Assembly (NCBI GenBank): GCA_035496255.1 | Contig: DATJEU010000006.1 | Location: forward strand, 10,254 to 74,253 | Origin: Vicinamibacterales bacterium | GTDB lineage: Bacteria > Acidobacteriota > Vicinamibacteria > Vicinamibacterales > UBA2999 | Direction: 5' to 3' | Length of the DNA stretch: 64,000 nucleotides | In this document: positions 1 through 64,000 of the stretch, in pieces | Numbering within the stretch: the first letter of the stretch is position 1 | Layout: every line of letters begins with the position of its first letter | The notes under the pieces: generated by a model | The model's input: the letters and a program-made list of their open reading frames with translations, nothing else | What the model was told of the DNA's origin: nothing | Database searches by the model: none | Position numbers and translations under genes: made by a program

Positions 1-2272
1 TGACGAAGCGATTTCCGGCGGCAAGTTGATCGGCGTCTTCACGCAGCGCGACGCGTCGGTGGAAGAGCCCCAGCAGGCGGACCTCTACGCGGTCGGTACC
101 GCGAGTCATATTCACAAGATGTTCAAGCTGCCGGACGGCAGCCTGCGGTTGATTGTCCAGGGTCTCGCCCGCCTCACCCTTGATGAAGTGATCGAGACCC
201 GTCCGTACCTGCGAGCTCGCGTGAGTCCAGCGCCCGAGGCATCGGACATCATCGAGGACCTCGAGATCGACGCGCTGCTGCGCAACATCAAGACGAATTT
301 CCAGCAGGTCGTATCGCTGTCGCCGCTGCTCTCGGACGACCTGCAGACACTGGCCTCGAACATCACCGAACCCGGACGGTTAGCCGACTTCATCGCCTCG
401 AGCCTGACGACCATTGCGACGCCGGTGAAGCAGGAAGTGCTCGAGACGCTCGACGTGCGCGCGCGGATGGACGCGCTGAACCGGATTCTGATCAAGGAGC
501 TCGAGGTTCTCGAGCTCGGTTCCAAGATCCAGTCGCAGGTGCAGTCCGAAGTCGGCAAGAACCAGCGCGAATACTTTCTGCGCGAGCAGTTGAAGGCGAT
601 TCAGAAGGAGCTCGGCGAGGGCGACGATCAGACCAAGGAGATCGAAGAGCTCACCGAGAAGATCGAGGCGGCCGGCATGCCCGAGCCGGTACGCAAGGAA
701 GCACAGCGTGAGCTCGATCGTCTGGCGAAGATGCCGGTCGCGGCGGCCGAATACACCGTCTCACGCACCTACCTGGATTGGCTGGTGACGCTGCCCTGGC
801 AGAAGCGCACGGATGAAGTGATTGATCTGCCCAGGACGAAGCAGATTCTCGACGCGGATCACTCGGGCCTCGAGAAGGCCAAGGACCGTATCCTCGAGTA
901 CTTGGCGGTGCGAAAGCTGAATCCCGAGGTCAAGGGACCGATCCTGTGTTTTGCCGGGCCTCCCGGCGTGGGCAAGACGTCGCTGGCTCGCGGCATCGCA
1001 CAGTCGCTCGGCCGGAAGTTCGTGCGCGTGTCGCTTGGAGGCATGCGCGACGAGGCCGAGATCCGCGGGCATCGGCGCACCTATATCGGGGCGCTGCCGG
1101 GACAGGTCATCCAGGGCCTGCGCCGCGCCGAATCGAAGAACCCGGTGTTCATCCTCGACGAAATCGACAAGCTGGGAAATGATTTCCGCGGCGACCCGGC
1201 ATCGGCGCTGCTCGAAGTGCTCGATCCAGAACAGAACAACACGTTCCGCGATCACTATCTCGACGTTCCCTTCGATCTTTCCGAGGTGCTGTTCATCACG
1301 ACAGCGAACGTCCTCGACCCGATCCCGCCGGCGCTTCGTGATCGTATGGAGGTGCTGGAGATCCCGGGTTACACCGAGGAAGAAAAACTGAAGATTGCGT
1401 GTGAGCACCTGGTGGACAAGCAGGTGAAGAATCACGGCCTGACCGCCGAGCAGGTCACGATCACCGACGCCGCGCTGAAGACGGTGATTCGCGGCTACAC
1501 ACGCGAAGCGGGCGTGCGTAACCTGGAGCGCGAGATTGGCGCGTTGTGCCGGAAAGCGGCGCGGCGGCGGGCCGAGGGCGACGAGTCACCGCTCGAGATT
1601 ACGCCGCAGGTCGTCCAGCAGATGCTCGGCGCGCCGACGTTCCTCGACGAGGAGATGGAGGAGCGTACCAAGGAGCCTGGCGTCGCGATCGGTCTGGCCT
1701 GGACTGCTGCTGGCGGCGAGGTGCTGTTCATCGAAGCCTCACGCATGGCGGGGAGCGGCACGCTGACGCTGACGGGACAGCTTGGCGAGGTGATGAAGGA
1801 ATCCGCCCGCGCGGCGCTGTCCTGGTTCCGCGCGCATGCCGCCGCTTTCGGTGCGGATGCCGATTTCTTCAAGAACGCCGAGATCCACCTCCATGTCCCA
1901 TCCGGCGCCATCCCGAAGGACGGTCCCTCTGCCGGGGTGACAATCGCCACGGCGCTCGCGTCGGAGCTGACGCGCCGGCCGGTGCGCGGCGACATCGCGA
2001 TGACTGGCGAGATCACGTTGTCTGGCCGGGTCCTGCCGGTGGGCGGCATCAAGGAAAAGGTGTTGGCCGCGCGACGTGTCGGCATGCGCGAGGTCATCCT
2101 TCCCCGGCAGAACGAAAAGAACGTCAACGAGGACCTGACGGAGGAACTCCGCAAGGAATTGACGATCCACTTCGTCTCCACCGTGGACGAAGTGCTGCTG
2201 CTGGCGCTGACGCCGGCGACGAAAACGCAGGGCGACAAGAAGGAGCGCCGCGTCCAGCCGCGCCTGCAATAG
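1..2272 (+). CDS. lon: ATP-dependent Lon protease (N-terminus outside window)
   Basis: ORF open to the window edge (frame of nt 2). Lon N-domain; AAA+ Walker A GPPGVGKTS; Walker B FILDEIDK; protease Ser motif PKDGPSAGV. Confidence 0.95.
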   Translation, partial: DEAISGGKLIGVFTQRDASVEEPQQADLYAVGTASHIHKMFKLPDGSLRLIVQGLARLTLDEVIETRPYLRARVSPAPEASDIIEDLEIDALLRNIKTNFQQVVSLSPLLSDDLQTLASNITEPGRLADFIASSLTTIATPVKQEVLETLDVRARMDALNRILIKELEVLELGSKIQSQVQSEVGKNQREYFLREQLKAIQKELGEGDDQTKEIEELTEKIEAAGMPEPVRKEAQRELDRLAKMPVAAAEYTVSRTYLDWLVTLPWQKRTDEVIDLPRTKQILDADHSGLEKAKDRILEYLAVRKLNPEVKGPILCFAGPPGVGKTSLARGIAQSLGRKFVRVSLGGMRDEAEIRGHRRTYIGALPGQVIQGLRRAESKNPVFILDEIDKLGNDFRGDPASALLEVLDPEQNNTFRDHYLDVPFDLSEVLFITTANVLDPIPPALRDRMEVLEIPGYTEEEKLKIACEHLVDKQVKNHGLTAEQVTITDAALKTVIRGYTREAGVRNLEREIGALCRKAARRRAEGDESPLEITPQVVQQMLGAPTFLDEEMEERTKEPGVAIGLAWTAAGGEVLFIEASRMAGSGTLTLTGQLGEVMKESARAALSWFRAHAAAFGADADFFKNAEIHLHVPSGAIPKDGPSAGVTIATALASELTRRPVRGDIAMTGEITLSGRVLPVGGIKEKVLAARRVGMREVILPRQNEKNVNEDLTEELRKELTIHFVSTVDEVLLLALTPATKTQGDKKERRVQPRLQ

Positions 2273-2330
2273 ACGAGGCCGCAGTGCCTGGCCGCAGCCG
2301 CGACCGTAGAGACCGACCGTCAGGCCGGCC

Positions 2331-2870
2331 TTAATCCAATAACGCGAGTCCGGCGACCGTCTTCAGATCGATGATTTCTCCCGTACGGATCATCGATCTG
2401 AGCGTCGCCACGTTGAATGCCTTGACCTCGATGTCTTCGTCTTCATCCGGGGACGCCCGCTCGTCATCGTCACGCGGTTCGCGGAGTCCCGTCGCTCTGA
2501 AGAAGTTCATTTCTTCGTCGCAGTAGCCAGGGGTCGGAACAAACGCGCCGAAACTCTCGAGGCGTTCGGGGACGAGTCCCAGTTCCTCCTGACACTCGCG
2601 TTTCGCTGCCTGCTCGACGTTTTCGTCTTTTTTCAGGCTGCCCGCTGGCAGTTCCCATGCCCAGCGGCCGAGCGGCGGACGGTACTGACGTACCAGCAGA
2701 ATCTCGCCGCTTGCCGTGACAGGAATCAGCACCACGGATCCCGGATGCCGGACCACTTCCGCGTTGAGCTCGTGTCCCGTCGGCAGGGTAATCGTCTCGA
2801 TCTGGACGGTGAAGATGCGCCCTTCGTAGATCTTCCTGATCTCCTTCGGAACGATCGGTCTGTCGGTCAT
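2331..2870 (-). CDS. NUDIX hydrolase (ADP-ribose pyrophosphatase-like)
   Basis: 179 aa. Nudix box GSLKKDENVEQAAKRECQEELGL fits GX5EX7REUXEEXGU. ATGA overlap with the rluD stop. Confidence 0.85.
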   Translation of the reverse strand: MTDRPIVPKEIRKIYEGRIFTVQIETITLPTGHELNAEVVRHPGSVVLIPVTASGEILLVRQYRPPLGRWAWELPAGSLKKDENVEQAAKRECQEELGLVPERLESFGAFVPTPGYCDEEMNFFRATGLREPRDDDERASPDEDEDIEVKAFNVATLRSMIRTGEIIDLKTVAGLALLD

Positions 2871-3829
2871 TTCTCCTCCGGCGGCCAGCCAGGCAGGTCG
2901 TCGAGCACGTTCATCAGATCGTCCGGAAGCGGCGCAATGAATTCCATCCGGCGGCCGTCGCGAGGATGATGAAACATGAGGCGTGCCGCGTGAAGGAACG
3001 GCCGCGTCAGGCGCTGCACCGCCTTGATGTCGCCGGTCACTCGCCGGTGGACGCCGCCGTAAAGTGCATCACCCACAATCGGATGGCCGATCGCACCCAG
3101 ATGGACCCGGATCTGATGCGTGCGGCCGGTGTGAATCGCGACCTGGCACAGCGTGACCGCCGGCATGTGATGCGCCCGTGTAATCCGTGTGACCGCGCTC
3201 CGCGCGTGTCTGGCGCGGGCGGACATCTTCTGCCGGTTGGACGGGTCACGACCGATCGCCGCGTCGATCCGTCGCCCGGCCTGGACCACGCCCCATACCA
3301 ACGCGATGTATTCCTTCTCGACTTCGCGATCCTGGAACTGACGCGCCAGCTCCTGGTGCGCGGCGTCATTCTTCGCGACTACCATCACGCCCGACGTGCC
3401 CCGATCGAGCCGATGCACGATGCCCGGCCGCAATTCACCACCGACACCGCTGAGATCGGTCACGTGATGGAGCAACGCATTGACGAGCGTTCCGGACGAG
3501 TGGCCGGCCGCGGGATGCACCACCATGCCTGCCGGCTTGTTGATCACCGCAACGTCAGCGTCCTGATGAAGGATCTCGATCGGCAGATCCTCGCCGGTCA
3601 GAGTCGATGGCGTGGGTTCGGGGGCGTCGAGTGTTACTCGATCGCCCTCACGTAGCTGCAGGTTCGGCTTGGCTGTTTTCTGGTGGCCCGTGGTGGTGGC
3701 AATCACCACGTGTCCTTCGCTGATCAGCCGTTGCAGTTGCGAACGTGAACGGTCGGCGAGGACGGAGACGAGAAAGCGATCGAGGCGCTGTCCGTCGAAC
3801 TCCGGCGGTACGACGAAGTGCGTGTTCAC
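2867..3829 (-). CDS. rluD: RluA/RluD-family pseudouridine synthase
   Basis: S4-like N-terminus and catalytic motif HRLDRGTSGVMVVAK. Start placed at GTG 3829 (GTGA overlap with the lgt stop). The 558-aa track ORF is an Arg-rich 5' extension running over lgt. Confidence 0.85.
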   Translation of the reverse strand: MNTHFVVPPEFDGQRLDRFLVSVLADRSRSQLQRLISEGHVVIATTTGHQKTAKPNLQLREGDRVTLDAPEPTPSTLTGEDLPIEILHQDADVAVINKPAGMVVHPAAGHSSGTLVNALLHHVTDLSGVGGELRPGIVHRLDRGTSGVMVVAKNDAAHQELARQFQDREVEKEYIALVWGVVQAGRRIDAAIGRDPSNRQKMSARARHARSAVTRITRAHHMPAVTLCQVAIHTGRTHQIRVHLGAIGHPIVGDALYGGVHRRVTGDIKAVQRLTRPFLHAARLMFHHPRDGRRMEFIAPLPDDLMNVLDDLPGWPPEEK

Positions 3830-4638
3830 GCGGCGACGCGTCGGCGGCGGACGCTCTGCTGCGGCGCTGGCGGCTCCGTGCGTCTCAGCCGGAACAGCAT
3901 GACGATGCTGAGCGGAGCAAGGATGAGCGAGATGAACTGTGAGGTCGACACGCCGAACATCTCGCCGCGCGGGTCGCCGCGGTAGAACTCGATGATGAAT
4001 CGGGAGATGGCATACATCAGCATGTATGCCCAGAATGTCCGCCCCGCGAACGGCTTCCCCCTTTTCTCTGTGAACAGGAGGATGCCCAGAATCAGTAGTT
4101 CGGCGCCGGCCTCGTACAACTGCGTCGGGTGCAGCGGCACGCCGAGCGGGGTGCCGACGTTGGCCGCCGCCAACGGATTGTGGAAGGTGATACCCCAGGG
4201 CAGGGTCGTGGGCCGGCCGTAGCAGCATCCGGCCGCGAGACATCCCAGCCGTCCGGTGACGTGACCCAGCGCAATCCCGGGTGCGAATACGTCGGTCGTC
4301 GTCCAGAAGGGCATCCGATGTTTGGTGATGTACCAGAAAGCGATGGCGACTGCGAGCATCAGGCCGCCGTAGAACACGCCTCCGGATCGCGCCAGCGAGG
4401 CGAGCTCCATCGGCGAACGCCGGAACTGGTCGAAGTCCACGATCAGCAGCAGCAGCTTGGCGCCGATGAGCGCGGCGATGATGATGTAGATTCCGAGGTC
4501 GAGGACGCGAGTGGCATCGAGCCCCCACCGCTTTGCGCGCCACATCGCCAGGCGCAGCCCCAGCAGATATGACACGGCGAGGAGGACGCCGTACGAGTAG
4601 ACGGTGACCGGTCCGATGCTAAACAGCTCTGGGTACAC
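3826..4638 (-). CDS. lgt: Prolipoprotein diacylglyceryl transferase
   Basis: 270 aa polytopic membrane protein. N-terminus YPELFSIGPVTVYSYGVLL and the HPTQLYE motif are typical of Lgt. Confidence 0.9.
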   Translation of the reverse strand: MYPELFSIGPVTVYSYGVLLAVSYLLGLRLAMWRAKRWGLDATRVLDLGIYIIIAALIGAKLLLLIVDFDQFRRSPMELASLARSGGVFYGGLMLAVAIAFWYITKHRMPFWTTTDVFAPGIALGHVTGRLGCLAAGCCYGRPTTLPWGITFHNPLAAANVGTPLGVPLHPTQLYEAGAELLILGILLFTEKRGKPFAGRTFWAYMLMYAISRFIIEFYRGDPRGEMFGVSTSQFISLILAPLSIVMLFRLRRTEPPAPQQSVRRRRVAA

Positions 4639-5113
4639 GGTGTCGCCCCACTCCGAGGATATCGAGAATCATCAGCGCAACGCCGACCGTGATCGCGGCG
4701 TCGGCCACGTTGAACGCCCAGAAATGCCAGTTCCCATGGTAGGCGTCGACGAAGTCGAGTACGTAGCCGTTGGCGATGCGATCGATCAGGTTGCCGGCGG
4801 CGCCGCCGATGACGAAGGCGAGGCCGAGGCGGCTGAGCCGCTGCGCCGCGTCGAGCGTCGCGGCGTAGAACCCCAGACCGGACAGCGCGGTGGCGGCGAC
4901 CAGCGCGACGACCAGCGTCTTGTACGGGAACTCCACGGCGTTCATCAGGCCGAAGGCAGCGCCGGTATTGTGCACCCGCGTCAGGTTCAGGCCCGGAAAG
5001 ACGTGGACGGTTTCGTACAGGCCAAGGTGGGTACGGACGATCTGTTTCGCGACCTGGTCGAGCACGACGACCGTGACCGCGATGATGACCTGGAGTGGTC
5101 GCGACGCCGTCAC
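4619..5113 (-). CDS. lspA: Lipoprotein signal peptidase II
   Basis: 164 aa, 4 TM. Motifs NTGAAFG and FNVAD. GTGA overlap with the ileS stop. Confidence 0.9.
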   Translation of the reverse strand: MTASRPLQVIIAVTVVVLDQVAKQIVRTHLGLYETVHVFPGLNLTRVHNTGAAFGLMNAVEFPYKTLVVALVAATALSGLGFYAATLDAAQRLSRLGLAFVIGGAAGNLIDRIANGYVLDFVDAYHGNWHFWAFNVADAAITVGVALMILDILGVGRHRVPRAV

Positions 5114-7935
5114 GCCTTCAACGCCGGTGCAGTGAGCGCGTCAACGCAACGATCGCAGAGGCCCGCCCACTGCGGCTCGTCGTGAATGGCCGGAACCATG
5201 CGCCAGCAGCGCTCACATTTCGCGCCTGGTGCGCGGTCGACCTCGACGCGGATAGTGTCGACGCCGTCCGCTGAGCCGAGGTGGAGCGCCACCTCCGAGA
5301 CGATGAACAGCGTCGGCAACGAATCGCGGTAGCGCTCGAGCAGCGCCGCGATCGGGCCGGACGCGGCGAGGACGACCCGCGCACCGAGCGACGTGCCGAT
5401 CACTTTGTCCTTCCGTTTTTCCTCGAGCGCCGCGTTGACGTCCTCGCGTACGGCCAGCAACTGTGCCCACCGCGCGCCGAGTTCCGGGTTTGCGTACCCG
5501 GCAACATCGGGAAAGGATTCGAGGTGCACGGATTCCGACCGCCGCCCAGGCAGGTGCAGCCACAGTGTGTCCGCGGTCACCGGCAGAATCGGCGCCAGCA
5601 AGCGGGCAAGGCCATCCGCGATGATGTACATCGCCGTCTGGGTTGACCGCCGCTCGCGCGAGGCCGCCGCGAATGTGTACATGCGGTCCTTTGTGGCATC
5701 CACGTAAAACGCGCTCAGATCGACGGTAGCGAACTGCAGCAGGAGTTTCGCGGCGTCGGCAAAGGCGTAGGTGTCATAGGCGCCGGCGACGCGAGTTGTC
5801 GTGTCGGTGTATCGATCCAGCGCGAACCGGTCGATTTCATCCATCTCGGCAACCGGCACCATGTCGGTCGCGGGATTGAAGTCGTAGAGATTCGCGGCGA
5901 GGATCCGGACCGTGTTGCGCAGCTTGCGATAGGCATCGATGACACGCGTCAGGATTTCCTTGCTGACGCGCAATTCCTCACTGTAGTCGCTCATCGCCAC
6001 CCACAGCCGGAGGATTTCGGCACCGCTTTCCTTGATCACGTCCTGCGGCACGATGACGTTGCCGACCGACTTCGACATCTTGCGGCCTTCGAGGTCGATC
6101 AGAAAGCCGTGAGTCAGTACCGCACGGAACGGCGGCCGCTGCCGCGTCGCCAATGCCACGAGCAGTGAGCTCTGGAACCACCCGCGATGCTGGTCGCTGC
6201 CTTCGAGGTACAGGTCCGCCGGCCAACCCAGTTCGGGATGACGCGCCAGCACGGCCTCGTGACTCGAACCCGAGTCGAACCAGACGTCCAGGATGTCGCG
6301 CTCACGCTCGAACTCGCTCCCGCCGCATGACGGGCACGTCAGGCCGGGCGGGATGAACTCGGCCGCGGGCCGTTCATACCAGGCGTCGGCTCCGTACTGC
6401 TCGAAGACCTTCGCCGCCCGCTCGACGAGGGCGGCAGTGATGATGGCCTCACCACACTTCGTGCAGTCAACTGCCGTGATCGGCACGCCCCACGCGCGCT
6501 GACGCGAGATGCACCAGTCGGGGCGATTCGTGACCATGTTGAAGATGCGGTCGTGTCCCCAGGCGGGAATCCAGCGCACTTCGTGATCGATCGCGTACTG
6601 GGCCGCGGCGCGCAGCGTTCGCGTCCGGCCATCGGCGCCCTCGATCACGGGATCTCCGTCCATGCGCACGAACCACTGCGCAGTGGCGAGAAAGATCACC
6701 GGGTTGTGACAGCGCCAGCAGTGCGGGTACTGATGCGAGAAAACCTCGCGATGCCAGAGCCGCGAGCGGTCCTTCAGCGCCTGCTCCACGTTCGGGTTCG
6801 CGTCGAACACACGCTGCCCGCCAAACAGCTCGACGGTCTCCAGGAAGTGACCGCCGGGTCCGACCGGTGCATAGATGTCGAGCCCGTACCTCTTGCCGGT
6901 GAGGAAGTCGTCGGCACCGTGACCGGGAGCGGTGTGCACCGCGCCCGTGCCCGCCTCGAGCGTGACGTAGTCGGCGAGGACGCCAACAGAATCGCGTGCG
7001 TAAAGCGGATGACGAAAGCGGAGGTGTTCGAGCTGCTCGCCCTTCATCCGCGCCACCGGCGGACCGAACGGCTTGCCCACGGCCTGCGACACGCGCTCGG
7101 CCAGACCTTCGGCGACGATGACTGCCGTCCCTTCGACATCGTACGCGGCGTAGTCGAACTCCGGATGGAACGCGATCGCGAGATTCGACGGAATCGTCCA
7201 CGGCGTCGTCGTCCAGATCAGCACCGAAACACTGCGACCGGACAGGGCGGGAACGCGCGCGGCGAGCTCGCCGGCGCTCTCGGGGTTCAGCGGAAATTCG
7301 ACGTAGATCGACGGCGATGAATGGTCCGCGTACTCGACTTCGGCTTCAGCCAGCGCCGTGCGGCAGTGGATGCACCAGTGCACCGGCTTCTTGCCCTTGT
7401 ACACGAGGCCGCGCTCGACGAACTTGCCCAGCGCCCGCGCGATGTCCGCCTGGTACTGGTAGTTCATCGTCAGGTAGTAATGGTCCCAGTCGCCGAAGAC
7501 CATCAGACGCTTGAATTCGCCGGTCATCACGCCGATGAACTTCTCGGCGTAGGCCCGGCAGGCGCGGCGGATGTCGGCGATCGACATCTCGCGCTTCTTC
7601 GGGCCGAGCTCGCGATCGACCTTCAGCTCGATCGGCAGACCATGGCAGTCGTAACCCGGCGTGTAAGGCACGTCGAAGCCGGCCATCGACTTCGACTTGA
7701 TGACGAGGTCCTTGAGGATCTTGTTGAGCGCCGTGCCGAGATGGATTCGCCCATTCGCGTACGGTGGGCCGTCGTGAAAGACGAATTTCGGCGCGCCCTC
7801 GCGCGCCTTGCGAATCTGCCCATACAGATCCATGGCCTCCCAGCGCGCCAGCGCCTCAGGCTCGGCTGTCTGCAGATTCGCTTTCATCGGAAAACCTGTA
7901 CGAGGCAGGTTGACCGTGTCCTTCCACTCGGGCAT
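5110..7935 (-). CDS. ileS: Isoleucyl-tRNA synthetase
   Basis: 941 aa. HIGH-type motif PPYANGRIHLGT, KMSKS motif RKMSKSVGN, C-terminal Cys pairs CERC...CDRC. Confidence 0.97.
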   Translation of the reverse strand: MPEWKDTVNLPRTGFPMKANLQTAEPEALARWEAMDLYGQIRKAREGAPKFVFHDGPPYANGRIHLGTALNKILKDLVIKSKSMAGFDVPYTPGYDCHGLPIELKVDRELGPKKREMSIADIRRACRAYAEKFIGVMTGEFKRLMVFGDWDHYYLTMNYQYQADIARALGKFVERGLVYKGKKPVHWCIHCRTALAEAEVEYADHSSPSIYVEFPLNPESAGELAARVPALSGRSVSVLIWTTTPWTIPSNLAIAFHPEFDYAAYDVEGTAVIVAEGLAERVSQAVGKPFGPPVARMKGEQLEHLRFRHPLYARDSVGVLADYVTLEAGTGAVHTAPGHGADDFLTGKRYGLDIYAPVGPGGHFLETVELFGGQRVFDANPNVEQALKDRSRLWHREVFSHQYPHCWRCHNPVIFLATAQWFVRMDGDPVIEGADGRTRTLRAAAQYAIDHEVRWIPAWGHDRIFNMVTNRPDWCISRQRAWGVPITAVDCTKCGEAIITAALVERAAKVFEQYGADAWYERPAAEFIPPGLTCPSCGGSEFERERDILDVWFDSGSSHEAVLARHPELGWPADLYLEGSDQHRGWFQSSLLVALATRQRPPFRAVLTHGFLIDLEGRKMSKSVGNVIVPQDVIKESGAEILRLWVAMSDYSEELRVSKEILTRVIDAYRKLRNTVRILAANLYDFNPATDMVPVAEMDEIDRFALDRYTDTTTRVAGAYDTYAFADAAKLLLQFATVDLSAFYVDATKDRMYTFAAASRERRSTQTAMYIIADGLARLLAPILPVTADTLWLHLPGRRSESVHLESFPDVAGYANPELGARWAQLLAVREDVNAALEEKRKDKVIGTSLGARVVLAASGPIAALLERYRDSLPTLFIVSEVALHLGSADGVDTIRVEVDRAPGAKCERCWRMVPAIHDEPQWAGLCDRCVDALTAPALKA

Positions 7936-7942
7936 AAGCGCT

Positions 7943-7954
7943 AATTGTACAATT
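7943..7954. promoter_or_regulatory. 12-bp perfect palindrome AATTGTACAATT carrying back-to-back TACAAT -10-like hexamers for divergent ileS and M16 genes
   Basis: AT-rich perfect palindrome in a GC-rich intergenic gap of 24 nt. TACAAT reads on both strands, 8 nt before ileS ATG (7935) and 6 nt before ATG 7960. Confidence 0.35.
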
Positions 7955-7959
7955 TGCGG

Positions 7960-9306
7960 ATGGCCCCGGTCGTTTCGCGATCACCTGCACACGCTCCTGA
8001 CGTCGCTCGCGTGCACGAGCAGGTGCTCGCCAACGGCCTGCGCGTTCTCATTCAGGAAGTCCATACGGCTCCGCTCGCGACGGTCTGGTGCTGGTATCGC
8101 GTCGGTTCGAAGGATGAAACGCCAGGCCTCACCGGCGTGTCGCACTGGGTGGAGCACATGAACTTCAAGGGCACCACCAACATCCCGCGCGACCGCGTCA
8201 AGGGCATCATCGAGCAGTACGGCGGTTACTGGAACGGCTACACCTGGATCGACCAAACCACCTACACCGAGACGGCGACGCGTGATGCGCTCGATCACAT
8301 GCTGTTCATCGAGTCGGAACGCATGGCGCGCAGTCTCTACGATCCCGTCGACTGCGAGTCGGAGCGGACGGTCATCATTTCCGAGCTGCAGGGCGGCGAG
8401 AACGATCCCGACCAACTGCTCGATCAGGAATTGACGGCAACGGCGTTTCACGCGCATCCCTACCGTCATCCCACGATCGGGTGGCTGTCGGACCTCGAGA
8501 CGATGACGCGCGAGGATCTGTACGGCTATTACCGTCGCTTCTACCTGCCGAACAACGCGACGCTCGTGATCGTCGGCGACGTGAACACCGGCGACGCTCT
8601 CAGCCGGGTGGCGAAACATTTCGATCCGATTGAGCCCCGCGAGGTCGCTCGACGTGCGCTGACGATCGAACCGCCACAGCTTGGCGAACGCCGCGTCACG
8701 ATCGCGAAACCAGGCACGACGGCCTACCTCAAGATTGGCTACCACGCGCCGGCGGCGACGGCGGACGAATTCTTTCCGCTGCTCCTGCTCGACGCGGTGC
8801 TCAGCGGCGCGAAGGGCATCAACCTGTGGGCAAGCTTTCGCACGCCGCCGCCACAGCGGAGCGCGCGCCTGTATCAGGCGCTGGTCAATACCGGGCTCGC
8901 GTCCGCGGTGAATGGCGGTTATATTCCAACCCAGGATCCGTTCCTCTACACGATCTCGCTGACCGCCACTGAAGGCGTCACGCTAGAGACGCTCGAACAC
9001 GCGGCGCTGGCGGAGATCGACAAGGTCAGGACCGTTGGCGTCACGGCAGCGGAACTGGCGAAAGCGAAACGTCAGTTGCGCGCCCGGCTCGTCTTCGAAA
9101 ACGACAGCATCACCAACATCGCACACCAGCTCGGGTTCTTCGCGACGATCGCCGACTGGCACTTCGTGCCGGCGATCGCCGACCGTCTCGAAGCGGTGAC
9201 GATCGATCAGGTGAATGCGGTGGCGGCTTCTCGATTGATCGCATCCAACCGGACCGTCGGCTGGTTCGAGCCGGTTGACGACGAGTCGGGTGGCGCTGCG
9301 GCGTGA
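7960..9306 (+). CDS. M16 (pitrilysin-family) zinc peptidase, catalytic-type subunit
   Basis: HxxEH zinc motif HWVEH followed by NFKGT. Start ambiguous (TTG 7945, ATG 7960, GTG 8011); ATG 7960 chosen because of the -10-like box. Confidence 0.85.
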   Translation: MAPVVSRSPAHAPDVARVHEQVLANGLRVLIQEVHTAPLATVWCWYRVGSKDETPGLTGVSHWVEHMNFKGTTNIPRDRVKGIIEQYGGYWNGYTWIDQTTYTETATRDALDHMLFIESERMARSLYDPVDCESERTVIISELQGGENDPDQLLDQELTATAFHAHPYRHPTIGWLSDLETMTREDLYGYYRRFYLPNNATLVIVGDVNTGDALSRVAKHFDPIEPREVARRALTIEPPQLGERRVTIAKPGTTAYLKIGYHAPAATADEFFPLLLLDAVLSGAKGINLWASFRTPPPQRSARLYQALVNTGLASAVNGGYIPTQDPFLYTISLTATEGVTLETLEHAALAEIDKVRTVGVTAAELAKAKRQLRARLVFENDSITNIAHQLGFFATIADWHFVPAIADRLEAVTIDQVNAVAASRLIASNRTVGWFEPVDDESGGAAA

Positions 9307-10580
9307 GCATCGCACAGGCCGGCCTGAATCCCGTTCGCGCCGTTCTGGCGAACGGCGTGCGGGTGATCGCGAAGCAGGCGCGGGTGACGCCGGCCGTGAC
9401 GATCCACGTCGCCGTGCACGGCGGCACGGTTGCCGATCCGCCGGGCCTTCCCGGTGTCGCGTACTTCCTGTCGCGGATGATCGATCGTGGCACCGCATCG
9501 CTCACCGCCGACCAGATCGCGGAATCGCTCGAGAGCCGCGGCGTATCGCTGGCGGTCAACGTCACGAAGCATTCGCTGTCGCTCGTCTCGACCTGCCTCG
9601 TCGAAGACTTCACCGACGTGCTCGGCATCGTCGCCGACTGCTTGATGCATCCCGTGTTTCCCGAGGCGGAGATCGTCACGCGGCGCGGCGAGATGATCAC
9701 GTTCATCCGTCAGGATGATGACAATCCCGCGGCCGTCGCGATGAACGGGCTGATGGAGTTGCTCTATGGCAACGGGCATCCCTACGGGTGGCCGACGCGC
9801 GGGACCGTCGCCAGCGCCGGGCAAATCGGTCGGGCCGAACTGATCGACTTCCACAGCCGCCGCGCAACCCCGGCATCGACTGTCATCGCGATTGTTGGCG
9901 ACGTCGATCCGGCGGCGGCGACCGGGGCGTGCGCCGACGCCTTCGGGGTATGGCCCTCGGGTCCGCCGACCCCCGTCGCTCTTCCCGAGCCGGCTCCGTC
10001 ATCGTCACGGCGCGGACGGGTGCTGCCGATGATGAGCAAGGCGCAGGCCGATATTACCTACGGCTTCACGTCCATCCGTCGCCATGACCCGGAGTACTAC
10101 GCGTACTGGCTGATGAACAACATCTTCGGCCAGTACTCGCTCGGCGGGCGTCTCGGGGACAACATCCGCGAGCGGCAGGGAATGGCGTACTACATCATGA
10201 GCGCCCTCGACGCCACCGTGATTGCCGGTCCGCTGGTCGTTCGCGCCGGCGTGGCGACCACCAACGTCGAGCGCGCGATCGCCGCGATCGATGACGAGGT
10301 TCGGACGCTGGCGGCAGAAGGCCCGACCGAGAAGGAATTGCGGGAGTCAAAGCAGTACCTGATCGGGTCACTGCCGCGCACGCTCGAAACGAATCTCGGG
10401 ATTGCCGGGTTCCTGCAGACGGCCGAGTTCTTCGGTCTCGGCCTCGACTACGACCAGCGTCTGCCATCGCTGCTGCAGGCGGTCACGCGCGATGACGTGC
10501 ACGCTGCCGCCCGCCGGACTCTCGATCCCTCTCGCGCTACCGTCGTCGTCGCCGGTCCGTACGACCGCACGCCGGCATGA
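9303..10580 (+). CDS. M16-family peptidase, non-catalytic partner
   Basis: Same family fold, but the zinc-motif position reads YFLSRMIDRGT (no HxxEH). GTGA overlap with the upstream M16 gene. Confidence 0.8.
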   Translation: MSIAQAGLNPVRAVLANGVRVIAKQARVTPAVTIHVAVHGGTVADPPGLPGVAYFLSRMIDRGTASLTADQIAESLESRGVSLAVNVTKHSLSLVSTCLVEDFTDVLGIVADCLMHPVFPEAEIVTRRGEMITFIRQDDDNPAAVAMNGLMELLYGNGHPYGWPTRGTVASAGQIGRAELIDFHSRRATPASTVIAIVGDVDPAAATGACADAFGVWPSGPPTPVALPEPAPSSSRRGRVLPMMSKAQADITYGFTSIRRHDPEYYAYWLMNNIFGQYSLGGRLGDNIRERQGMAYYIMSALDATVIAGPLVVRAGVATTNVERAIAAIDDEVRTLAAEGPTEKELRESKQYLIGSLPRTLETNLGIAGFLQTAEFFGLGLDYDQRLPSLLQAVTRDDVHAAARRTLDPSRATVVVAGPYDRTPA

Positions 10581-11278
10581 TCAAGGCCGTCTTTTTCGAC
10601 GTCGATTTCACACTGATCTATCCCGGTCCGACGTTCCAGGGCGAGGGCTACGCCCGCTTCGGCCGCGAGCACGGCATGACGCTCGATCCCGCGCGCTTCG
10701 ACGCCGCCGTGCGAGCGGCGTCGTCTGTTCTCGAACAGCAGCAGGAGCACATCTACGACGCCGAAATCTTCGTGCGCTACACGGGACGAATCATCGCGGC
10801 GATGGGCGGCCGCGGGCCGGGGGTGCGTGAATGCGCCGCGCGCGTGTACGACGAGTGGGCGGCGAATCGCCATTTCTTCCTCTACGACGATGTTGCGCCG
10901 GCCTTGCGGACGCTTGCGGCGCGAGGCCTGAAGCTGGGGCTGATCTCGAACTCACATCGGCCGCTCGAAGAATTCCAGACGCACTTCGAACTGCAAGGCC
11001 TGATTGCCGCAGCGGTATCCTCGTCGGCGCACGGGTATATGAAGCCGCATCCGAGCATCTTCCAATCTGCATTGGAGCTGCTTGGCGTCGATGCCGTCGA
11101 GGCGGTGATGGTCGGCGACAGTGTGCCGCACGATATCGAAGGCGCCCGACGTGCCGGGATGCGAGGCGTGCTGGTGCACCGTGCTGATACGCCGCCACCG
11201 GTGACGGATGTGACCGTCGTGCGCAGCTTGGTGGAATTGCCGGGTTGTCTCGAGAAGACGCGGAGCGGATCTGGTTAG
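10577..11278 (+). CDS. HAD-superfamily hydrolase
   Basis: Motif I FFDVDFTL (DxDxT) and C-terminal VGDSVPHDIEGA (motif IV). ATGA overlap with the upstream gene. Confidence 0.8.
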   Translation: MIKAVFFDVDFTLIYPGPTFQGEGYARFGREHGMTLDPARFDAAVRAASSVLEQQQEHIYDAEIFVRYTGRIIAAMGGRGPGVRECAARVYDEWAANRHFFLYDDVAPALRTLAARGLKLGLISNSHRPLEEFQTHFELQGLIAAAVSSSAHGYMKPHPSIFQSALELLGVDAVEAVMVGDSVPHDIEGARRAGMRGVLVHRADTPPPVTDVTVVRSLVELPGCLEKTRSGSG

Positions 11279-11287
11279 GTCCGCTCC

Positions 11288-11342
11288 GGCGAGCCTGATA
11301 AGGCTCGCCGTCGTAATTTGAAGGCCGACCTGAAGGTCGGCC
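11288..11342. terminator. Two GC hairpins between convergent genes (likely terminators, one per strand)
   Basis: GGCGAGCC-tgataa-GGCTCGCC (11288-11309) and GGCCGACC-tgaa-GGTCGGCC (11323-11342). Each is followed by a short A/T-rich run on the relevant strand. Confidence 0.45.
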
Positions 11343-11369
11343 CCTATGAAATCGCGACGGCGTCGTCGC

Positions 11370-13886
11370 CTAGTCAGCGCGCAACGCTTCCGTGGGACTG
11401 ACCGTGGCGGCGCGGCGAGCCGGCAGCCAGCACGCGGCGATGGCAACGGTGAAGAGCGTGGTGCTTGCGCCGGCGAAAACCGCGGGATCTCGAGGCCCGA
11501 CTCCGTACAGCAGCGACGCGAGCACCCGCGAGCCGGCCAGCGCGATCGCTATGCCGGCTGCGATCCCGGCAAACGTCACGGCAGCGCCCTGGCGGACGAT
11601 CATCGCGACCACTGCCTGAGGTGCTGCACCGAGCGCCAGCCGGACGCCGATCTCATTTCGGCGCTGGCTCACCACGAAGGCGACGACGCCGTAAATGCCT
11701 ACGAGCCCGATCCCCAGGGCGACGCCGGCCGCGATCAGCAGGAGGGTCATTGTGAACGCCATCTGGGTGAACCCACCATCGACGATCCGCTGCAGCGGCT
11801 GTACCTGGGCCAGTGCCAGGGTACGATCCGCAGCCTGCACGGCGCCGTAGACGGCCGGGGTCAATGCGGCAATCGGCACCCGCGAACGGACAACGTACGT
11901 CATGGCGCTGATCGGTGGCCCCAACATCGCCTTTGCGGGGATGTCCGGGCCGCCGGCCAACGACATCGGCATGTAGATGGTCGGCACCGGAGTGGTCTCC
12001 GTCAGCGATTGGTTGGGCGTGTTGGAGACGACGCCGACTATGGTCAGCCACGGTGGTGCCCCGTCCCACACGAAGGCGCCGTTGTTGCGTTGCGCGCCGG
12101 CCGGCGGCGGCGCGTTGGATCGCAATTGCTGCCCGATGGCCTCATCACCGCCGAGCCCTGATTTGACGAATGCCTGATTGACCAACACGTTCGGCCGACC
12201 GGCGTCGACATCGGCACGGGCGAGGTCTCGCCCGTCGACGAGGCGCATCTGCATGGCAGTGACGAACCCTTCGGAGACTGCACAGATGCGGGCGAAGGGG
12301 GGGACTGTACCGCTCTGGACCGAACGGCCTCGCACCAGGACGGTGTTGCCGAAGCAGGCGTCGACCAGCGGCAGGCCGGTAGAGGCCGACACCGCCTCGA
12401 CGCCTGGCAGTTCCGCGAGCCGTTGCAGAATCGTGCGATGCGCGGTGACGGCCGCGGCACGTGATGGGTAGTCCCGCAGAGGTAATCCGAGGCGGAACGT
12501 CAATGCGGACGCCGGGTTGAACCCGAGATCGATGACTCTGAGCCGACGGAAGCTTTGCAGCATCAGCATTGCGGCCACGATCAGCACCAGCGCCGTCGCG
12601 ACCTGTCCGCCCATCAGCAGTTGGCGCATTCGCTGGCGCTGACGCGTCGCCGTTTGCCCTCGCGCGGCCTCATGAAGGCCTTCAACGATGCTTCCGGTCC
12701 GGCGCAGTGCGGTCGCTCCGCAAGCGATGGCGACGATGACACTGAGTGCCGCCGTAAAGACCACGGTCGATTCGTCAAGCTGGATTTCCTGGAGGCGGGG
12801 AAGGGCGGGCCCATAGGCGACCAGCGCCCGCAGCGTGCCCCAGGCGACAGCGATGCCGCCAAGCGCGCCGCCCGACGCCAGCATTGCGCTCTCGGCCAGA
12901 AACAGACCGGCGATTCGCGCCGCCCCCGCGCCGACGGCGCGGCGTACTGCGACCTCGCGATCGCGCGCATTCGCGCGCACGAGGCAGAGGTTGGCAATGT
13001 TCGCACACGCCACCACCAGCAGCAGTCCCATCGCTGCCAGCAGGATCCACAGGCTGCGGGCAATCGACCCGACCGTCACGTCCTTGAGCGGGACGGCGAC
13101 GGATCGAAGCCCTCCGCGTTCCATATTTGCCAGCACCGACTGATCGCCGCGATATACGTTCGGCAGATCGGTGATGAGCCCGTTCAGTTCGGTCCGGGCG
13201 TCATCGACAGTCATGGCGTCGCGGAGCCTCGCCACCCCGTCGTAGCCGAAGGGAACGTTGAATCCCATCGCGCGAGACACCCGCGCTGGTACCCAGGCGT
13301 CAATCCGTGGATTCGAAAAGGCGAAGGCCGGCGCCATGATGCCGATGACCTGCGTCGCCACCCCGTCGAGCACGATGCTTCGACCAAGAATCGCGGGACT
13401 CTGGCCAAAACGGCGTACCCACAGCCCGTGCGAGAGCACGGCGACGGCAGGTCCGCCAACGGCGGCTTCTTGTTCGGAAAACCATCGCCCAATCGCTGGT
13501 CTCACGCGCAGGACCTGCGGCAGTGTCGCTGTAGCCGACTCGACGTCGATGCGTTCGGGCTCGCCGCCGCTGATGATCGTGGACTCTCCATCACGGACGA
13601 TCGCGACGCTGTCGAGCGTCCGCGCCCGCTGGTACTGGTAATAGAGTCCCGAAGTCATGCCGATGCCTGAGGAGAGGTGAAGCACCGCACTGCCGTGGTC
13701 GAGGGACAGCAACCGATCGGAATCGGGATAGGGGAGCGGATTCAGGACGACGCGGTGAACGATCGCGAAGATCGTCGCGTTCGCGCCGAGGGCAAGCGTC
13801 AGCGTGAGGACGGCGGCGGTCGCGAAGATCGGCGCGCGTCCGAGCCGTCGCAAGGCTTGACGGAACTCACTGGCCAGATGGCGCAT
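11370..13886 (-). CDS. ADOP-type (MacB/FtsX-like) duplicated orphan permease
   Basis: N-terminus MRHLASEFRQALRRLGRAPIFATAAVLTLTLALGANATIF plus two FtsX-like TM blocks with large periplasmic domains. Start taken at the Met of MRHL; the track ORF extends to 13949. Confidence 0.85.
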   Translation of the reverse strand: MRHLASEFRQALRRLGRAPIFATAAVLTLTLALGANATIFAIVHRVVLNPLPYPDSDRLLSLDHGSAVLHLSSGIGMTSGLYYQYQRARTLDSVAIVRDGESTIISGGEPERIDVESATATLPQVLRVRPAIGRWFSEQEAAVGGPAVAVLSHGLWVRRFGQSPAILGRSIVLDGVATQVIGIMAPAFAFSNPRIDAWVPARVSRAMGFNVPFGYDGVARLRDAMTVDDARTELNGLITDLPNVYRGDQSVLANMERGGLRSVAVPLKDVTVGSIARSLWILLAAMGLLLVVACANIANLCLVRANARDREVAVRRAVGAGAARIAGLFLAESAMLASGGALGGIAVAWGTLRALVAYGPALPRLQEIQLDESTVVFTAALSVIVAIACGATALRRTGSIVEGLHEAARGQTATRQRQRMRQLLMGGQVATALVLIVAAMLMLQSFRRLRVIDLGFNPASALTFRLGLPLRDYPSRAAAVTAHRTILQRLAELPGVEAVSASTGLPLVDACFGNTVLVRGRSVQSGTVPPFARICAVSEGFVTAMQMRLVDGRDLARADVDAGRPNVLVNQAFVKSGLGGDEAIGQQLRSNAPPPAGAQRNNGAFVWDGAPPWLTIVGVVSNTPNQSLTETTPVPTIYMPMSLAGGPDIPAKAMLGPPISAMTYVVRSRVPIAALTPAVYGAVQAADRTLALAQVQPLQRIVDGGFTQMAFTMTLLLIAAGVALGIGLVGIYGVVAFVVSQRRNEIGVRLALGAAPQAVVAMIVRQGAAVTFAGIAAGIAIALAGSRVLASLLYGVGPRDPAVFAGASTTLFTVAIAACWLPARRAATVSPTEALRAD

Positions 13887-14021
13887 GCCTGCTGTTGTCC
13901 AAACCAGGTGCCACGATTCGGGGCGAAATGCCGGCTGTTTTCCGTTCATGTCGGTTCGGAGCGACGCGGGTTGTTCGCCGGTGGGACGCCGATGGCCGGC
14001 TACGGACAGCGCGTGGCGAGC

Positions 14022-14366
14022 TTATCCCGGCGGCCAGGCCAGGCGGCGACCGGCCAGCAGGTGCAGGTGGATGTGGAACACGGACTGGCCGGCACCCGGA
14101 TTCGTGTTGAACACCGTGCGGTAGCCGCGCCCGTCATAGCCATGCTGCTTCGCGAGTGCCGCGGCAACGCGATGCAGTTTGCCGACGAGTTCATCGTCCT
14201 GCGGCTGCAGGTCGTTCAACGTCGCAATGTGCCGGCGCGGCACGATCAGCACGTGCAGCGGCGCCTGCGGGTCGATGTCCTTGAACGCGACGACGTCGTC
14301 ATCCTGGTGCACGATGCCGCCGGGGATTTCGCCTGCGATGATCTGGCAGAACAGACAGTTGCCCAT
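14022..14366 (-). CDS. HIT-family (histidine triad) nucleotide hydrolase
   Basis: 114 aa. CLFCQI N-terminus and the histidine triad HIHLHLL. Confidence 0.9.
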   Translation of the reverse strand: MGNCLFCQIIAGEIPGGIVHQDDDVVAFKDIDPQAPLHVLIVPRRHIATLNDLQPQDDELVGKLHRVAAALAKQHGYDGRGYRTVFNTNPGAGQSVFHIHLHLLAGRRLAWPPG

Positions 14367-14391
14367 GCGTCTTTGCCTGCTGAAGGCGGCC

Positions 14392-15252
14392 CTACGTTGA
14401 CCCGGGCCTTCGCTGAATGATAGCGGTCCGCGCGAGCCCCTGTAGATCGGCGCGGAATCGTTCGAAACGCAGCGTCGGTCGGGCGTCGACCAGCGCGCGC
14501 ACGTCGTCTTCCTGGCCGAACCCGAATTCCATCACCAGCCAGCCGCCCGGTCGCAGTTTCACGCTCGCGGTGTCGAGCACGCCGGCGATGTCGCGCAGTC
14601 CGCTGTCGCCGCCGAAGAGCGCCACCTCGGGTTCATGGCGAACCGGCCGTCCGAGCGCCTCGCGATCACGATCCCGCACGTACGGCGGGTTGGCGCCAAT
14701 CAGGTCGAAGTCCTGTTCAACGCCGCCGAGATACGACGCGGCGACGAACTCGATCCGATCGGCCACGCCATGACGCTCCGCGTTCGTGAGGGCAACGGCG
14801 AGTGCGTCGCCGGATACGTCCGTCGCGATCACATGCGCATCCTGCCGCTCGTGCGCGAGGGCGACGGCGATATTGCCGCTGCCTGTCCCGATGTCCGCAA
14901 TCCGTGGACCCGCGATCGGCTGTAGCAGCGCCAGCGACTCCTCGACGATGAACTCGGTTTCGGGCCTCGGGATCAGGACGGCGGGGGTGACGGCGAAGTC
15001 GAGGCCCCAGAACTCGCGCGACCCGGTGATGTAGGCGCTCGGTTCGTGGCGCGTACGGCGCTCGACGAATTGGCTGAACCTGGGCTCGAGTTGCGGCGGC
15101 GGTGGCGATCGATGCTCGGCGAGCAGATGCGCGCGATCCCAGCCGAGGATCGTCCGTGCGTAAAGGTCGACGTCAATCGCGGCCTCGTCAGGCGCAATCC
15201 CGGCCGCGACGAGCCGATTGCGTGCGGCGGTCAGGAGCTCCTGCAGCGTCAC
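14392..15252 (-). CDS. prmC: Release-factor glutamine N5-methyltransferase
   Basis: SAM motif DIGTGSG and NPPY motif GANPPYV. GTGA overlap with the prfA stop. Confidence 0.9.
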
Positions 15253-16331
15253 TGCGGGGAGTCGTCCTGCGTCGCTTCCTTCAGCTTCTCGGCGTTGTAG
15301 TACGCCGTGACCTGGTCGAGCAGTTCGCCTACGTCTCCTTCGAGCACGTCGGTCAGCCGGTGCGTCGTGAAGTTGATCCGGTGGTCGGTGATGCGGCTTT
15401 GCGGGAAGTTGTAGGTCCGGATCTTCTCGGAGCGTTCGCCGGTGCCCACCTGGCTCTTGCGATCCTTCGCGATCGCCTCCTGCTGCTTGCGCATTTCCAT
15501 TTCGTAGAGGCGGGCGCGCAGCACCTTCATGGCCTTCGCGCGATTCTTGATCTGCGACTTCTCGTCCTGCTGCGAAACGACCACGCCGGTTGGAATGTGT
15601 GTGAGGCGCACCGCCGAGTAGGTGGTATTGACGCTCTGCCCGCCGGGGCCGCTGGAGCAGAACGTGTCGATGCGCAGATCCTTGTCGTTGATCTGAATGT
15701 CGACCTCCTCGGCTTCGGGAAGCACCGCGACGGTCGCCGTCGACGTGTGGATGCGGCCGCTCGCTTCGGTCGCCGGCACACGCTGCACGCGGTGCACGCC
15801 GCTTTCGTACTTCAGGCGGCTGTAAACACCGCGGCCGGAGATCGACGCGATCACTTCCTTCAGCCCCCCGGATGGACTGTCGCTGGACGACATCACTTCC
15901 AGCCTCCAGCCATGGCTCTCCGCGTATCGCTGATACATGCGGAACAGGTCGGCGGCGAACAGCGCCGCTTCGTCACCGCCGGTGCCGGCGCGGATCTCCA
16001 GCAGGACGTTCTTCTCGTCGTTGGGGTCTTTCGGCACGAGCAGGATCTTCAGCTCCTGCAGCAGCGACTCGCGTTTCTCCTGTAGTTCCGCGAGCTCCTC
16101 TTCCGCCAGCGCGCGCATGTCCGCATCGTCGCCGGCCAGCATTTCCTGCGCGCCGGCAATCGCCGTCTCGACACCCTTGTATTCACGGAACTTCTGGACG
16201 AGCGGTTCGAGATCGGACAGGGCTTTCGCGGCCCTCCGGTATTCGGACGGATCCGATTGCAGCTCGGTCGACCCGAGCTGCGACATCAGCCCTTCGTAAC
16301 GCGATTCAACGCTGGAGAGTTTGTCGAACAT
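15249..16331 (-). CDS. prfA: Peptide chain release factor 1
   Basis: 360 aa. GGQ motif (GPGGQSVNT) and the RF1-type PAT tripeptide in [14 protein letters not shown]. Confidence 0.96.
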
Positions 16332-16348
16332 TTCCTGTCTGCTGCCAA

Positions 16349-16594
16349 TTATCCGCCGGACACCGGCGGCATGAATGCGACCTCGTCGCCCTCAGCCACG
16401 GGTGCGGACATCCTGGTGTAATCCGCGTTCACGGCCACGGACATCGTGCGTTCGTAGTCGCGCAACCCGGGCATGTCCTGCACGAGCGACTGCCATACCG
16501 ATTGGACGGTGGCCGGTGCCGTCACGTCCCGAACGAGCTCGCCTGACCCGGCCAGGTCGCGGAGCCGTGCAAACAGCCGGACGGTCACGCGCAC
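16349..16594 (-). CDS. moaD: MoaD/ThiS-type sulfur-carrier protein
   Basis: 81 aa ending in GG (MPPVSGG). Overlaps moaE. Confidence 0.8.
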
Positions 16595-17088
16595 GCCCCT
16601 CGACTCCTCTCAGGGCTGGCGATCCGTCGCGCCCACTCGCGCGCCTCCTGGTCGGTCGGATCGGCGGTGGCGCCCTCGAGCCACACGTCTCCACCTTCAA
16701 AGTGCTCGTGCTTCCAGATCGGCACGATCTGCTTGACGCGTTCGATCACGTATCGGCACGCCGCAAACGCGTCAGCGCGATGCGGCGATGCGGCGACGAT
16801 GATGATGCTGGCCTCGCCGATGTCGAGCCGTCCGATGCGATGGTGCACCGCCAGCCGCGCCGTTGGCCATGCCGAACGGGACTCGTCGAGGATCAGGTTC
16901 AAGGCACGAACGGCAAGCGGTTCGTACGCCTCGTACTCCAGGAACGAGACGCGCCGGCCCTGATTGTGATCACGGACGAGGCCGATGAACGAGGTGACCG
17001 CGCCATCCCCGACGGCACCCTGGCAGACCGCGTCCGTCAGCGCGGAAAGATCGAGGGGCTCTGGCGTGACGGCGACCAGCGGGGTCAT
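16585..17088 (-). CDS. moaE: Molybdopterin synthase catalytic subunit
   Basis: 167 aa with MoaE-like blocks FIGLVRDHNQGRRV...LEYEAY and PIWKHE. Paired with moaD. Confidence 0.85.
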   Translation of the reverse strand: MTPLVAVTPEPLDLSALTDAVCQGAVGDGAVTSFIGLVRDHNQGRRVSFLEYEAYEPLAVRALNLILDESRSAWPTARLAVHHRIGRLDIGEASIIIVAASPHRADAFAACRYVIERVKQIVPIWKHEHFEGGDVWLEGATADPTDQEAREWARRIASPERSRGACA

Positions 17089-17134
17089 TCAATGATTATC
17101 GCGCGGGATATCCCTGCAGGGCGGGCCTTGCTTT

Positions 17135-17920
17135 TCAGGCCCGCCAGAAATGATTCATCGGCCCATCGCCGTGCCCGAGGTGCGGCGCATGCCGGATGGC
17201 GCCCGCGACGTACTGCTGCGCCAGCGGAATCGCTTCAATCACGGATCGACCGAGCGCGAGGTGAGCGGTGATCGCTGACGCGAATGTGCACCCGGTGCCG
17301 TGTGTGTGGCGCCCGGCAACGCGCTCACCACGGAATTCGTGAAACGTGTGGCCGTCAAAGAGCAGATCCGAAATGCCGGGCGTGGCGAGGTGACCGCCGG
17401 TAATCAGCACGTTCGCCGCGCCGAGCGCGGCAAGGGCGCGAGCGGCCTCGCGGCGATCGGCTTCGGACTCGATCGCGAACCCCGCCAGCGCCGCGGCTTC
17501 GGTCACGTTCGGTGTGACGAGCAATGCGCGCGGCAGCAGTTCCGTCGTCAGCGCTGCCACCGCTTCATCGTCCAGCAGCCGGTCGCCGCTGCTCGCCACC
17601 ATCACGGGATCGATCACCAGGAGCGGGATCTCGAGATCGGCGACCGCAGCGGCCACCGCTTCGACGATGGCGGCGTTGGGAAGCATTCCCGTCTTCGCCG
17701 CGTGCACGCCAATGTCGGAAACGACCGCTTCAATCTGCGCGGTGACGAGATCGGCAGGAATCGCCTGAAACGTTGAAACACCGAGGGTGTTCTGCGCGGT
17801 AACCGCGGTGATGGCGGTCGTGCCGTACACCGCGTGCGCGCTGAACGTCTTGAGGTCGGCCTGGATGCCGGCGCCCGCGCCCGAATCGCTTCCGGCGATG
17901 GAGAGTGCGACGCGCGTCAG
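17135..17920 (-). CDS. thiD: Hydroxymethylpyrimidine/phosphomethylpyrimidine kinase
   Basis: The conserved N-terminal block [23 protein letters not shown] lies upstream of the first ATG/GTG/TTG (17830). The 5' end is therefore set at CTG 17920 (CTGA overlap with the bioY stop). The C-terminal [10 protein letters not shown] motif is present. Confidence 0.8.
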
Positions 17921-18528
17921 TGAGCTCTTCCCACCAGGCGCCAGAGGCCGGGCACGATCGCGGCCGCGAACAGGAGCTTGGTGACGTCGGCGAGGACGAA
18001 AGGTGCGACGCCGGCCACGAACGCGGCGCGCAGGCCGGTCGCGGCGGACGCGTCGTTGACGCGAGCGAAGAGTCCCAGCCAGCTCACACCGCAGGCGTAG
18101 ACGATCGCGAGCCCGGCAACCATCGCCATCACCGACGTGACGTATCGGCGATCGAAGCCGCGCTCGGCGAGGTAACCGACGGCGAACGCCGCGACCGGGT
18201 ACGACATCAGGTATCCGCCGGTCGGCCCGAGCAGGCGCAGCGCGCCTGGCGGCAGTGTCGGCGAGGCGGCGAACACTGGAAGGCCGATGATCCCGAGCGC
18301 GAGATAGAGCACCTGACTGGTCGCGCCGAGCCGCGATCCGAGTGCCAGTCCCCCCAGCAGCACGACCATCGGCTGGAACGTGAACGGCACGGCTGTGAAC
18401 GGCAGCGGGATGCTGATTTGTGCCGCCGCGGCCGTGAGCGCGGTGATGAACAGCATCGAGACGAAACGGATCGCCGCGGTGTGATCGCGGCGCGCCGCCA
18501 CCGTGTGCAGCAGGGTCGACGAGGTCAT
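17917..18528 (-). CDS. bioY: BioY-family biotin transporter S-component
   Basis: About 6 TM. BioY-like blocks [18 protein letters not shown] and [11 protein letters not shown]. Start at the ATG of MTSSTLL; the track ORF has an Arg/Pro-rich extension. Confidence 0.8.
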
Positions 18529-18541
18529 GACCGGGATCTTA

Positions 18542-19213
18542 CTACCGGCCCAGAACGAGCAAGTACTGGTAGGGCAGGTTCTGGTGCGCGAGCACGCGCA
18601 GGCCGGCGGCGCGCGCATCGGCTTCGACGGCGGCGACGTCCACGCGCCCCTCATCAGGTCCGGGTCCGCCGTGTCCCGGCTTGTAGTTCACGACACCGAG
18701 TCGGCCCGCGGGCTTGAGCGCTGTCGCCAGGTTGTGGAGGAAGGTCACGCGATCGGCGACGTCGACTTCCGGATAGGTGTCGACGACGAGGACGGCGTCG
18801 AGGACGCCTTCCGGCAGATTCGGCGAACTGCCGACGCCGCGCCGTGTTTCGACGTTGCGCAGCCCTTCGCGACTGACGCGCCGGCGAATCGACTCGAGCA
18901 TCTCTGGCTGCACGTCCTGCGCATAGACCACGCCGTTCGGGCCGACGCGGTTCGCGAGATGAATCGTGAACCAGCCGGCGCCGGCACCGATGTCCGCCAC
19001 CTTCGAGCCCTCGGCGATGTTCAGGGCGTCCATGATCTCGTCCGGCTTCTGCCATTGGGCGCGGTCGGGCGCTTCGAGCGCACCGAGATCCTCGGGCCGA
19101 AAGAGTGGGCGATGTCCCTTGAGTGACTGCGCGCCCTGGTCCGCGCGCAGCAGACCACGGCACGGCACCGCCATGCATGCGACGAGCAGGCCGAGCAGCG
19201 TCCGTCGCGTCAC
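18542..19213 (-). CDS. Class I SAM-dependent methyltransferase with N-terminal twin-arginine-like signal
   Basis: SAM motif I VADIGAGAGWFT. N-terminus V-TRRTLLGLLVACMAVPCRGLLRA. Start GTG 19213 (GTGA overlap with the aspA stop). Confidence 0.75.
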   Translation of the reverse strand: MTRRTLLGLLVACMAVPCRGLLRADQGAQSLKGHRPLFRPEDLGALEAPDRAQWQKPDEIMDALNIAEGSKVADIGAGAGWFTIHLANRVGPNGVVYAQDVQPEMLESIRRRVSREGLRNVETRRGVGSSPNLPEGVLDAVLVVDTYPEVDVADRVTFLHNLATALKPAGRLGVVNYKPGHGGPGPDEGRVDVAAVEADARAAGLRVLAHQNLPYQYLLVLGR

Positions 19214-20613
19214 GGCTTCTTCCCCGGAATACCTGGCGTCGTCATCGACTCCGCCGAGAGTACGCGATCGAGCTGCGCCGACTCCATCAGTTTGCGCTCG
19301 AGCACGAGCTCGCGAATCGGTCGGCCGGTCTTCACCGATTCCTTGGCGATTTCCGCGGTCTTTTCGTAACCGATGTAGGGGCTGAGCGCCGTCGCGACGG
19401 CGGTGCTGCGATCCATCAGCGTACGGCAGCGGTCCGCATCGGCCTCGATGCCGTCGACCGTGCGCGTGCGCAGGGCGTCCATTGCGTTGCGGAGGATGAT
19501 CGAGGCGTGCAGCGCGTTCCACGCGATCACCGGCATCATCACGTTCAGTTCGAGCTGGCCCGCCTCCGACGCGGTGCACACGGTCATGTCGCAGCCAATG
19601 ACCTGGAAGCACACCTGGTTGACCATCTCAGGGATCGACGGATTGACCTTGCCCGGCATGATCGACGATCCAGGCTGCACCGCCGGCAGCGCGATCTCGC
19701 TGAGGCCGGCGCGCGGACCCATGGAGAGCAGGCGCAGGTCGTTGGCGACCTTCGTGAGTTCCACCGCGAGGCGGCGCATCGCGCTCGAATACGCGAGCAC
19801 GTCGCCCATGCTCTGGGTGAGGCGAAACCGGTTCTCTGCCGTGCGCAGTTGGATTCCCGTGAAGCGACGCAGGTGTGCCACGGCCCGCTCGGCGTAGTCC
19901 TCACCGGCGTTCAGCCCGGTGCCCACCGCGGTCGCGCCGAGGTTCAGCTCTTTCAACTGTTCGGCCGTACGCGACAGATCGTCGGCGCCGCGCGCGATGC
20001 AGGCGCCATAGCCACCGAACTCCTGGCCCAGCGTCATGGGTACCGCGTCCTGCAGATGCGTGCGCCCGACCTTCAAGACGTCAGCGAACTGTGCGGCTTT
20101 GCGATCGAATGCCTGCGCCAGCATCTGTGCGGCGGTGGACAGCGGCGTGTGGGCCAGCAGCAGCGCGAGGCGAGTGGCGGTCGGGAAGACGTCATTCGTC
20201 GACTGCCCCATGTTGACGTGATCGTTCGGATGAACCAGCGTGTACTCGCCGCGCCGTCCACCAAGGAGCTCCGACGCACGATTGGCGAGCACCTCGTTGG
20301 TGTTCATGTTGTGCGACGTACCGGCCCCCGCCTGGTACACGTCGACGATGAACTGGTCGCGCAGGGCGCCGCCGAGGATCTCGTCCGCTGCCCGGACGAT
20401 CGCGTCGCCGACCCTCGCATCCAGGCGCTTCAGCGTGGTGTTTGCGCTTGCAGCGGCCTTCTTGATGAGAACGGTGGCGGTGACGAGATCGGCCGGGGCG
20501 TGCAGGCCGCTGATCGGGAAATTCTCGACCGCTCGCGCCGTCTGGATGCCGTAATACGCCTCCGCCGGGACTTCCCGGCGACCCAGGGAGTCGTGCTCGA
20601 TTCGAGTGGTCAT
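19210..20613 (-). CDS. aspA: Aspartate ammonia-lyase (fumarate-lyase superfamily)
   Basis: Signature GSSIMPGKVNP and VDVYQAGAGTSHNMNTNEVLAN, which matches my recollection of AspA better than the FumC pattern. Start at the Met of MTTRIEHDSLG. Confidence 0.8.
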   Translation of the reverse strand: MTTRIEHDSLGRREVPAEAYYGIQTARAVENFPISGLHAPADLVTATVLIKKAAASANTTLKRLDARVGDAIVRAADEILGGALRDQFIVDVYQAGAGTSHNMNTNEVLANRASELLGGRRGEYTLVHPNDHVNMGQSTNDVFPTATRLALLLAHTPLSTAAQMLAQAFDRKAAQFADVLKVGRTHLQDAVPMTLGQEFGGYGACIARGADDLSRTAEQLKELNLGATAVGTGLNAGEDYAERAVAHLRRFTGIQLRTAENRFRLTQSMGDVLAYSSAMRRLAVELTKVANDLRLLSMGPRAGLSEIALPAVQPGSSIMPGKVNPSIPEMVNQVCFQVIGCDMTVCTASEAGQLELNVMMPVIAWNALHASIILRNAMDALRTRTVDGIEADADRCRTLMDRSTAVATALSPYIGYEKTAEIAKESVKTGRPIRELVLERKLMESAQLDRVLSAESMTTPGIPGKKP

Positions 20614-20660
20614 GCCTCGACTGCCTCTACCTGCCCGATGGTCCACTTTATACTGAGCGG

Positions 20661-22178
20661 ATGCTCCCTTCATTCTTCGACAGCATCGTTTCGCTCATCA
20701 TCAAGACGTCAACCGAACTGCCACCCGATGTGCGCGCCGCCATGAAAGTGGCGATGGCGCAGGAGCCGTCGGCGACGCAGTCGGGCCAGGCGCTGTCGAT
20801 CATCGCGCAGAACATCGACCTCGCGGCCGACTGTGAAGGGGCGATCTGTCAGGACACCGGCATGCCGACCTTCGAGGTGGCGACGCCGGTCGGCGCCAAT
20901 CAGCTCGTCATGCAGAAACAGATCCGGGAGGCCATTGCCGAGGCGACGAAGCGCGGAAAGCTGCGGCCCAACTCGGTCGATTCGATTACCGGGGAAAACT
21001 CGGGCACGAATCTCGGGCCCGGCACGCCGATCATCCACCTTCACCAGTGGGAGCGCGATGACGAGATCGAGGTGAAGCTGATTCTGAAGGGCGGCGGCTG
21101 CGAGAACATGAATGCGCAGTACTCGCTGCCGACCGAGCTGGCAAACCTCGGTCGGGCGGATCGATCGCTCGCGGGTGTGCGCAAGTGCATCCTGCACGCC
21201 GTGTGGAACGCACAGGGCAAGGGGTGCGCGCCCGGCGCGATCGGCGTCTCGATCGGCGGCGATCGCACGTCGGGTTACGTGCACGCGAAGGAGCAACTGT
21301 TCCGCACGCTCGATGACGTCAATCCCGATGCGCGCCTCGCGGAGCTCGAAGCGTCGATCATGGGCGAGGTCAACAAGCTCGGCATCGGCGCGATGGGCTT
21401 TGGCGGACGCGTCTCGCTCATCGGCTGCAAGATTGGCGTGCAGAATCGGCTGCCGGCGAGTTTCTACGTGTCGGTGGCCTACGACTGCTGGGCCTTCCGT
21501 CGTCTTGGCGTCGTACTCGATGCCCGCACCGGCGCGATCAATCGCTGGCTCTATCGCGACGAAAGCAGACCGGTGGCGGCGATGGCCGACCAGGCAGGGT
21601 TCCCGCGCACGGGTCGCGAGGTGGCGCTGCGCACGCCGCTGACCGAGGAGCAGATGCGCTCGCTCAAGGTCGGTGATGTCGTGTTGATTTCGGGTCGCGC
21701 CTACACCGGACGCGACGCAGTTCACCATCACCTGATGTCGCACGAACCGCCGGTCGATTTGCACGGCGCCGTCCTCTATCACTGCGGTCCCGTGGTCAAG
21801 AAGGAAGGCGAACACTGGACGGTCACGGCGGCGGGCCCGACCACGAGCATCCGCGAGGAGCCGTACCAGGCAGACGTGATCAAGCGCTACGGCGTGCGCG
21901 CGGTGATCGGCAAGGGCGGAATGGGCGCCAAAACCCTGGCCGCGCTGCAGGAGGCGGGAGCGGTCTACCTGAACGCGATCGGCGGTGCCGCGCAGTTCTA
22001 TGCCCGCACCATCAAGGGTGTCGATGGCGTCTCATTGATGGAGTTCGGCACGCCCGAAGCCATGTGGCACCTGCAAATCGAGGATTTTCCAGCCATTGTC
22101 ACGATGGACGCCCACGGGCGGAGCCTGCACAAGGATGTGGAGCAGGAGTCGGCGCGGGAGCTGGCGGCCATCCGCTGA
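20661..22178 (+). CDS. Class I (Fe-S dependent) fumarate hydratase / tartrate dehydratase family, fused alpha-beta
   Basis: 505 aa. N-terminal catalytic-domain blocks ICQDTGMPTFEV and KGGGCEN; C-terminal beta-domain GRAYTGRDAVHH...GKGGMG. Confidence 0.85.
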   Translation: MLPSFFDSIVSLIIKTSTELPPDVRAAMKVAMAQEPSATQSGQALSIIAQNIDLAADCEGAICQDTGMPTFEVATPVGANQLVMQKQIREAIAEATKRGKLRPNSVDSITGENSGTNLGPGTPIIHLHQWERDDEIEVKLILKGGGCENMNAQYSLPTELANLGRADRSLAGVRKCILHAVWNAQGKGCAPGAIGVSIGGDRTSGYVHAKEQLFRTLDDVNPDARLAELEASIMGEVNKLGIGAMGFGGRVSLIGCKIGVQNRLPASFYVSVAYDCWAFRRLGVVLDARTGAINRWLYRDESRPVAAMADQAGFPRTGREVALRTPLTEEQMRSLKVGDVVLISGRAYTGRDAVHHHLMSHEPPVDLHGAVLYHCGPVVKKEGEHWTVTAAGPTTSIREEPYQADVIKRYGVRAVIGKGGMGAKTLAALQEAGAVYLNAIGGAAQFYARTIKGVDGVSLMEFGTPEAMWHLQIEDFPAIVTMDAHGRSLHKDVEQESARELAAIR

Positions 22179-22253
22179 GCCGCTATAATTAGAGGATTCC
22201 GCTGGTCAGAAATCAGGTATCAGGGTCAGCGACCAGGGACCAGGAGCGACGAA

Positions 22254-22604
22254 ATGATTAACGTGTCCGAGACGGCAGCCTCGAAGATTAACGAGCTGCT
22301 CGCCGAAGAAGGCAAGAGCGGGAGCGGCCTGCGGGTGTTCGTGCAGGGCGGTGGCTGCTCGGGCTTCCAGTACGGGCTGATGATCGAAGAAAGCAGCGGC
22401 GCGGGCGACCAGGTGTTCGAGTCGAATGGCGTCAAGCTGTACATCGATCCGGTCAGCATCAGCTATCTGAATGGCGCCGAAGTCGATTTCGTCGACACCG
22501 TCACCGGCGGCGGCTTCACCATCAAGAACCCGAACGCGACCTCGACCTGCGGCTGCGGACAGTCGTTCAGTGTGGACGGCGAGAGCGCGGGCGCACATCA
22601 CTGA
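22254..22604 (+). CDS. erpA: A-type iron-sulfur cluster carrier (IscA/ErpA family)
   Basis: 116 aa. GGGCSGFQYG and C-terminal CGCGQSF. AGGAG Shine-Dalgarno 8 nt upstream; TATAAT at 22184-22189. Confidence 0.85.
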   Translation: MINVSETAASKINELLAEEGKSGSGLRVFVQGGGCSGFQYGLMIEESSGAGDQVFESNGVKLYIDPVSISYLNGAEVDFVDTVTGGGFTIKNPNATSTCGCGQSFSVDGESAGAHH

Positions 22605-22612
22605 TCCCCCGT

Positions 22613-23563
22613 GTGCCAACCGCTCTTCCTGATTTCAGCAAGCTGAAGCCGGCTGGCGGCAAACGCTCGAGCAAACGCGAGCAGATTGTCAGCGTCTTCC
22701 TTCGGCAGGAAGGGCATCTGAGCGCGGACGACCTCGTCGATCTGATGCGGCACGAAGATCGCCGCATCAGTCGCGCGACGGTCTACCGCACCCTCCAGTG
22801 GATGGTCGACACGGGCATCGCCCGCAAGGTCGACTTCGGCGAGGGCCGCTTCCGGTTCGAGCAGGGTTATCGGCAGCCGCGCCACTTCCATCTCGTGTGC
22901 AAGACCTGCAACGAATCGTTTGAGTTTCTCAGCTCGGACATCGAAGGCCTGATCGAGGAGATTGCGGGCGCACGCGGCTTCACGCCGGCGCAGAGCATCG
23001 TCCAGATCTACGGCCAGTGCGAAGACTGCCGCGGCGGCAAGCGCGGGGCGGTGAAAACCGAGCACGGACACAGCGATCTCGTGTTCGCGCGCGACGCGCT
23101 GCGGATTGCGATCGCCACCGAGCGCGGCGGCCTCGAGTTCTACACGCGTGCGGCGCGCGTCACGAAGGACGCCCGCGGACGGAAGATCTTCCAGGACCTC
23201 GCGGCGGAAGAGAAACATCATCTGGCCACGCTTGAAGAGCGATACGCGCAGCTCCTGCAGCGCGACCCGCAGCTCGACTCGCGGCCGACCTTCCTGTTCT
23301 TCAAGGGCGCCGCGCACGGACTCTTCGCTGAAGGAAGCGAACGGCTGATTGGCGGCGTCAACGATCAGCAGGCGCTGCTCATCGGCATCAGGTGCGAGCG
23401 CGGATCGCATCGCTTCTTCAAGAAGTACGGCGAGCGCTTCGAGGATTCCGAAGGCAAGCAGATCTTCCTGGAATTCGCCGACGAAGAACGCGCGCACCTC
23501 GATCTGCTCGTGCGCGAATATCGCGCACTCGTCAAACGCCAGGGACGGCGAAGACATTCGTGA
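22613..23563 (+). CDS. Fur-family regulator fused to a rubrerythrin-like (ferritin-fold, di-iron) domain
   Basis: N-terminal half: winged helix ISRATVYRTLQWMVDTGIARKV, with HFHLVCKTC and GQCEDC (two CxxC pairs). C-terminal half: two E...ExxH pairs (ERGGLEFY/AAEEKHHL and ERGSHRFF/ADEERAHL). One uninterrupted 316-aa ORF. Confidence 0.75.
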   Translation: MPTALPDFSKLKPAGGKRSSKREQIVSVFLRQEGHLSADDLVDLMRHEDRRISRATVYRTLQWMVDTGIARKVDFGEGRFRFEQGYRQPRHFHLVCKTCNESFEFLSSDIEGLIEEIAGARGFTPAQSIVQIYGQCEDCRGGKRGAVKTEHGHSDLVFARDALRIAIATERGGLEFYTRAARVTKDARGRKIFQDLAAEEKHHLATLEERYAQLLQRDPQLDSRPTFLFFKGAAHGLFAEGSERLIGGVNDQQALLIGIRCERGSHRFFKKYGERFEDSEGKQIFLEFADEERAHLDLLVREYRALVKRQGRRRHS

Positions 23564-23611
23564 TTCACGATTCGTGAATCGTGAATGCGGCCCCCAATCA
23601 CGAATCACGAA
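23558..23611. repeat. Phased heptamer array TCGTGA(A/T) / TCACGA(A/T): F-R-F-F, 12-nt spacer, R-R
   Basis: Units at 23558, 23565, 23572 and 23579, spacer 23586-23597, then units at 23598 and 23605. Contains the TGA stop of the Fur-fusion gene (23561-63) and abuts the ATG 23611 of the PHP gene. Confidence 0.7.
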
Positions 23612-24423
23612 TGGTCGATCTTCATCTTCATACCACTGCATCCGACGGCCGGCTGACTCCACTCGAGCTCGTCGCTGCTGCCGCCGCTGCGGGTGTGACG
23701 GTGATGGCCGTGACCGATCACGACACCATCGCTGCCTGTGCCGACGTACGCGACGAGGCGCAGCGCCGCGGCATCGAAACGATCACCGGCATCGAGATCA
23801 CCGCCGTTGAAAACAATCGCGACGTGCACATGCTCGGGTACTTTCTCGACACCGCAGATCGAGAGCTGGCGGCGTTCCTCGATCGGCAACGGGCGATCCG
23901 GCGGGCTCGCCTCGAGCACATCGGAGAGCGGCTCGCGGAGCTGGCGATGCCGATCGACACGGCGCAGATCGTCGCCGCGAGCGCCGGCCGCTCGATCGGA
24001 CGGCCGCAGGTCGCCGATGCCATGATCGCCGCCGGATACGTCGCGGATCGACGCGAAGCGTTCGATCGGTGGCTCGGGAGCGATCGTCCGGCCTTCGTCC
24101 CGCGCACGGGCGCTGCGCCCGAGCAGGTCATCGCCACGGTTCATCGTGCCGGTGGATTGATGTCGCTCGCACACCCAGGGCGGACGAAGCTCCCGGATCC
24201 GCGCCTGGAGCGTCTTGCCGCGGCGGGCCTTGATGCCCTCGAGGTCTATCACTCGGATCACGACGACGCGCTGATTGCACATTACGCGTCGCTGGCGGAT
24301 CGTCTCGGCCTGTTGCGTACCGGCGGATCGGATTTTCACGGCGATCCGTCGCACGGCGTGAGCATCGGCGGTTCGACGTTGCCGCCCGAATACTGGACCC
24401 GCCTTCACGCCGCCGCACGCTGA
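23611..24423 (+). CDS. PHP-domain metal-dependent phosphoesterase (TrpH/YciV-like)
   Basis: N-terminus MVDLHLHTTASDG, with later HP and GGSDFHG motifs. An alternative GTG start at 23581 lies inside the heptamer array. Confidence 0.8.
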   Translation: MVDLHLHTTASDGRLTPLELVAAAAAAGVTVMAVTDHDTIAACADVRDEAQRRGIETITGIEITAVENNRDVHMLGYFLDTADRELAAFLDRQRAIRRARLEHIGERLAELAMPIDTAQIVAASAGRSIGRPQVADAMIAAGYVADRREAFDRWLGSDRPAFVPRTGAAPEQVIATVHRAGGLMSLAHPGRTKLPDPRLERLAAAGLDALEVYHSDHDDALIAHYASLADRLGLLRTGGSDFHGDPSHGVSIGGSTLPPEYWTRLHAAAR

Positions 24424-24433
24424 TCGCGGCGCC

Positions 24434-25141
24434 ATGTCTACCGCGCTCCTGCAGGTTCGGAACATCGTCAAGGACTATCGCGCCCTGCGGCCGCTGCGGC
24501 TGCAGTCGCTCGACCTGCAGCCGGGCGAGCAGCTCGCGCTGCTTGGGTTCGATCAGGCCGCAGCCGAAGTGCTGGTGAACCTGTTGACCGGTGCGCTGCT
24601 GCCGGACGCGGGCACCGTGAGCCTCTTCGGGGAGCCGACGAGCGCGATTACAAATGCGGAAGGCTGGGTTCGATTTCTGGACCAGTTCGGCCTGATCAGC
24701 GAGCGCGCGGTCATGCTCGACCAGCTCTCGGCCGGGCAGAACCTGGCCATGCCACTGTCACTGAGTGTGCAATCGATGCCCCCGGAGGTACGTGACGCGG
24801 TTCGGGGCCTGGCGGGTGAGGTGGGCCTGAGCGCAGAAGAGCTGGAACGGCCGCTCGGGTCGCTCCCGGCTCTTCATCGCCAACGCGTCCGTCTTGGGCG
24901 TGCCGTGGCGCTGTCACCCCGCGTGTTGCTCGCTGAACACGCTAATGCACCGCTGTCGGGACCCGATACGCGGACGTTTGCCGGCGATTTGGCGCGCGTC
25001 GCCGCCACTCGCGGCATGGCCCTGCTGGTCCTCACCGCGAATCGCGACTTTGCCACGTCAATAACCTCGAAGGTCGCAACGCTTCAGCCTGCAACCGGCG
25101 AGCTCAAGCCCCTGCCAGGCTGGCGGCGATGGCTGCCGTAG
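24434..25141 (+). CDS. ABC-ATPase-like protein with degenerate catalytic motifs
   Basis: ABC fold recognisable (LQVRNIVKDY...GEQLALLG...PDAGTVSLFG). Walker A reads GFDQAAAE, the signature reads LPALHRQRV, Walker B reads VLLAEHANAPL, and the H-loop reads TANRD. Confidence 0.65.
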   Translation: MSTALLQVRNIVKDYRALRPLRLQSLDLQPGEQLALLGFDQAAAEVLVNLLTGALLPDAGTVSLFGEPTSAITNAEGWVRFLDQFGLISERAVMLDQLSAGQNLAMPLSLSVQSMPPEVRDAVRGLAGEVGLSAEELERPLGSLPALHRQRVRLGRAVALSPRVLLAEHANAPLSGPDTRTFAGDLARVAATRGMALLVLTANRDFATSITSKVATLQPATGELKPLPGWRRWLP

Positions 25142-25220
25142 CCGGGCTTCGGGGGCGGGAACGGAACTTGATCCTCGCGTCGAAGGGCCATCTGGGGATG
25201 ACCCGCGGAGGTTAGTCGAC

Positions 25221-25424
25221 GTGGCGAACGGGACGATTAAACGACTGGTGCGGGACCGGGGTTTTGGATTCATTCGGGACGACGGCGGTCAGGAGTGGTT
25301 CTTCCATCGCAGTTCCGTGAAGGCGGGCAGCTTCGACCAGCTCAATGAAGGACAGCGCGTGAGCTTCGACGAGGAACCGTCCGCCAAGGGGCCGCGCGCC
25401 GGGAATATTCGATCGGAAGCCTGA
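25221..25424 (+). CDS. Cold-shock domain protein
   Basis: 67 aa. RNP1-like motif RGFGFIRDD. GGAGG Shine-Dalgarno upstream of the GTG start. Confidence 0.95.
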   Translation: MANGTIKRLVRDRGFGFIRDDGGQEWFFHRSSVKAGSFDQLNEGQRVSFDEEPSAKGPRAGNIRSEA

Positions 25425-25473
25425 CGGTCGGCCTCAGTCGGGCCGGTCGCACAAGACGGTCGGCCCGGTGCTG

Positions 25474-26121
25474 TCAGCCGCCCAATCCCACAGCGTACGC
25501 GGCCAGCTTGGGAAGCTCGCTCAATATCCAGCGGATATCCCTGCGCTTTGTCCACCACCGTGACGGGACGGACGGATCGTACCTGCTGCCGCGCCTGATC
25601 AACTGCACGTCCAGGCCACGCAGCTCGCGGCGCAGCGCGACCGTCACGCGCCGCAGGTGATAGCGTGACGACACCACGATCACCCGCCGCCAGTGATATT
25701 TCTCCACCATCTCGCGAAACGTTTCGGCCTCCTGAGCGGTGTTGTCGTGTATCCGGTCGGGCACGATCAACGCGCCGGCGGGAACCCCCAGCGTCAGGAG
25801 CATCGTTCGATTGAGCTCCGCCGTCTGTGGAAATGGCGCGCCGCGTTCCGCCGCGACCAGCGTCGCAGGGTCGACCAGGTCTCGCGTCACGAGAATGCGC
25901 GGTGCATACCCCGCGGCATAGAGGTCGGCCGCTTCGAGTGGCCGTTCCGCGAGCGTTCCGGCCAGCACGAAGATCGCATCCGCCTTCTGTAAGGAATCTT
26001 CCGGCGCCATCCACAAGCCGAGGTGGAGGAATCCGTACACACCTCCGGCAACCAGCAGCAGCAGCGCGATGAGAGCAAAGCGGCGGAAACGGCCGCCCGG
26101 GCGGGTGACGGGTGGCGGCAC
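25474..26121 (-). CDS. DUF218 (YdcF/ElyC/SanA-like) protein with N-terminal TM anchor
   Basis: ADAIFVLAG, RILVT and VIVVSSRYHLRRV blocks are typical of DUF218. Confidence 0.8.
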   Translation of the reverse strand: MPPPVTRPGGRFRRFALIALLLLVAGGVYGFLHLGLWMAPEDSLQKADAIFVLAGTLAERPLEAADLYAAGYAPRILVTRDLVDPATLVAAERGAPFPQTAELNRTMLLTLGVPAGALIVPDRIHDNTAQEAETFREMVEKYHWRRVIVVSSRYHLRRVTVALRRELRGLDVQLIRRGSRYDPSVPSRWWTKRRDIRWILSELPKLAAYAVGLGG

Positions 26122-26179
26122 GTGTGGCGTGGGTAACCGGAGGAGTCAACCCGGCCCCACCGGGGGCCGGGGCAGGAAG

Positions 26180-26386
26180 CTACCCTTCGATCAGACGCAC
26201 ATCACCGGCGCGCGGGCCTTTCGTCGAATCCTCGGAAACGAACTCCACGCGCTGGCCCTCCCGCAGCAGTTCGAAGACTGCTCCACGAACCGCACTGCGG
26301 TGAAAGAAATGCTCGATCCCACCCTCATCACGAATAAAACCAAATCCTTTGTCGATGAGGAGGCGTGCGATAGTCCCGGTCGGCAT
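26180..26386 (-). CDS. Cold-shock domain protein (paralogue)
   Basis: 68 aa. KGFGFIRDE motif. GGAGG Shine-Dalgarno 8 nt upstream of the ATG. Confidence 0.95.
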   Translation of the reverse strand: MPTGTIARLLIDKGFGFIRDEGGIEHFFHRSAVRGAVFELLREGQRVEFVSEDSTKGPRAGDVRLIEG

Positions 26387-26629
26387 AACCGTGTCCTCCG
26401 ATGCGCGTGTAAGCCTGAGACAATCCCAGGCGCTCCCGGATCGCGTTGGCGATCGATGAAGCCGTACGAGAAGGCCGCTCAGGCCTTCCGGTCAGCAGGC
26501 TGTGATCCGGTGCGCGTCGGCCAAAAAGATGGGCCAGTGTAGGGAGTACGCAGTGTGAAGTCAAGCATGCCCGAAGTCCTTTTATCGCCGTGAGTTGGCC
26601 GCGTTTCGCGCCGCGCGATACCATCGCCT

Positions 26630-27229
26630 GTGCTCACGGGACTCATCCTGACGGGCGGCGCCTCCACGCGCATGGGATCGCCGAAGGCCCTGCTCAGCGA
26701 TCCGGAAGGGCGGCCGTTCATTCTCCGCATCATCGACGTGTTCGCCGCGGCGGCGCGCGATCGGCTCGATCAAATCGTCATCGTTGCGGGCGTTCACCAC
26801 GACGAGATCGTGACCGTGCTCGATGCCTCGGACCCGGCGCTGCCCGTTCGTCTTGTGCGCAATCCGGATCCGGCACGCGGCCAGCTCTCATCAATCTGGT
26901 CTGGCCTGGACGCGATGTCTGCGTCCACGGACGGCGTGCTGATGACGCTGGTGGACGTGCCGATGGTCGCACCGGCGACGGTGCGTGCGGTGATTGACGC
27001 CTGGTCGCGAACGCGGTCACCAGTTGTGCGTCCGATCTGCGATGGCCGGCGCGGGCACCCGGTGATCTTCGATCACGCCGTGGTCGGCGAGTTGCGCGCC
27101 GCGCCACTCGATCAGGGCGCGCGCGTGGTCGTCCGCGCGCACTGGAATGACTCGGTGGACGTGCCGGTCGAGGATCGTGGGTGCCTGATCGACATCGACA
27201 CGCCGGACGATTACGAGCGTCTGCTGTAG
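26630..27229 (+). CDS. MobA/MocA-like NTP transferase (molybdenum cofactor nucleotidyltransferase family)
   Basis: N-terminus LTGLILTGGASTRMGSPKALL and a later LVDVP motif. Confidence 0.75.
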   Translation: MLTGLILTGGASTRMGSPKALLSDPEGRPFILRIIDVFAAAARDRLDQIVIVAGVHHDEIVTVLDASDPALPVRLVRNPDPARGQLSSIWSGLDAMSASTDGVLMTLVDVPMVAPATVRAVIDAWSRTRSPVVRPICDGRRGHPVIFDHAVVGELRAAPLDQGARVVVRAHWNDSVDVPVEDRGCLIDIDTPDDYERLL

Positions 27230-27255
27230 GGGCGGGTCTTCAGGCCAGCCCGACA

Positions 27256-28281
27256 TCACCGACTTTTCGCGATCGTCATCGCAGCAATCGTCAGTCCCGG
27301 CAACATCAGCAGCGCGAGCCACAGCCACGACCATCGATTGCCGAAGTTCAACGTATAGCCGATGCCGAAGCGCTTGACGACGAAGATCGCGGGGTCGTCC
27401 GGGTTGTAATAGAACATCCCGCCCCCCTTCCAGCACGCGTCCGGCGTGAAATCACCGCCGCTCGCCTTGAGCCGCCGCGTCATGATCAATCCGCCGGCGA
27501 TCGCGCTGACGACGAACAGCGCGACCAGAGTCGGAATGACCGTGGCGAATCGCATCAGCCCTGGCACGACCGGCAGCATCATCGTCCAGCTGAAGGTGAG
27601 TGCTACGAGCATCTGGACGCCGAGGACGATGCGCAGGTTCAGGTTGCGCATGCGGCGATCGGTGTCCGACCCGCCGCGCGTCTTGTGCGCGATTGCGTAG
27701 TAGAGGCCGCTGACTGCCGCACAGACGGCGGCGCTGATCACAGCAGGAGCGAACACGCCAACAAACGATCGTGTGCCCCAGCCGTTCGGGCGTCCCGTCG
27801 CATCCCAGTGAATTGGAAACCGATCCGGAATCGCGTCCCAGTGAAGCGAGACGTACAGCGCCGTCAGGCCGATGAGTGCGAACGGCAGCAGTTGAAGGAC
27901 GGCGCCGCCTTGCAGTCCGCGCGCCGGCAGCAGCTCGATCTCGCGTGGTCCTGACGGCTGCGCATAGGGCAGCGTATGCCGCCGCGCGTTCACGAGTGCC
28001 ACCGCCGCGGCGACGAGCTGCCACGTAGACCCGACGATGACGATGAACGGCCAGCGACCGATCAACAGGGCGGCCACGATGACGGCGGCAGCGGTGTTGA
28101 GCCACAGCACGAGTCTGAAGCGCGCGAGGATCGCGCGTCCTGGCGGCGATGAGCGGAAGCCGGGCGCGACCGTCACCGCGAAAAAGATTTCAGGGCGCGA
28201 CAGGTGCGGTGTGATGTGGAACATCAGCGCCATCAGCAGCATCGCGGATGGCACGACCAGATGCGCAAGGACAGGGCTCAC
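27256..28281 (-). CDS. Polytopic membrane protein, DUF1648 + DUF5808-like
   Basis: IPDRFPIHWDATGRPNGWG (DUF1648-type) and C-terminal MFYYNPDDPAIFVVKRFGIGYTLNFG (DUF5808-type). Overlaps the upstream GntR gene by 4 nt. Confidence 0.7.
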   Translation of the reverse strand: MSPVLAHLVVPSAMLLMALMFHITPHLSRPEIFFAVTVAPGFRSSPPGRAILARFRLVLWLNTAAAVIVAALLIGRWPFIVIVGSTWQLVAAAVALVNARRHTLPYAQPSGPREIELLPARGLQGGAVLQLLPFALIGLTALYVSLHWDAIPDRFPIHWDATGRPNGWGTRSFVGVFAPAVISAAVCAAVSGLYYAIAHKTRGGSDTDRRMRNLNLRIVLGVQMLVALTFSWTMMLPVVPGLMRFATVIPTLVALFVVSAIAGGLIMTRRLKASGGDFTPDACWKGGGMFYYNPDDPAIFVVKRFGIGYTLNFGNRWSWLWLALLMLPGLTIAAMTIAKSR

Positions 28282-28691
28282 TGACGTCTCCCGGCGTTGG
28301 CCGGTGTGCCCGCCGTCAGCTCTTCAGCAATGTCGCGCAGCGCCTGGGCCACCGCGGCGGCGCTGAGTCCGGCCGCGTGAGCTTCAGCGGCCAGTTCGCG
28401 CAGACGCCGGCCAAACGCCTTGCGGGTTTCCGGTGTCGCTTTCGGGTGGGCGCGATCGAGGACGGTGGCGCCGTGGCGCCGGCGCAATTCGAGCCAGCCT
28501 TCATCGGCGAGGAGGCGGTACGCCTCTGCCACGGTGTTGTGATGCACGCCGAGGTCGAGTGCCAGTTCACGGACAGTCGGCAGCCGATCTCCGGGCCCGA
28601 AGGCCCCGGCGACCAGCAGCGTGCGCAGCGCGTTGATGATCTGCTGATAGACCGGCGTTGCGTCGGACGGGTCGATGCGGATCGAGGCCAC
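28278..28691 (-). CDS. GntR-family (short YtrA-like) transcriptional regulator
   Basis: 137 aa. HTH block PGDRLPTVRELALDLGVHHNTVAEAYRLLADEGW. Confidence 0.85.
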   Translation of the reverse strand: MASIRIDPSDATPVYQQIINALRTLLVAGAFGPGDRLPTVRELALDLGVHHNTVAEAYRLLADEGWLELRRRHGATVLDRAHPKATPETRKAFGRRLRELAAEAHAAGLSAAAVAQALRDIAEELTAGTPANAGRRQ

Positions 28692-28694
28692 GAC

Positions 28695-28720
28695 TGTCTA
28701 ATGTATACAAACAATAGACA
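28695..28720. promoter_or_regulatory. Inverted repeat TGTCTA-N14-TAGACA with central GTATAC, candidate GntR operator
   Basis: Starts 4 nt upstream of the GntR GTG. Also contains TACATT (minus strand) 8 nt before the start codon. Confidence 0.35.
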
Positions 28721-28759
28721 TTCACTGTCAAGCGATGGCGTGCCCTCAGCGGTAATCTT

Positions 28760-28794
28760 CGTCGTGACCGTCGTGACCGTCGTGACCGTCGTGG
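28760..28794. repeat. Tandem 9-mer CGTCGTGAC x3.9
   Basis: Perfect copies at 28760, 28769 and 28778, plus a partial copy at 28787. Intergenic, between the ADOP permease stop and the GntR promoter. Confidence 0.85.
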
Positions 28795-28816
28795 GTTTCG
28801 TGTACGGACGGTATCG

Positions 28817-31177
28817 TCACTCGGCGCGCAGGATGCTCAATGGATCGGTGCGCGCCGCGCGCAGCGCCGAGGGCAGAATCGCGGCGATTCCGGCGGCGAG
28901 GATCACTGCCGTCGCCGTAGCGCCGGCCAGCAGCGTGAGCTGCGAGTTCGGCGTCGCCAGCTCACCGAGCGCATGCGATGACCACCACGCCAGCAGCGCG
29001 CCGGCCGTGCCGCCCGACGCCAACAGCCGTCCGCCATCGGCGATTGCTGCGCGCAGCAGCCGGCCAGGATTCGCGCCGATTGCCACGCGCAGCGCCAGCT
29101 CGCCGCGGCGGCGTGCGATGTCGTGCGCCATCACGCCGAACAACCCGATGAATGCCAGCGCGATCGCGAGGGTCGCGAAGGCGAGGAAGGTGGTTGTGAG
29201 GACACGGCGCGCCGGAACGCCTGGTGAGCGGTCGATGATCTCGCGCATCGGCTCGACGCCGTAGACCGCCACGTTTGGATCGAGGCGAGCCACGGCGTCG
29301 CGCACGATCGCCGTCGCCTGCGCGTTGCTGCTCGCAGATCTCACGACGATGCGATTCGAGTTCGACGGCTGCTGGAACCCTGACACATACAGGGTCGGGT
29401 GCGTCGGTTCATCGAGCGAACGGTGCTTGACGTCGCCGGCAACGCCGATCACCTCCGCCGAGGTCGCGGCCTCGGTCATCCATACGTGCTCGCCGATTGG
29501 CGATTGCGAGCCAAAGAGCCTGGCCGCGAGCGCCTGGCTGATGATGACGCGCGGTGGGCTGTCGATCGAGTCCCGTCGATCGAAGTCCCGGCCGGCGAGC
29601 GGAATCCGCATCACCTCGAAGTAGCCGGGCATGGTCGTGCGCACCACCGATTCCGTCCCGGTGCGGCCCGGCCGTGCGCTCACGACACGTCGACCGTGAT
29701 CGACGGTCATCGGCAGTTCGTCGATGATCGCGGCGTGACCGCTCCCGAAGCGATCGTCGAGCGTGTTCTGCAGCGCACCATAGAACGCCGCAACACGCTC
29801 GCCGCCGCCATACGTCGCCGCCGGCACCGACACCGCCAGTGTCAGCACGCCTGAGTCGAAGCCCGGGTTGATCCGCAGGACGTCGCGTAACGTGCCTCCG
29901 ATCAACGTCATCGAGACGAGGAGGACGAACGCCAGCGCGATCTCGCCGGCGACGAACAGCCGCCGCAGTCGCAGTTCGCCGGGTGTGGCCGTCGTTCCGC
30001 GGCGAAGGACATCGACCAGGCGCCATCGAGCGATGCCGAGTGAGGGCAGCAGTCCGGCGGCCGTCGCACACACGGCGGCCGTCAGCACGATCACGATCGT
30101 GACCGTTGCATTCACGTTGACGTCGACCGGCCTGGCGAGAAACCGCGCAAACACGAACCGGCTGGCCAGCGGTGTCAGCCACCTCGCGACCGCAAAACCG
30201 ATCGCCGCCCCGGCCGTCACGATCGTGAGCGCCTCGAGCAGGAGCTGTCGGCTGATTTCCCAGCGTCCGGCACCAAGGGCGGTCCGGACCGCCAGCTCAC
30301 GGCGGCGATCGATCGATCGCACGACGAGCAATCCCGCAAGATTCGCGAATGCAAGCAGCCACGCGATCGCCGCCGCGCCGCCGAGCAACAGCACCGTTCG
30401 CCGGCTGTCACCCGCAATCAGTCGTGTCACCGGCGTTGCGACCACGTGCGCCGGCGGCGACGAGGTTCGGCTCACATCGTCGAGCGCGGCGGCCAGTTGC
30501 GTTGCCGGCACATGTGCGGCCAGACGCGCCATCACGCCAACCGGTGTCCGGCCGCGCGCCGGCTCCTTCGATGGCAGCCGGATCGGACGCCAGAACTGCG
30601 CGTCGCTGAACGCATATGAAAACGTCTGCGGCAACACGCCGATCACGACGTGCGGCACGTTGCCGAGCATGATCTGGCGTCCGATGACTGACGGAGTGCC
30701 GGCGAAGCGGCTTTGCCAGAACGCGTAACTCAGGATGACGCGCGGTTGCCCCGCATCCCCCGACGCAAACCCTCGTCCCATCGCCGGAGTGACGCCCAGG
30801 AGCGTGAGGAAACCAGGCGTCACGTCGTTTACGCCGACCCGTTCCGGCGCACCGATTCCAGTCAGCGTGAGGTTGGTGCCGTCGAGCGCTTCGAGCGTTG
30901 CCAGATGCTGCGCCCGCTCGCGCCATCGCTCGAACGTCGCATATTCAATTGTCCTGGGAGGAGCGGTTGCGTCCTCGACGGGTACTTGGCCGAGCCTGAC
31001 CAGCGCGCTCGGGTTGACGAAAGGCGGAGGCGTCAGCAGGACCGCATCCACCAACGCGAAGATCGAAGTACCAGCCGCCAGTGTCAAGGCAACAGTGACC
31101 GTCGCGGCGAGGGCGCTGGCTGGCGCGTGTCGCAGGGTCCGGGCAAGGTGCCGGAAGTCCGAGCGCATGACCAGCAC
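28817..31177 (-). CDS. ADOP-type (MacB/FtsX-like) duplicated orphan permease
   Basis: 786 aa. N-terminus RSDFRHLARTLRHAPASALAATVTVALTLAAGTSIFALV. Two FtsX-like TM blocks. Confidence 0.85.
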   Translation of the reverse strand: MLVMRSDFRHLARTLRHAPASALAATVTVALTLAAGTSIFALVDAVLLTPPPFVNPSALVRLGQVPVEDATAPPRTIEYATFERWRERAQHLATLEALDGTNLTLTGIGAPERVGVNDVTPGFLTLLGVTPAMGRGFASGDAGQPRVILSYAFWQSRFAGTPSVIGRQIMLGNVPHVVIGVLPQTFSYAFSDAQFWRPIRLPSKEPARGRTPVGVMARLAAHVPATQLAAALDDVSRTSSPPAHVVATPVTRLIAGDSRRTVLLLGGAAAIAWLLAFANLAGLLVVRSIDRRRELAVRTALGAGRWEISRQLLLEALTIVTAGAAIGFAVARWLTPLASRFVFARFLARPVDVNVNATVTIVIVLTAAVCATAAGLLPSLGIARWRLVDVLRRGTTATPGELRLRRLFVAGEIALAFVLLVSMTLIGGTLRDVLRINPGFDSGVLTLAVSVPAATYGGGERVAAFYGALQNTLDDRFGSGHAAIIDELPMTVDHGRRVVSARPGRTGTESVVRTTMPGYFEVMRIPLAGRDFDRRDSIDSPPRVIISQALAARLFGSQSPIGEHVWMTEAATSAEVIGVAGDVKHRSLDEPTHPTLYVSGFQQPSNSNRIVVRSASSNAQATAIVRDAVARLDPNVAVYGVEPMREIIDRSPGVPARRVLTTTFLAFATLAIALAFIGLFGVMAHDIARRRGELALRVAIGANPGRLLRAAIADGGRLLASGGTAGALLAWWSSHALGELATPNSQLTLLAGATATAVILAAGIAAILPSALRAARTDPLSILRAE

Positions 31178-31434
31178 CAGAGGTCAAAGAAAATGCCAGC
31201 GAAGCCGGCGGGCATTCTGCGGGGATTCTGGGAAACAATCGGCGCCGCAGCGACCGCGGCGTCCGTTCGTGGGAATGCACTGACCGCCGCCGCACGCCTT
31301 GTCCGATGTCAGTTCTCGCTCGGTTTATCGGCGCGACGATGATGATACCGGCTCGCGACTCTGGCCCCTTGGACCGTTGAATAGCATCCGCCACGCCTCG
31401 CCGCCATCCGTCGCGCTGCCCGCCGAGCACGCGG

Positions 31435-31463
31435 TTGCGGGCGGTGTGGGCGTCGGTTACGAT
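31435..31463 (+). promoter_or_regulatory. Candidate sigma70-type promoter for tRNA-Ala (TTGCGG-N17-TACGAT)
   Basis: Hexamers at 31435-40 and 31458-63; the tRNA starts at 31482. Confidence 0.3.
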
Positions 31464-31481
31464 GGAGTGCTCAGCCGAGTT

Positions 31482-31557
31482 GGGCCTGTGGCGCAGTTGG
31501 GAGCGCGCCTGAATGGCATTCAGGAGGTCACCGGTTCGAACCCGGTCAGGTCCACCA
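31482..31557 (+). tRNA. tRNA-Ala (anticodon GGC), CCA encoded
   Basis: Hand-folded 76-nt cloverleaf: acceptor GGGCCTG/CAGGTCC with the G3:U70 alanine identity pair, D-loop AGTTGGGA, anticodon loop ATGGCAT, T-loop TTCGAAC, discriminator A, CCA. Confidence 0.95.
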
Positions 31558-31559
31558 AC

Positions 31560-31656
31560 CTTCGCTCACGCTTGCCAACGAACGCGTGATCCTTCAATCA
31601 CTTCGCTCATGCTTGCCAATGTGCGCGTGAGCCACGGTTGGCAAGCCACGCGAAGG
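31560..31656. repeat. Two ~30-bp direct repeats plus a partial inverted copy immediately 3' of the tRNA
   Basis: CTTCGCTCACGCTTGCCAACGAACGCGTGA (31560-89) against CTTCGCTCATGCTTGCCAATGTGCGCGTGA (31601-30). TTGGCAAGCCACGCGAAG (31638-55) is the inverted partner. Confidence 0.6.
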
Positions 31657-31691
31657 TTGTCCGTGTAGCTCAGTAGCAGCGAATGATGACG

Positions 31692-31734
31692 CGGGCTGCG
31701 GTCTCCGGACGAATGCACCCGAAGACCGCAGCCC
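31692..31734 (-). terminator. 13-bp perfect GC-rich hairpin downstream of the secreted EEP gene
   Basis: CGGGCTGCGGTCT ... AGACCGCAGCCCG with a 17-nt loop, about 30 nt after the stop at 31764. No clear U-tract. Confidence 0.45.
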
Positions 31735-31763
31735 GAAGTCCGGAGCCAGAAGCCCGCGGCCCC

Positions 31764-33797
31764 CTACTGCACCTCATAGACCGCGAGAATCGGCCGGTGG
31801 TCCGACGGCATCACGCCGTTCGCATCGCGGGTGTCGACGACTTCTACTCGAATCAGCTTCAGATTGCTGGCCTTCTTCGACGTCATCACGAAATCGATTC
31901 GGCTGTTGCGCGTATAGCCGTTCGGGTTGTCCGACGCCGAATACGCAAAGCCGCCCGACTTGGCCACGAGCCAGCCATCGGTATACGTGTTCTTCAGGTA
32001 GGTCAGCGTGCTCGACGTCGGCTGTGCATTGAGGTCGCCGACAACGATCCGGTTTTCCGCGAAACCGAGCTCCCAGGGCACCACCGCTTGAGCCTGATCG
32101 AGACGGTAGCTTTCCGAGTCGGGGTCGAAGTGCGTTGACGAGAACGTGACATTGCGGCCGTTGAAGCTGATCCCGCCGAGCGCCACCGTGCGGACGTGCG
32201 GCGTCAGATAGCGCGCGGTGAAGGTCCACGGGAAACGCGAGAGAATCAGGTTGCCCTTCCCGTTCGCCGTCCAGTTGCCGTATTCCTGAGCCCACACCAT
32301 GTACCAGGTCTGTCCGGTCTTCTCTTCCAGCAGCTTTTTGTAGACCGCAGGCTGGTCCTGGTTGCCCCAACCGGTGTACTTCTCGATCTCGTTGAACGAG
32401 ACCACGTCCGGTTTCAGCTTGGCCACCCAGGTCGCGAGCCGATTGGTGTCGTACTTGCCGTCGGTGCCGTAGCCGCCGTGATGCGTGTTCCAGTGGACCA
32501 CCCGCAATGTCTTCGTGGAGCCGCTCGACGAGGTGCTCGTCGACGTCGAGCCCGCCTTCACCGACACCTGGTCAAAGCTGACGGTGGCGAGAGACGGATC
32601 CGCGTGGCTGCTGACGGCCAGGCCGACGTACGCAGTCGATGCCATCGGGATCGAGGTGCTTCCGACCTTCGTCCACGTCACCCCGTCCGCCGAGCGGTAA
32701 CCCGTGAACGTCGACCCCGAACGAACGAGCTTGACCCACGAGGGCGCGCGTCCGCTGGACGATGTGTTCGCGGAGGCGCCGCTCGTAACCGTGCGGCGCT
32801 GCAGCGCGGTGCCCTTGCCCGGGCTGACCAGCATGAACGCGTGGCGCGAACCGGCGTTGAGCGTCTCGCGGAACATCACGCCCGCTTTCGTCCACTCATC
32901 AACCGCTTCTTCGCTCGCGACGCGCGCGATGATGGTGCCGTCGCCGGAAAGGCTTCGGTACACGAAGCGGAATTCGTCGGCGGCGCCCCAGACGTCCGCG
33001 CCCGCGCCGGTTACCGTGAACGCCGAACTGCTGCTGCTCGTGGCCGATCCGCCGGCGCCGACACTGCCGATGTCCTTCGAGGACCATCCGCTCGGCAGCG
33101 TCCCGGTGGAACCACTGGTCGATGCGGTGCCGCCGTAAATGACCGTCAGCGTCGGCCGCAACGAACTGGTGCTCGTCTCGGAGCTGTAGAACTGCCGGTA
33201 CGAATCGCGGCTCGACGCGCCATCGTCAACGATGCCGACGCGCGTGTAGCGTGAGTCGAATTTGCCGTTGACCGCGTCCTGGACGAGCGCCGTGACGTCG
33301 AACGAGACCTTGCTGCCGGCGGTGCCGGTCGCCCGTCCGGTGGCGTACTTGCCACTGAGCGACGCGCCTGTCGTGCTCCACGCCAGAGAGGACTTGCGGT
33401 TCTTCCAGTTCGCGGCGCGCTCGTCGAACGACTGCGCCACACGGTAGGCGGTCAGCGTGCGCGTCTCGCTGTTGCCGCCTTTCACGGTGAGCGTCAACAC
33501 GGCTGATTGAATGGCGGCCCCGGCGGGAACGTAGTCCTGGGTATCGAACTTCAGAAGCGCTCGCCGTTCGTACTGGTCGTCGCTGCTTGCACGGGTCTCG
33601 AGAATCGCGTCCGCGCCGAAATTGGTCGTGGCATAGGAGCCGCCGCGAATCGTGGTGTCCACGGTCAACTGCTGCCGTGTGTTGAGCACCACCGTCTTCT
33701 GAGCGAGCGCCGGAGAACTGGTGAGGAGGAAACCAAGGACGGTCGCCATCGTGATCGTGGCGGTACGGACGAAGTCATACCTGCATCGACGCATCAA
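31764..33797 (-). CDS. Secreted multidomain protein: DNRLRE-like N-domain, ConA/LamG-like jelly-roll, C-terminal endonuclease/exonuclease/phosphatase (EEP) domain
   Basis: Signal peptide ending ALA-QK. ERRALLKFD block; GADVWGAADEFRFVY...TKAGVMFRE jelly-roll block; EEP blocks LRVVHWNTHHG...SFNEIE and the terminal SDHRPILAVYEV. Confidence 0.7.
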   Translation of the reverse strand: MMRRCRYDFVRTATITMATVLGFLLTSSPALAQKTVVLNTRQQLTVDTTIRGGSYATTNFGADAILETRASSDDQYERRALLKFDTQDYVPAGAAIQSAVLTLTVKGGNSETRTLTAYRVAQSFDERAANWKNRKSSLAWSTTGASLSGKYATGRATGTAGSKVSFDVTALVQDAVNGKFDSRYTRVGIVDDGASSRDSYRQFYSSETSTSSLRPTLTVIYGGTASTSGSTGTLPSGWSSKDIGSVGAGGSATSSSSSAFTVTGAGADVWGAADEFRFVYRSLSGDGTIIARVASEEAVDEWTKAGVMFRETLNAGSRHAFMLVSPGKGTALQRRTVTSGASANTSSSGRAPSWVKLVRSGSTFTGYRSADGVTWTKVGSTSIPMASTAYVGLAVSSHADPSLATVSFDQVSVKAGSTSTSTSSSGSTKTLRVVHWNTHHGGYGTDGKYDTNRLATWVAKLKPDVVSFNEIEKYTGWGNQDQPAVYKKLLEEKTGQTWYMVWAQEYGNWTANGKGNLILSRFPWTFTARYLTPHVRTVALGGISFNGRNVTFSSTHFDPDSESYRLDQAQAVVPWELGFAENRIVVGDLNAQPTSSTLTYLKNTYTDGWLVAKSGGFAYSASDNPNGYTRNSRIDFVMTSKKASNLKLIRVEVVDTRDANGVMPSDHRPILAVYEVQ

Positions 33798-34169
33798 TCG
33801 AACCCCTGCGTGAGTTTGTTTGGGTATCGCCCGAAGGCGATGGAGTGATGACGGGGTGGTGATGCCCCGAATCGACGCCGCTCAGGGCAAGCGACTCGCC
33901 AGAAGCTGGAAGGCCGTTCGATTCAGTGAATTACATATGGAGGGGAGGAGCCGCAGTGCAGCAGTGACGGTGAAGACAACTGATCCGTTTGGACAGTCTT
34001 ACGCACCAGGTCCACCGACAGCCGAAATTGAATGAGAAGTTTACGATTCCGAGGACGTAGCCGGGAACGGCCGGGTTGGGAATCAGGACGAGCGCGGGTT
34101 GAGAGCTCGAAAGAGCCATCCTCTTCAGACCCGAAGCGCATCAGGAGGCGACGATTCCACGTCCCCTGG

Positions 34170-34577
34170 CTAGCTCGCCGCGGTACCACGCCTTGCGTGC
34201 ACGCGTTCGTAGCACGCGGCACACAGGCTCACGGTCGTGCGGCCTTCCTCGTCGGAATTCAGGAACTCTTCGATCGTCACCCAACGGCCATCGACCGCCA
34301 CCCGGCGGCACCACGCGCAGACCGTCAGCAGTTCACTGAGTGTCCGTTCGCGCGTTGACAGACGACGGTAGATACCGGCGGCGAGGCCGGTCACCAGCAG
34401 CGCTGCGGTGGCCTCGATCGCAAATTCGGAATGACGCGCGACCGATCGTTCGGCGCCGCCCAGCAGCCGTTCGGCCAGGCCGCCATATTCGTCGAGCGCG
34501 AAGACGACCAGCACCAGGATGGCGCCGCCAATCAGCACACGCCATGACGGCCGCCGCATTCGATCAGGCGGTCGCAT
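34170..34577 (-). CDS. Small 2-TM protein with C-terminal CxxC...CxxC module (paralogue B)
   Basis: 135 aa. Its ATG shares one base with the stop of paralogue A (TGATG). C-terminus LLTVCAWCRRVAVDGRWVTIEEFLNSDEEGRTTVSLCAACYER. Confidence 0.65.
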   Translation of the reverse strand: MRPPDRMRRPSWRVLIGGAILVLVVFALDEYGGLAERLLGGAERSVARHSEFAIEATAALLVTGLAAGIYRRLSTRERTLSELLTVCAWCRRVAVDGRWVTIEEFLNSDEEGRTTVSLCAACYERVHARRGTAAS

Positions 34578-35038
34578 CAGCTCGCTCGCGCGGAGACGGC
34601 GAGACCGCTGGTCTGCTCCTCGTAGCAGTCTCCGCAGATGCCGTGTGTCGTTGCCAGGTGATCGCGATTGGCCACCAGTTGTTCGAGCGAGATCCATTCG
34701 CCGCCGAATCCGATGCGCTGGCAGGACGCGCAGAGGATGAGCAGCGATTCGAGGTAAGCGACGCGGCGAAGCATGATGACCGACGTCGCCAGCACACCGG
34801 CGCCGAAGGCCAGCACCACCGCGCCCTCGAGCACCAGCTCCGACAGCCGCGGCACAGTGACCGGTTCGCCGAACAGGACGTGGGGAAGATCCAGGTACTC
34901 GTTCGCCCAGATCAGTCCCAGCAGTCCCAGGATGGCGACCGCCTCGAGCGCGACGACGCCGACGATGGAGCGAGACAACGGTTTCACAATCGCGTATCCA
35001 GAATGGTAGCCCGGCCACCAGCCATCTTCCGACGTCAA
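34577..35038 (-). CDS. Small 2-TM protein with C-terminal CxxC...CxxC module (paralogue A)
   Basis: 153 aa from TTG 35038 (alternative GTG 34987). IWANEYLDLPHVLFG loop. C-terminus LLILCASCQRIGFGGEWISLEQLVANRDHLATTHGICGDCYEE. Confidence 0.65.
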   Translation of the reverse strand: MTSEDGWWPGYHSGYAIVKPLSRSIVGVVALEAVAILGLLGLIWANEYLDLPHVLFGEPVTVPRLSELVLEGAVVLAFGAGVLATSVIMLRRVAYLESLLILCASCQRIGFGGEWISLEQLVANRDHLATTHGICGDCYEEQTSGLAVSARAS

Positions 35039-35081
35039 TCCTGTAGCGTTGTCGCGCGTGACCTGTGCTGTCCGCTCGATG

Positions 35082-35321
35082 CTATATCGTTGTCGGTATC
35101 GCCCCCGGCGCGGCGGCCGGCTGCGACCGACGGTGCGCCAGCGTCAGCCAGTCCGTGAGCTGGCGCGCGGCCTCGTCGGGTGTCTGCCCGTAGAAGGGCA
35201 TCATCGCAGTTGGCATCCCGGCCGTGCGTCGCAGTTGCGCACGCCACCGGTTGCCCACCGGCGTCACGTCAATCTGGTACGCACGTCCGCCAATCGTCTG
35301 TTCGAAGCGATGCACGTTCAC
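35082..35321 (-). CDS. Small soluble hypothetical protein (79 aa)
   Basis: High third-position GC in this frame. GTG start preceded by TTGATC-N16-TAAGAT (minus strand, 35368-35395). No recognisable domain. The track ORF extends to TTG 35432. Confidence 0.4.
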   Translation of the reverse strand: MNVHRFEQTIGGRAYQIDVTPVGNRWRAQLRRTAGMPTAMMPFYGQTPDEAARQLTDWLTLAHRRSQPAAAPGAIPTTI

Positions 35322-35574
35322 GAGTGTCGATGTCCGGAAAGAAAAGAGAGAGTTGCGAGCGCGGTTGATCTTACGCACTCGCTCGGCGCGATCAAGCGAA
35401 GCGGCGCACGAAGACTCGTGCACAGCGCGCAACTCGTTCGAGCGACGCCGGATCGGTTCACCGGAAAAATTTCATCAGCAGGATCTCCACAGGATTTGCA
35501 CGCTTCATCGACAGGTTTTCCACAGGTGCGCCCAAACCGGGTCCAGGGCGGCGCGTCCCGGTGCGGGCGGTAGA

Positions 35575-36966
35575 ATGAGCCGGCTCCTTTCCATGTCCAG
35601 CCGCGGCGTTGTTCTGCTCGTGCTGCTCGCCTGCGTTCCGCGGCTGGCCGTGGCTGCGCCCGCTGCGACGTTGTTCCGCATCTTCCTGACCGATGGCAGC
35701 GACGTCACCAGCTTCGGCGAATACGCGCGGGTTGGCGACGATGTGATCTTCTCCATGCCGGCGGGCGGCAGTGCCGACAATCCGCGCCTGCAACTGGTGA
35801 CGCTGCCGGCGAAGTCGGTCGACTGGACCCGCACGGAGCGCTACAGCGAATCGGCACGCGCAGACCACTACGCCAGCACTCGCGGTGAAGACGACTTCGC
35901 GCAGTTGAGCAACGAGGTGGCGCGCGTACTGAACGATCTCGCGATCTCGCCGGATCACGAGAAGGCCCTGGCGCTGGCGCAGCAGGCGCACGCGGTGCTC
36001 GTGAAGTGGCCGCTCGAGCACTATCACTATCGCGAAGCCGAGGTCCGCGACATCTTATCGATCGTCGACAACGCGATTGCCGGCCTGAGCGGCAAGCCCG
36101 CGAACGGGTTTCAGCTCGCCTTCGTCGCATCGGCGGCTGACCTCGTCCGCGAACCGATCGCCGGAATGCCCGGCGGCAGGGCGCAGATCGATCAGCTTCT
36201 GCGCGCGGCCGGTCTTACGCCCCGGGCCGCCGATCGCATGGAGCTCCTGCAGTCGGCCCTGCGTTTGGTGAAGGAAGCCGCGCCGACGCTTCCTTCCGCC
36301 GACGTCGACACCTTGCGAACGGAGATCGAACAGAAGATCCATCACGAAGTGGATGTCGATCAGAAATACGCGCGCATGTCGCAGCGGCTGATTGCCGACG
36401 GCCGGCGGGGTGCCCAATCGGCGCGCGCGAGCGTCGTGGAGCGTGTGCTGACGCGGCTCAATACCGAAGACGACCGTCTGGGTAAGGAACGTCCCGAGAC
36501 GGTGCGGGCGGTGCGCGCCGAACTCCAGGCGCAGCTCAACGACGCACGTCGTCTGAGATTGCTCCGCGATCAATGGATACTCCGCCAGCGGGCGTACCAG
36601 CAGTATCAGGAGAGTGTCGGCGTGGAACTGCTGCAGCTGGTCAAGTCGCGGCCGCAGCTCGAGGCCATCCGCACGCTCGAGGGACCGTCGCCGAATCGGC
36701 TCGTTACCCTGAAAGCCCGCTTGTCAGGCGGGGCCGAGCGTCTCCAGCGCCTGCGCGTGCCGCCGGAAATGCAGGCCGCTCATGACCTGCTCGTCGGCGC
36801 GTGGCGCTTTGCTGAAAATGCGGCGACCAGCCGTTACGACGCGGTAAGCAGCGGCAACGTGTCGACGGCGTGGAAAGCGTCCTCGGCGGCGGCCGGCGCC
36901 TTGATGCTGCTCGATCGCGCGCAGGCCGAAATCCGCACCGTCCTCGAGTTTCCCAGGCTGAAGTGA
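35575..36966 (+). CDS. Hypothetical secreted protein (464 aa)
   Basis: Signal-peptide-like N-terminus MSRLLSMSSRGVVLLVLLACVPRLAVA-AP. The rest is largely helical and Arg/Glu/Leu-rich. The stop overlaps the addB start (GTGA). Confidence 0.6.
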   Translation: MSRLLSMSSRGVVLLVLLACVPRLAVAAPAATLFRIFLTDGSDVTSFGEYARVGDDVIFSMPAGGSADNPRLQLVTLPAKSVDWTRTERYSESARADHYASTRGEDDFAQLSNEVARVLNDLAISPDHEKALALAQQAHAVLVKWPLEHYHYREAEVRDILSIVDNAIAGLSGKPANGFQLAFVASAADLVREPIAGMPGGRAQIDQLLRAAGLTPRAADRMELLQSALRLVKEAAPTLPSADVDTLRTEIEQKIHHEVDVDQKYARMSQRLIADGRRGAQSARASVVERVLTRLNTEDDRLGKERPETVRAVRAELQAQLNDARRLRLLRDQWILRQRAYQQYQESVGVELLQLVKSRPQLEAIRTLEGPSPNRLVTLKARLSGGAERLQRLRVPPEMQAAHDLLVGAWRFAENAATSRYDAVSSGNVSTAWKASSAAAGALMLLDRAQAEIRTVLEFPRLK

Positions 36967-39863
36967 TTACGCCGCGCCGCACGCGCCTGGTGCGCGTGAA
37001 CACGCTCCACTCGTTCCGCAACGCAGTGGTCAGGCTGGCATGTACCGGCATGCCGGCCGACGCACGCCATCGCCTGGTGGTCGTCCCGACACGAGCCGCG
37101 GCGGCTCACCTGGTGCGCGCCATCGAAACAACGCACCTGCACTCCGGCGGCGCGATGCTGCTGCCCGAGTTCGTCACTCGCGGTGAACTCATCGGCGTGC
37201 TGTCGCAGCGGCTGCGGCCGCACGACGCAGTGCTGAGCGACGCCGAACGCGAGGTGCTGCTCGGCGTTGCCGCGCGGACCGCGCAGGCCGACGGGAATGA
37301 GCCGCCGTTCGCGTTGCGGCCCGGACTCCTGGCCGAGATGCTGCGCTTCTACGATGAACTGCGCCGGCATCGCAACACGATCGACGAGTTCGAGCGGCGC
37401 GCCCTCGATCGCCTCGAGCCTGGCGCTGAATACGATCGCGGCGCGGCGCGGCTGGTTCGGCAAACGCGGTTTCTGGTGGCGACGTTTCACGATCTCGAGC
37501 GGCGGGTTCGCGAGGCCGGCGCCGACGAACACCTGTTGCGCGACCGGCTGCTCGCCGAGACCGCGGCGACGCCCTGGCGTCACGTGATCATTACCGTTGC
37601 CGATCGCGGCTTCGATCCCCATGGTCTCTATCCGGCCGACTGGGACCTGCTGGCGCGCATTCCGGGCCTCGCCTCCCTGGACATCGTCATCACCGACACG
37701 GTTCTCGCGGGAGCGCTGCACGAACGGATGCACACCGTGCTGCCGGGCCTCGAGGAGGTGCGTGATGAGGAAGCAGTGGACTCAACTCCGCAGTTGCTGG
37801 TTGCCGGGCAGTCGATCGTGCACGCCGCGCGCGATCGTGAGGAGGAGGTGGCCCTGTTCGCGCGTCGCGTCAAGCACGATGCACGGGTGCACGGTGCGGC
37901 GCCCGATCGCCGCGCGCTCGTCGTCCAGCAACCATTGCCGTACGTGTACGTGGCGCGTGACGTGCTTCGCGCCGCCGGCATTCCGTGCCAGATGTTCGAC
38001 GCCCTCCCGCTGGCGGCGGAGCCGTTCTCGGCGGCGCTGGATCTCGCGTTCTCCGCCGTCAGCAGTAACTTCGGACGCCAGCCGGTGGTTGCGCTGCTGC
38101 GCTCGCCGCATTTTCAATTCGCCGCAGACGGCGAACGGGGCGTCGCCGCCCGCGACCTCATCGCGCTCGATCGCGCGCTGGCGGAGGCCGGGTATCTCGG
38201 TGGTCTGGATTCGCTCGATCGGCTGATTGACGAGTGGAGCGCGAAGGAGGCCGAACGCGGCTTGTTCAAGCGCGCGCTGCGCGCGGCAATGATCATGCGC
38301 GGCGTGGTCGGTGAATTGACGCCGCTGCGCGACGCGGCGCCCGTCGCGGCCCACGCTGGCCTGCTCCTCGCGTTCCTCCGTGCTCACGAACAGGTGCCGG
38401 GTCCCGACGATCCACTGCGCGCGCGTCAATTGCGTGCGCGCGGCGCCGTCCTCGGCGCGCTGATGTCGATGCAACAGGCGTATGCGCGCTTCGACGACAT
38501 ACCGGTGGATTTCGATCACGTCGCCGCGCTGACGCGCCGGTGGATCGAAGCGCAGACCTTCCAGCCGCTCACCGGCGATGACGGCGTGCACGTGGTCGAC
38601 GCCGCCAGCGCGCGCTTTGGCGATTTCGATGAGGTGCAGCTTGCCGGTCTGGTTGACGATGAATGGCCGGAACGGCCGCGGCGAAACATCTTTTATTCGC
38701 CGGGGGTGCTGCGCGATCTTGGCTGGCCTGCCGACTCCTGTCGAATCGATGGCGCGCGCGCGGCGTTCATCGACCTGCTGAAGCTGCCGGCGCAACGCCT
38801 GGTGCTGTCGACGTTCAATCTCGAAGCGGACGCGATCGTCAGCCCCTCGTTGCTCGTGGAAGAAGTCGAGCGGGCGGGCTTGCCGATCGTAAACATCGAT
38901 CTGCCGTTTCAGCGAATATTCGACGACGAGCGGCTGGTGTTCGAGATCGGGCCCGCCATCACGCCGGCTGGCCCGAGCGGAGTCGAAGGAACGGCGCAGG
39001 CGCCCGCGCCCGGCTCCGGCGCGCTGCCCGCGTTGTCGCTGTCGGCGATCGAGCGGTATCAGGATTGTCCCTTCAAGTTCTTTGCGGCAGACGTGCTGCG
39101 CCTGGAAGAAGCGCCGGAAGACGAGTCGATGCTGTCGCCGCGCGCGCGCGGCCGTTTCATCCACGAGGTGTTTCAGCGCTTCTTCGAGGCGTGGGACAGG
39201 CGCGGAGGCGGGGCGATCACCAGCGTTCGCCTCGATGGTGCGCGCTTGCTGTTCCACGAAGTCGCCGAACCGTTGCTCGAACGGCTGCCGGAGGCCGATG
39301 CGGCGCTCGAGCGAACACGTCTGTTCGGCTCGGCGATCTCTGTTGGCGTCGTCGACGTCGTGCTCGGCCTCGAGGCCTCGGCACCGGTCGATGTCCGCGA
39401 GCGATGGCTGGAGCACCGGTTCGAGGGCGAGTTCGACGTCGGTGGATCGGATGGCCGTACGGTCGCGCTCAAAGGCGTGGCCGATCGCGTCGATCTCCTG
39501 GACGGGCGTCGCCTGAGGGTGGTCGATTACAAGTCAGGATCGGCGCCCAATCCGCGCCGGGCGCTGCAGGTACCCGTCTATGCGCTCGTCGCGCAGGAGC
39601 AACTCTCCGCGCGCGACGGGCAGCCGTGGCAGGTGGATGCCGCGTCGTACGTTGCATTGACGGGCAAGCGCAACCTCGTGTCGGTGGTGAAGGCCGGGTC
39701 GCCCGATGCCGAGGCGCCGTTACAGGACGCACGCGCGCGGCTGTTCGAGCTTCTCGACGGCATCGACGCCGGCCTGTTCCCACCGCGTCCTCACGACGAG
39801 ATGATCTGCCGTTACTGCGCGTACCCGTCGGTGTGCCGGAAGGACTATGTCGGCGACGAGTAA
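36963..39863 (+). CDS. addB: AddB-type helicase-nuclease subunit (PD-(D/E)XK nuclease with Cys cluster, no Walker A)
   Basis: C-terminal nuclease block GVADRVDLLDGRRLRVVDYKSG. Four Cys (YQDCPFKF and CRYCAYPSVC) consistent with the AddB Fe-S cluster. Directly precedes and overlaps addA. Confidence 0.8.
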   Translation: MITPRRTRLVRVNTLHSFRNAVVRLACTGMPADARHRLVVVPTRAAAAHLVRAIETTHLHSGGAMLLPEFVTRGELIGVLSQRLRPHDAVLSDAEREVLLGVAARTAQADGNEPPFALRPGLLAEMLRFYDELRRHRNTIDEFERRALDRLEPGAEYDRGAARLVRQTRFLVATFHDLERRVREAGADEHLLRDRLLAETAATPWRHVIITVADRGFDPHGLYPADWDLLARIPGLASLDIVITDTVLAGALHERMHTVLPGLEEVRDEEAVDSTPQLLVAGQSIVHAARDREEEVALFARRVKHDARVHGAAPDRRALVVQQPLPYVYVARDVLRAAGIPCQMFDALPLAAEPFSAALDLAFSAVSSNFGRQPVVALLRSPHFQFAADGERGVAARDLIALDRALAEAGYLGGLDSLDRLIDEWSAKEAERGLFKRALRAAMIMRGVVGELTPLRDAAPVAAHAGLLLAFLRAHEQVPGPDDPLRARQLRARGAVLGALMSMQQAYARFDDIPVDFDHVAALTRRWIEAQTFQPLTGDDGVHVVDAASARFGDFDEVQLAGLVDDEWPERPRRNIFYSPGVLRDLGWPADSCRIDGARAAFIDLLKLPAQRLVLSTFNLEADAIVSPSLLVEEVERAGLPIVNIDLPFQRIFDDERLVFEIGPAITPAGPSGVEGTAQAPAPGSGALPALSLSAIERYQDCPFKFFAADVLRLEEAPEDESMLSPRARGRFIHEVFQRFFEAWDRRGGGAITSVRLDGARLLFHEVAEPLLERLPEADAALERTRLFGSAISVGVVDVVLGLEASAPVDVRERWLEHRFEGEFDVGGSDGRTVALKGVADRVDLLDGRRLRVVDYKSGSAPNPRRALQVPVYALVAQEQLSARDGQPWQVDAASYVALTGKRNLVSVVKAGSPDAEAPLQDARARLFELLDGIDAGLFPPRPHDEMICRYCAYPSVCRKDYVGDE

Positions 39864-42800
39864 CTTCCGCCTGCCGTTCGACAACGTCGATCCGTCCCGA
39901 GTGGAGTCGAGGGACCTGCGCATCGATGCGCGCGATCGCGAGGGACGCGCACGCGCCGTCGATCCGCGGTTCAACGTTGCGCTCGAAGCGTCGGCAGGAA
40001 CGGGCAAGACGCGCGTCCTCGTCGATCGCTACGTCAACCTGCTGAAGGCCGGCGTCGATCCGGCGAACGTTCTCGCCATCACGTTTACGCGGAAGGCTGC
40101 CGCGGAGATGCGTGAGCGAATCCTGGCGAGCCTTGCCGATGCCGCGTCTCGCGGCGAGATTCCTCCGTCCCGCTGGCGCGAGTTGCGCGACCGCACCGGC
40201 GACATCGCCATCAGTACGATCGACGCGTTCTGCCTGTCGCTCCTGCGCGAATTTCCGCTCGAGGCCGATCTTGATCCCGGCTTTTCAATGGCGGACGACA
40301 CCGAGGTGCCGCGGCTGATCGACGAATCGCTGGATCGCGCCATCCGCATCTGCCGCGCCGTCGCGCGCGAGGACGAACACGTTGCCCTGGTCTTCGCACA
40401 GCTCGGCGACCGCCGGGCGCGCCGTGGCCTCGCGGTCCTGCTGAACCGCCGCATCGTCGCACCCGATGTGCTCGGGCGTTATCTCGCGAAGGGGCCGCGT
40501 GAGCTCACGGTGGAGAAGGCGACGCAGGATGGCGCGGCCGCGCTGCTCGGGGTGTTCGAGGCAATGCCCGGCGGCCTTGCGGCGTTCATCGAGTCGGGGC
40601 CACCGCAACCGGCGTTCCTGGTGCTCGTGCGGCATTTGCTGAGAGTGGGCGGGTCTGAAGGCCCGCCCCTGCACGGACCCGTCGATTCGCGTGGGTCGGG
40701 AAACCCGCCCCTGCCAGCATCAAACTCGAGCGCAGGCGCAGCGCTTCAGACCCGCCCGATCGATCCCGCGGCTCTGCAAGCGGTCTTCTTCCGGGCGCGC
40801 GAGCATTTCCTCACGCAGGACGGCACGCCCCGCAGCCGGTCGCCGTACAAAAAGGATCTGTTCGCGAGCGCGGCAGACTACGAGCGCCACCGCGACCTGA
40901 CGCTCGGGCACGGCCAGGCATTTCTCGAGGCATGGAACCGCTACCGTCGCGACCTCAACGTGCTGGTGTCGCGCGGTGTGCTGCGGATGTATCGCATCGC
41001 CGAGGCGGAGTACCGCCGTACGCTGGATGTGCACGCGGTGCTCGACTTCTCCGATGTCCTCCTGCGCGCCCTTGACCTGCTGCGGAAGATGGAGGAGTTC
41101 GCGCAGAGCCGCTACCGCCTCGAGTCGCGCTATCACCACGTGCTCGTCGACGAATTTCAGGACACGAGCCGTGCCCAGTGGGAACTGGTCTCGCTGCTCG
41201 TGAAGTCCTGGGGCGAGGGCGCCGGTCTCGCACACACGGGCCCGCTCCAGCCGTCGATCTTCATCGTCGGCGATCGCAAGCAGTCGATCTACAGCTTCCG
41301 CGATGCCGACGTGTCGGTGTTGCAGGAAGCCGCTCGTCACCTTGACGCGTTGCGGCCCGACGGCGACGTGCGGCGTGCGATCTCCCGTAGCTTCCGCTCG
41401 GTGCCGGGCCTGCTCACGTTCGTGAACGACGTGTGCCAGGAGATCGAGAAGTCGCCGGGTCGGACCGACGCGTTTCGCTACGACGAGCAGGATCGATTTC
41501 CGCTCGATGGCGCGGAGGTTGAGGCCACCGCGGTCCTGGGTGCGGCGATGGCCGAGACACCGGAAGCGTGCGCGGGGGCCGCGGCCGTCGAGATCGCGCG
41601 CCTGGTCGCTTCAGGTACGACCGTGCGCGATCGCGACAGTGGCGTGCCACGGCCCATTCGCCCCGGCGATATCGCCATCCTCTTTCGCACGCGCGACAGT
41701 CATCGCGAATTCGAAGCGGCGCTCGAGACGCACGGAATCCCGGCGTACGTCTACAAGGGCCTTGGTTTTTTCGATGCTGATGAAATCAAGGATGTCGTCG
41801 CGCTGCTGTGGTATCTCGCGGAACCCGACTCGGAACTGCGGGCGGCTGCGTTCCTGCGCTCGCGCTTCGTGCAGCTCTCCGACGCGGCGCTGCGTGGATC
41901 GGCGTCGCGCCTGGCAGCGGAGGCGCGCCGGCACGGCGGCGCGTGGCTGCCACTGGTCGATCGCCTGCCGCCGGCGGAACTGCTCGATCGCGTCCTGCGC
42001 GAGTCCGAGTACGCCACGCGGCTGCGCGGCCCGCGCTATCAGCAGGCGCGTGAGAACCTGAAGAAGATTCGCGCGCTGATTCGACGCATTCAGAACCGCG
42101 GTTATGTGACGCTCGGTCGAATCGTCGGCCACCTCGATCGCCTGGCCGTCGGCGACGAAGCCAATGCCGTGATCGATGCGCTCGACGCGGTCAACTTGAT
42201 GACCGTCCACGCCGCAAAGGGCCTCGAGTTCCCGGTGGTGTTCGTCGTCAACCTGACGCGCGGCACCGGTAACTGGCGGCACCCGATCCGCGTCACGGCC
42301 GATGCTGCCGGCGAGTCGCCGTCGGTCTCGGTCGGCGATTTCCAGTCCGAAGCGGATGAAGACGATCGCGCTCGCGAACGCGAGGAGACGAAGCGGCTGT
42401 TGTACGTCGCGCTCACGCGTGCCCGTGATCGCTTGTATCTCGGCACGGTGGTGAAGGATGGCCGCCTGCAGCCGGGACGGGGCAGCCTCGCCGAGGTGCT
42501 CCCCGCATCGCTGCTCGCGGCGATGACCGACGCCGCGACCAGCGGTGACGCCGTCCGCTGGCAATCGCACGTCATGCCGCTGGCCTCGGTCGCCGGAGCC
42601 GGTCTTTCTGCGCAGAAGGCTCCCGCGGACCGCAGCAGGCTCGGCGAAGGCGGTCAGACCCGCCCCGACGCGCCGGAGTCTCCGCAGGCGTTCGTTGCCG
42701 GCCGCGATCCCTCGGATGACGTCAGGTCGCAGGATACTGACTATGAGCCAATCGAGGACCACGGCATCGCTCGCATCTCAGTCGCCGACGCGATTGCCGA

Positions 42801-43284
42801 TCAGCAACGTACGACCGCGCGATTCACAGAAGGACGTGAGTCGTCACGCCTTGTCGGAACGCTCGTTCATCGACTGGTCCGGCGCTGCGGACTCGATCCG
42901 GCTGCCGACACCGACGCTGTCCTGCCGCGGCTGCTGGCCGCGCACGAATCAGTTGACCTCGACGACCTGAAGCGCGTGTGTGACGATGCGAGAGCGGCGT
43001 ACGCCGCGCTTTGTGCAATGCCGCAGGTACGCGCGGCTTACGAAATGGGTCAGCCGCTGCACGAAGTGCCGTTCACACTTGCACAGGACGGCAGAATTAT
43101 TCGCGGCACAATTGACTGTCTCGTCGTCGGCGAGGCGGCGGCGACCGTGCTCGAATTCAAGACCGGCCGTCCTCGGCCCGAGCACCAACGCCAGTTGGCC
43201 CTGTACGAGACAGCCGTGCGGGCGATTTACCCGTCCATTCGAGTGGAAGCGCGGTTGATTTATCTCGAAGCGGCGATCGATTGA
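39847..43284 (+). CDS. addA: AddA/UvrD-family ATP-dependent helicase-nuclease
   Basis: Walker A ASAGTGKTR, DEFQDT (motif II), VHAAKGLEFPVV, YVALTRAR. C-terminal RecB-type nuclease block GTIDCLVV...LEFKTG. Confidence 0.9.
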   Translation: MSATSNFRLPFDNVDPSRVESRDLRIDARDREGRARAVDPRFNVALEASAGTGKTRVLVDRYVNLLKAGVDPANVLAITFTRKAAAEMRERILASLADAASRGEIPPSRWRELRDRTGDIAISTIDAFCLSLLREFPLEADLDPGFSMADDTEVPRLIDESLDRAIRICRAVAREDEHVALVFAQLGDRRARRGLAVLLNRRIVAPDVLGRYLAKGPRELTVEKATQDGAAALLGVFEAMPGGLAAFIESGPPQPAFLVLVRHLLRVGGSEGPPLHGPVDSRGSGNPPLPASNSSAGAALQTRPIDPAALQAVFFRAREHFLTQDGTPRSRSPYKKDLFASAADYERHRDLTLGHGQAFLEAWNRYRRDLNVLVSRGVLRMYRIAEAEYRRTLDVHAVLDFSDVLLRALDLLRKMEEFAQSRYRLESRYHHVLVDEFQDTSRAQWELVSLLVKSWGEGAGLAHTGPLQPSIFIVGDRKQSIYSFRDADVSVLQEAARHLDALRPDGDVRRAISRSFRSVPGLLTFVNDVCQEIEKSPGRTDAFRYDEQDRFPLDGAEVEATAVLGAAMAETPEACAGAAAVEIARLVASGTTVRDRDSGVPRPIRPGDIAILFRTRDSHREFEAALETHGIPAYVYKGLGFFDADEIKDVVALLWYLAEPDSELRAAAFLRSRFVQLSDAALRGSASRLAAEARRHGGAWLPLVDRLPPAELLDRVLRESEYATRLRGPRYQQARENLKKIRALIRRIQNRGYVTLGRIVGHLDRLAVGDEANAVIDALDAVNLMTVHAAKGLEFPVVFVVNLTRGTGNWRHPIRVTADAAGESPSVSVGDFQSEADEDDRAREREETKRLLYVALTRARDRLYLGTVVKDGRLQPGRGSLAEVLPASLLAAMTDAATSGDAVRWQSHVMPLASVAGAGLSAQKAPADRSRLGEGGQTRPDAPESPQAFVAGRDPSDDVRSQDTDYEPIEDHGIARISVADAIADQQRTTARFTEGRESSRLVGTLVHRLVRRCGLDPAADTDAVLPRLLAAHESVDLDDLKRVCDDARAAYAALCAMPQVRAAYEMGQPLHEVPFTLAQDGRIIRGTIDCLVVGEAAATVLEFKTGRPRPEHQRQLALYETAVRAIYPSIRVEARLIYLEAAID

Positions 43285-43347
43285 TGGCATGATGGTCCCG
43301 GCTCGACCCCGGAACCACTGCGACCCCTCGGCAGTCTAAATGACTAC

Positions 43348-43587
43348 ATGAATATCCCAGCGCCGGGAAGTAACCATCGCGCCACCGCCATGACGCTCCT
43401 CGCGTTGGAGACACTGCCGTGCGGTTGCGTGGCGGGCGTCTACCAGGCGAGGCCCACCGTGGTGGAGGTCGAGTTCGTGGAAGCCAAGGGGCCCCATTGT
43501 GTGTTTTCGCGGCACCGCACCGGCCATGTGACCCGCCTGGGCGTGCCGGACTCGATGGTGGCCGATACGGGGGAGCCGCTCGTCTGA
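43348..43587 (+). CDS. Small Cys/His-containing hypothetical protein
   Basis: 79 aa with high GC3. Contains PCGC...PHC...H..GH. CTAAAT hexamer 6 nt upstream of the ATG. Alternative ATG at 43390. Confidence 0.4.
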   Translation: MNIPAPGSNHRATAMTLLALETLPCGCVAGVYQARPTVVEVEFVEAKGPHCVFSRHRTGHVTRLGVPDSMVADTGEPLV

Positions 43588-43631
43588 GGGCGGCGAACCC
43601 GGTTCAGCTTTCGGGAAAAGGCGCAATTTCA

Positions 43632-43660
43632 TTGCACCATCCCGAAGCCTCCCCTAGAAT
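43632..43660 (+). promoter_or_regulatory. Sigma70-like promoter TTGCAC-N17-TAGAAT
   Basis: Hexamers at 43632-37 and 43655-60, followed by AGGAG (43671-75) and TTG start 43682. Confidence 0.45.
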
Positions 43661-43681
43661 CAAACCAACTAGGAGCATCCG

Positions 43682-43927
43682 TTGACGACGAAAGAGGAGA
43701 CGCGCGTGGCGCTGACCTGTCCCAGTTGTGGGAACGACCAGAATTTTCTCGTGAAGACGCTGCAGATGCACGTCGTGCATCTCGAGGATTCACGTGTCGA
43801 GGTGTCCGAGGAAGGACGGCCCAACGTGCTCGAACTCCTCTGCGACGAATGTGAGACGGCGCTCAACTTCGACGAGGTCGACGAAGCCGTCCGCAAGGAG
43901 CTGCTGCTGACGCTCGGCGCCCGCTGA
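43682..43927 (+). CDS. Small zinc-ribbon protein (81 aa)
   Basis: CPSC...CDEC pairs. Own promoter-like hexamers and an AGGAG Shine-Dalgarno 6 nt upstream of the TTG start. Confidence 0.6.
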   Translation: MTTKEETRVALTCPSCGNDQNFLVKTLQMHVVHLEDSRVEVSEEGRPNVLELLCDECETALNFDEVDEAVRKELLLTLGAR

Positions 43928-43948
43928 TCGTCCGCCGGTATCCCGCTT

Positions 43949-44113
43949 TCAGCCGTTCCCGTCCTCGACGTCCTCGAAGTAATCGCATTCCGGGCACACC
44001 CACTCGCGGAACTCAGTCGTCTTCGTTTGTGGTGTGCCCGGGACGTGAACGGTGACGGCGCGCTCGCGCAGTCGCATCGCTTCGCCGCACATCGGACACT
44101 CTTTTGCGGCCAT
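43949..44113 (-). CDS. Small zinc-ribbon protein (54 aa), below the ORF-track cutoff
   Basis: Hand translation: MAAKECPMCGEAMRLRERAVTVHVPGTPQTKTTEFREWVCPECDYFEDVEDGNG. AGGAG 6 nt upstream of the ATG. High GC3. Confidence 0.6.
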   Translation of the reverse strand: MAAKECPMCGEAMRLRERAVTVHVPGTPQTKTTEFREWVCPECDYFEDVEDGNG

Positions 44114-44136
44114 TGACTTCTCCTGAACCGACCCCT

Positions 44137-44164
44137 ATCGTAACCACAGATCGATGCGTGGCAA
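44137..44164 (-). promoter_or_regulatory. Sigma70-like promoter TTGCCA-N16-TACGAT for the 54-aa gene
   Basis: Minus-strand hexamers correspond to plus-strand 44159-64 and 44137-42. The Shine-Dalgarno and ATG follow. Confidence 0.4.
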
Positions 44165-44609
44165 CACGTTCCGGCCCTTCGGCAGTGATCGCATAGCGGT
44201 ATTGGCGGGCGACGACTCGCGCCATGATGCCGACTGCTTTGCCGACGAAGTCGTGATCGATTTTCCGTCCGTCGCGCCTGCGGTCGACCGCGTCCGCACC
44301 GGCTTTCTCGTCGAGGAGCGGCCCGCGCCGCTGACGATGACGCTCCAGGTGAGCGCGCGCGAGGCGAGCGAGGGCGCGACGCTGCCGCTGGACGTGCCCG
44401 TTCGCTGCACGTGTACCGCGTGCGGTGGCCGCGGCGAGAGCTGGACCGAACAATGCGGCCGGTGCGCCGCCAGCGGCATGGAGACCTTCCGTCACCAGCT
44501 CCAGGTGACGCTGCCGCGCGGCGTCGCCGACGGCGCCTGCTTCCACTTCACCGTGACGCCGCGTCACAACCCGTCCACGCGCATCGAGCTCCAGGTGTTC
44601 GTCCGGTAG
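44154..44609 (+). CDS. DnaJ-type zinc-finger/CTD-like protein without a J-domain
   Basis: CTACGGRG and CGRCAASG (CxxCxGxG-type repeats), followed by beta-rich LQVTLPRGVADGACFHF. Start uncertain (ATG 44154 overlaps the neighbouring promoter; internal ATG at 44337). Confidence 0.5.
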   Translation: MRGNTFRPFGSDRIAVLAGDDSRHDADCFADEVVIDFPSVAPAVDRVRTGFLVEERPAPLTMTLQVSAREASEGATLPLDVPVRCTCTACGGRGESWTEQCGRCAASGMETFRHQLQVTLPRGVADGACFHFTVTPRHNPSTRIELQVFVR

Positions 44610-44626
44610 AGCAGAGCAGGCACTCG

Positions 44627-44998
44627 GTGGAGCGCCACGTCAAGCTGCTCGCAAACCTGTCCATGCTCTGGGGATCGCTGGCGATGCTCGCCGGCGTCTC
44701 GCTCCTGCTGCTGGCCGGGGGTGCGCTCGCCCAACTGATCGACCCGATTGGCGTCGCGGTTGGTCTGGCCGCGGGATTGACCGCCGGCGCCTTCGCCGTG
44801 CTCGGCACCTTTGCCGTCGGCTGGGGTGGCCTGCACCTGCTCGCCGCCCAATGGCTGAAACAGCGCAAGCCCGTGGGCCGGCTGCTGATGCTCGGCCTCG
44901 CCCTGACCGACCTGCTCGTGCTGCCGTTTGGGACCGCCCTCGGCATCTACGCCATGTGGGTGCTGCTCGTAAACGAGGGACGCCGGCTCTTTGAATGA
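44627..44998 (+). CDS. Small hydrophobic membrane protein (about 123 aa, 3-4 TM)
   Basis: GTG start 18 nt after the previous stop. Gly/Ala/Leu-rich TM segments. No recognisable domain. Confidence 0.5.
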   Translation: MERHVKLLANLSMLWGSLAMLAGVSLLLLAGGALAQLIDPIGVAVGLAAGLTAGAFAVLGTFAVGWGGLHLLAAQWLKQRKPVGRLLMLGLALTDLLVLPFGTALGIYAMWVLLVNEGRRLFE

Positions 44999-45004
44999 GT
45001 TCAT

Positions 45005-45135
45005 GGTGCGCTGGTGCCTGCGTTCGTGGGTGCCGGTTCGGGTTCGCAGGTGCTCAGGTGGTTCCCGGCTCTCGGCGAACGTGTGCACCCAAGAAACCGG
45101 GAACCCGAACACCAGAACCCACGCACCAACGCACC
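45005..45135 (+). other. Long nested imperfect inverted repeat (possible structured RNA/REP-like element) upstream of apbC
   Basis: Pairings 45005-17/45123-35 (12 of 13), 45025-31/45117-23 (7 of 7), 45036-45/45101-10 (10 of 10). Alternative pairing 45060-68/45097-105 (9 of 9). Confidence 0.5.
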
Positions 45136-45167
45136 CGGGACCCTGTGAACCGATAGAATTGAGAGAT

Positions 45168-46265
45168 ATGCCCTCGCCAGATCGCGACGCCGTGTTGACC
45201 GCGTTGCGCTCCGTCATCGACCCCGACATCCGGCGCGACATTGTCTCGCTCGGGTTCGTCAAGGATCTCGTCATCGACGCCGGCCGCGTCGCCTTCACGA
45301 TCGAGCTGACGACGCCGGCCTGTCCGGTGAAAGACCAGATGCGCGATCAGGCGATCGGCGCCGTTCGCGCGCTCGGTGTCGATACCGTCGATGTGCAGCT
45401 CACGGCGAAGGTGCGGTCGGCCAGCGCTCCGGAACGCGGCGGTCCGCCGCTGCCGGGCGTGAAGAACGTGATTGCCGTCGGAGCCGGCAAGGGTGGCGTC
45501 GGCAAGACCACCGTCGCCGTCAACCTCGCCCTTGCACTGGCGCGCTGCGGCAGCAAGGTCGGCATTCTCGACGGCGACATCTACGGTCCGAACGTCCCGA
45601 TGATGCTCGGCATCAGCACGCAGCTCACGACCAACGCGCAGCGCCAGATCGTCCCGGCCGAGAAGTACGGTCTGCAGGTGATCTCGATCGGCTTCCTGAC
45701 CAGCGACGATGCCCCGATCATCTGGCGCGGTCCGATGCTCCATGGCGCCATCCAGCAGTTTTTCAAGGAAGTCGCCTGGCAGGATCTCGATTACCTGATC
45801 ATCGACATGCCTCCCGGCACCGGCGACGTCGCGTTGAGTCTCAGTCAGACCGTCCCCGTCGTCGGCGCCATCGTCGTCACGACGCCGCAGCAGGTGTCGC
45901 TCGCGGACAGCCGGCGCGCGGTGCGCATGTATCAGAAGCTCAGTATCCCGACGCTCGGCGTGGTCGAGAACATGAGTTACTACGCGTGCCCCAACTGTCA
46001 TCACGAATCGGACATCTTCGGGCACGGCGGCGGCGAAGGCCTGGCGACGGAGATGGGCGTGCCGTTCCTCGGCCGCCTGCCGATCTACCAACCGATCCGC
46101 GAGGGCAGCGACACGGGCGTGCCGCTCGTCGTCGCGGAGCCGGCGTCGACTGCCGCCCGCGCGTTTCTCACCGTCGCCGAACGCTCGGCGGCGCAGGTCT
46201 CGATTGCCGCACAAAAGGCGATCGATGCAAACAAGGGCAAGATTCCCCTGATCCCCGTACGGTAG
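45168..46265 (+). CDS. apbC: Mrp/ApbC/NBP35-family Fe-S cluster carrier ATPase
   Basis: DUF59-like N-terminus VIDPDIRRDIVSLGFV, deviant Walker A GAGKGGVGKTT, and CPNC motif. Confidence 0.9.
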   Translation: MPSPDRDAVLTALRSVIDPDIRRDIVSLGFVKDLVIDAGRVAFTIELTTPACPVKDQMRDQAIGAVRALGVDTVDVQLTAKVRSASAPERGGPPLPGVKNVIAVGAGKGGVGKTTVAVNLALALARCGSKVGILDGDIYGPNVPMMLGISTQLTTNAQRQIVPAEKYGLQVISIGFLTSDDAPIIWRGPMLHGAIQQFFKEVAWQDLDYLIIDMPPGTGDVALSLSQTVPVVGAIVVTTPQQVSLADSRRAVRMYQKLSIPTLGVVENMSYYACPNCHHESDIFGHGGGEGLATEMGVPFLGRLPIYQPIREGSDTGVPLVVAEPASTAARAFLTVAERSAAQVSIAAQKAIDANKGKIPLIPVR

Positions 46266-47578
46266 TGACCGGCATCGCGCTGCCCTATACGAAGCGGACG
46301 CTTGCCAACGGGCTCGACGTGATCGTCCACGAGGACCATTACCTGCCGCTCGTCGCGGTGAACGTCTGGTATCACGTCGGGTCGAAGGACGAGCATCCGG
46401 GACGCACCGGGTTTGCCCACCTGTTCGAGCACCTGATGTTCGAAGGGTCCGAACACCACAACAAGGGTTACTTTCCGCCGCTGCAGCAGGCCGGCGCGCT
46501 GCTGAACGGATCGACGAATACCGACCGCACGAACTACTGGGAAGTGGTGCCGACGAGTGCGATCGATCTGGCGCTCTGGATGGAATCCGATCGCATGGGC
46601 TTCCTGCTGCCGGCGCTGACGCGCGACCGCTTCGAAACGCAGCGCGACGTCGTCCTCAACGAGCGGCGGCAGAACTACGAGAACCGGCCGTACGGATTCG
46701 CGCTGATGGCGATCATGGCGGCGCTCTATCCGGCCGAGCATCCGTACAACTGGATGACCATCGGCAGCGCCGACGACATCCGCACGATGCAGCTCGAGGA
46801 CGTCCAGGCGTTCTTCCGCACCTACTATCACCCGGCAAACGCCTCGCTCGTGCTGGCGGGCGATGTCGATGCGAGTCGCGCGTTCGATTTGGCCGAGCAC
46901 TACTTCGGTGAGATTCCGGCCGGCGCGAAACCGCGCCCGGTCACCGCGGCCGCGTCGCTCGACCGCGAACGCCGTCTGGTGCTGGAAGATCGCGTCGAAT
47001 TGGCGCGCGTGTACCTCGCGTGGCACTCGCCGGCGATGTTCGCCGAGCACGACGCGGAGATGGATCTCGCCGCCGACCTGCTGGCCAACGGCAAGACGTC
47101 ACGCCTGTATCGATCGCTCGTCTACGAGCGGCGCATTGCCGTGGACGTGTCCGGCTACCAGAGCTCGCGCGAGATCGGCGGGTTCTTCCTCCTGGTCGCG
47201 ACCGCTGCGCCGGGACAGGCGCTCAGCGATCTCGCGGCGCAGATCGACCGGACGATCGAGGAGTTGATCGAGGATGGTCCGACGGCGGCGGAAATGGAGC
47301 GCGCGGAGGCGCAGGCCGAGGCCCATTTCCTGTATCGCCTGCAGACCGTCGGCGGCTTCGGCGGCAAGTCCGATCAGTTGAACGCGTACAACGTCCTGTG
47401 CGGGACGCCCGGTTACTTCGCTGAGGACCTGGCGCGCTACCAGGCGGCCACCAGGGAGACCGTTCGTGCCGCGGCGAGGCACGTGCTTCGCTTCGACGCG
47501 CGGGTCGCGCTCAGCGTGGTTCCACGTGGCCAGCAGGCGCTGGCGCTTCCGGGTTCGGAGACGCTGGCGGTTTCGTGA
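46265..47578 (+). CDS. M16 zinc peptidase, catalytic-type subunit
   Basis: HxxEH motif HLFEH followed by MFEGS. GTG start shares one base with the apbC TAG stop. Confidence 0.85.
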   Translation: MTGIALPYTKRTLANGLDVIVHEDHYLPLVAVNVWYHVGSKDEHPGRTGFAHLFEHLMFEGSEHHNKGYFPPLQQAGALLNGSTNTDRTNYWEVVPTSAIDLALWMESDRMGFLLPALTRDRFETQRDVVLNERRQNYENRPYGFALMAIMAALYPAEHPYNWMTIGSADDIRTMQLEDVQAFFRTYYHPANASLVLAGDVDASRAFDLAEHYFGEIPAGAKPRPVTAAASLDRERRLVLEDRVELARVYLAWHSPAMFAEHDAEMDLAADLLANGKTSRLYRSLVYERRIAVDVSGYQSSREIGGFFLLVATAAPGQALSDLAAQIDRTIEELIEDGPTAAEMERAEAQAEAHFLYRLQTVGGFGGKSDQLNAYNVLCGTPGYFAEDLARYQAATRETVRAAARHVLRFDARVALSVVPRGQQALALPGSETLAVS

Positions 47579-48948
47579 TGGCGGTCGATCGCTCCCACCT
47601 TCCCGACGTCGGCCCGGATCCGTCATTCGCGTTTCCTTCCATCGTCCATCACACGCTGGCCAACGGGCTGCGCGTGCGCGCGGTGGAGCATCACAGCGTG
47701 CCAATCATCACGCTGGCGTTGCAGTTGGATGGTGGTTCGGGCGGCGACACACCGGGGAGGGAAGGCCTTGCCGCGCTGGTCGCGGACATGGTCGATGAAG
47801 GCACGGGCAGCCTCAACGCCATCGACGTGTCCGATGCGCTCGCGCGGATTGGCGGCGATTACGACATCGATGTTGGCCCTGACGCGACGACGTTTTCGCT
47901 CACCACGCTGACCCGATTCGCCGAACGCGGCGCGTCGCTGCTGGCGGCGATGGTGACGACGCCGGCGTTGCGCGACGCCGATTTCGAACGCGTGAAGCGT
48001 TTACGACTCGATCGGCTGCGCCAGCTCAAAGACAGTCCGCCGGCGCTGGCCGAGCGTGCCTTCCTGCGATTGATGTACGGGTCTCATCCTTACGGACACC
48101 TGCCGATCGGCGCCGACGAAACGCTGCGGCGGTTGACGCCGGCCGACGTGGCGACGCTGCACCGCGATCGCTTCGGGCCGGCGGCAGCGACGATGGTGGT
48201 CGCCGGTGCCATGGCCGCAGCTGATCTGATCGCGCTGGTCGACCGCGCGTTTGGTCAATGGAGTGCGGCGTCTGACGGCTCGCCTGAGACGCCGGCCTCG
48301 GCGCTCACCTCCTTTCCCATGCCGCCACGGCTCGCGCTCGTGGCCCGCGACGCTGCCGCACAATCGGAACTGCGCATCGGTCATCTCTCGGCCCGGCGCG
48401 ACACGCCTGACTATCCGGCGCTGCTGGTCATGAATGCGGTGCTCGGCGGTCAGTTCGTCAGCCGGATCAATCTGAAGCTGCGCGAAGAAAAGGGTTATAC
48501 CTACGGTGCGCGCACCGGCTTCGACTGGCACAAAGGGCTGTCGCCGTTCGCGCTGCAGGCGAGTGTGCACACGGTCTCGACCGTCGATGCGATTCGCGAT
48601 GCACTTGCGGAGCTGGAAGGTATTCGCGGCAATCGACCCCCGACGCCGCAGGAACTCGGACTCGCGAAGGCATCGTTGACGCGAGGTTATCCGCGGAATT
48701 TTGAAACGGCGCAGCAGGTCGCGCGTGCCGTGACCCAACTGGCGCTCCACGATCTGCCGGACACCTACTTCGCGGAATTCGTCCCTAAGGTCCACGCGGT
48801 CACTGCCGACGCGTTAGTCGCCGCTGCCCACACCTACCTCGATCCGTCGCGACTGACCACGCTGATCGTCGGCGACTACGCCGCGATTCGCGACACCCTG
48901 CCCAGTCTCAATCTCGGCGAACCGGAGCTGTTACCGATCGACGTGTGA
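47575..48948 (+). CDS. M16-family peptidase, non-catalytic partner
   Basis: M16 fold, but the motif position reads ALVADMVDEGT (no HxxEH). GTGA overlap with the upstream gene. Confidence 0.8.
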   Translation: MMAVDRSHLPDVGPDPSFAFPSIVHHTLANGLRVRAVEHHSVPIITLALQLDGGSGGDTPGREGLAALVADMVDEGTGSLNAIDVSDALARIGGDYDIDVGPDATTFSLTTLTRFAERGASLLAAMVTTPALRDADFERVKRLRLDRLRQLKDSPPALAERAFLRLMYGSHPYGHLPIGADETLRRLTPADVATLHRDRFGPAAATMVVAGAMAAADLIALVDRAFGQWSAASDGSPETPASALTSFPMPPRLALVARDAAAQSELRIGHLSARRDTPDYPALLVMNAVLGGQFVSRINLKLREEKGYTYGARTGFDWHKGLSPFALQASVHTVSTVDAIRDALAELEGIRGNRPPTPQELGLAKASLTRGYPRNFETAQQVARAVTQLALHDLPDTYFAEFVPKVHAVTADALVAAAHTYLDPSRLTTLIVGDYAAIRDTLPSLNLGEPELLPIDV

Positions 48949-48970
48949 GGACGTAGTCAGCTGGTGTGAA

Positions 48971-49255
48971 ATGACAGTTCACACCGCGTGCTACCCTAAG
49001 CCGCTCCGAGCAAAAGCGATGAGTTCTTCCTCAGCCGGCGTTGGCGACCTCGACGAGAAGTCCAGCCACGTAGCGAGCGTTGCCGTGCTCATCGGCATCG
49101 TCGCGGCCATCGTCGCCGGAGCGACCATCTGGCTCCTGCTCACCGACCCGGTCACGGTGGCTACCGCCGTCGAGAACGGCGAAGTGTCACCACTGGTCCG
49201 CCAGCTCGCCGACGTGATCTACAACGCGATCGTCGGGCTACTCGACTATCTCTAA
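48971..49255 (+). CDS. Small hypothetical protein with one TM helix
   Basis: VASVAVLIGIVAAIVAGATIWLLL hydrophobic segment. Start uncertain (ATG 48971 or ATG 49019). No domain recognised. Confidence 0.4.
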   Translation: MTVHTACYPKPLRAKAMSSSSAGVGDLDEKSSHVASVAVLIGIVAAIVAGATIWLLLTDPVTVATAVENGEVSPLVRQLADVIYNAIVGLLDYL

Positions 49256-49281
49256 GCTTTCAACCCCCAACGTCTGACGCT

Positions 49282-49370
49282 GCCACGACGCAAAGGCGAC
49301 GACCACGACGAAAGCCTTTTAACCTGTCAGCTGGCGTGACCGTCGTGTAATTCGTCGTGACCATCGTGGC
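49282..49370. repeat. Inverted arrangement of CGTCGTGAC-type units (hairpin between convergent genes)
   Basis: CCACGACG / CGACGACCACGACG on the left arm and CGTGACCGTCGTG / TTCGTCGTGACCATCGTGG on the right arm. Same unit as the tandem repeat at 28760. Confidence 0.55.
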
Positions 49371-49385
49371 CTCTTTCGCGAAACG

Positions 49386-50414
49386 CTATAGCGCCTTCCG
49401 CAGGAACGTAATCAGGACGTAGGCGTCGAGGAATTTGAACGGCGTGGAACCGATGCTGTAGTGACCACACGGCATCGCGGCGACTTCCACCGGCAGGTCG
49501 CGGCGGACCCATTCATTCACCAGCTTTTCCGACAGATCGAGAGGAAACGTCAGGTCGTACTTCGCATACACGAGCAGCGTGCTGGTTCGGCCGGCGCGAT
49601 CGAGGTACGACCACGGGCTGATCGGCCGCCAGAGATGGCGCAGCGTCTCGAGATCGATGTGGCCGTCCAGTCCCTCGCGGACGTGTCGCGTCGACAGCCC
49701 TCGCCACACCACGTCGGCGAAGAACGGCGAGACGTGGTTGAGCGCTTGCGCCTTGATCAACGGTTCGTGCGCCGACGTCAGCATCGAGAGACACGATCCG
49801 AGGCTGGTGCCGAGGATGCCGATGCGTTCGAATCCCTGCTGATGCAGCCACGCGACCGCCCTCCTCGCATCGAGCACCGCCTGACGACACACCTGCAGTG
49901 TGCGGACGATGTTGGAGCTGACGATGAAGTCGGCGCGCGTAAGCTCGGGCGGCATGCGCACGTCGTGATAGGGAAGGCTCAGACGGAGCGCAGACACGCC
50001 GAAGCGCGCGAGCAGCCGCGCGAGCCCGAGGTGGCCTCCCGCATCGGAGTTCCACTGCGGCAGCACGACCACGGCGCGCCTGCGTTCTCTGGCGGGGAAC
50101 CACCGTGCGGTCACGATGTTGTTCTGCGGATGCGGAGTGACCAGTGCCGACGGAAAGCGCAGCGTGCCTGCCTCGCCCTTGACCTGCAGGTCCGGCGATG
50201 CGGGCGTCAACGCGTAATCATCCGTCGGCGGGCAGGAGAAGAACGCGTCCGTGTCGCGCATGACGTCATCGACCCAGCGCGCGACTTCCTGCGGCGACTC
50301 GCCGGTTGTCGGGCCGCCGATCCAGTCGGTGCCCCACTCGAACGGCCGGACCAGCCGATCCTTGCTGACGTCGGCGAGCCGCCGTTCCCAGGCGTGGAAG
50401 AAACGCGAGATCAC
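49386..50414 (-). CDS. Alpha/beta-fold hydrolase
   Basis: Nucleophile elbow GILGTSLGS; candidate Asp (YAKYDLTFP) and His (PCGHYS). Start uncertain (GTG 50414 or GTG 50486). Confidence 0.7.
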   Translation of the reverse strand: MISRFFHAWERRLADVSKDRLVRPFEWGTDWIGGPTTGESPQEVARWVDDVMRDTDAFFSCPPTDDYALTPASPDLQVKGEAGTLRFPSALVTPHPQNNIVTARWFPARERRRAVVVLPQWNSDAGGHLGLARLLARFGVSALRLSLPYHDVRMPPELTRADFIVSSNIVRTLQVCRQAVLDARRAVAWLHQQGFERIGILGTSLGSCLSMLTSAHEPLIKAQALNHVSPFFADVVWRGLSTRHVREGLDGHIDLETLRHLWRPISPWSYLDRAGRTSTLLVYAKYDLTFPLDLSEKLVNEWVRRDLPVEVAAMPCGHYSIGSTPFKFLDAYVLITFLRKAL

Positions 50415-50583
50415 GAGCTGGTTTCGAGGTTGCAGGCGTCGAGGGTATGTTCGAGCACCCGCGCAAGCCGGACGTGCCGGGGCCACCGGAAAGACCGGAC
50501 ATCGTGGACGAGCAGCCGCCGGACATCAGCCCGGCGCCGCCGCCCGACATTCCGCCGGAGTCGTTGCCCGATCGTCCGGGACC

Positions 50584-51960
50584 TCAGCGCGACGTCCCCG
50601 GACCGAAGTAGGGTTCGAGAGCTGCCGCGACTCCGAGCAATGCCCGTGTGTCTCCGTCCGGACCGACGAGCTGCGCGCCGATCGGCAGCCCTTCAGCCGT
50701 CTTCCCGCACGGCAGCGTGATCGCCGGGTGGCCGGTGACGTTGAAGAGCTGTGTCAACCGCAACGTGATGTTCCGCACCGGCTCCTCGTTGGCCCCCACT
50801 TTCACTTTGGTGACGCCGAGCCGCGTTGCCGGAACGGGTACCGACGGCAGCAGCAGCGCATCGCGTCCCTGGATCGCGGCGTTGACTTCTGCGCGCAAGA
50901 CGTCGCGCCCGTTCAAGGCACGCACGTAGTCTTCGGCGAGGATGTAGCGGCCCATTTCCAGGCGCAGACGAACGTTCGGCGTGTAATCGTCGCCACGGCT
51001 CTCGAGTGCCTTCGCGTGGTACGCCGCCGCTTCGGCGAGCGCGATGTGCAGGTACACCGGGGCGATGTCGCTCGCGTGGGGGATGGAGACGGTGTCGAGC
51101 GCGGCGCCTGCCTCCTGCAACCGCAGGCAGGCCGACTCGAACGCGGCGGCGACCTGCGGGTCGAGGATGGCGGTGAAGTAGTCGCGCAGGACGCCGATGC
51201 GCATGCCGCCCGCTGACCGGGATGGCGCACGGTTCTGCGCCGCATCGCTCGGGCGGGCCACCTTCCCCCGCAGCGCTTCGTATAGCAACCCCGCATCCGC
51301 GACCGACCGGCAGAGTGGTCCCACGTGATCGAGCGTCGTACTCAAGGGCACACATCCCTCGGTGCTGATCTCGCCGATGGCCGGTTTCAGGCCAACCAGT
51401 CCACAGACGGCCGCGGGAATCCGGATCGATCCGCCGGTGTCCGTACCGATCGATGCAAACGCCATGTCGGCGAGAATCGATGCCGCCGATCCGCCGGACG
51501 ATCCACCCGGCGATCGAGCGGGATCGAGCGGATGGTGCACCGGCCCGAAGGCGCTCTCCTCGTTCGTGGTGCCGAGTGCGAACTCGTGCAGGTTCGTCTT
51601 GCCGATGATGACGGCGCCGGCGTCGCGCAGGCGCGCCACGACCGGCGCGTCCGTCGCGGCCAGCCGATCATCACGCACCCGCGACGCCGCCGTCGTCCGT
51701 GTGTCGCGCACATCGAACAGATCCTTGATCGAGATCGGGACGCCGTGGAGGGAGCCGCGATCTCGTCCGGACGCCAGCTCGCGATCCGCCATCCGCGCGG
51801 TTTCGCGCGCGCCGTCCGCGAGCACGGTGATGAAGGCGTTGATCGCAGGATCGCGCTGGACGATCTCGGCGAGGCAGCGTTCGGTGGCGGCTTCGGCGCT
51901 GGTCTCGCCGGCACGAATCGCCCGGGCGAGATCGGTAATGGTCTGGGCGCTAGCGGGCAT
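50584..51960 (-). CDS. Amidase-signature (GatA-like) amidase
   Basis: 458 aa. Signature GGSSGGSAA and the upstream KDLFDV / GKTNLHEFA blocks. Confidence 0.9.
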   Translation of the reverse strand: MPASAQTITDLARAIRAGETSAEAATERCLAEIVQRDPAINAFITVLADGARETARMADRELASGRDRGSLHGVPISIKDLFDVRDTRTTAASRVRDDRLAATDAPVVARLRDAGAVIIGKTNLHEFALGTTNEESAFGPVHHPLDPARSPGGSSGGSAASILADMAFASIGTDTGGSIRIPAAVCGLVGLKPAIGEISTEGCVPLSTTLDHVGPLCRSVADAGLLYEALRGKVARPSDAAQNRAPSRSAGGMRIGVLRDYFTAILDPQVAAAFESACLRLQEAGAALDTVSIPHASDIAPVYLHIALAEAAAYHAKALESRGDDYTPNVRLRLEMGRYILAEDYVRALNGRDVLRAEVNAAIQGRDALLLPSVPVPATRLGVTKVKVGANEEPVRNITLRLTQLFNVTGHPAITLPCGKTAEGLPIGAQLVGPDGDTRALLGVAAALEPYFGPGTSR

Positions 51961-52129
51961 CCGTACGGGTCGTGGTTGTCTCGAACTGTCCGGTGGCGTC
52001 CGCGTTCCAGTCGGCGGATCGCAGCGACGCCGTCGCGCGCGCGAGCGTCTCCAGGAGCGGCTTCAAGGCCGGAAGACCTCGGCGATCAGCCTCCTGCGTC
52101 GCGATATCAAGCCACGTTTTGATGGTCAT
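51950..52129 (-). CDS. Small protein preceding and overlapping the amidase (AtzG/GatC-like or DUF4089-like candidate)
   Basis: 59 aa from the ATG of MTIKTWLDIATQEADRRGLPALKPLLETLARATASLRSADW. 11-nt overlap with the amidase start. The family call is from memory only. Confidence 0.4.
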   Translation of the reverse strand: MTIKTWLDIATQEADRRGLPALKPLLETLARATASLRSADWNADATGQFETTTTRTDAR

Positions 52130-52217
52130 CGATCCAATTGTGCACTGGACCCGACTGGCTAAATGGGATCCAATGTCGAATTGCATCACTGATCCGGTGA
52201 ATACTCAAATCTCAGTG

Positions 52218-53672
52218 ATGCCCGTCGATTCTCCTATGTTCAGAGCCACCAAGATCATCGCCACGCTGGGCCCGGTGAGCGACAGTGAGGATGGAATTGC
52301 GGCGCTAATCGGCGCGGGCGTCGATGTGTTCCGTCTGAATTTCTCGCATGGCACGCACGAGAGTCATGGCGCCGCGATTCAGCGCGTTCGCCGGGCGGCC
52401 GAGCGGGCCGGACGCTGCATTGCCATCATGCAGGACCTCAGCGGCCCGAAGATCCGCACCGGGTTGCTGCGCGGGCACGCGCCCATCGAGCTTCGTGCGG
52501 GCGATGAGCTGCGCATCGTCGTCGGCGAGTTCGCTGGCGAGACCAGTGGCACCGGCGTCGCGCGCGTGTCGACCACATACGAGGCGTTGCCATCCATCGT
52601 CCAACCCGGAGGCACGCTGTTGCTCGACGATGGGCACATTCAGCTCCGGATCGAGGACGTTGCCGTCGGCGAGATTCGAACCACCGTGATCGACGGTGGC
52701 AGCCTGGGCGAGCACAAGGGAATCAACGCGCCGGGCGCGACCTTTCCCTCGGGCGCGCTGACCGCGAAAGACGCCGCCGATCTCGCCTTCGGTGTGTCTG
52801 CCGGCGTGGACTGGATCGCGTTGAGCTTCGTGCAGAGTGAGGCGGACCTCGTCGCCGCACGGGACGCGCTCACGAAAGCGGGAGCACCGCAGCTCCCATT
52901 GGTCGCGAAGCTCGAGCGGCCGCAGGCGCTCACCTGTCTCGACGACATCCTGCGCGTGGCTGACGCGGTGATGGTGGCCCGCGGCGACCTGGGGCTCGAG
53001 GTCCCGTTGGAACGGGTCCCACGAATTCAGAAGGAGATCACCCGCCGGGCGCGCGCCGTCGGCGTCCCGGTCATCGTGGCCACGCAGGTACTCGAGTCGA
53101 TGCGTGTCGAGCCGCGACCCACCCGCGCCGAGGTGAGTGACGCGGCAAATGCCGTCGACGATCGCGTGGATGCCATCATGCTCGCCGGCGAGACGGCGTC
53201 GGGACGATTTCCGGTGAAGGCGGTGCAGACGCTCGACGCCGTGATCCGCGACGCCGAGGCGATCGACGCCCGCGGCACCATAGTGGTGGAAGATACCCAC
53301 CTGCTGAGCGGTCACGGTCGGGCCCTCTGCGATGCGGCGGTCACGCTGGCGGAGCATGCGGGCGCCAAGGCGATCGTTGCGATCACGCGCGGCGGAAAAA
53401 CCGCGAGAGTGCTGTCCACACTTCGGCCGCATGTGCCGGTCTTCGGCGCCACCGACGCGCCGGCGATCTCCAGGCGCCTGGCGCTGGCGTGGGGCGTGAT
53501 GCCGGTGTTGACCGATTTGACGGGCGATGTTTCCGAGGCGGCGAGCCGGCTCGGTCACGAGCTGGTGCAGCGCCGTGCCATCGAGACGGGCGTCGCGCTC
53601 GTCTTCGTCAGCATCAATCCCGACCTGGAGAAGGGGCCGTCGAACTTCGTGAAGATTCATCGGGTGGAGTAG
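52218..53672 (+). CDS. pyk: Pyruvate kinase
   Basis: Motifs KIIATLGP, FRLNFSHG, MVARGDLGLEVP and VATQVLESM. Start at the ATG of MPVDSPMF (alternative ATG 52236). Confidence 0.92.
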   Translation: MPVDSPMFRATKIIATLGPVSDSEDGIAALIGAGVDVFRLNFSHGTHESHGAAIQRVRRAAERAGRCIAIMQDLSGPKIRTGLLRGHAPIELRAGDELRIVVGEFAGETSGTGVARVSTTYEALPSIVQPGGTLLLDDGHIQLRIEDVAVGEIRTTVIDGGSLGEHKGINAPGATFPSGALTAKDAADLAFGVSAGVDWIALSFVQSEADLVAARDALTKAGAPQLPLVAKLERPQALTCLDDILRVADAVMVARGDLGLEVPLERVPRIQKEITRRARAVGVPVIVATQVLESMRVEPRPTRAEVSDAANAVDDRVDAIMLAGETASGRFPVKAVQTLDAVIRDAEAIDARGTIVVEDTHLLSGHGRALCDAAVTLAEHAGAKAIVAITRGGKTARVLSTLRPHVPVFGATDAPAISRRLALAWGVMPVLTDLTGDVSEAASRLGHELVQRRAIETGVALVFVSINPDLEKGPSNFVKIHRVE

Positions 53673-53696
53673 CAGAGGAGCTGGACTCCGCTTCTC

Positions 53697-54176
53697 TTAC
53701 GGGCGCCACCGATTCTCCAGCATCTTCTGCAGCCGCTCCAGCGATGCGGTCAGGCCGGCGCTGAGGAACTGGTAGTAGCGGCCCCACCGCTCGCCGCTTT
53801 CATAGCCGGTCTGCCGGACGTTCACGACCACGCCGCTCGGACTGCGACGGCACGACACTTCGAATGCCATCGGACCGATCGGCTCGCCATCAGGCGCCAT
53901 CCAGTAGCAGTCGGCGATGAAGAACTCGTGCTGCGGGTCGAAGGTGATCACGTGGCCGTGAAACACGCCGCCCAGACGCCCGAGTACGGGATCGGTCCAG
54001 TCCGTCGGCTCCCATTCGACGGCGTAGCAGCCGAGCGGCCGCGGCACGCACAGCGATTTGTTGATCCGCCACCACGTGGCCAACGTCTCCGGATTGAAGA
54101 ACGCGTCGAGGATCACTTCGACGGGCGCCTGAATCGTGAGGCTGTGGGTGAAGTTCGTCAACTGCTGATCGGCCAT
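53697..54176 (-). CDS. SRPBCC/AHSA1-like (START-fold) protein
   Basis: IQAPVEVILDAFFNPETLATWW is a typical SRPBCC N-terminal block. Alternative start at 54194. Confidence 0.65.
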   Translation of the reverse strand: MADQQLTNFTHSLTIQAPVEVILDAFFNPETLATWWRINKSLCVPRPLGCYAVEWEPTDWTDPVLGRLGGVFHGHVITFDPQHEFFIADCYWMAPDGEPIGPMAFEVSCRRSPSGVVVNVRQTGYESGERWGRYYQFLSAGLTASLERLQKMLENRWRP

Positions 54177-54296
54177 CGTTCGAGCATTGTGCACCGGCGC
54201 GCGCAGGTGTCACGCGGCCGCCGTCGAGGCCGACCGCGGGCCGGGCCACAGCCGCTGCGCACGGACCGCCCCCGGCCGAAGGGATAATGCCGCTAT

Positions 54297-55160
54297 ATGC
54301 ATCAACAGCCGCTCGCGTATCTCGATCCGATCTTCATGGAGAGTGAAGAAGCGCGCCCGCTTCGCATCCTGGCCGAATATCAGGAGCCGCTGCGCCGCTT
54401 CAAGCAGCAGAACATCCAGGACACCGTGGTCTTTTTCGGGTCGGCCAGGATTCACAGCCGCGAGCGTGCCGAAGAAGCGCTCGAGCGGCTCGAGCGGCGG
54501 TTCGGCGCGCGCGCCGGCGCCGAGCGGGATGCGTTGCTGGCGCGCGGGCGGAAGGCCGTCGAGTGGTCGCGCTATTACGAGGAAGCGCGCGAACTGGCGC
54601 GACTGGTGACGGAATGGTCCAAGTCGCTCGCCTCGGAACACCATCGCTTCGTCGTCACCTCCGGTGGCGGTCCCGGGATCATGGAGGCGGCCAATCGCGG
54701 CGCCCATGAAGCGGGCGGCAAGACGATCGGCCTGAACATCCGGCTGCCATTCGAGCAGGGCGCCAATCCCTACATCACCGACGGCCTGCACTTCGAGTTC
54801 CACTACTTCTTCATGCGCAAGTTCTGGTTCGCGTATCTCGCGAAGGCGCTCGTGATCTTTCCCGGCGGCTTCGGCACCCTCGACGAGATGTTCGAGATCC
54901 TCACGCTGATGCAGACGGAGAAGCTGGCCAAGCAGATCCAGATCGTTCTTTACGGCAGCGAATACTGGGATCCGATCCTGCGCCTGGACCCGATGGCGGA
55001 ATGGGGGGCGATCAGCAGCGCCGACATGCACCTGGTGCAGCGCGCCGACTCACCGAAGACGGCGTTCGATCTCCTCCACGCGCATCTGACGCAGCACCAT
55101 CTGACGCCGCCGACGGTGCAGGAAATGAAGGCGCCGGGGATCGCGAAGACGAGGTCGTGA
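54297..55160 (+). CDS. LOG-family / TIGR00730-type Rossmann-fold nucleotide-binding protein
   Basis: TSGGGPGIMEAANRGA and PGGFGTLDEMFE (PGGxGTxxE). GATAAT hexamer 8 nt upstream of the ATG. Confidence 0.85.
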   Translation: MHQQPLAYLDPIFMESEEARPLRILAEYQEPLRRFKQQNIQDTVVFFGSARIHSRERAEEALERLERRFGARAGAERDALLARGRKAVEWSRYYEEARELARLVTEWSKSLASEHHRFVVTSGGGPGIMEAANRGAHEAGGKTIGLNIRLPFEQGANPYITDGLHFEFHYFFMRKFWFAYLAKALVIFPGGFGTLDEMFEILTLMQTEKLAKQIQIVLYGSEYWDPILRLDPMAEWGAISSADMHLVQRADSPKTAFDLLHAHLTQHHLTPPTVQEMKAPGIAKTRS

Positions 55161-55173
55161 ACGTACGCAGCGT

Positions 55174-56337
55174 TCAATAAAGCAGATATGGTTGGCGGGC
55201 TTTCCTGAAGGCGGCCTCATCGTCGCGCCAGCTTGCCGCGATGTCTTCGAGCGTCGCGTTCGCTTCGATCTGTTGTCGCAGCACATCCGATCCGGCCAGG
55301 ATGTCGATCGGCAGCTTCTCGGGTTCGTACTCGTACGGCGGCTGACGCCATAACGCGAATCCCGTCGGGACCGCGTGCTGGAAGGCCTCAATCAGGGCGG
55401 CGCCGGTGAGCACCGGCCTGAAGGCGCGGCGGTCGGTCACGTGCACCTGACAGCCACCGCAGGTCGTCTTCGCGTGCTTCTGGAACGTCGGCTCGAACAC
55501 CGCCGGGCGGAAGAAGACGCCCGGCAGACCGCGAGTGTTCAGGTCGCGCGCGAAGCGTTCCGCATCGACGCCCGGTGCACCCACCAGCTCGAACGGCCGC
55601 GTCGTGCCGCGTCCCTCCGACAGCAGCGTGCCTTCGAACAGCACCGTGCCTGGATACACGATCGCGGTGTCGAGTGTCGGCATGTTCGGCGACGGCATCA
55701 CCCAGGGCAAGCCCGTGTCGTCGGCGAACATCGATCGTTCCCATCCGTCCATGCGTACGACTTCGAGCTGCGCACCAAGGCCGAATTCCTCATTGAACAG
55801 CCGTGCGAGCTCGGCCATCGTCATGCCGTGACGCATCGGGATGGGGAAGAGGCCGACGAAGGATTCGAATCCCTTCCGCAGCAGCGCGCCCTCGACGTCC
55901 ATCCCGTTGATCGGGTTCGGGCGGTCGCACACGATCACCGGCACGCCGTGCCGGCCGCAGGCGCGCAGGCAGTTGGCCATCGTGTAGATGTAGGTGTAGA
56001 TGCGCGCGCCGATGTCCTGCAGATCGATCACCAGCAGATCGAGACCCGTGAGCATCGCCGGCGTCGGTTCGCGCGTCTCACTGTAGAGCGAGTAGACCGG
56101 AATCCGCCGCGACGGATCGTCCCGATGCGGCGTCTCAATCATGTTGTCCTGCACGTCCGACCGGAAGCCGTGCTGCGGACCGAAAATCGCGGACAACCGG
56201 ACATCATCAGCCTCGGCAAGACGATCGACGATGTGGGCGAAGCCGTAATCCACTGACGCGTGGTTACAGACGATGCCGACGCGGGCGCCGCGAAGGCGGC
56301 CTGACGACAGAAGCAGATCGGAGCCGAGCCGGACCAT
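55174..56337 (-). CDS. DUF1343 family (NamZ-like exo-beta-N-acetylmuramidase)
   Basis: VGIVCNHASVD, DLQDIGARIYTYIYTM and NLGATA-like blocks. Start at the Met of MVRLGSDLLL; the track ORF extends to 56412. Confidence 0.8.
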   Translation of the reverse strand: MVRLGSDLLLSSGRLRGARVGIVCNHASVDYGFAHIVDRLAEADDVRLSAIFGPQHGFRSDVQDNMIETPHRDDPSRRIPVYSLYSETREPTPAMLTGLDLLVIDLQDIGARIYTYIYTMANCLRACGRHGVPVIVCDRPNPINGMDVEGALLRKGFESFVGLFPIPMRHGMTMAELARLFNEEFGLGAQLEVVRMDGWERSMFADDTGLPWVMPSPNMPTLDTAIVYPGTVLFEGTLLSEGRGTTRPFELVGAPGVDAERFARDLNTRGLPGVFFRPAVFEPTFQKHAKTTCGGCQVHVTDRRAFRPVLTGAALIEAFQHAVPTGFALWRQPPYEYEPEKLPIDILAGSDVLRQQIEANATLEDIAASWRDDEAAFRKARQPYLLY

Positions 56338-56410
56338 AGGGTTATTAGACAACGTCACAGCCGGACCATGAAGGTCCGACGCGCTGATAAAGCTGAGGGA
56401 AGCACAACTC

Positions 56411-57109
56411 ATGATCGTCAGAAGACCTGCGGGAGAACGGGGCCATGCCGACCACGGCTGGCTCGATAGCCGGCATACGTTTTCGTTCGCGGATTACCAC
56501 GATCCGTCCCACATGGGATTCCGCGACCTGCGCGTGATCAACGAGGATCGCGTGCAGCCCGGTCGCGGCTTCGGCACGCATGGTCACCGCGACATGGAAA
56601 TCATTTCCTACGTGCTCGACGGCGCGCTCGGCCATCGCGACAGCATGGGTACCGGTTCGACGATGACACCCGGCGACGTGCAGCGGATGTCGGCAGGAAC
56701 CGGTGTTCGCCACAGCGAGATGAACGCCTCGACGAGCGAGCCGGTGCACTTCCTGCAGATCTGGATCATTCCCGAGCGGCAGGGCATCACCCCCGGGTAC
56801 GAGCAGAAGCGCTTCGAGAATGCGGAGAAGCAGGGCCAGCTGCGATTGATCGCATCACGCGACGGCCGCGACGGGTCGATCACGATTCATCAGGACGTTG
56901 ATCTGTACGCGAGCGTGCTGAACGCCGGCGATCACGTCGGTCTGTCACTGCGTCCAGGACGGCATGCATGGATTCAGGTCGCCCGCGGCGCCGTTATCGT
57001 CAATGGCCAGCCGCTGGAGCAGGGCGACGGCGCCGCGGTCAGCGATGAAACCGCCCTGGAGATCTCCGCTACCGGTGCCTCGGAGATCCTGGCATTTGAT
57101 CTGGCGTGA
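56411..57109 (+). CDS. Pirin-family protein
   Basis: RGHADHGWLDSRHTFSFADY and the cupin His cluster GFGTHGHRDMEIISYV. Confidence 0.9.
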   Translation: MIVRRPAGERGHADHGWLDSRHTFSFADYHDPSHMGFRDLRVINEDRVQPGRGFGTHGHRDMEIISYVLDGALGHRDSMGTGSTMTPGDVQRMSAGTGVRHSEMNASTSEPVHFLQIWIIPERQGITPGYEQKRFENAEKQGQLRLIASRDGRDGSITIHQDVDLYASVLNAGDHVGLSLRPGRHAWIQVARGAVIVNGQPLEQGDGAAVSDETALEISATGASEILAFDLA

Positions 57110-57115
57110 ACTCAA

Positions 57116-57214
57116 TTCCCGACTCCCAAATCCCAACTTCCAGAAGCAGGCCGAGCGTCTCACGACGAACCCGGCCTCATTGGGCGTTGGGAGTTGGCCA
57201 TTGGGATTTCGGGG
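57116..57214. repeat. Imperfect hairpin built from (C/A)TCCCAA units and their complements
   Basis: CTCCCAA (57123), ATCCCAA (57130) ... TTGGGAG (57187), TTGGGAT (57201). Confidence 0.6.
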
Positions 57215-57259
57215 TGCCCGTCACTACACAAAACTGCTCTTCTCGCCGATACTCCCGGC

Positions 57260-57667
57260 ATGCCTACAACCGGCCGGCGCCGGCGGCTGGCAGCCGCGCT
57301 GCTGGTCGTCTGCCTGTTTCCCGTCACTGCGCGCGCGCAGCAGCCCGAAAATCCGCGACCGTCGTTGCGCCTCCCGACGATCGCGGCGGCATCGGCGGCC
57401 ACGGCCGATTGGGTGACGACGTATCACGCGCTCAGCAACTTCAAGGTGCACGAAAGCAACCCGCTGCTGAAGCCATGGAATAGGGCGCCCGGTCAGCTCG
57501 TCAGTATGGGCGCGCTGATGGACATTGGCGGCGTGACGGCGTGGAACCTGACGATGGGGCCGAAACATCCGCGCATGGCCGTCGCGGGTTTGTGGGCGAT
57601 GACCGCGTTCCGCTCATATCTCGCGATCCACAACCTGCGCAACGAAACGCGGGCTGCCAGACGATAA
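57260..57667 (+). CDS. Small exported/membrane protein, DUF5658-like
   Basis: Signal-like N-terminus MPTTGRRRRLAAALLVVCLFPVTARA. HESNPLL motif and hydrophobic segments. The family call is from memory. Confidence 0.5.
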   Translation: MPTTGRRRRLAAALLVVCLFPVTARAQQPENPRPSLRLPTIAAASAATADWVTTYHALSNFKVHESNPLLKPWNRAPGQLVSMGALMDIGGVTAWNLTMGPKHPRMAVAGLWAMTAFRSYLAIHNLRNETRAARR

Positions 57668-57682
57668 CGATAGCGAACTGTT

Positions 57683-57787
57683 AACTCCCAACTCCCAACG
57701 GCAATCGACCACCAACTCCCAACCGATCGACGACTACTCAGAGCGAGTTTGGAGGTTGGGTTTTGGGAGTTGGGAGTTGGGAGTTCC
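57683..57787. repeat. Hairpin built from tandem AACTCCC units (x2 plus 1) and GGGAGTT units (x3 plus degenerate copies)
   Basis: AACTCCC at 57683, 57690 and 57714. GGGAGTT at 57765, 57772 and 57779. Confidence 0.75.
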
Positions 57788-58010
57788 TGTCAGTCCAGCC
57801 GCGTCGCTGCAATGAGTCGCGCAGTGTCTGCGCTCGCGCCAGCATCCGCGGCTGCAGGTCGAAACGCTCGCGGACGATGACCGCGGATGCGGTTTCCACG
57901 CGCAGCTCCAGGCCGGCGCCATCGCGATAGACGCCGCACGCGATCGAGGCGTCGTTCGATGAGAGCTGCCACAACAGGGCAATCCTCTGGGGTTTACCGC
58001 CGGCCGTCAT
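57738..58010 (-). CDS. Small hypothetical protein (90 aa)
   Basis: High GC3 in frame. Start at the ATG of MTAGGKPQRIALLWQL. The last ~14 codons (NSQLPTPKTQPPNSL) are encoded by the GGGAGTT repeat. Confidence 0.4.
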   Translation of the reverse strand: MTAGGKPQRIALLWQLSSNDASIACGVYRDGAGLELRVETASAVIVRERFDLQPRMLARAQTLRDSLQRRGWTDRNSQLPTPKTQPPNSL

Positions 58011-58035
58011 CGGGTGGGCGCTATTATGCACCGCG

Positions 58036-58440
58036 ATGGTGCTGCCGCAATTCCTGCTCGTCGACGACAGCTACGCCGACGTGCAGGCCTTCATCGCCAT
58101 GATCAAGCGCATCGGGCTCGCGAATACGGTCCAGCCCGTCGCGACGGTCGCGGCTGCGCAACGATTCCTGCTCGAGCGCGAAGCCTCGCGTCTGCCGGTG
58201 GTCGTGTTCTCCGCTGGCGCGATCGCCGATGGTGACGAGAGCGAGCTGTTTGCGTGGATGGAGGAGCAGGAGCTGCCGCTGAGCGCCGTGCCAACGGTCT
58301 CGGTGATAAAGCCGCTCGACATGCACGACCTCATCGCGTCGTTGAAGGCGCTCGCATTACCCGAACGCGCGAGAATCGACACGATGACGTTGACGGTCCG
58401 CGTCGAGTTGTGGCCGAGCGGGACGGTGTTGGACGAGTAG
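58036..58440 (+). CDS. Receiver-like (CheY-fold) single-domain protein, atypical
   Basis: LLVDDS acidic pair and IKPL (Lys-Pro) are present. The expected phospho-acceptor position appears to read VVVFSAG, and the alpha4/beta5 region looks shortened. Confidence 0.55.
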   Translation: MVLPQFLLVDDSYADVQAFIAMIKRIGLANTVQPVATVAAAQRFLLEREASRLPVVVFSAGAIADGDESELFAWMEEQELPLSAVPTVSVIKPLDMHDLIASLKALALPERARIDTMTLTVRVELWPSGTVLDE

Positions 58441-58454
58441 ACGTCCGCCTGGCA

Positions 58455-59513
58455 TTACCCGCGGTCGAACGGCAGTCCGCGTTCGAGCTGCAACAACGCC
58501 TCTTTCCGCCACAACAATCCGCCGTACCCGCCCAGCTTCCCGTTCTTGTTCACCACCCGATGGCAGGGAATCACGATCGCAATCCGGTTCATGCCATTAG
58601 CCGTGCCGACTGCGCGCTGCGCCCCGGGTGCCCCGACCTTTTTCGCCAGCTCCTCGTACGAGAGCGTCTGCCCGTACGGGATCTTCAACAATGCGGACCA
58701 GACCCTTTCCTGGAAAGGCGTTCCCGGCGCGACCAGCGGCACCGTGAAGTCCTTCAGCCGGCCGCCGAAGTAGGCGTCGAGTTCGCGGCGCAACTGCACC
58801 AGGTGCTTGTTGTCCCCGGGTATCACCGCGCAGGCGAATCGTCGCCTCATCGTCTCGATCTGCGTTTCGAGCTTGCGGCGATCGGTGAACTCCAGGAGGC
58901 ACACGCCCGCGGTCGTGGCGCCGATGACCAGCGGGCCCAGCGGGCTCTCGACCCAGCTGACGACGATGCAGTCCTCGCTGCGGGCGCGGCCGGGAGCCTC
59001 GCCGAACGTGCGGGCGAAGGCGTCGCGGAAGCCGCTGTGTGATTCGAAGCCTGTATCCATCACTACCTCGTCGATCTCTGCGCCGCTGCGGAGCTGCTGC
59101 AGCGCGCCGCCAAGCCGCCGTGCCCGCGCGAACGCGTGAAACGTCATTCCGAAGCGGGCACTGAAGAAGCGCCGCACCTGCGATGGCTCGAGTCCAAGCC
59201 CACGCAGATCGCGGTCGTGCAGCCGCCGCTCCGGCTCACGGTCCAGGTGTGCGATGAGCGCCTCTACCCACGGCGGCTGTGAGCCGCCGGCCCGCAAGGG
59301 GTCGCAACGGCGGCACGGCCGGAAACCGGCGAACATCGCTTCGCGCACCCCGGCGAAGAAGCGCACGTGCTCGGGCCGTGGTTTCCGCGCCGGACACGAC
59401 GGCCGGCAGAAGATGCCCGTGGTCGAGACGCCGGTGACGAACAAGCCGTCGTACGACGCGTCTTTCGCGAAGAACGCGCGCCGCATCTCGGCCTCGGGGG
59501 GAATCGGTCGCAC
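58455..59513 (-). CDS. ada: Ada-type bifunctional regulator / methylated-DNA-protein-cysteine methyltransferase
   Basis: N-terminal Ada zinc domain (FCRPSCPARKP...PCRRCDP), AraC-type HTH, C-terminal MGMT with IPCHRVV. Confidence 0.9.
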   Translation of the reverse strand: MRPIPPEAEMRRAFFAKDASYDGLFVTGVSTTGIFCRPSCPARKPRPEHVRFFAGVREAMFAGFRPCRRCDPLRAGGSQPPWVEALIAHLDREPERRLHDRDLRGLGLEPSQVRRFFSARFGMTFHAFARARRLGGALQQLRSGAEIDEVVMDTGFESHSGFRDAFARTFGEAPGRARSEDCIVVSWVESPLGPLVIGATTAGVCLLEFTDRRKLETQIETMRRRFACAVIPGDNKHLVQLRRELDAYFGGRLKDFTVPLVAPGTPFQERVWSALLKIPYGQTLSYEELAKKVGAPGAQRAVGTANGMNRIAIVIPCHRVVNKNGKLGGYGGLLWRKEALLQLERGLPFDRG

Positions 59514-59570
59514 ACGAGCACCTTAACGCACGGGCAAAGGGGTGCTCCACCGGGAAATGAACATCGAATC

Positions 59571-61895
59571 TCAGCGCGGCCGGACGTGAAGATTGACCGC
59601 CTGCTTCTGTCCTTCGCCAAGCGTGACCACGGTTGCCGTACTTCGAAGGGAATCGAGGAATGCGGGATCAGTCCAGCCCTCGTCCCCCGGAGGGACGTCG
59701 CGAGCCGCAGCGACGAAGTAACTGCCCGTCGGCAGGCCGCTGAGCTCGAACCCACCATCAGGCGCGGCGGTCGCCGCTTTCATGAATCGCGAGCCGGGAT
59801 ACCTGCGCGCATCATCGACCGGGAAGGCGATGACCCTCGCTGCCCCCACCGCTCGTCCGCTGGAGTCGGTTACCGCTCCGACCACCTGATTGATCTGGTC
59901 GGTCAGCACGACTTCGACATCCTCGAGGGACTGGTTCGCGCGACCGAACTGCAGCACTTCATCCGTGACGTTACGGCCATTCGACAGGATCCTCGTCAGC
60001 GCCCATCCCGGCGGCAGCTTCGTCGCCTGGAGGCGTCGTGCGCCGCTGATGCCGCGCAGTTCGAACGAATATTCCTTGTTCGGACTGGTTGTCGCGATCT
60101 TTCCCGGCGCAACATCGAAGTCCACGGGTATCGGCGAGAGGTTGATCAGGCCCGGTGATGGCGCTGCGCCGTTGATCGAACTTTCGTACGTGACGTGTCC
60201 GGCGATGCGTGAGCCAAGCGAGGTCTGAAGCTGCAGGTTGGCGACGTCACGAGCACCGACGGTGACCTCGTACGCGAGGAATTCGCCTTCCGCCTCTGAC
60301 CCCTGCGGCCCCCGGTCGGCGTGAATGACGTAACGTCCGGGTGCGACGTTGCGGAACTCGAAGGTGCCATCCGCCTCGATGCGCGCACCGATTCGGGCAG
60401 AGATCGGCGACCGCGGGATGAGCACGAACGTCTGACGCCATGGCCTGCCCGCGACATCGACGACACGTCCGCGAATGCTCGCCGTCGGCGCGGCGACCAG
60501 CGGAACGTCGACACCGCCGACCTCTTCGCCGGCGCCCACGCTGATGAACTGCGCCGTTGCCGCGGTATCGGTGCCCGGGAAATACGTGGGTGCGTACCCG
60601 GGAAGATCCACGGACGGTCCGTCACCGACCGACGCGGCGAGTACGTATCGCCCGACAGGCACTCCGTAGATGCGGAACTCTCCGCGATCGTTGGTGAGGC
60701 GCTGCTCTGGCTTCGCGACCACCAGCCGCCGGCGTCCCGCCTGATAGCGCGTCGTCATCAGGCCGACCCGCGCGCCCATCACCGGCTCACCGGCATCATC
60801 GAGGACGCGACCGGAGATGGCCCCCCACTTCAGCATCGTCACGTCGACGGGATGACGATCCTCGCCGTCGCTGAGCGTGATTTCCGGGCCGCCACCATCA
60901 AGGATGAAGTACGGCAGCGGCGGCGTGTCCGACGGCATCGAGAAGCCGTCCAGGGCTGCCGACAGTTGATAGTGCCCGGACGGGAGATCCGAAAATCGAT
61001 ACGCGCCCGCGGCATCCGTCCTGGTCGTGCGCGCTACCAGTACCGGACCTTGCTGAAAGATCGACACGACAGCTTCTGCCAGCGACCTTCCGTCACTGGA
61101 CACGACGCTCCCGCCGACCGCCGCGCTTCCAGTAACGCCCTTGTCGTCTCGAAGGCTGCGCGTCGCCATGACCGCGATTCGGGTGCTGCCCTCGTCATTC
61201 CTGTTCGGCCCTGCGACGTGAAAATCGATATCCCGCCGCTCGTCTCCTGGTCCGAGCCTGATCGGCGTCGCGGCAGCGACATCGGGCGCATCGGGGAAAT
61301 AGCTGGCGAATCGCGCATCTGCGAATCCAACGACCCCGCTGGAGACGCCATTCGAAATCCCGACGATGGTGCTGCGATCGCTCCGCGCCGAGACGATATA
61401 AGTGCCAGGTGCCAGGCCGCCGATTCGATATTCGCCCCGATCGTCCGTCGTGGCGTTTAGTGCCTTGCCACTGCCGGCGCTCACTGAATCGCGCGGCGTC
61501 GCGGTGACAGTTGCGCTGGGAACAGGTTCGCCGCGGTCATTCGTGATCTGTCCCGCGATCGCCACGGCGCGAATCAATCGAATCTCATCCCGCCACCTTG
61601 ATACGGCGATCTCCTGTGGCACGTATCCCGCCTTCCTGACCCGCAGGGTTGCCGTGGGGGCGGCGGCGACGACCACGCGTCCTTCAAAGTCCGCGCGAAC
61701 CGTGGTCGCGGTGCCTTCGACAACCACGCGCGCGTTGGGCAGCGGCTGACCGCTCTCGTCGGCGACGATGCGCGCACGGAGTGTTCGGGATGTCGCCTGG
61801 CGAGGTGCCTGCGCGCCTACGGCCGTCGTCAGCCATGCGCCGGCGACGACCGCGGCGATCGGGGCGATTAGCGTCTGGCAGGTCCGGCGCGGCAT
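59571..61895 (-). CDS. Large secreted CarboxypepD_reg-like (Ig-like beta-sandwich repeat) protein
   Basis: Signal peptide MPRRTCQTLIAPIAAVVAGAWLTTAVGAQA. Repeated G(R/Q)(V/I)xDxxGxP(V/L)xxAxV units. Start at the ATG of MPRRT. Confidence 0.75.
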   Translation of the reverse strand: MPRRTCQTLIAPIAAVVAGAWLTTAVGAQAPRQATSRTLRARIVADESGQPLPNARVVVEGTATTVRADFEGRVVVAAAPTATLRVRKAGYVPQEIAVSRWRDEIRLIRAVAIAGQITNDRGEPVPSATVTATPRDSVSAGSGKALNATTDDRGEYRIGGLAPGTYIVSARSDRSTIVGISNGVSSGVVGFADARFASYFPDAPDVAAATPIRLGPGDERRDIDFHVAGPNRNDEGSTRIAVMATRSLRDDKGVTGSAAVGGSVVSSDGRSLAEAVVSIFQQGPVLVARTTRTDAAGAYRFSDLPSGHYQLSAALDGFSMPSDTPPLPYFILDGGGPEITLSDGEDRHPVDVTMLKWGAISGRVLDDAGEPVMGARVGLMTTRYQAGRRRLVVAKPEQRLTNDRGEFRIYGVPVGRYVLAASVGDGPSVDLPGYAPTYFPGTDTAATAQFISVGAGEEVGGVDVPLVAAPTASIRGRVVDVAGRPWRQTFVLIPRSPISARIGARIEADGTFEFRNVAPGRYVIHADRGPQGSEAEGEFLAYEVTVGARDVANLQLQTSLGSRIAGHVTYESSINGAAPSPGLINLSPIPVDFDVAPGKIATTSPNKEYSFELRGISGARRLQATKLPPGWALTRILSNGRNVTDEVLQFGRANQSLEDVEVVLTDQINQVVGAVTDSSGRAVGAARVIAFPVDDARRYPGSRFMKAATAAPDGGFELSGLPTGSYFVAAARDVPPGDEGWTDPAFLDSLRSTATVVTLGEGQKQAVNLHVRPR

Positions 61896-61911
61896 ACCGG
61901 GCTCGATCTTC

Positions 61912-64000
61912 TCACCGGGACGGTAGCCGCAGGTTGACGATTTGTGGTTGACCCTCGCTGAGCGTGACGAGGCGTGCCGACAGACGCAGCGAGTCGAGGA
62001 AGGCCGGATCCTGCCAGGAGTCGTCTCCGGGCGTGTTCGGGCCAATCGCCGTCAGATAGCTGCCGGTCGGCAGTCCCTGCAGCGAATACGATCCGTCGGC
62101 GTTGCTCACGGTGCTGCTCACGAAGCGTGAGCCCGGGTACCACGCGTTCGGGTCGGTGGAGAACACGATGACGCGCGCGTCGGGAACGGCGCGGGCGTTG
62201 GCATCACTGACCCTTCCGCTCACTTCGTTGACGCGATCGGTGAGTACGACTTCCACATCGTTCCACGCCTGATTCGCACGATCGAACTGCAGCACTTCAT
62301 CGGTGACGTTCCGTCCGCCGACCAGGATCGCGCGCAGGCTCCAGCCTGTCGGCACTCTCGTCACCTGCAGCCGGCGCGCACCGGTGATCCCCTGCAGCTC
62401 GAAGTGACCGTCCTTGTCGGGGCTGGTGACAGCAACGGACGAAGGCACCGTGTCGAAGTCCACCGGCAGCGGAGAGATCTCGACCTTCGCCGGATCGGGA
62501 GGCGTTGTATTCAGCGTGCTTTCGAAGGTGACGTGTCCCATGACGTGCAATCCAGCCGACATGTGCAGGTCGAGGCCGGTCACGTCTGACCGTCCGACGG
62601 TGACCGGATAGGCGAGAAACTCGCCCTCGATGTTGCCACCGAGGCGACCGCGATCCGCCTGGATGACGTACTGGCCGGGCGGGACATTGCTGAATTCGAA
62701 TCGGCCGTCGGGTTCGATGCGCGCGTCGATACGCGCCGACACGAGCGATCGAGGGATGAGGTTGAACCGGCCGGTCCACGGCTTTCCGGTGGAGTCGACG
62801 ATGTGGCCGCGGATACTCGCCGTGGCAGCGGGAACCAGCGCGAATTCGAGGCCGGCAACCTGTTCACCGGCTCTGACGTTCACATACTGCGCTTCCGCCG
62901 CCGTTCCACTGCCGGGGTAGTACGTCGGGCCATAACCAGGCAGGTCCACGGCCGTTGTCTCTCCGATCGACGTCGTGAGTATGTAGCGTCCCGGGTTCAC
63001 GGCATAGACCCGGAATTCCCCGTGATCATCCGTTGTCTGCGTCTGGGGTTTAGCGTGTATCAGCCGCTGCCGGCCACTCACGAAGCGCGTGACAAGCAGG
63101 CTGACCGTTGCTCCCGGCACCGGTTCGCCGACTTCATCGACGACGCGGCCCGAGACCGATCCCCAGGCGGCGAGGATCACTCTGATGCCGGTTTGTCGCT
63201 CGTCGTCACCGACGGTGACGCCGGTACCCAGCGTGCTGGGATTCGAGAGACCGACGGACATGAAACCGTCGGCGGCCATCGAGTAGCCAGGCAATGCGGC
63301 CAGCACGCGATAGGTTCCTCCCGGTATGCCGGTGAACGCGAACGAGCCGCCCGCATCCGCCTCTCCGCGCTTCATCCTGCTGCCCTTCCCAAGTGCGAGC
63401 AGCTCCACCTGCGCGCTCGGCAATGGCCGGCCGTTGGCGTCGAGAATCGATCCGTTGATCTCCGCGGTTCCGACTGGCAGATTGACGTCGGGCCCGACGA
63501 TGTTCGGCAGTTCCTGTCCGGGGTCCGTGTGTGACACAGGCAGATGAAAGTCGATGTCGCGCCGTTCGTCACCCGCCACGAGCGCAATCGCCGTGGCGTC
63601 CTGCTTGTTGAGTGTGTCGGGAAAGTATGTGTTGAACGTCTGAATGGTGTAACCGGTACCACCATTCGGCAGCTGTATCGTGATCCTGTCTCGCCCAACC
63701 GACCGCGCCGCGACCGTATAACGCCCCGGTGGAAGGCCACCAATTCGATATTCGCCGCGGTCGTCGGTGTTGGCTCGAGGCGACTGTGGCGCCGGTGCCT
63801 CGCCGTTGGTCATTACGACGACGTTCGCGCCCGGCACGGGCTCGCCAGTATCGGTCGTGACGCGCCCGCCAATCGCGACGGCTCGCACCAGGCGGATGGT
63901 GCCCACCTGCGCGGCGGGAAGCTCCATGCGCACGTAGCCCGCCTTCGTGACGACCAGCGTCGCTCCAGGCGCCGCAACCAGGGTGAACGCGCCTTCGAGG
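61912..64000 (-). CDS. Large secreted CarboxypepD_reg-like protein, paralogue (N-terminus outside window)
   Basis: Collinear with the downstream paralogue over most of its length. The reading frame stays open upstream of the track's first Met to the window edge (…LVVTKAGYVRMEL…). Confidence 0.75.
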   Translation of the reverse strand, partial: LEGAFTLVAAPGATLVVTKAGYVRMELPAAQVGTIRLVRAVAIGGRVTTDTGEPVPGANVVVMTNGEAPAPQSPRANTDDRGEYRIGGLPPGRYTVAARSVGRDRITIQLPNGGTGYTIQTFNTYFPDTLNKQDATAIALVAGDERRDIDFHLPVSHTDPGQELPNIVGPDVNLPVGTAEINGSILDANGRPLPSAQVELLALGKGSRMKRGEADAGGSFAFTGIPGGTYRVLAALPGYSMAADGFMSVGLSNPSTLGTGVTVGDDERQTGIRVILAAWGSVSGRVVDEVGEPVPGATVSLLVTRFVSGRQRLIHAKPQTQTTDDHGEFRVYAVNPGRYILTTSIGETTAVDLPGYGPTYYPGSGTAAEAQYVNVRAGEQVAGLEFALVPAATASIRGHIVDSTGKPWTGRFNLIPRSLVSARIDARIEPDGRFEFSNVPPGQYVIQADRGRLGGNIEGEFLAYPVTVGRSDVTGLDLHMSAGLHVMGHVTFESTLNTTPPDPAKVEISPLPVDFDTVPSSVAVTSPDKDGHFELQGITGARRLQVTRVPTGWSLRAILVGGRNVTDEVLQFDRANQAWNDVEVVLTDRVNEVSGRVSDANARAVPDARVIVFSTDPNAWYPGSRFVSSTVSNADGSYSLQGLPTGSYLTAIGPNTPGDDSWQDPAFLDSLRLSARLVTLSEGQPQIVNLRLPSR

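Follow-up and report, generated by a model that had tools for sequence, protein, structure and literature searches.

The window analysed here is a 64,000-nt stretch of a Vicinamibacterales genome assembly (contig DATJEU010000006.1, positions 10,254 to 74,253). On its forward strand, positions 22613-23563 hold a gene of 316 codons plus a stop that opens with GTG. It is the sole ORF of that interval, with no internal stops in the ORF listing, and an identical 316-aa protein is held at NCBI under the label "transcriptional repressor [Vicinamibacterales bacterium]". The protein is laid out as a Fur domain, with its winged-helix DNA-binding and α/β dimerisation parts (residues 15-140; 22655-23032, +), a flexible 16-residue linker (residues 141-156; 23033-23080, +) and a ferritin-like di-iron four-helix-bundle domain (residues 157-316; 23081-23560, +).

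The fusion gene belongs to an operon with the order erpA-fusion-(PHP-ABC). The first gene, erpA (22254-22604, +), encodes an A-type Fe-S cluster carrier, which scores 135.2 bits with the NCBIfam ErpA equivalog model (cut-off 117) and matches Pfam Fe-S_biosyn at E = 1.6e−21. Only 8 nt separate its stop from the GTG of the fusion, and it lies directly upstream in 80/80 orthologous Vicinamibacterales loci. One promoter is conserved ahead of the pair: a −10 box, TATAAT in the window (22184-22189, +; 5 nt past the fumA stop codon) and TATAAT or TATACT across 56 anchored loci, accompanied by a CTTGCC −35 box in most of them. The earlier note had described the gene as co-operonic with erpA, and gap, adjacency and promoter all bear this out. 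As a family-wide trait the erpA linkage was rejected, since erpA is not adjacent in the distant members P0342, P0145 and P0347. Judged by gene order, the linkage is specific to the order Vicinamibacterales and lies outside the core logic of the fusion. The gene downstream of the fusion (23611-24423, +) encodes a PHP-family phosphoesterase (YciV/TrpH-like; Pfam PHP, E = 6.6e−12). Its likely true start is the ATG at 23611 (MVDLHLHTTASDG), and in many relatives this start overlaps the fusion stop as GTGA; the NCBIfam models for nucleoside-bisphosphate phosphatase and RNase AM score ~175 bits, below cut-off. An ABC-type ATPase-like gene (24434-25141, +; Pfam ABC_tran, E = 3.3e−7) closes the conserved part of the cluster and follows in the same order in every locus that extends that far. 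On the other side of erpA lies fumA, a class I ([4Fe-4S]) fumarate hydratase gene (20661-22178, +; Pfam Fumerase and Fumerase_C) whose own promoter is near-leaderless (TATACT, 20649-20654, +); the −10 box, AATTATACTG, is conserved ~6 nt 5′ of the fumA ATG in 57 loci. Divergent from fumA is fumC (19210-20613, −; Pfam Lyase_1 and FumaraseC_C), the class II, iron-free fumarase gene, whose translation likely begins at M21 of the ORF as listed and whose synteny is kept in most loci. No conserved reductase gene adjoins the fusion in the 80 loci or in the distant-branch contexts.

Because the window comes from one metagenome-type sequence, we had to weigh whether adjacent fur and ferritin-like genes had been merged by a sequencing or annotation error. 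We found no support for such an artefact. The ORF is uninterrupted at all 80 orthologous loci, each from an independent genome, linker length is conserved, and both Pfam domains occur in one chain in more than 1000 protein clusters (NCBI, JGI, ENA and Logan). With 80 independent assemblies in agreement, a junction broken by a stop or frameshift is very unlikely, and the artefact, to which we assign a vanishingly small probability, is effectively refuted. The fusion of a Fur domain to a di-iron ferritin-like domain is confirmed as genuine and conserved in Acidobacteriota; it is, as first described, a single ORF without stop or frame break, and HMM searches place each half (Pfam FUR and Rubrerythrin) above cut-off. 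It is present in at least 104 species-representative genomes. At E ≤ 1e−10 the two-domain architecture is found in 1128 protein clusters at 90% identity, it is retained down to ~34% identity, and all organism-named matches to the fusion are from Acidobacteriota. The distant members P0342, P0145 and P0347 lie in unrelated housekeeping gene contexts, as would be expected of a global rather than a local regulator. Four candidates were left out of the family: P0210, P0240 and P0269 have a fusion-like length yet are tandem Fur-Fur proteins, and P0212 is frameshifted. In P0143, a divergent member, several ligands are lost in each half.

The N-terminal half matches Pfam FUR (PF01475) over residues 15-132 at 93.8 bits (E = 1.1e−26; cut-off 23.1). 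Compared with PDB sequences it matches Zur, Fur and PerR proteins down to E = 3e−17, and the top 50 Foldseek matches of the whole-protein model are all Fur, Zur, PerR or Mur structures (probability 1.0, TMt ~0.5). Identity to known Fur and Mur proteins is ~25-35%. Ligand conservation was followed in 46 family members spanning 34-90% identity. Both cysteine motifs picked out in the earlier note, HFHLVCKTC (residues 91-99) and GQCEDC (residues 134-139), are found in the sequence. The first CxxC (C96 and C99; 22898-22909, +) corresponds to C93/C96 of E. coli Fur, and the second, which closes the Fur domain (C136 and C139; 23018-23029, +), to C133/C138; all four cysteines of this putative structural Cys4 zinc site are invariant in the 46 members. 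Regulatory site 2 is complete, with H35, E83, H91, H93 and E104 (H91 and H93 at 22883-22891, +) equivalent to E. coli H33, E81, H88, H90 and E101, and its ligands are kept in 46/46 members. Accessory site 3 (E. coli H87, D89, E108 and H125) reads R90, F92, E111 and S128, one ligand in four being kept. This loss is seen in the query and its Vicinamibacterales branch, and most members of the distant branch retain the site as H/H/E/H.

Every NCBIfam equivalog model for a regulator scored below its cut-off, including those for Fur (PRK09462, 64.6 vs 146; Bacillus-type Fur, 64.1 vs 220) and Zur (54 vs 167). The top PDB sequence matches are Zur proteins (3MWM, 2O03), and in the PDB-hit alignment the position of the Zur cysteine ligand is occupied by a residue other than Cys in the query; the regulatory zinc site of Streptomyces coelicolor Zur, which contains Cys and Asp, consists of D65, C79, H85 and H87. 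The gene had been called a Fur/PerR-family regulator, of which the Fur family stands and PerR does not. Both carboxylate positions (E83 and E104) are Glu, not Asp, in 46/46 members, the regulatory-site Asp residues of Bacillus subtilis PerR being D85 and D104, and the NCBIfam PerR models are far from their cut-offs (52 vs 180, 32 vs 200 and 26 vs 200). The ligand set of three His and two Glu points to a Fur/Mur-type regulator; as to its metal, sequence does not tell Fe, Mn and Zn apart.

The C-terminal half matches Pfam Rubrerythrin (PF02915) at 42.5 bits (E = 1e−10; cut-off 22.8), the match being split in two stretches. The two E...ExxH pairs reported for this ferritin-like unit are present and conserved: E170 (23120-23122, +) with E200-x-x-H203 (23210-23221, +), and E262 (23396-23398, +) with E292-x-x-H295 (23486-23497, +). 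E200, H203, E292 and H295 are invariant in the 46 members, with 45/46 retaining E170 and E262. Outside the metal site, the motifs F158-ARDAL-163 and P225..L228.F230 are invariant and specific to the family. Because a fold search with the whole protein gave Fur matches only, the bundle was modelled separately with AF2, which predicted four helices with a pLDDT of 90.5 and a pTM of 0.86. A profile of the bundle run against the PDB found 1VJX (TM1526; E = 1.7e−11), 2FZF (PF1190; 3e−8) and 2OH3 (9e−6). In Foldseek, 2FZF ranked first, with TMt values of 0.71 for 2OH3 and 0.67 for 1VJX, and the predicted fold also resembles PA4880 (Dps-like), Bfr and Dps (TM 0.55-0.67); ferritins, bacterioferritins and Dps proteins form 12- or 24-mer shells around a mineral core. 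The top NCBIfam match is the C-terminal ferritin domain of PRK12775 (E = 1.1e−17); its fusion there to a GltD-like flavoprotein reductase hints that the di-iron centre undergoes redox cycling. A further match is to the erythrin domain of MbfA, an iron exporter (E = 1.3e−8).

The description of this half as rubrerythrin-like holds at the level of the Pfam family and fails for a true rubrerythrin. A rubredoxin-like Fe(Cys)4 domain, which rubrerythrins carry at the C-terminus or, in 'reverse' forms, at the N-terminus, is absent; the C-terminus of the fusion falls ~8 residues past helix D, and the 316-aa protein has no CxxC pairs outside the Fur domain. The seventh Glu ligand (ExxE) is absent too: helix C reads C-E262-R-G-S-H, with Ser at +3, and no Glu is conserved at that position across the fusion family. 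In Desulfovibrio vulgaris rubrerythrin the helix C ExxE is E94/E97. The canonical rubrerythrin identity was rejected on these grounds, the closest resemblance being to COG1633-type bundles. The C-terminal half is a COG1633/TM1526-like bundle, and its predicted di-iron site, of six ligands, resembles that of bacterioferritin. Peroxidase activity cannot be inferred for it, because rubredoxin and ExxE are missing and its nearest solved relatives are uncharacterised bundles, Dps-like proteins and bacterioferritins.

Approximate dN/dS values, dS being near saturation (~1), are 0.076 for the Fur domain, 0.127 for the bundle and 0.51 for the linker, consistent with strong purifying selection on both domains and a relaxed linker. 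The linker attaches directly after the second CxxC. In the AF2 monomer its pLDDT dips to ~63, the pTM of the whole protein is 0.64 compared with the 0.86 of the bundle alone, and there is no confident contact between the domains; no allosteric path is visible in this model.

To our knowledge, characterised members of the Fur family are all single-module proteins of ~130-170 residues, and we know of none that carries a C-terminal di-iron four-helix bundle. The fusion shares the fold, the Cys4 site and the five site 2 ligands with Fur and Mur (E. coli Fur; M. gryphiswaldense 4RB1; C. jejuni 4ETS), but adds a bundle of ~160 residues. It also differs from Fur in the loss of site 3 in the Vicinamibacterales branch, in equivalog scores below cut-off and in its upstream sequences, which yielded no conserved palindrome or Fur box at erpA, at fumA or in the distant branch. 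Targeted full-text literature searches found no paper on a fusion of Fur to a ferritin-like or rubrerythrin domain, in agreement with the earlier note, which was aware of no characterised example. A Fur + rubrerythrin fusion goes unmentioned in a rubrerythrin phylogenomics paper (PMC5114695), and our literature search returned no functional study of COG1633/TM1526 proteins. The solved proteins of that group (1VJX, 2FZF, 2OH3) share the E / ExxH / E / ExxH pattern and a similar size, ~150-170 aa in a single chain; they are stand-alone, function-unassigned proteins with no DNA-binding domain and ~20% identity to the bundle. PRK12775 and MbfA resemble the fusion in that a COG1633-like bundle serves as accessory module of a larger protein, but their partner is a reductase or a membrane transporter, whereas here it is a transcription factor.

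The gene had also been read as a Rosetta-stone fusion of neighbours found in anaerobes. D. vulgaris has an operon of the order fur-like-rbr-rdl. The Clostridioides difficile operon rbr-perR-rbo-gltD places a PerR regulator beside a Rubrerythrin-family protein. Such operons resemble the fusion in associating a Fur-family regulator with a Rubrerythrin-family di-iron protein. Unlike them, the fusion is one polypeptide with Glu rather than Asp ligands, no rubredoxin and no seventh Glu. Vicinamibacteria are aerobic soil bacteria, not anaerobes. Because the perR-rbr operons involve different subfamilies of both partners, the Rosetta-stone argument applies only loosely. A conceptual parallel is offered by the hemerythrin-type di-iron sensors, which include mammalian FBXL5 and bacterial hemerythrin-coupled signalling proteins. 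There, as might be the case here, a dinuclear iron bundle controls a fused output domain through its metallation or oxidation state, in joint sensing of iron and O2. The hemerythrin site is His-rich, however, and the ferritin-like site of the fusion carboxylate-rich; the two have no sequence relationship, and the output of the fusion would be DNA binding.

We favor the interpretation that the protein is a single-chain metalloregulator in which a Fur half is combined with a second, di-iron sensory input, and give it a probability of about 0.55. It is most likely a global iron-responsive repressor whose di-iron domain provides a second iron/oxidant input. The Fur half would most likely bind Fe(II) and repress its target promoters as a dimer in the manner of Fur, and the bundle would act as the second, dinuclear input. 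The trigger may be the uptake of two Fe(II) by the bundle, or O2 or H2O2 may oxidise its di-ferrous centre; either could alter the fold of the bundle or its pairing with the bundle of the partner subunit, and the altered bundle could tune the geometry, oligomerisation or stability of the repressor dimer. The regulator would thereby integrate iron supply and oxidant load. In the Vicinamibacterales branch, site 3 has been lost and the gene has been captured into the erpA-led operon beside the Fe-S fumarase gene, a neighborhood that fits a role in iron and Fe-S homeostasis. With site 2 intact, the Fur half might manage iron sensing unaided, which would not require a sensory function of the di-iron domain. 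A tentative and rather doubtful proposal is that the carboxylate-bridged di-iron centre gates DNA binding together with, or instead of, the mononuclear Fur site. The fusion would then represent a new class of bacterial iron/oxidant sensor and the master iron regulator of Acidobacteriota, and would work like the hemerythrin switch of FBXL5 but on a ferritin fold.

The bundle could alternatively be a tethered ferroxidase or peroxidase/oxidase that detoxifies H2O2 or oxidises stray Fe(II) locally, limiting Fenton damage at the repressor and its DNA sites. Such an enzyme would suit a member of the Pfam Rubrerythrin family with Dps-like PA4880, Dps proteins and the ferroxidase centres of bacterioferritins among its fold neighbors and a reductase-fused ferritin domain as its nearest NCBIfam match. 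The perR-rbr operons likewise pair a regulator with a scavenger, and with site 2 intact an extra domain may be unneeded for sensing. We consider it unlikely all the same, as the protein has neither a rubredoxin or other electron-donor domain nor the peroxidase-type seventh Glu, no reductase gene is conserved alongside, and a protein at regulator-level stoichiometry would presumably do little bulk scavenging. Rubrerythrin and erythrin domains pair head-to-tail, and half-ferritin relatives (EncB/Flp) work by dimerising. The bundle might thus be a structural module with structural metals that supplies an extra dimer or tetramer interface, substitutes for site 3 and stabilises Fur dimers, or a dimer of dimers, on DNA. 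Site 3 of the dimerisation domain is lost (R90, F92, S128) exactly in the branch of the window, and the invariant motifs outside the metal site could be interfaces. Site 3 and the bundle coexist in the distant branch, however, so that replacement of site 3 was not the origin of the bundle, and strict retention of six ligands over a range reaching ~34% identity exceeds the usual structural need; we rate this explanation as less probable again than a tethered enzyme.

The proximity of erpA raises a further option, that ErpA delivers a [2Fe-2S] cluster to the Cys-rich Fur site and the bundle supplies or buffers iron, making the protein a sensor of Fe-S status. A [2Fe-2S] cluster on E. coli Fur has been proposed, and the 8-nt gap, the unbroken adjacency over 80 loci, the shared promoter and the adjoining Fe-S fumarase gene would all fit. 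In the distant branch, however, erpA does not lie beside the fusion, and the four cysteines correspond to the canonical structural zinc site, which makes this option improbable.

Among bacterial iron regulators Fur is the paradigm, and a phylum-wide Fur with a conserved second, dinuclear site would add a layer of input to that paradigm. The fusion may be a new bacterial mode of iron and oxidant sensing, and it offers a natural test case for ferritin-like di-iron bundles as signalling modules. Its COG1633/TM1526-type relatives carry the labels hypothetical, putative or uncharacterised in the PDB, and the fusion could give a functional handle on them. Iron and oxygen fluctuate in soils, where Vicinamibacterales and other members of the Acidobacteriota are abundant. 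If the two-input reading is correct, one protein reads both Fe(II) supply and exposure to O2 or H2O2 in a phylum that ranks among the most abundant in soil, and knowledge of the master iron/oxidant switch of Acidobacteriota would aid the interpretation of metatranscriptomes. The sensor hypothesis lends itself to direct testing, the protein being of small size, probably soluble and readily expressed.

Searches for an operator identified none. Conservation 5′ of erpA is limited to the −35 and −10 boxes, only the conserved −10 box of fumA was found in the fumC/fumA spacer, and no inverted repeats are common to the four upstream regions compared. The earlier note had listed a heptamer array at 23558-23611 among the DNA targets for binding assays, and we considered an operator role for it. 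The array exists, as an intergenic hairpin at 23564-23610 (+) whose arms are tandem heptamers (TCGTGAA / AATCACG), detected as period-7 arrays by TRF and with a predicted RNA fold of −27.5 kcal/mol (z = −2.9). It includes a perfect 7-1-7 palindrome, TTCACGA-T-TCGTGAA, at 23564-23578, which is unique in the window; looser matches occur at chance level (5 found vs 2.9 expected). None of the 80 relatives has the array; their spacer is 0 nt long (the GTGA overlap) or contains unrelated hairpins. The operator role was rejected because the array is not conserved, its palindrome is unique and it folds as a hairpin; it is an intergenic hairpin of generic type that is confined to its lineage. Elsewhere in the window, at 57683-57785, there is a second hairpin of the same build with other heptamers.

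The fusion gene is a single ORF on the forward strand (22613-23563) that starts with GTG and runs for 316 codons with zero internal stops. Both halves pass their Pfam cut-offs, the FUR domain at residues 15-132 (E 1.1e-26, 93.8 bits against 23.1) and the Rubrerythrin-family domain over two stretches (E 1e-10, 42.5 bits against 22.8). The earlier note had described a Fur-type regulator joined to a di-iron domain without a stop or frame break, and this description holds; the motifs that it quoted (HFHLVCKTC, GQCEDC and two E...ExxH pairs) are all found in the sequence. An identical 316-aa protein is present at NCBI under the name 'transcriptional repressor [Vicinamibacterales bacterium]', and both Pfam domains lie on one chain in 120/120 best database matches. 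Scanning a single genome for each species revealed relatives at ≥67% identity in 104 genomes. We examined the locus in 80 of these, and each has one unbroken fusion ORF. Pairwise dN/dS (NG86, 400 random pairs) was 0.076 for the Fur half, 0.127 for the ferritin-like half and 0.51 for the 16-residue linker, ratios that are approximate since dS is ~1. The low values indicate that both halves are functional and constrained, and the linker is a freely evolving tether. For practical purposes, the fusion cannot be put down to misassembly or to the merging of two genes.

Ligands of the Fur half were mapped onto an E. coli Fur sequence, in which twelve of twelve published ligand numbers matched the expected residue types. 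Regulatory site 2 is fully kept (E. coli H33, E81, H88, H90, E101; here H35, E83, H91, H93, E104), as is the Cys4 zinc site (C93, C96, C133, C138; here C96, C99, C136, C139), and the residues of both are invariant in an alignment of 46 sequences (34-90% identity). Accessory site 3 (H87, D89, E108, H125) is largely lost, with R90, F92, E111 and S128 in its place. In the same alignment it is gone in 19/19 sequences of the Vicinamibacterales branch, to which the window protein belongs, and present as H/H/E/H in most sequences of the more divergent distant branch. The carboxylate ligands of the regulatory site are Glu, the Fur/Mur pattern, whereas those of PerR are Asp. Scores against the NCBIfam PerR, Zur, Irr and Fur equivalog models are all well under cut-off. 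Of the earlier label 'Fur/PerR-family', the Fur family thus stands, on Pfam and ligands, but the PerR type does not. The fusion shares the Fur-family fold and ligands, is an equivalog of none of these four regulators, and forms a separate subgroup whose ligands resemble those of Fur/Mur; sequence does not settle its metal specificity.

The C-terminal ligand set is E170, E200-x-x-H203, E262 and E292-x-x-H295. All 46 aligned sequences have E200, H203, E292 and H295, and 45/46 have E170 and E262. Two non-metal motifs are also invariant: helix A opens with F158-A-R-D-A-L163, and the cross-over loop contains P225..L228.F230. AlphaFold2 modeled the whole protein with pLDDT 82 and pTM 0.64, the linker at low confidence, and gave a four-helix bundle for the domain on its own (pLDDT 90.5, pTM 0.86). 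A family profile run against PDB sequences best matched TM1526 (1VJX, E 1.7e-11), a 'putative ferritin-like diiron-carboxylate protein', followed by P. furiosus PF1190 (2FZF, E 3e-8), 2OH3 ('COG1633 uncharacterized conserved protein') and, lower, designed di-iron bundles and encapsulated ferritins. The nearest folds (TM 0.55-0.71) are 2FZF, Dps-like PA4880, 3FSE, COQ7, 2OH3, bacterioferritins and 1VJX; no canonical rubrerythrin is within the top 50. The domain lacks a rubredoxin module, and its helix C is missing the second glutamate (ExxE) that peroxidase rubrerythrins have there; its six ligands are of bacterioferritin type. Therefore 'rubrerythrin-like', as it had been called, is right only for the Pfam family and not for rubrerythrin proper; the domain belongs to the uncharacterized COG1633/TM1526 group of the ferritin-like superfamily. 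Its top NCBIfam match (PRK12775, E 1.1e-17) covers a C-terminal ferritin domain fused to a GltD-like flavoprotein, which hints that bundles of this kind are redox-cycled.

Representatives at 50% identity were searched exhaustively, and 118 had E < 1e-30, including full-length fusions at just 31-41% identity. Alignment confirmed P0143, P0145, P0160, P0165, P0171, P0194 and P0197 as true fusions. P0212 was rejected as frameshifted, and P0210, P0240 and P0269 as tandem Fur-Fur proteins; the latter (290-336 aa, two Fur domains per chain) are another unusual Fur-family architecture. A profile built from distant members matched 1128 clusters at 90% identity (E ≤ 1e-10). Organism names, where sources give one, are always Acidobacteriota, Terriglobia or Vicinamibacterales, and neither the profile and representative searches nor the species-level genome scan established an occurrence outside Acidobacteriota. 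The fusion is conserved across this phylum. Seven loci (L008, L040, L069, L070, L071, L074, L079) are labeled Acidimicrobiia, Bifidobacteriaceae, Solirubrobacterales or Solibacteraceae; their contigs are probably mis-binned or mis-labeled, since they have unchanged Vicinamibacterales-type synteny and 67-83% identity, those under the first three labels reaching at least 70%.

The upstream gene is erpA (22254-22604; 135.2 against the NCBIfam ErpA equivalog cut-off of 117), which ends 8 nt before the fusion GTG. The order fumC (reverse), fumA (forward), erpA, fusion gene, PHP phosphoesterase, ABC-like ATPase is strongly conserved in the Vicinamibacterales branch, with erpA immediately 5′ of the fusion gene in 80/80 loci. 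The sole conserved non-coding element upstream of erpA is a CTTGCC...TATAAT(T) promoter, and in many relatives the fusion stop and PHP start overlap as GTGA. Because of the conserved order, the promoter and the overlap, erpA-fusion-PHP(-ABC) is the predicted transcription unit, and the proposal that the fusion is co-operonic with erpA is borne out for this branch. The operon is iron/Fe-S-themed. The iron-free fumC and Fe-S fumA are divergent across only ~47 nt (20614-20660). The fumA -10 box AATTATACTG (TATACT, 20649-20654) lies ~6 nt before the ATG (20661) and is strongly conserved in 57 related loci, a spacing that implies a leaderless or near-leaderless fumA mRNA. In the distant branch no erpA is nearby; the fusion gene sits amid unrelated housekeeping genes, including fabA/lpxA-like genes, RF-1, recJ, methionine aminopeptidase and M48 peptidase. 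This variable context fits a global regulator.

The Fur module is complete with its regulatory site intact, the di-iron bundle is strictly conserved and the tether is flexible. We are confident that this is a genuine Fur-family regulator fused to a metal-binding bundle that is functional; that the fusion is an artefact has a negligible chance. Overall we favor, at a probability of roughly 0.55, an Fe(II)-responsive repressor with the bundle as a second, dinuclear input. The input would be either the metallation state or the oxidation of a di-ferrous site by O2 or H2O2. The state of the bundle could alter the pairing of the two bundles within the Fur dimer, and the changed pairing would shift DNA-binding geometry, cooperativity or stability. 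That the bundle is specifically sensory falls slightly short of even odds.

A tethered ferroxidase or peroxidase guarding the Fe-loaded repressor and its DNA is unlikely, and a structural or oligomerization module somewhat more so. A sensor of Fe-S status tied to ErpA is improbable; the erpA link is order-specific, since erpA is not near distant-branch fusion genes. For the repressor with a second input, the closest functional analogy would be FBXL5, a hemerythrin-type di-iron switch, by analogy and not homology. The boldest reading, in which a ferritin-fold di-iron switch is the master iron/oxidant regulator of Acidobacteriota, is less likely than not.

Operons of perR and rubrerythrin exist, e.g., rbr-perR-rbo-gltD in C. 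difficile (bioRxiv 10.1101/2024.09.17.613384). Both partners there are of other subfamilies than in the fusion, so the Rosetta-stone reading of the earlier note is suggestive only. Databases already display both Pfam domains under the plain name 'Fur family transcriptional regulator', and the architecture has thus been visible yet unremarked. A targeted full-text literature search found no description or characterization of a Fur + ferritin-like/rubrerythrin fusion, in agreement with the earlier note.

We found no candidate operator anywhere among conserved upstream elements and inverted repeats. The heptamer array in the 47-nt spacer (23564-23610; TTCACGA-T-TCGTGAA plus additional heptamers), which had been proposed as a binding target to test, was rejected as a conserved operator because it is absent from all relatives and is one of a generic class of intergenic hairpins. 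Its arms are tandem heptamers (TCGTGAA/AATCACG; -27.5 kcal/mol, z -2.9). A second hairpin of like build with other heptamers (AACTCCC/GGGAGTT) lies at 57683-57785, and comparable short-period-repeat hairpins occur in other intergenic spacers of related genomes (L003, L019, L025, L041, L044, L045, L066), with site-specific 7-8-nt repeats (CCCTAAT; GATTCCA...). Hairpins of this tandem-repeat kind seem to be generic to the intergenic regions of Vicinamibacterales, possibly as REP-like elements, RNA stabilizers or terminators. A palindrome, GGGGTCGGGAGTCATTT...AAATGACTCCCGACCCC, recurs as an insertion in the fumC-fumA spacer of several species (L004, L005, L010, L015, L018, L025 and L030) and resembles mobile hairpins of the REP or MITE type. 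L083 carries an inverted repeat (6938-6964), TTTACGGC-N11-GCCGTAAA, ~40 nt upstream of its distant-branch fusion gene (P0145); it is not in the window, and may be an operator particular to that lineage or else a small hairpin.

MoaE and RF-1 are found no more than ~6 kb from the fusion gene, both in the window (14392-17088, alongside PrmC) and in L083 (1-6923), whose fusion member has ~38% identity; this proximity may be a leftover of ancestral synteny. Two small ORFs of 67-68 aa (25221-25424, forward; 26180-26386, reverse) flank a DUF218-like gene and are putative cold-shock-domain proteins by eye (GFGFIR motif); most relatives keep one or the other downstream of the cluster. Extra DNA of 1-1.8 kb separates fumA from erpA in L044, L048, L050 and L056-L063, and in L042 (4645-6001) extra DNA sits between erpA and the fusion gene.

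Follow-up and report, generated by a model that had tools for sequence, protein, structure and literature searches.

A translationally coupled pair of small paralogous membrane proteins with a four-cysteine tail as a candidate heterodimeric signal transducer in Vicinamibacterales

Two overlapping genes of a Vicinamibacterales bacterium encode paralogous small membrane proteins, A and B, each consisting of a hairpin of two transmembrane (TM) helices followed by a four-cysteine (Cys4) tail. With a probability of roughly 0.55, we propose that together they form a minimal heterodimeric membrane signal transducer, in which the hairpin would take the input, the metal-knuckle tail would give the output and B would serve as a degenerate partner. 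The paralogy, the conservation, the coupling, the fusions, the sharing of modules and the confidence of the predicted fold are results of the analysis, and the identity of the metal, the heterodimer, the ligand, the direction of signalling and the partner are the parts of this proposal that we infer.

The window, which is the whole stretch of DNA analysed here, comprises 64,000 nt of contig DATJEU010000006.1 (GCA_035496255.1). Gene A (34577..34987, minus strand) encodes the 136-aa canonical subunit and gene B (34170..34577, minus strand) the 135-aa degenerate paralogous subunit, the ATG of B having one base in common with the stop codon of A (TGATG), as the first-pass annotation had read it. 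The open reading frames (ORFs) were originally listed at 34577-35038 and 34170-34577. Both minus-strand ORFs exist, but A starts at GTG 34987 and not at TTG 35038, based on the ORF list and an alignment of 31 homologues, all of which are about 136 aa long and begin where the GTG stands; the TTG start makes A 17 codons too long. A is 100% identical to P0001, and B is identical to HTM02028.1, annotated as "hypothetical protein" in a Vicinamibacterales MAG. The earlier description of A and B as paralogous two-TM proteins of one layout agreed with both BLASTP (E 3e-12, 30% identity over 100 residues) and hydropathy, which gave two hydrophobic segments in each. The motif CAxCxR(I/V)xxxGxW(I/V)x(L/I)E(Q/E)(L/F)x8TTx(G/S)(I/L)CxxCYE was found to be exact in both proteins with equal spacing, the cysteines being at positions 86/89/118/121 in A and 87/90/119/122 in B (C-x2-C-x28-C-x2-C in both, with no indel in the tail). 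Identity is 38-81% among A orthologues, 32-84% among B orthologues and 24-37% between A and B; the two diverged long ago, and B, now degenerate, no longer has W27, H36 and H115.

Both proteins fit the layout of a family of small proteins with two TM helices, N-in topology, a Cys4 tail and a length of about 125-145 aa, which was defined here from 140 representatives. There are 31 close homologues, and at E<=1e-10 the family comprises 690 representative clusters; nearly all of the best 150 hits are 125-180 aa long with full-length matches. TM1 of A (34904..34969, minus strand, residues 7-28) carries the conserved residues E15, G18-F19 and W27, and was assigned from hydropathy, the 140 sequences and the AF2 model, where helix 4-31 has a pLDDT >90. 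It is followed by an outer-face loop (34838..34903, minus strand, residues 29-50; N-E30-Y-L-D33-L-P35-H36 ... G40 ... E50), which is a putative ligand site, and by TM2 (34769..34837, minus strand, residues 51-73) with the conserved E54, whose helix runs on to residue 81. In B, W27 is substituted in TM1 (34491..34544, minus strand, residues 12-29), and the loop and TM2 (34368..34490, minus strand, residues 30-70) retain DEY and SE, with a degenerate D33-L-P-H stretch (GGLAE) and one additional residue. The outer-face motif W27-x-[ND]-E30-x-x-D33-[LI]-P35 ... E50 ... E54 is therefore complete in A, and B retains E30, E50 and E54 without W27, D33, P35 and H36. The charge distribution in the sequence, read together with hydropathy, is positive-inside and places the tail in the cytoplasm.

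The reading of the hairpin as the input module is supported by a histidine kinase (L004; 330 aa, HisKA and HATPase_c), which has a homologous hairpin as its N-terminus (N-terminal HMM 1.4e-25) with the same loop motif as A, W-x-N-E-Y-L-D-L-P-H ... E ... E. This was the only histidine-kinase fusion of the hairpin recovered in the alignment-based contig scan; scans with an alignment as the query returned 4 loci, and those with a single protein as the query gave no match. The outer-face loop is the most conserved region of the N-terminal module among the 140 sequences (E30 in 133/140, D33 in 105/140, P35 in 117/140 and E50 in 131/140), which points to direct ligand binding. The outer-face carboxylates and histidine (E30, D33, H36, E50 and E54) are the putative input site, most likely for a cation or another envelope cue, the idea of a cation coming from the conserved Glu, Asp and His residues.

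The Cys4 tail of A (34613..34762, minus strand, residues 76-125; tail HMM 1.2e-19) contains L79-E80, C86xxC89, W98, E102, H115-G116 and C118xxC121, and thus the full signature of C-x2-C-x27-29-C-x2-C with W98 and H115-G116. The tail of B (34200..34349, minus strand, residues 77-126; tail HMM 7e-19) has C87xxC90 ... C119xxC122 and the tryptophan equivalent to W98, with valine in place of the His before the second knuckle (H115 in A). When conservation of the cysteines was examined, all four were kept in the 30 close homologues and in 139-140 of the 140 divergent ones. From this cysteine pattern, the tail most likely binds one structural metal ion, putatively Zn.

The same module ends thousands of bacterial sensor proteins. 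It was C-terminal in all 80 ORFs sampled from metagenomes, where the domains ahead of it included PAS (29), REC (12), HAMP (9), MASE6 (4) and dCache (3), as well as HisKA_7TM, MASE3, PocR, CHASE3 and 4HB_MCP, bearing out the statement in the first-pass annotation that a very similar tail ends PAS and receiver proteins. No catalytic or DNA-binding output domain was present among the 25 Pfam families listed of the 26 matched in these ORFs. Tail fragments appear at NCBI under names such as 'response regulator' and 'sensor with HAMP domain protein'; a word-indexed search with the A and B tails only returned just 6 fragments. As the tail stands in the usual place of an output domain, behind REC, HAMP and PAS, a role as output or transmitter is supported. 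The classic tail of these PAS, REC and HAMP proteins ('LLPICASCKKIRDDKGYWNQIESYI..HSEAEFSHGICPDC') is a homologous domain that carries neither name nor model in the databases consulted; it was retrieved by a family profile that included the tail of A, and has in common with the A/B-family tail the invariant C, C, W, C and C, the conserved E, the H-G and a preceding L-E-G-L-L helix. In contrast to the A/B tail, the classic tail has a spacing of 29, is far more uniform and follows soluble or large membrane input domains, the hairpin being found in 0/80 of the sampled classic-tail loci.

An AF2 model of A built on 140 sequences reached a pLDDT of 92.8 and gave, in order, the hairpin, a continuous helix, the first knuckle about 12 residues from the membrane, a beta-hairpin, a helix and the second knuckle at a helix N-terminus. 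A model with 30 close sequences had a poor tail (pLDDT 50-60) and was set aside. The view that the tail has no assigned function was upheld, and it had no significant match to an already characterised domain: Pfam and NCBIfam had no family for A, B or the 140 relatives, PDB profile searches returned nothing significant whether the query was the full family, the classic tail or a broad tail profile, and Foldseek searches of PDB and BFVD with the confident model yielded nothing at E <0.9. No description of either the tail or the hairpin was found in the literature searched.

The pair, or a fused version of it, was present in 9 of 13 related loci. A and B overlap by 1-4 nt in the window and the identical strain (L005), L001, L002, L003, L007 and L090/L091, and B orthologues follow A in L001-L003, L006, L007 and L090. 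In L006 the two adjacent genes are 69 nt apart in the gene call and overlap in a longer ORF, the overlap being unconfirmed, and the A-type P0003 is followed by an overlapping 136-aa gene known by its position and length only. One protein, P0039 (L089), contains two fused units, and another, P0178, is a tandem fusion with a TM module of a different kind. W27 and H115, each 88% conserved family-wide, are lost in B: H115 is absent from every second copy, and W27 from every separately encoded B, being retained in the second half of the fused P0039. The earlier idea of a heterodimeric signalling device gained support from strict tandem coupling in 8 loci, the fused two-unit protein and the one-sided degeneration of B. 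Four family members are singletons, which keep both W27 and H115; the family can thus do without heterodimerisation, and homodimers of A and of B would be possible. A tblastn search of plasmids gave no match.

In the proposed transducer, each subunit would be an N-in two-helix hairpin in which the carboxylate/His cluster at the outer loop and helix ends takes the input, the cue most likely being a cation, either a metal ion or a proton, or else some other signal from the envelope. TM2 is predicted to extend as a continuous helix (R75...L79-E80) into a knuckle domain of about 45 residues (C-x2-C-x28-C-x2-C), and this tail, which thousands of PAS-, REC-, HAMP-, Cache- and MASE-type proteins carry as their only C-terminal module, would be the transmitter or output. 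Translational coupling could lead to A and B being made 1:1 and assembling as a membrane bundle of four helices whose tails are paired. A signal would then shift TM2 and alter the packing of the two tails, which may be read by a cytoplasmic partner through protein-protein contact rather than catalysis or DNA binding.

A wider reading, which we put forward tentatively and with some doubt, is that the Cys4 tail represents a major unnamed class of output, neither enzymatic nor DNA-binding, through which thousands of PAS, REC, HAMP, Cache and MASE proteins would reach a single shared hub in the cytoplasm. A and B would be the minimal membrane-receptor form of it, a pseudo-symmetric heterodimer sensing a cation through the outer-face carboxylate/His cluster. 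Clustering of the neighbours at 80 tail-gene loci gave no common non-signalling partner, only other PAS/kinase-type signalling genes. If the common-hub reading is true, the two-gene, 271-residue A/B unit would be the simplest handle on the hub and its signalling mechanism.

Numerous PAS, receiver and HAMP proteins of bacteria carry annotations as sensors or response regulators without having a recognisable output, and a large share of these end in this one conserved four-cysteine module, for which there is no Pfam or NCBIfam model and no solved structure was matched. A and B from Vicinamibacterales are among the smallest complete proteins with the module, here fused to a hairpin that also serves one histidine kinase as its input, and offer a compact system for work on the metal and ligand, on the geometry of the dimer and on the partner downstream. 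The two alignments and HMMs, for the hairpin and the tail, could define new domain families for annotation.

The first-pass annotation had regarded the Cys4 module itself as the metal or redox sensor. In such a scheme, oxidants or metal availability would be sensed by the tail, as a redox switch of the thiol/Zn kind or an Fe(Cys)4 site like that of rubredoxin, and the hairpin would be only an anchor. Zn(Cys)4 redox switches such as RsrA and Hsp33 exist, the four cysteines are invariant and accompanied by a conserved His, and a likeness to the knuckles of rubredoxins can be seen in the 28-29 spacing and in the second knuckle, 'CPxC'. We nevertheless consider this unlikely, as the tail always occupies the output position, after REC, HAMP and PAS, no Pfam rubredoxin or redox domain was matched, and it is the hairpin, with its highly conserved loop, that is shared with the N-terminus of a histidine kinase, which suggests more than an anchor. 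There is also a small chance that the tail does no more than clamp a dimer together through a structural Zn(Cys)4 site, in a Fur-like way, and that the proteins modulate or adapt another membrane protein, in the manner of the small-protein regulators of kinases, without passing a signal to the cytoplasm. The only recurring weak likeness was indeed to Fur/PerR, in the C-terminal region for dimerisation with its Zn(Cys)4 site (PDB profile E 0.2-0.67; hhalign colinear over 41 columns, pairwise E 1e-3, probability 20%), and the fused tandems show that the tails belong in pairs. However, the likeness is below significance and Foldseek returned no Fur match. The classic tail is 71-93% identical to one consensus across unrelated input domains, which suggests a surface selected for a common partner, beyond a clamp, and proteins with a PAS or REC domain and this tail would be left without any output.

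Two further explanations appear less probable still. A and B could be independent homodimeric sensors of two cues, merely co-transcribed after tandem duplication. Although the singletons presumably homodimerise and the divergence of A and B is old, this is made very unlikely by the stop/start overlap kept at most pair loci, by an independent fusion that puts two units in one chain and by the absence of W27 and H115 from B, as expected of a dependent partner. Membrane-tethered regulators of the ToxR/CadC type, with the zinc knuckle on DNA or RNA, are the least probable. Binding to nucleic acids is common among small Cys4 zinc ribbons, and the residues after the first knuckle are basic in the family alignments (C-x-x-C-[KRQ]-[KR]), but the average tail is neutral or slightly acidic (mean net charges of -0.4 and -0.7), that of A having 6 acidic residues against 2 basic ones, the knuckle lies close to the membrane and no HTH or known DNA-binding model was matched.

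With respect to known systems, the proposed transducer is closest in its input part to the intramembrane-sensing histidine kinases (LiaS/BceS type), which also have two TM helices, a very short outer loop and a TM2 leading straight into a signalling helix. In contrast to these, A and B have the Cys4 tail instead of the DHp and catalytic domains, and in their family no other part of the module is as conserved as the outer loop. The C-terminal domain of Fur/PerR/Zur has, like the tail, two CxxC knuckles in the context h-x-C-x-x-C-x-x-[IV] ... [HY]-G-h-C-x-x-C, with a presumed common role as a metal-locked dimer element, but A and B have no winged-helix domain, and the Fur-like ORF that was aligned has a spacing longer than the 28-29 of the tails, requiring a 9-residue insertion. 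HalOD2, an archaeal REC output with two CXXC 20-25 residues apart, was the nearest published analogue found, and differs in spacing and lineage. Pseudo-symmetric heterodimers that arise by tandem duplication, with one degenerate subunit, are a known principle in transporters and enzymes; A and B resemble them in that one copy is canonical and the other degenerate, in their translational coupling and in the occasional joining of the two units in a single chain. No description of such a heterodimeric sensor as small as A/B was found in the literature searched.

Several other identities were rejected. A sensor histidine kinase was discarded as neither HisKA/DHp nor HATPase_c was found in A or B with Pfam and NCBIfam (both are in L004), and a rubredoxin as A, B and the 140 relatives had no Pfam match and there was no PDB or Foldseek match. 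Zinc-binding anti-sigma factors (ZAS) have an N-terminal H-x3-C-x2-C anti-sigma domain and are usually encoded beside an ECF sigma gene; here the pattern is H-x2-C-x2-C, it is C-terminal, after the TM helices, and the neighbours have no sigma-factor match. The DksA/TraR finger is C-x2-C-x17-C-x2-C after a coiled coil, compared with a spacing of 28 here and no match to Pfam zf-dskA_traR, and a Foldseek match to DksA2 (E 4.6, rmsd 19 A) was noise. For an anti-phage defence component, PADLOC gave no match for A or B, and the neighbours are housekeeping genes; a holin or toxin was dismissed since the context is conserved, housekeeping and without phage genes.

The genes next to the pair (AddAB-like, tRNA) are of this housekeeping kind, and the gene neighbourhood varies between loci. 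No terminator was found 3' of B, and a promoter scan of 33700-35700 gave 0 sites, with 0.3 expected by chance; the TTGATC-N16-TAAGAT pair proposed as a promoter is present and yet agrees with only 8/12 consensus positions. Upstream of A is a 79-aa ORF (35082..35321, minus strand, GTG start), which had been thought to lead the unit at a distance of 43 nt. With A starting at GTG 34987 the gap is 94 nt, and the ORF is absent beside the pair at six other pair-bearing loci (L001-L003, L006, L007 and the P0003 contig), being next to it only in the identical strain (L005), which places it outside the conserved unit. It had no match in Pfam, NCBIfam or PADLOC. With a coding-like GC3 of 0.80 and a 90%-identity cluster of 12 members, HTM02030.1 included, it is probably a real, lineage-specific gene.

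The A and B genes of the window were rated as a transmembrane signal transducer made of two undescribed modules, in an unusual minimal form that is probably heterodimeric. On the minus strand, A was first called at 34577-35038 and B runs from an ATG at 34577 to 34170, with the stop codon of A overlapping the start codon of B (TGATG), as the first-pass annotation had described. The paralogy proposed there was also supported by BLASTP (E 3e-12, 30% identity over 100 residues). Both proteins have two hydrophobic segments, forming an N-terminal hairpin, and both end in a C-x2-C-x28-C-x2-C tail with zero indels between the copies; the long motif written for this region was correct at every residue in A and B. 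The extent of A had to be revised, because all homologues begin where GTG 34987 lies and are approximately 136 aa long, which makes A 136 aa (34577-34987) instead of 153 aa. HTM02028.1, a hypothetical protein from a Vicinamibacterales MAG, has the same sequence as B, and the nearest genomic relatives of the locus are Vicinamibacterales and Acidobacteria gp6 MAGs.

A word-indexed search identified 31 close homologues, none of them annotated. The four Cys, whose conservation had been suggested as a check, are invariant in these proteins, together with W98 and a His-Gly ahead of the second knuckle. With an A+B profile, exhaustive HMMER matched 19,711 representative clusters at E<=1e-3, of which 690 also passed E<=1e-10, and nearly all of the best 150 matches were 125-180 aa and aligned over their full length. 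In an alignment of 140 of the matched sequences (mean column identity 22%), none of which gave a consistent Pfam match, the conserved positions, in A numbering, were as follows: TM1 has E15, G18-F19 and W27, the loop has E30, D33-L-P35 and G40, TM2 begins with E50 and E54, the connecting helix has R75 and L79-E80, and the tail has C86, C89, W98, E102, H115-G116, C118 and C121.

The synteny of the pair, another proposed check, was found in most related loci, where a B-type gene lies immediately 3' of an A-type gene. The overlap is 1 nt in the window and in L005, and the genes also overlap in L001, L002, L003, L007 and L090/L091 (by 4 nt in the loci with gene calls). For L006 the gene call places the start of B 69 nt past A, with a longer overlapping ORF also present, and on the contig of homologue P0003 the next gene, known from its gene call, encodes 136 aa with a 4-nt overlap. 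The two units can also be fused. P0039 from Acanthopleuribacteraceae (L089:3595-4440 (+)) is a single 281-aa chain of two complete hairpin-plus-tail units with 42% mutual identity, the second of which has lost the His ahead of its second knuckle. The start of P0039 is overlapped by a 62-aa ORF that resembles an N-terminal fragment of a serine recombinase. The metagenomic P0178 (295 aa) is a fused tandem in which each unit combines a different 2-TM module with the classic tail, the related and more uniform Cys4 form that ends many sensor proteins, and it shows that the two-tail unit recurs on other membrane modules. Four homologues (P0113, P0063, P0042 and P0055) are singletons.

Identity is 38-81% among A orthologues and 32-84% among B orthologues, above the 24-37% between A and B, therefore the duplication is old. 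H115 is lost from every second copy (replaced by V, Y or S), and this includes the second unit of P0039, an independent fusion; separately encoded B copies also lack W27 and H36, while the singletons keep W27 and H115. Pairing, old duplication and one-sided residue loss are together the signature of a pseudo-symmetric heterodimer, from which we infer that A and B could be one canonical and one dependent subunit. One metagenomic protein, P0053 (220 aa), has an A-type N-terminus in frame with a B-type tail (…RRLAYLESLL|GVLREAIHRIQHLSRMMTMCAWC…) and is the product of either a natural deletion between the genes or a chimeric assembly.

The hairpin is probably an input module. A genome scan found a 330-aa protein of Thermodesulfobacteriota (L004:1756-2748 (+)), the first 75 residues of which are an A/B-type hairpin with its motif (IWLNEYLDLPHVLF ... 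SEALFE), scoring 1.4e-25 with a hairpin HMM from 140 sequences and followed directly by HisKA (80-145) and HATPase_c (193-303). No obvious response-regulator gene lies beside this kinase, and its neighbours resemble, by eye, a KamA-type radical-SAM enzyme and a cold-shock protein. A and B have a basic N-terminus, an acidic loop and RR past TM2, a charge distribution that indicates an extracellular loop and a cytoplasmic tail. Since conservation of the hairpin in the 140 sequences peaks in the outward loop and helix ends, and many residues there are Glu, Asp or His, these parts may constitute a putative cation or proton binding site. No other step of the argument is as weak; the analogy is with the acidic patches that other sensors carry close to the membrane.

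More distant family members carry the tail in the form 'LLPICASCKKIRDDKGYWNQIESYI..HSEAEFSHGICPDC', and a profile of such tails matched 3,390 short proteins or fragments, with NCBI names including 'response regulator, partial' and 'sensor with HAMP domain protein, partial' and with many tail-only proteins of 60-95 aa. A metagenome scan gave at least 600 stretches, 585 of them confirmed, and the best 80 ORFs reconstructed from the at least 585 confirmed stretches were used for architecture. The tail was C-terminal in all 80, with a median of 15.5 residues past the last Cys. Upstream of it, Pfam identified PAS in 29, Response_reg in 12, HAMP in 9, MASE6 in 4, dCache_1 in 3 and HisKA_7TM in 2, which agrees with the first-pass annotation, where such a tail was placed on PAS/receiver proteins; MASE3, PocR, 5TMR-LYT, CHASE3, 4HB_MCP, Tll0287-like, VUPS and Y_Y_Y were also found. 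Examples are L034 (217 aa, REC 15-124 plus tail), L070 (205 aa, REC plus tail) and L021 (820 aa, multi-PAS plus tail). By a crude hydropathy count, 46/80 have at least one TM segment, and several of the 80 are small membrane proteins built on different TM modules; the hairpin HMM found the A/B-type hairpin in 0/80 loci. Kinase core, GGDEF/EAL, HTH and MCP signalling domains were absent from the 25 listed of 26 matched Pfam families. By established domain grammar, REC and HAMP always stand ahead of output domains, so a tail that follows them is in the output position, and the tail is, by position, the predicted output module.

Behind unrelated inputs, classic tails are 71-93% identical to one consensus, and this uniformity suggests a common partner, as lineage-specific partners would not predict it. 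Neighbour clustering of the 80 loci found no common effector near tail genes and only other PAS/kinase-type signalling genes (22/80 loci), such as one in L070 that encodes a PAS-rich protein of 1,516 aa and lies 32 nt upstream of the REC-tail gene. In a 4.6-Mb genome, P0267 (L008:5001-5258 (+)), an 85-aa coiled-coil-plus-tail ORF 13 nt past a 537-aa multi-PAS gene, represents either a gene that was split or a free-standing tail protein.

AF2 modelled the tail poorly from 30 close sequences, and reached a mean pLDDT of 92.8 from the 140-sequence alignment. In the model of A, helix 4-31 and a short helix 34-39 are followed by helix 48-81, which is unbroken, so that TM2 runs on into the cytoplasm. 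The tail has its first knuckle at 86-89, strands at 92-94 and 97-99, helix 101-109 and the second knuckle (118-121) at the N-terminus of helix 119-135, a predicted topology that is treble-clef-like by our own reading. In the favoured reading, A and B would assemble as a four-helix membrane bundle, in which a ligand would bind the carboxylate/His cluster of the outer face, which A has in full and B only in degenerate form, and move TM2. The rigid helix would pass this movement to the paired, putatively metal-binding knuckle tails, and a putative cytoplasmic partner would read the change. A and B would work like an intramembrane-sensing receptor; they differ from a histidine kinase, having neither DHp nor catalytic domain.

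Generic nucleic-acid binding by the tails is another possible function, but the mean net tail charge is slightly negative (-0.4 for the hairpin family and -0.7 for classic tails), which speaks against it. The profile and structure searches recommended in the first-pass annotation gave nothing significant for the family or tail in PDB sequence profiles, and Foldseek with the AF2 model found no match (best E 3 in PDB, 0.9 in BFVD). The top PDB profile match was non-significant and Fur-family in two independent runs (9ire, E 0.67; PerR 4i7h, E 0.2), spanning both knuckles, and hhalign of the tail profile with a Fur-like ORF in L032 was colinear over 41 columns (pairwise E 1e-3, probability 20%). 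Possible kinship with the structural Zn(Cys)4 dimerisation element of Fur is a lead, not a result. A tail-bearing gene lies ~200 nt upstream of this Fur-family gene (L032:4751-5206 (+)), probably by coincidence. An anti-sigma factor, a DksA-type finger, a rubredoxin and a defence protein were rejected by domain-model, Foldseek and defence-model searches. Pfam-A (2025 copy) and NCBIfam r20 contain no model for either module, PDB gave no match, and searches of openly readable full text found no description of either. The closest published item found for the tail is HalOD2, a domain linked to REC in archaea, whose two CXXC motifs are separated by 20-25 residues (PMC5847659).

The 79-aa ORF upstream of A (35082-35321 (-)) had been taken to lead the unit. 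It is coding-like (GC3 0.80) and its cluster at 90% identity has 12 members, but by tblastn it adjoins the pair only in L005, which is the same strain, and it falls outside the conserved unit. With the start of A corrected, the gap between them is 94 nt instead of 43 nt. The TTGATC-N16-TAAGAT pair proposed as a promoter was under the scan threshold, and no promoter-like site or terminator beyond chance was found in 33700-35700. Where the window has the 79-aa ORF, three related MAGs have a divergent tRNA-Thr(CGT) just upstream of the pair (L001:4172-4247, L002:694-769 and L003:92-167, all (-)), and L006, L007 and the P0003 contig have a PfkB kinase gene upstream.

The surroundings in the window are housekeeping genes. 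A secreted-looking 677-aa protein with CBM96, DUF1349 and endonuclease/exonuclease/phosphatase (EEP) domains (31764-33797 (-)) is encoded on the strand of B, 373 nt downstream of it. A divergent gene (35575-36966 (+)) is also called in L005; its product, 463 aa with a signal-peptide-like N-terminus, has no match in Pfam. Beyond it, a 997-aa PD-(D/E)XK nuclease gene (36870-39863 (+)) overlaps that of a 1145-aa UvrD-helicase with PD-(D/E)XK (39847-43284 (+)), an AddB/AddA-type pair, and a tRNA lies at 31482-31554 (+).
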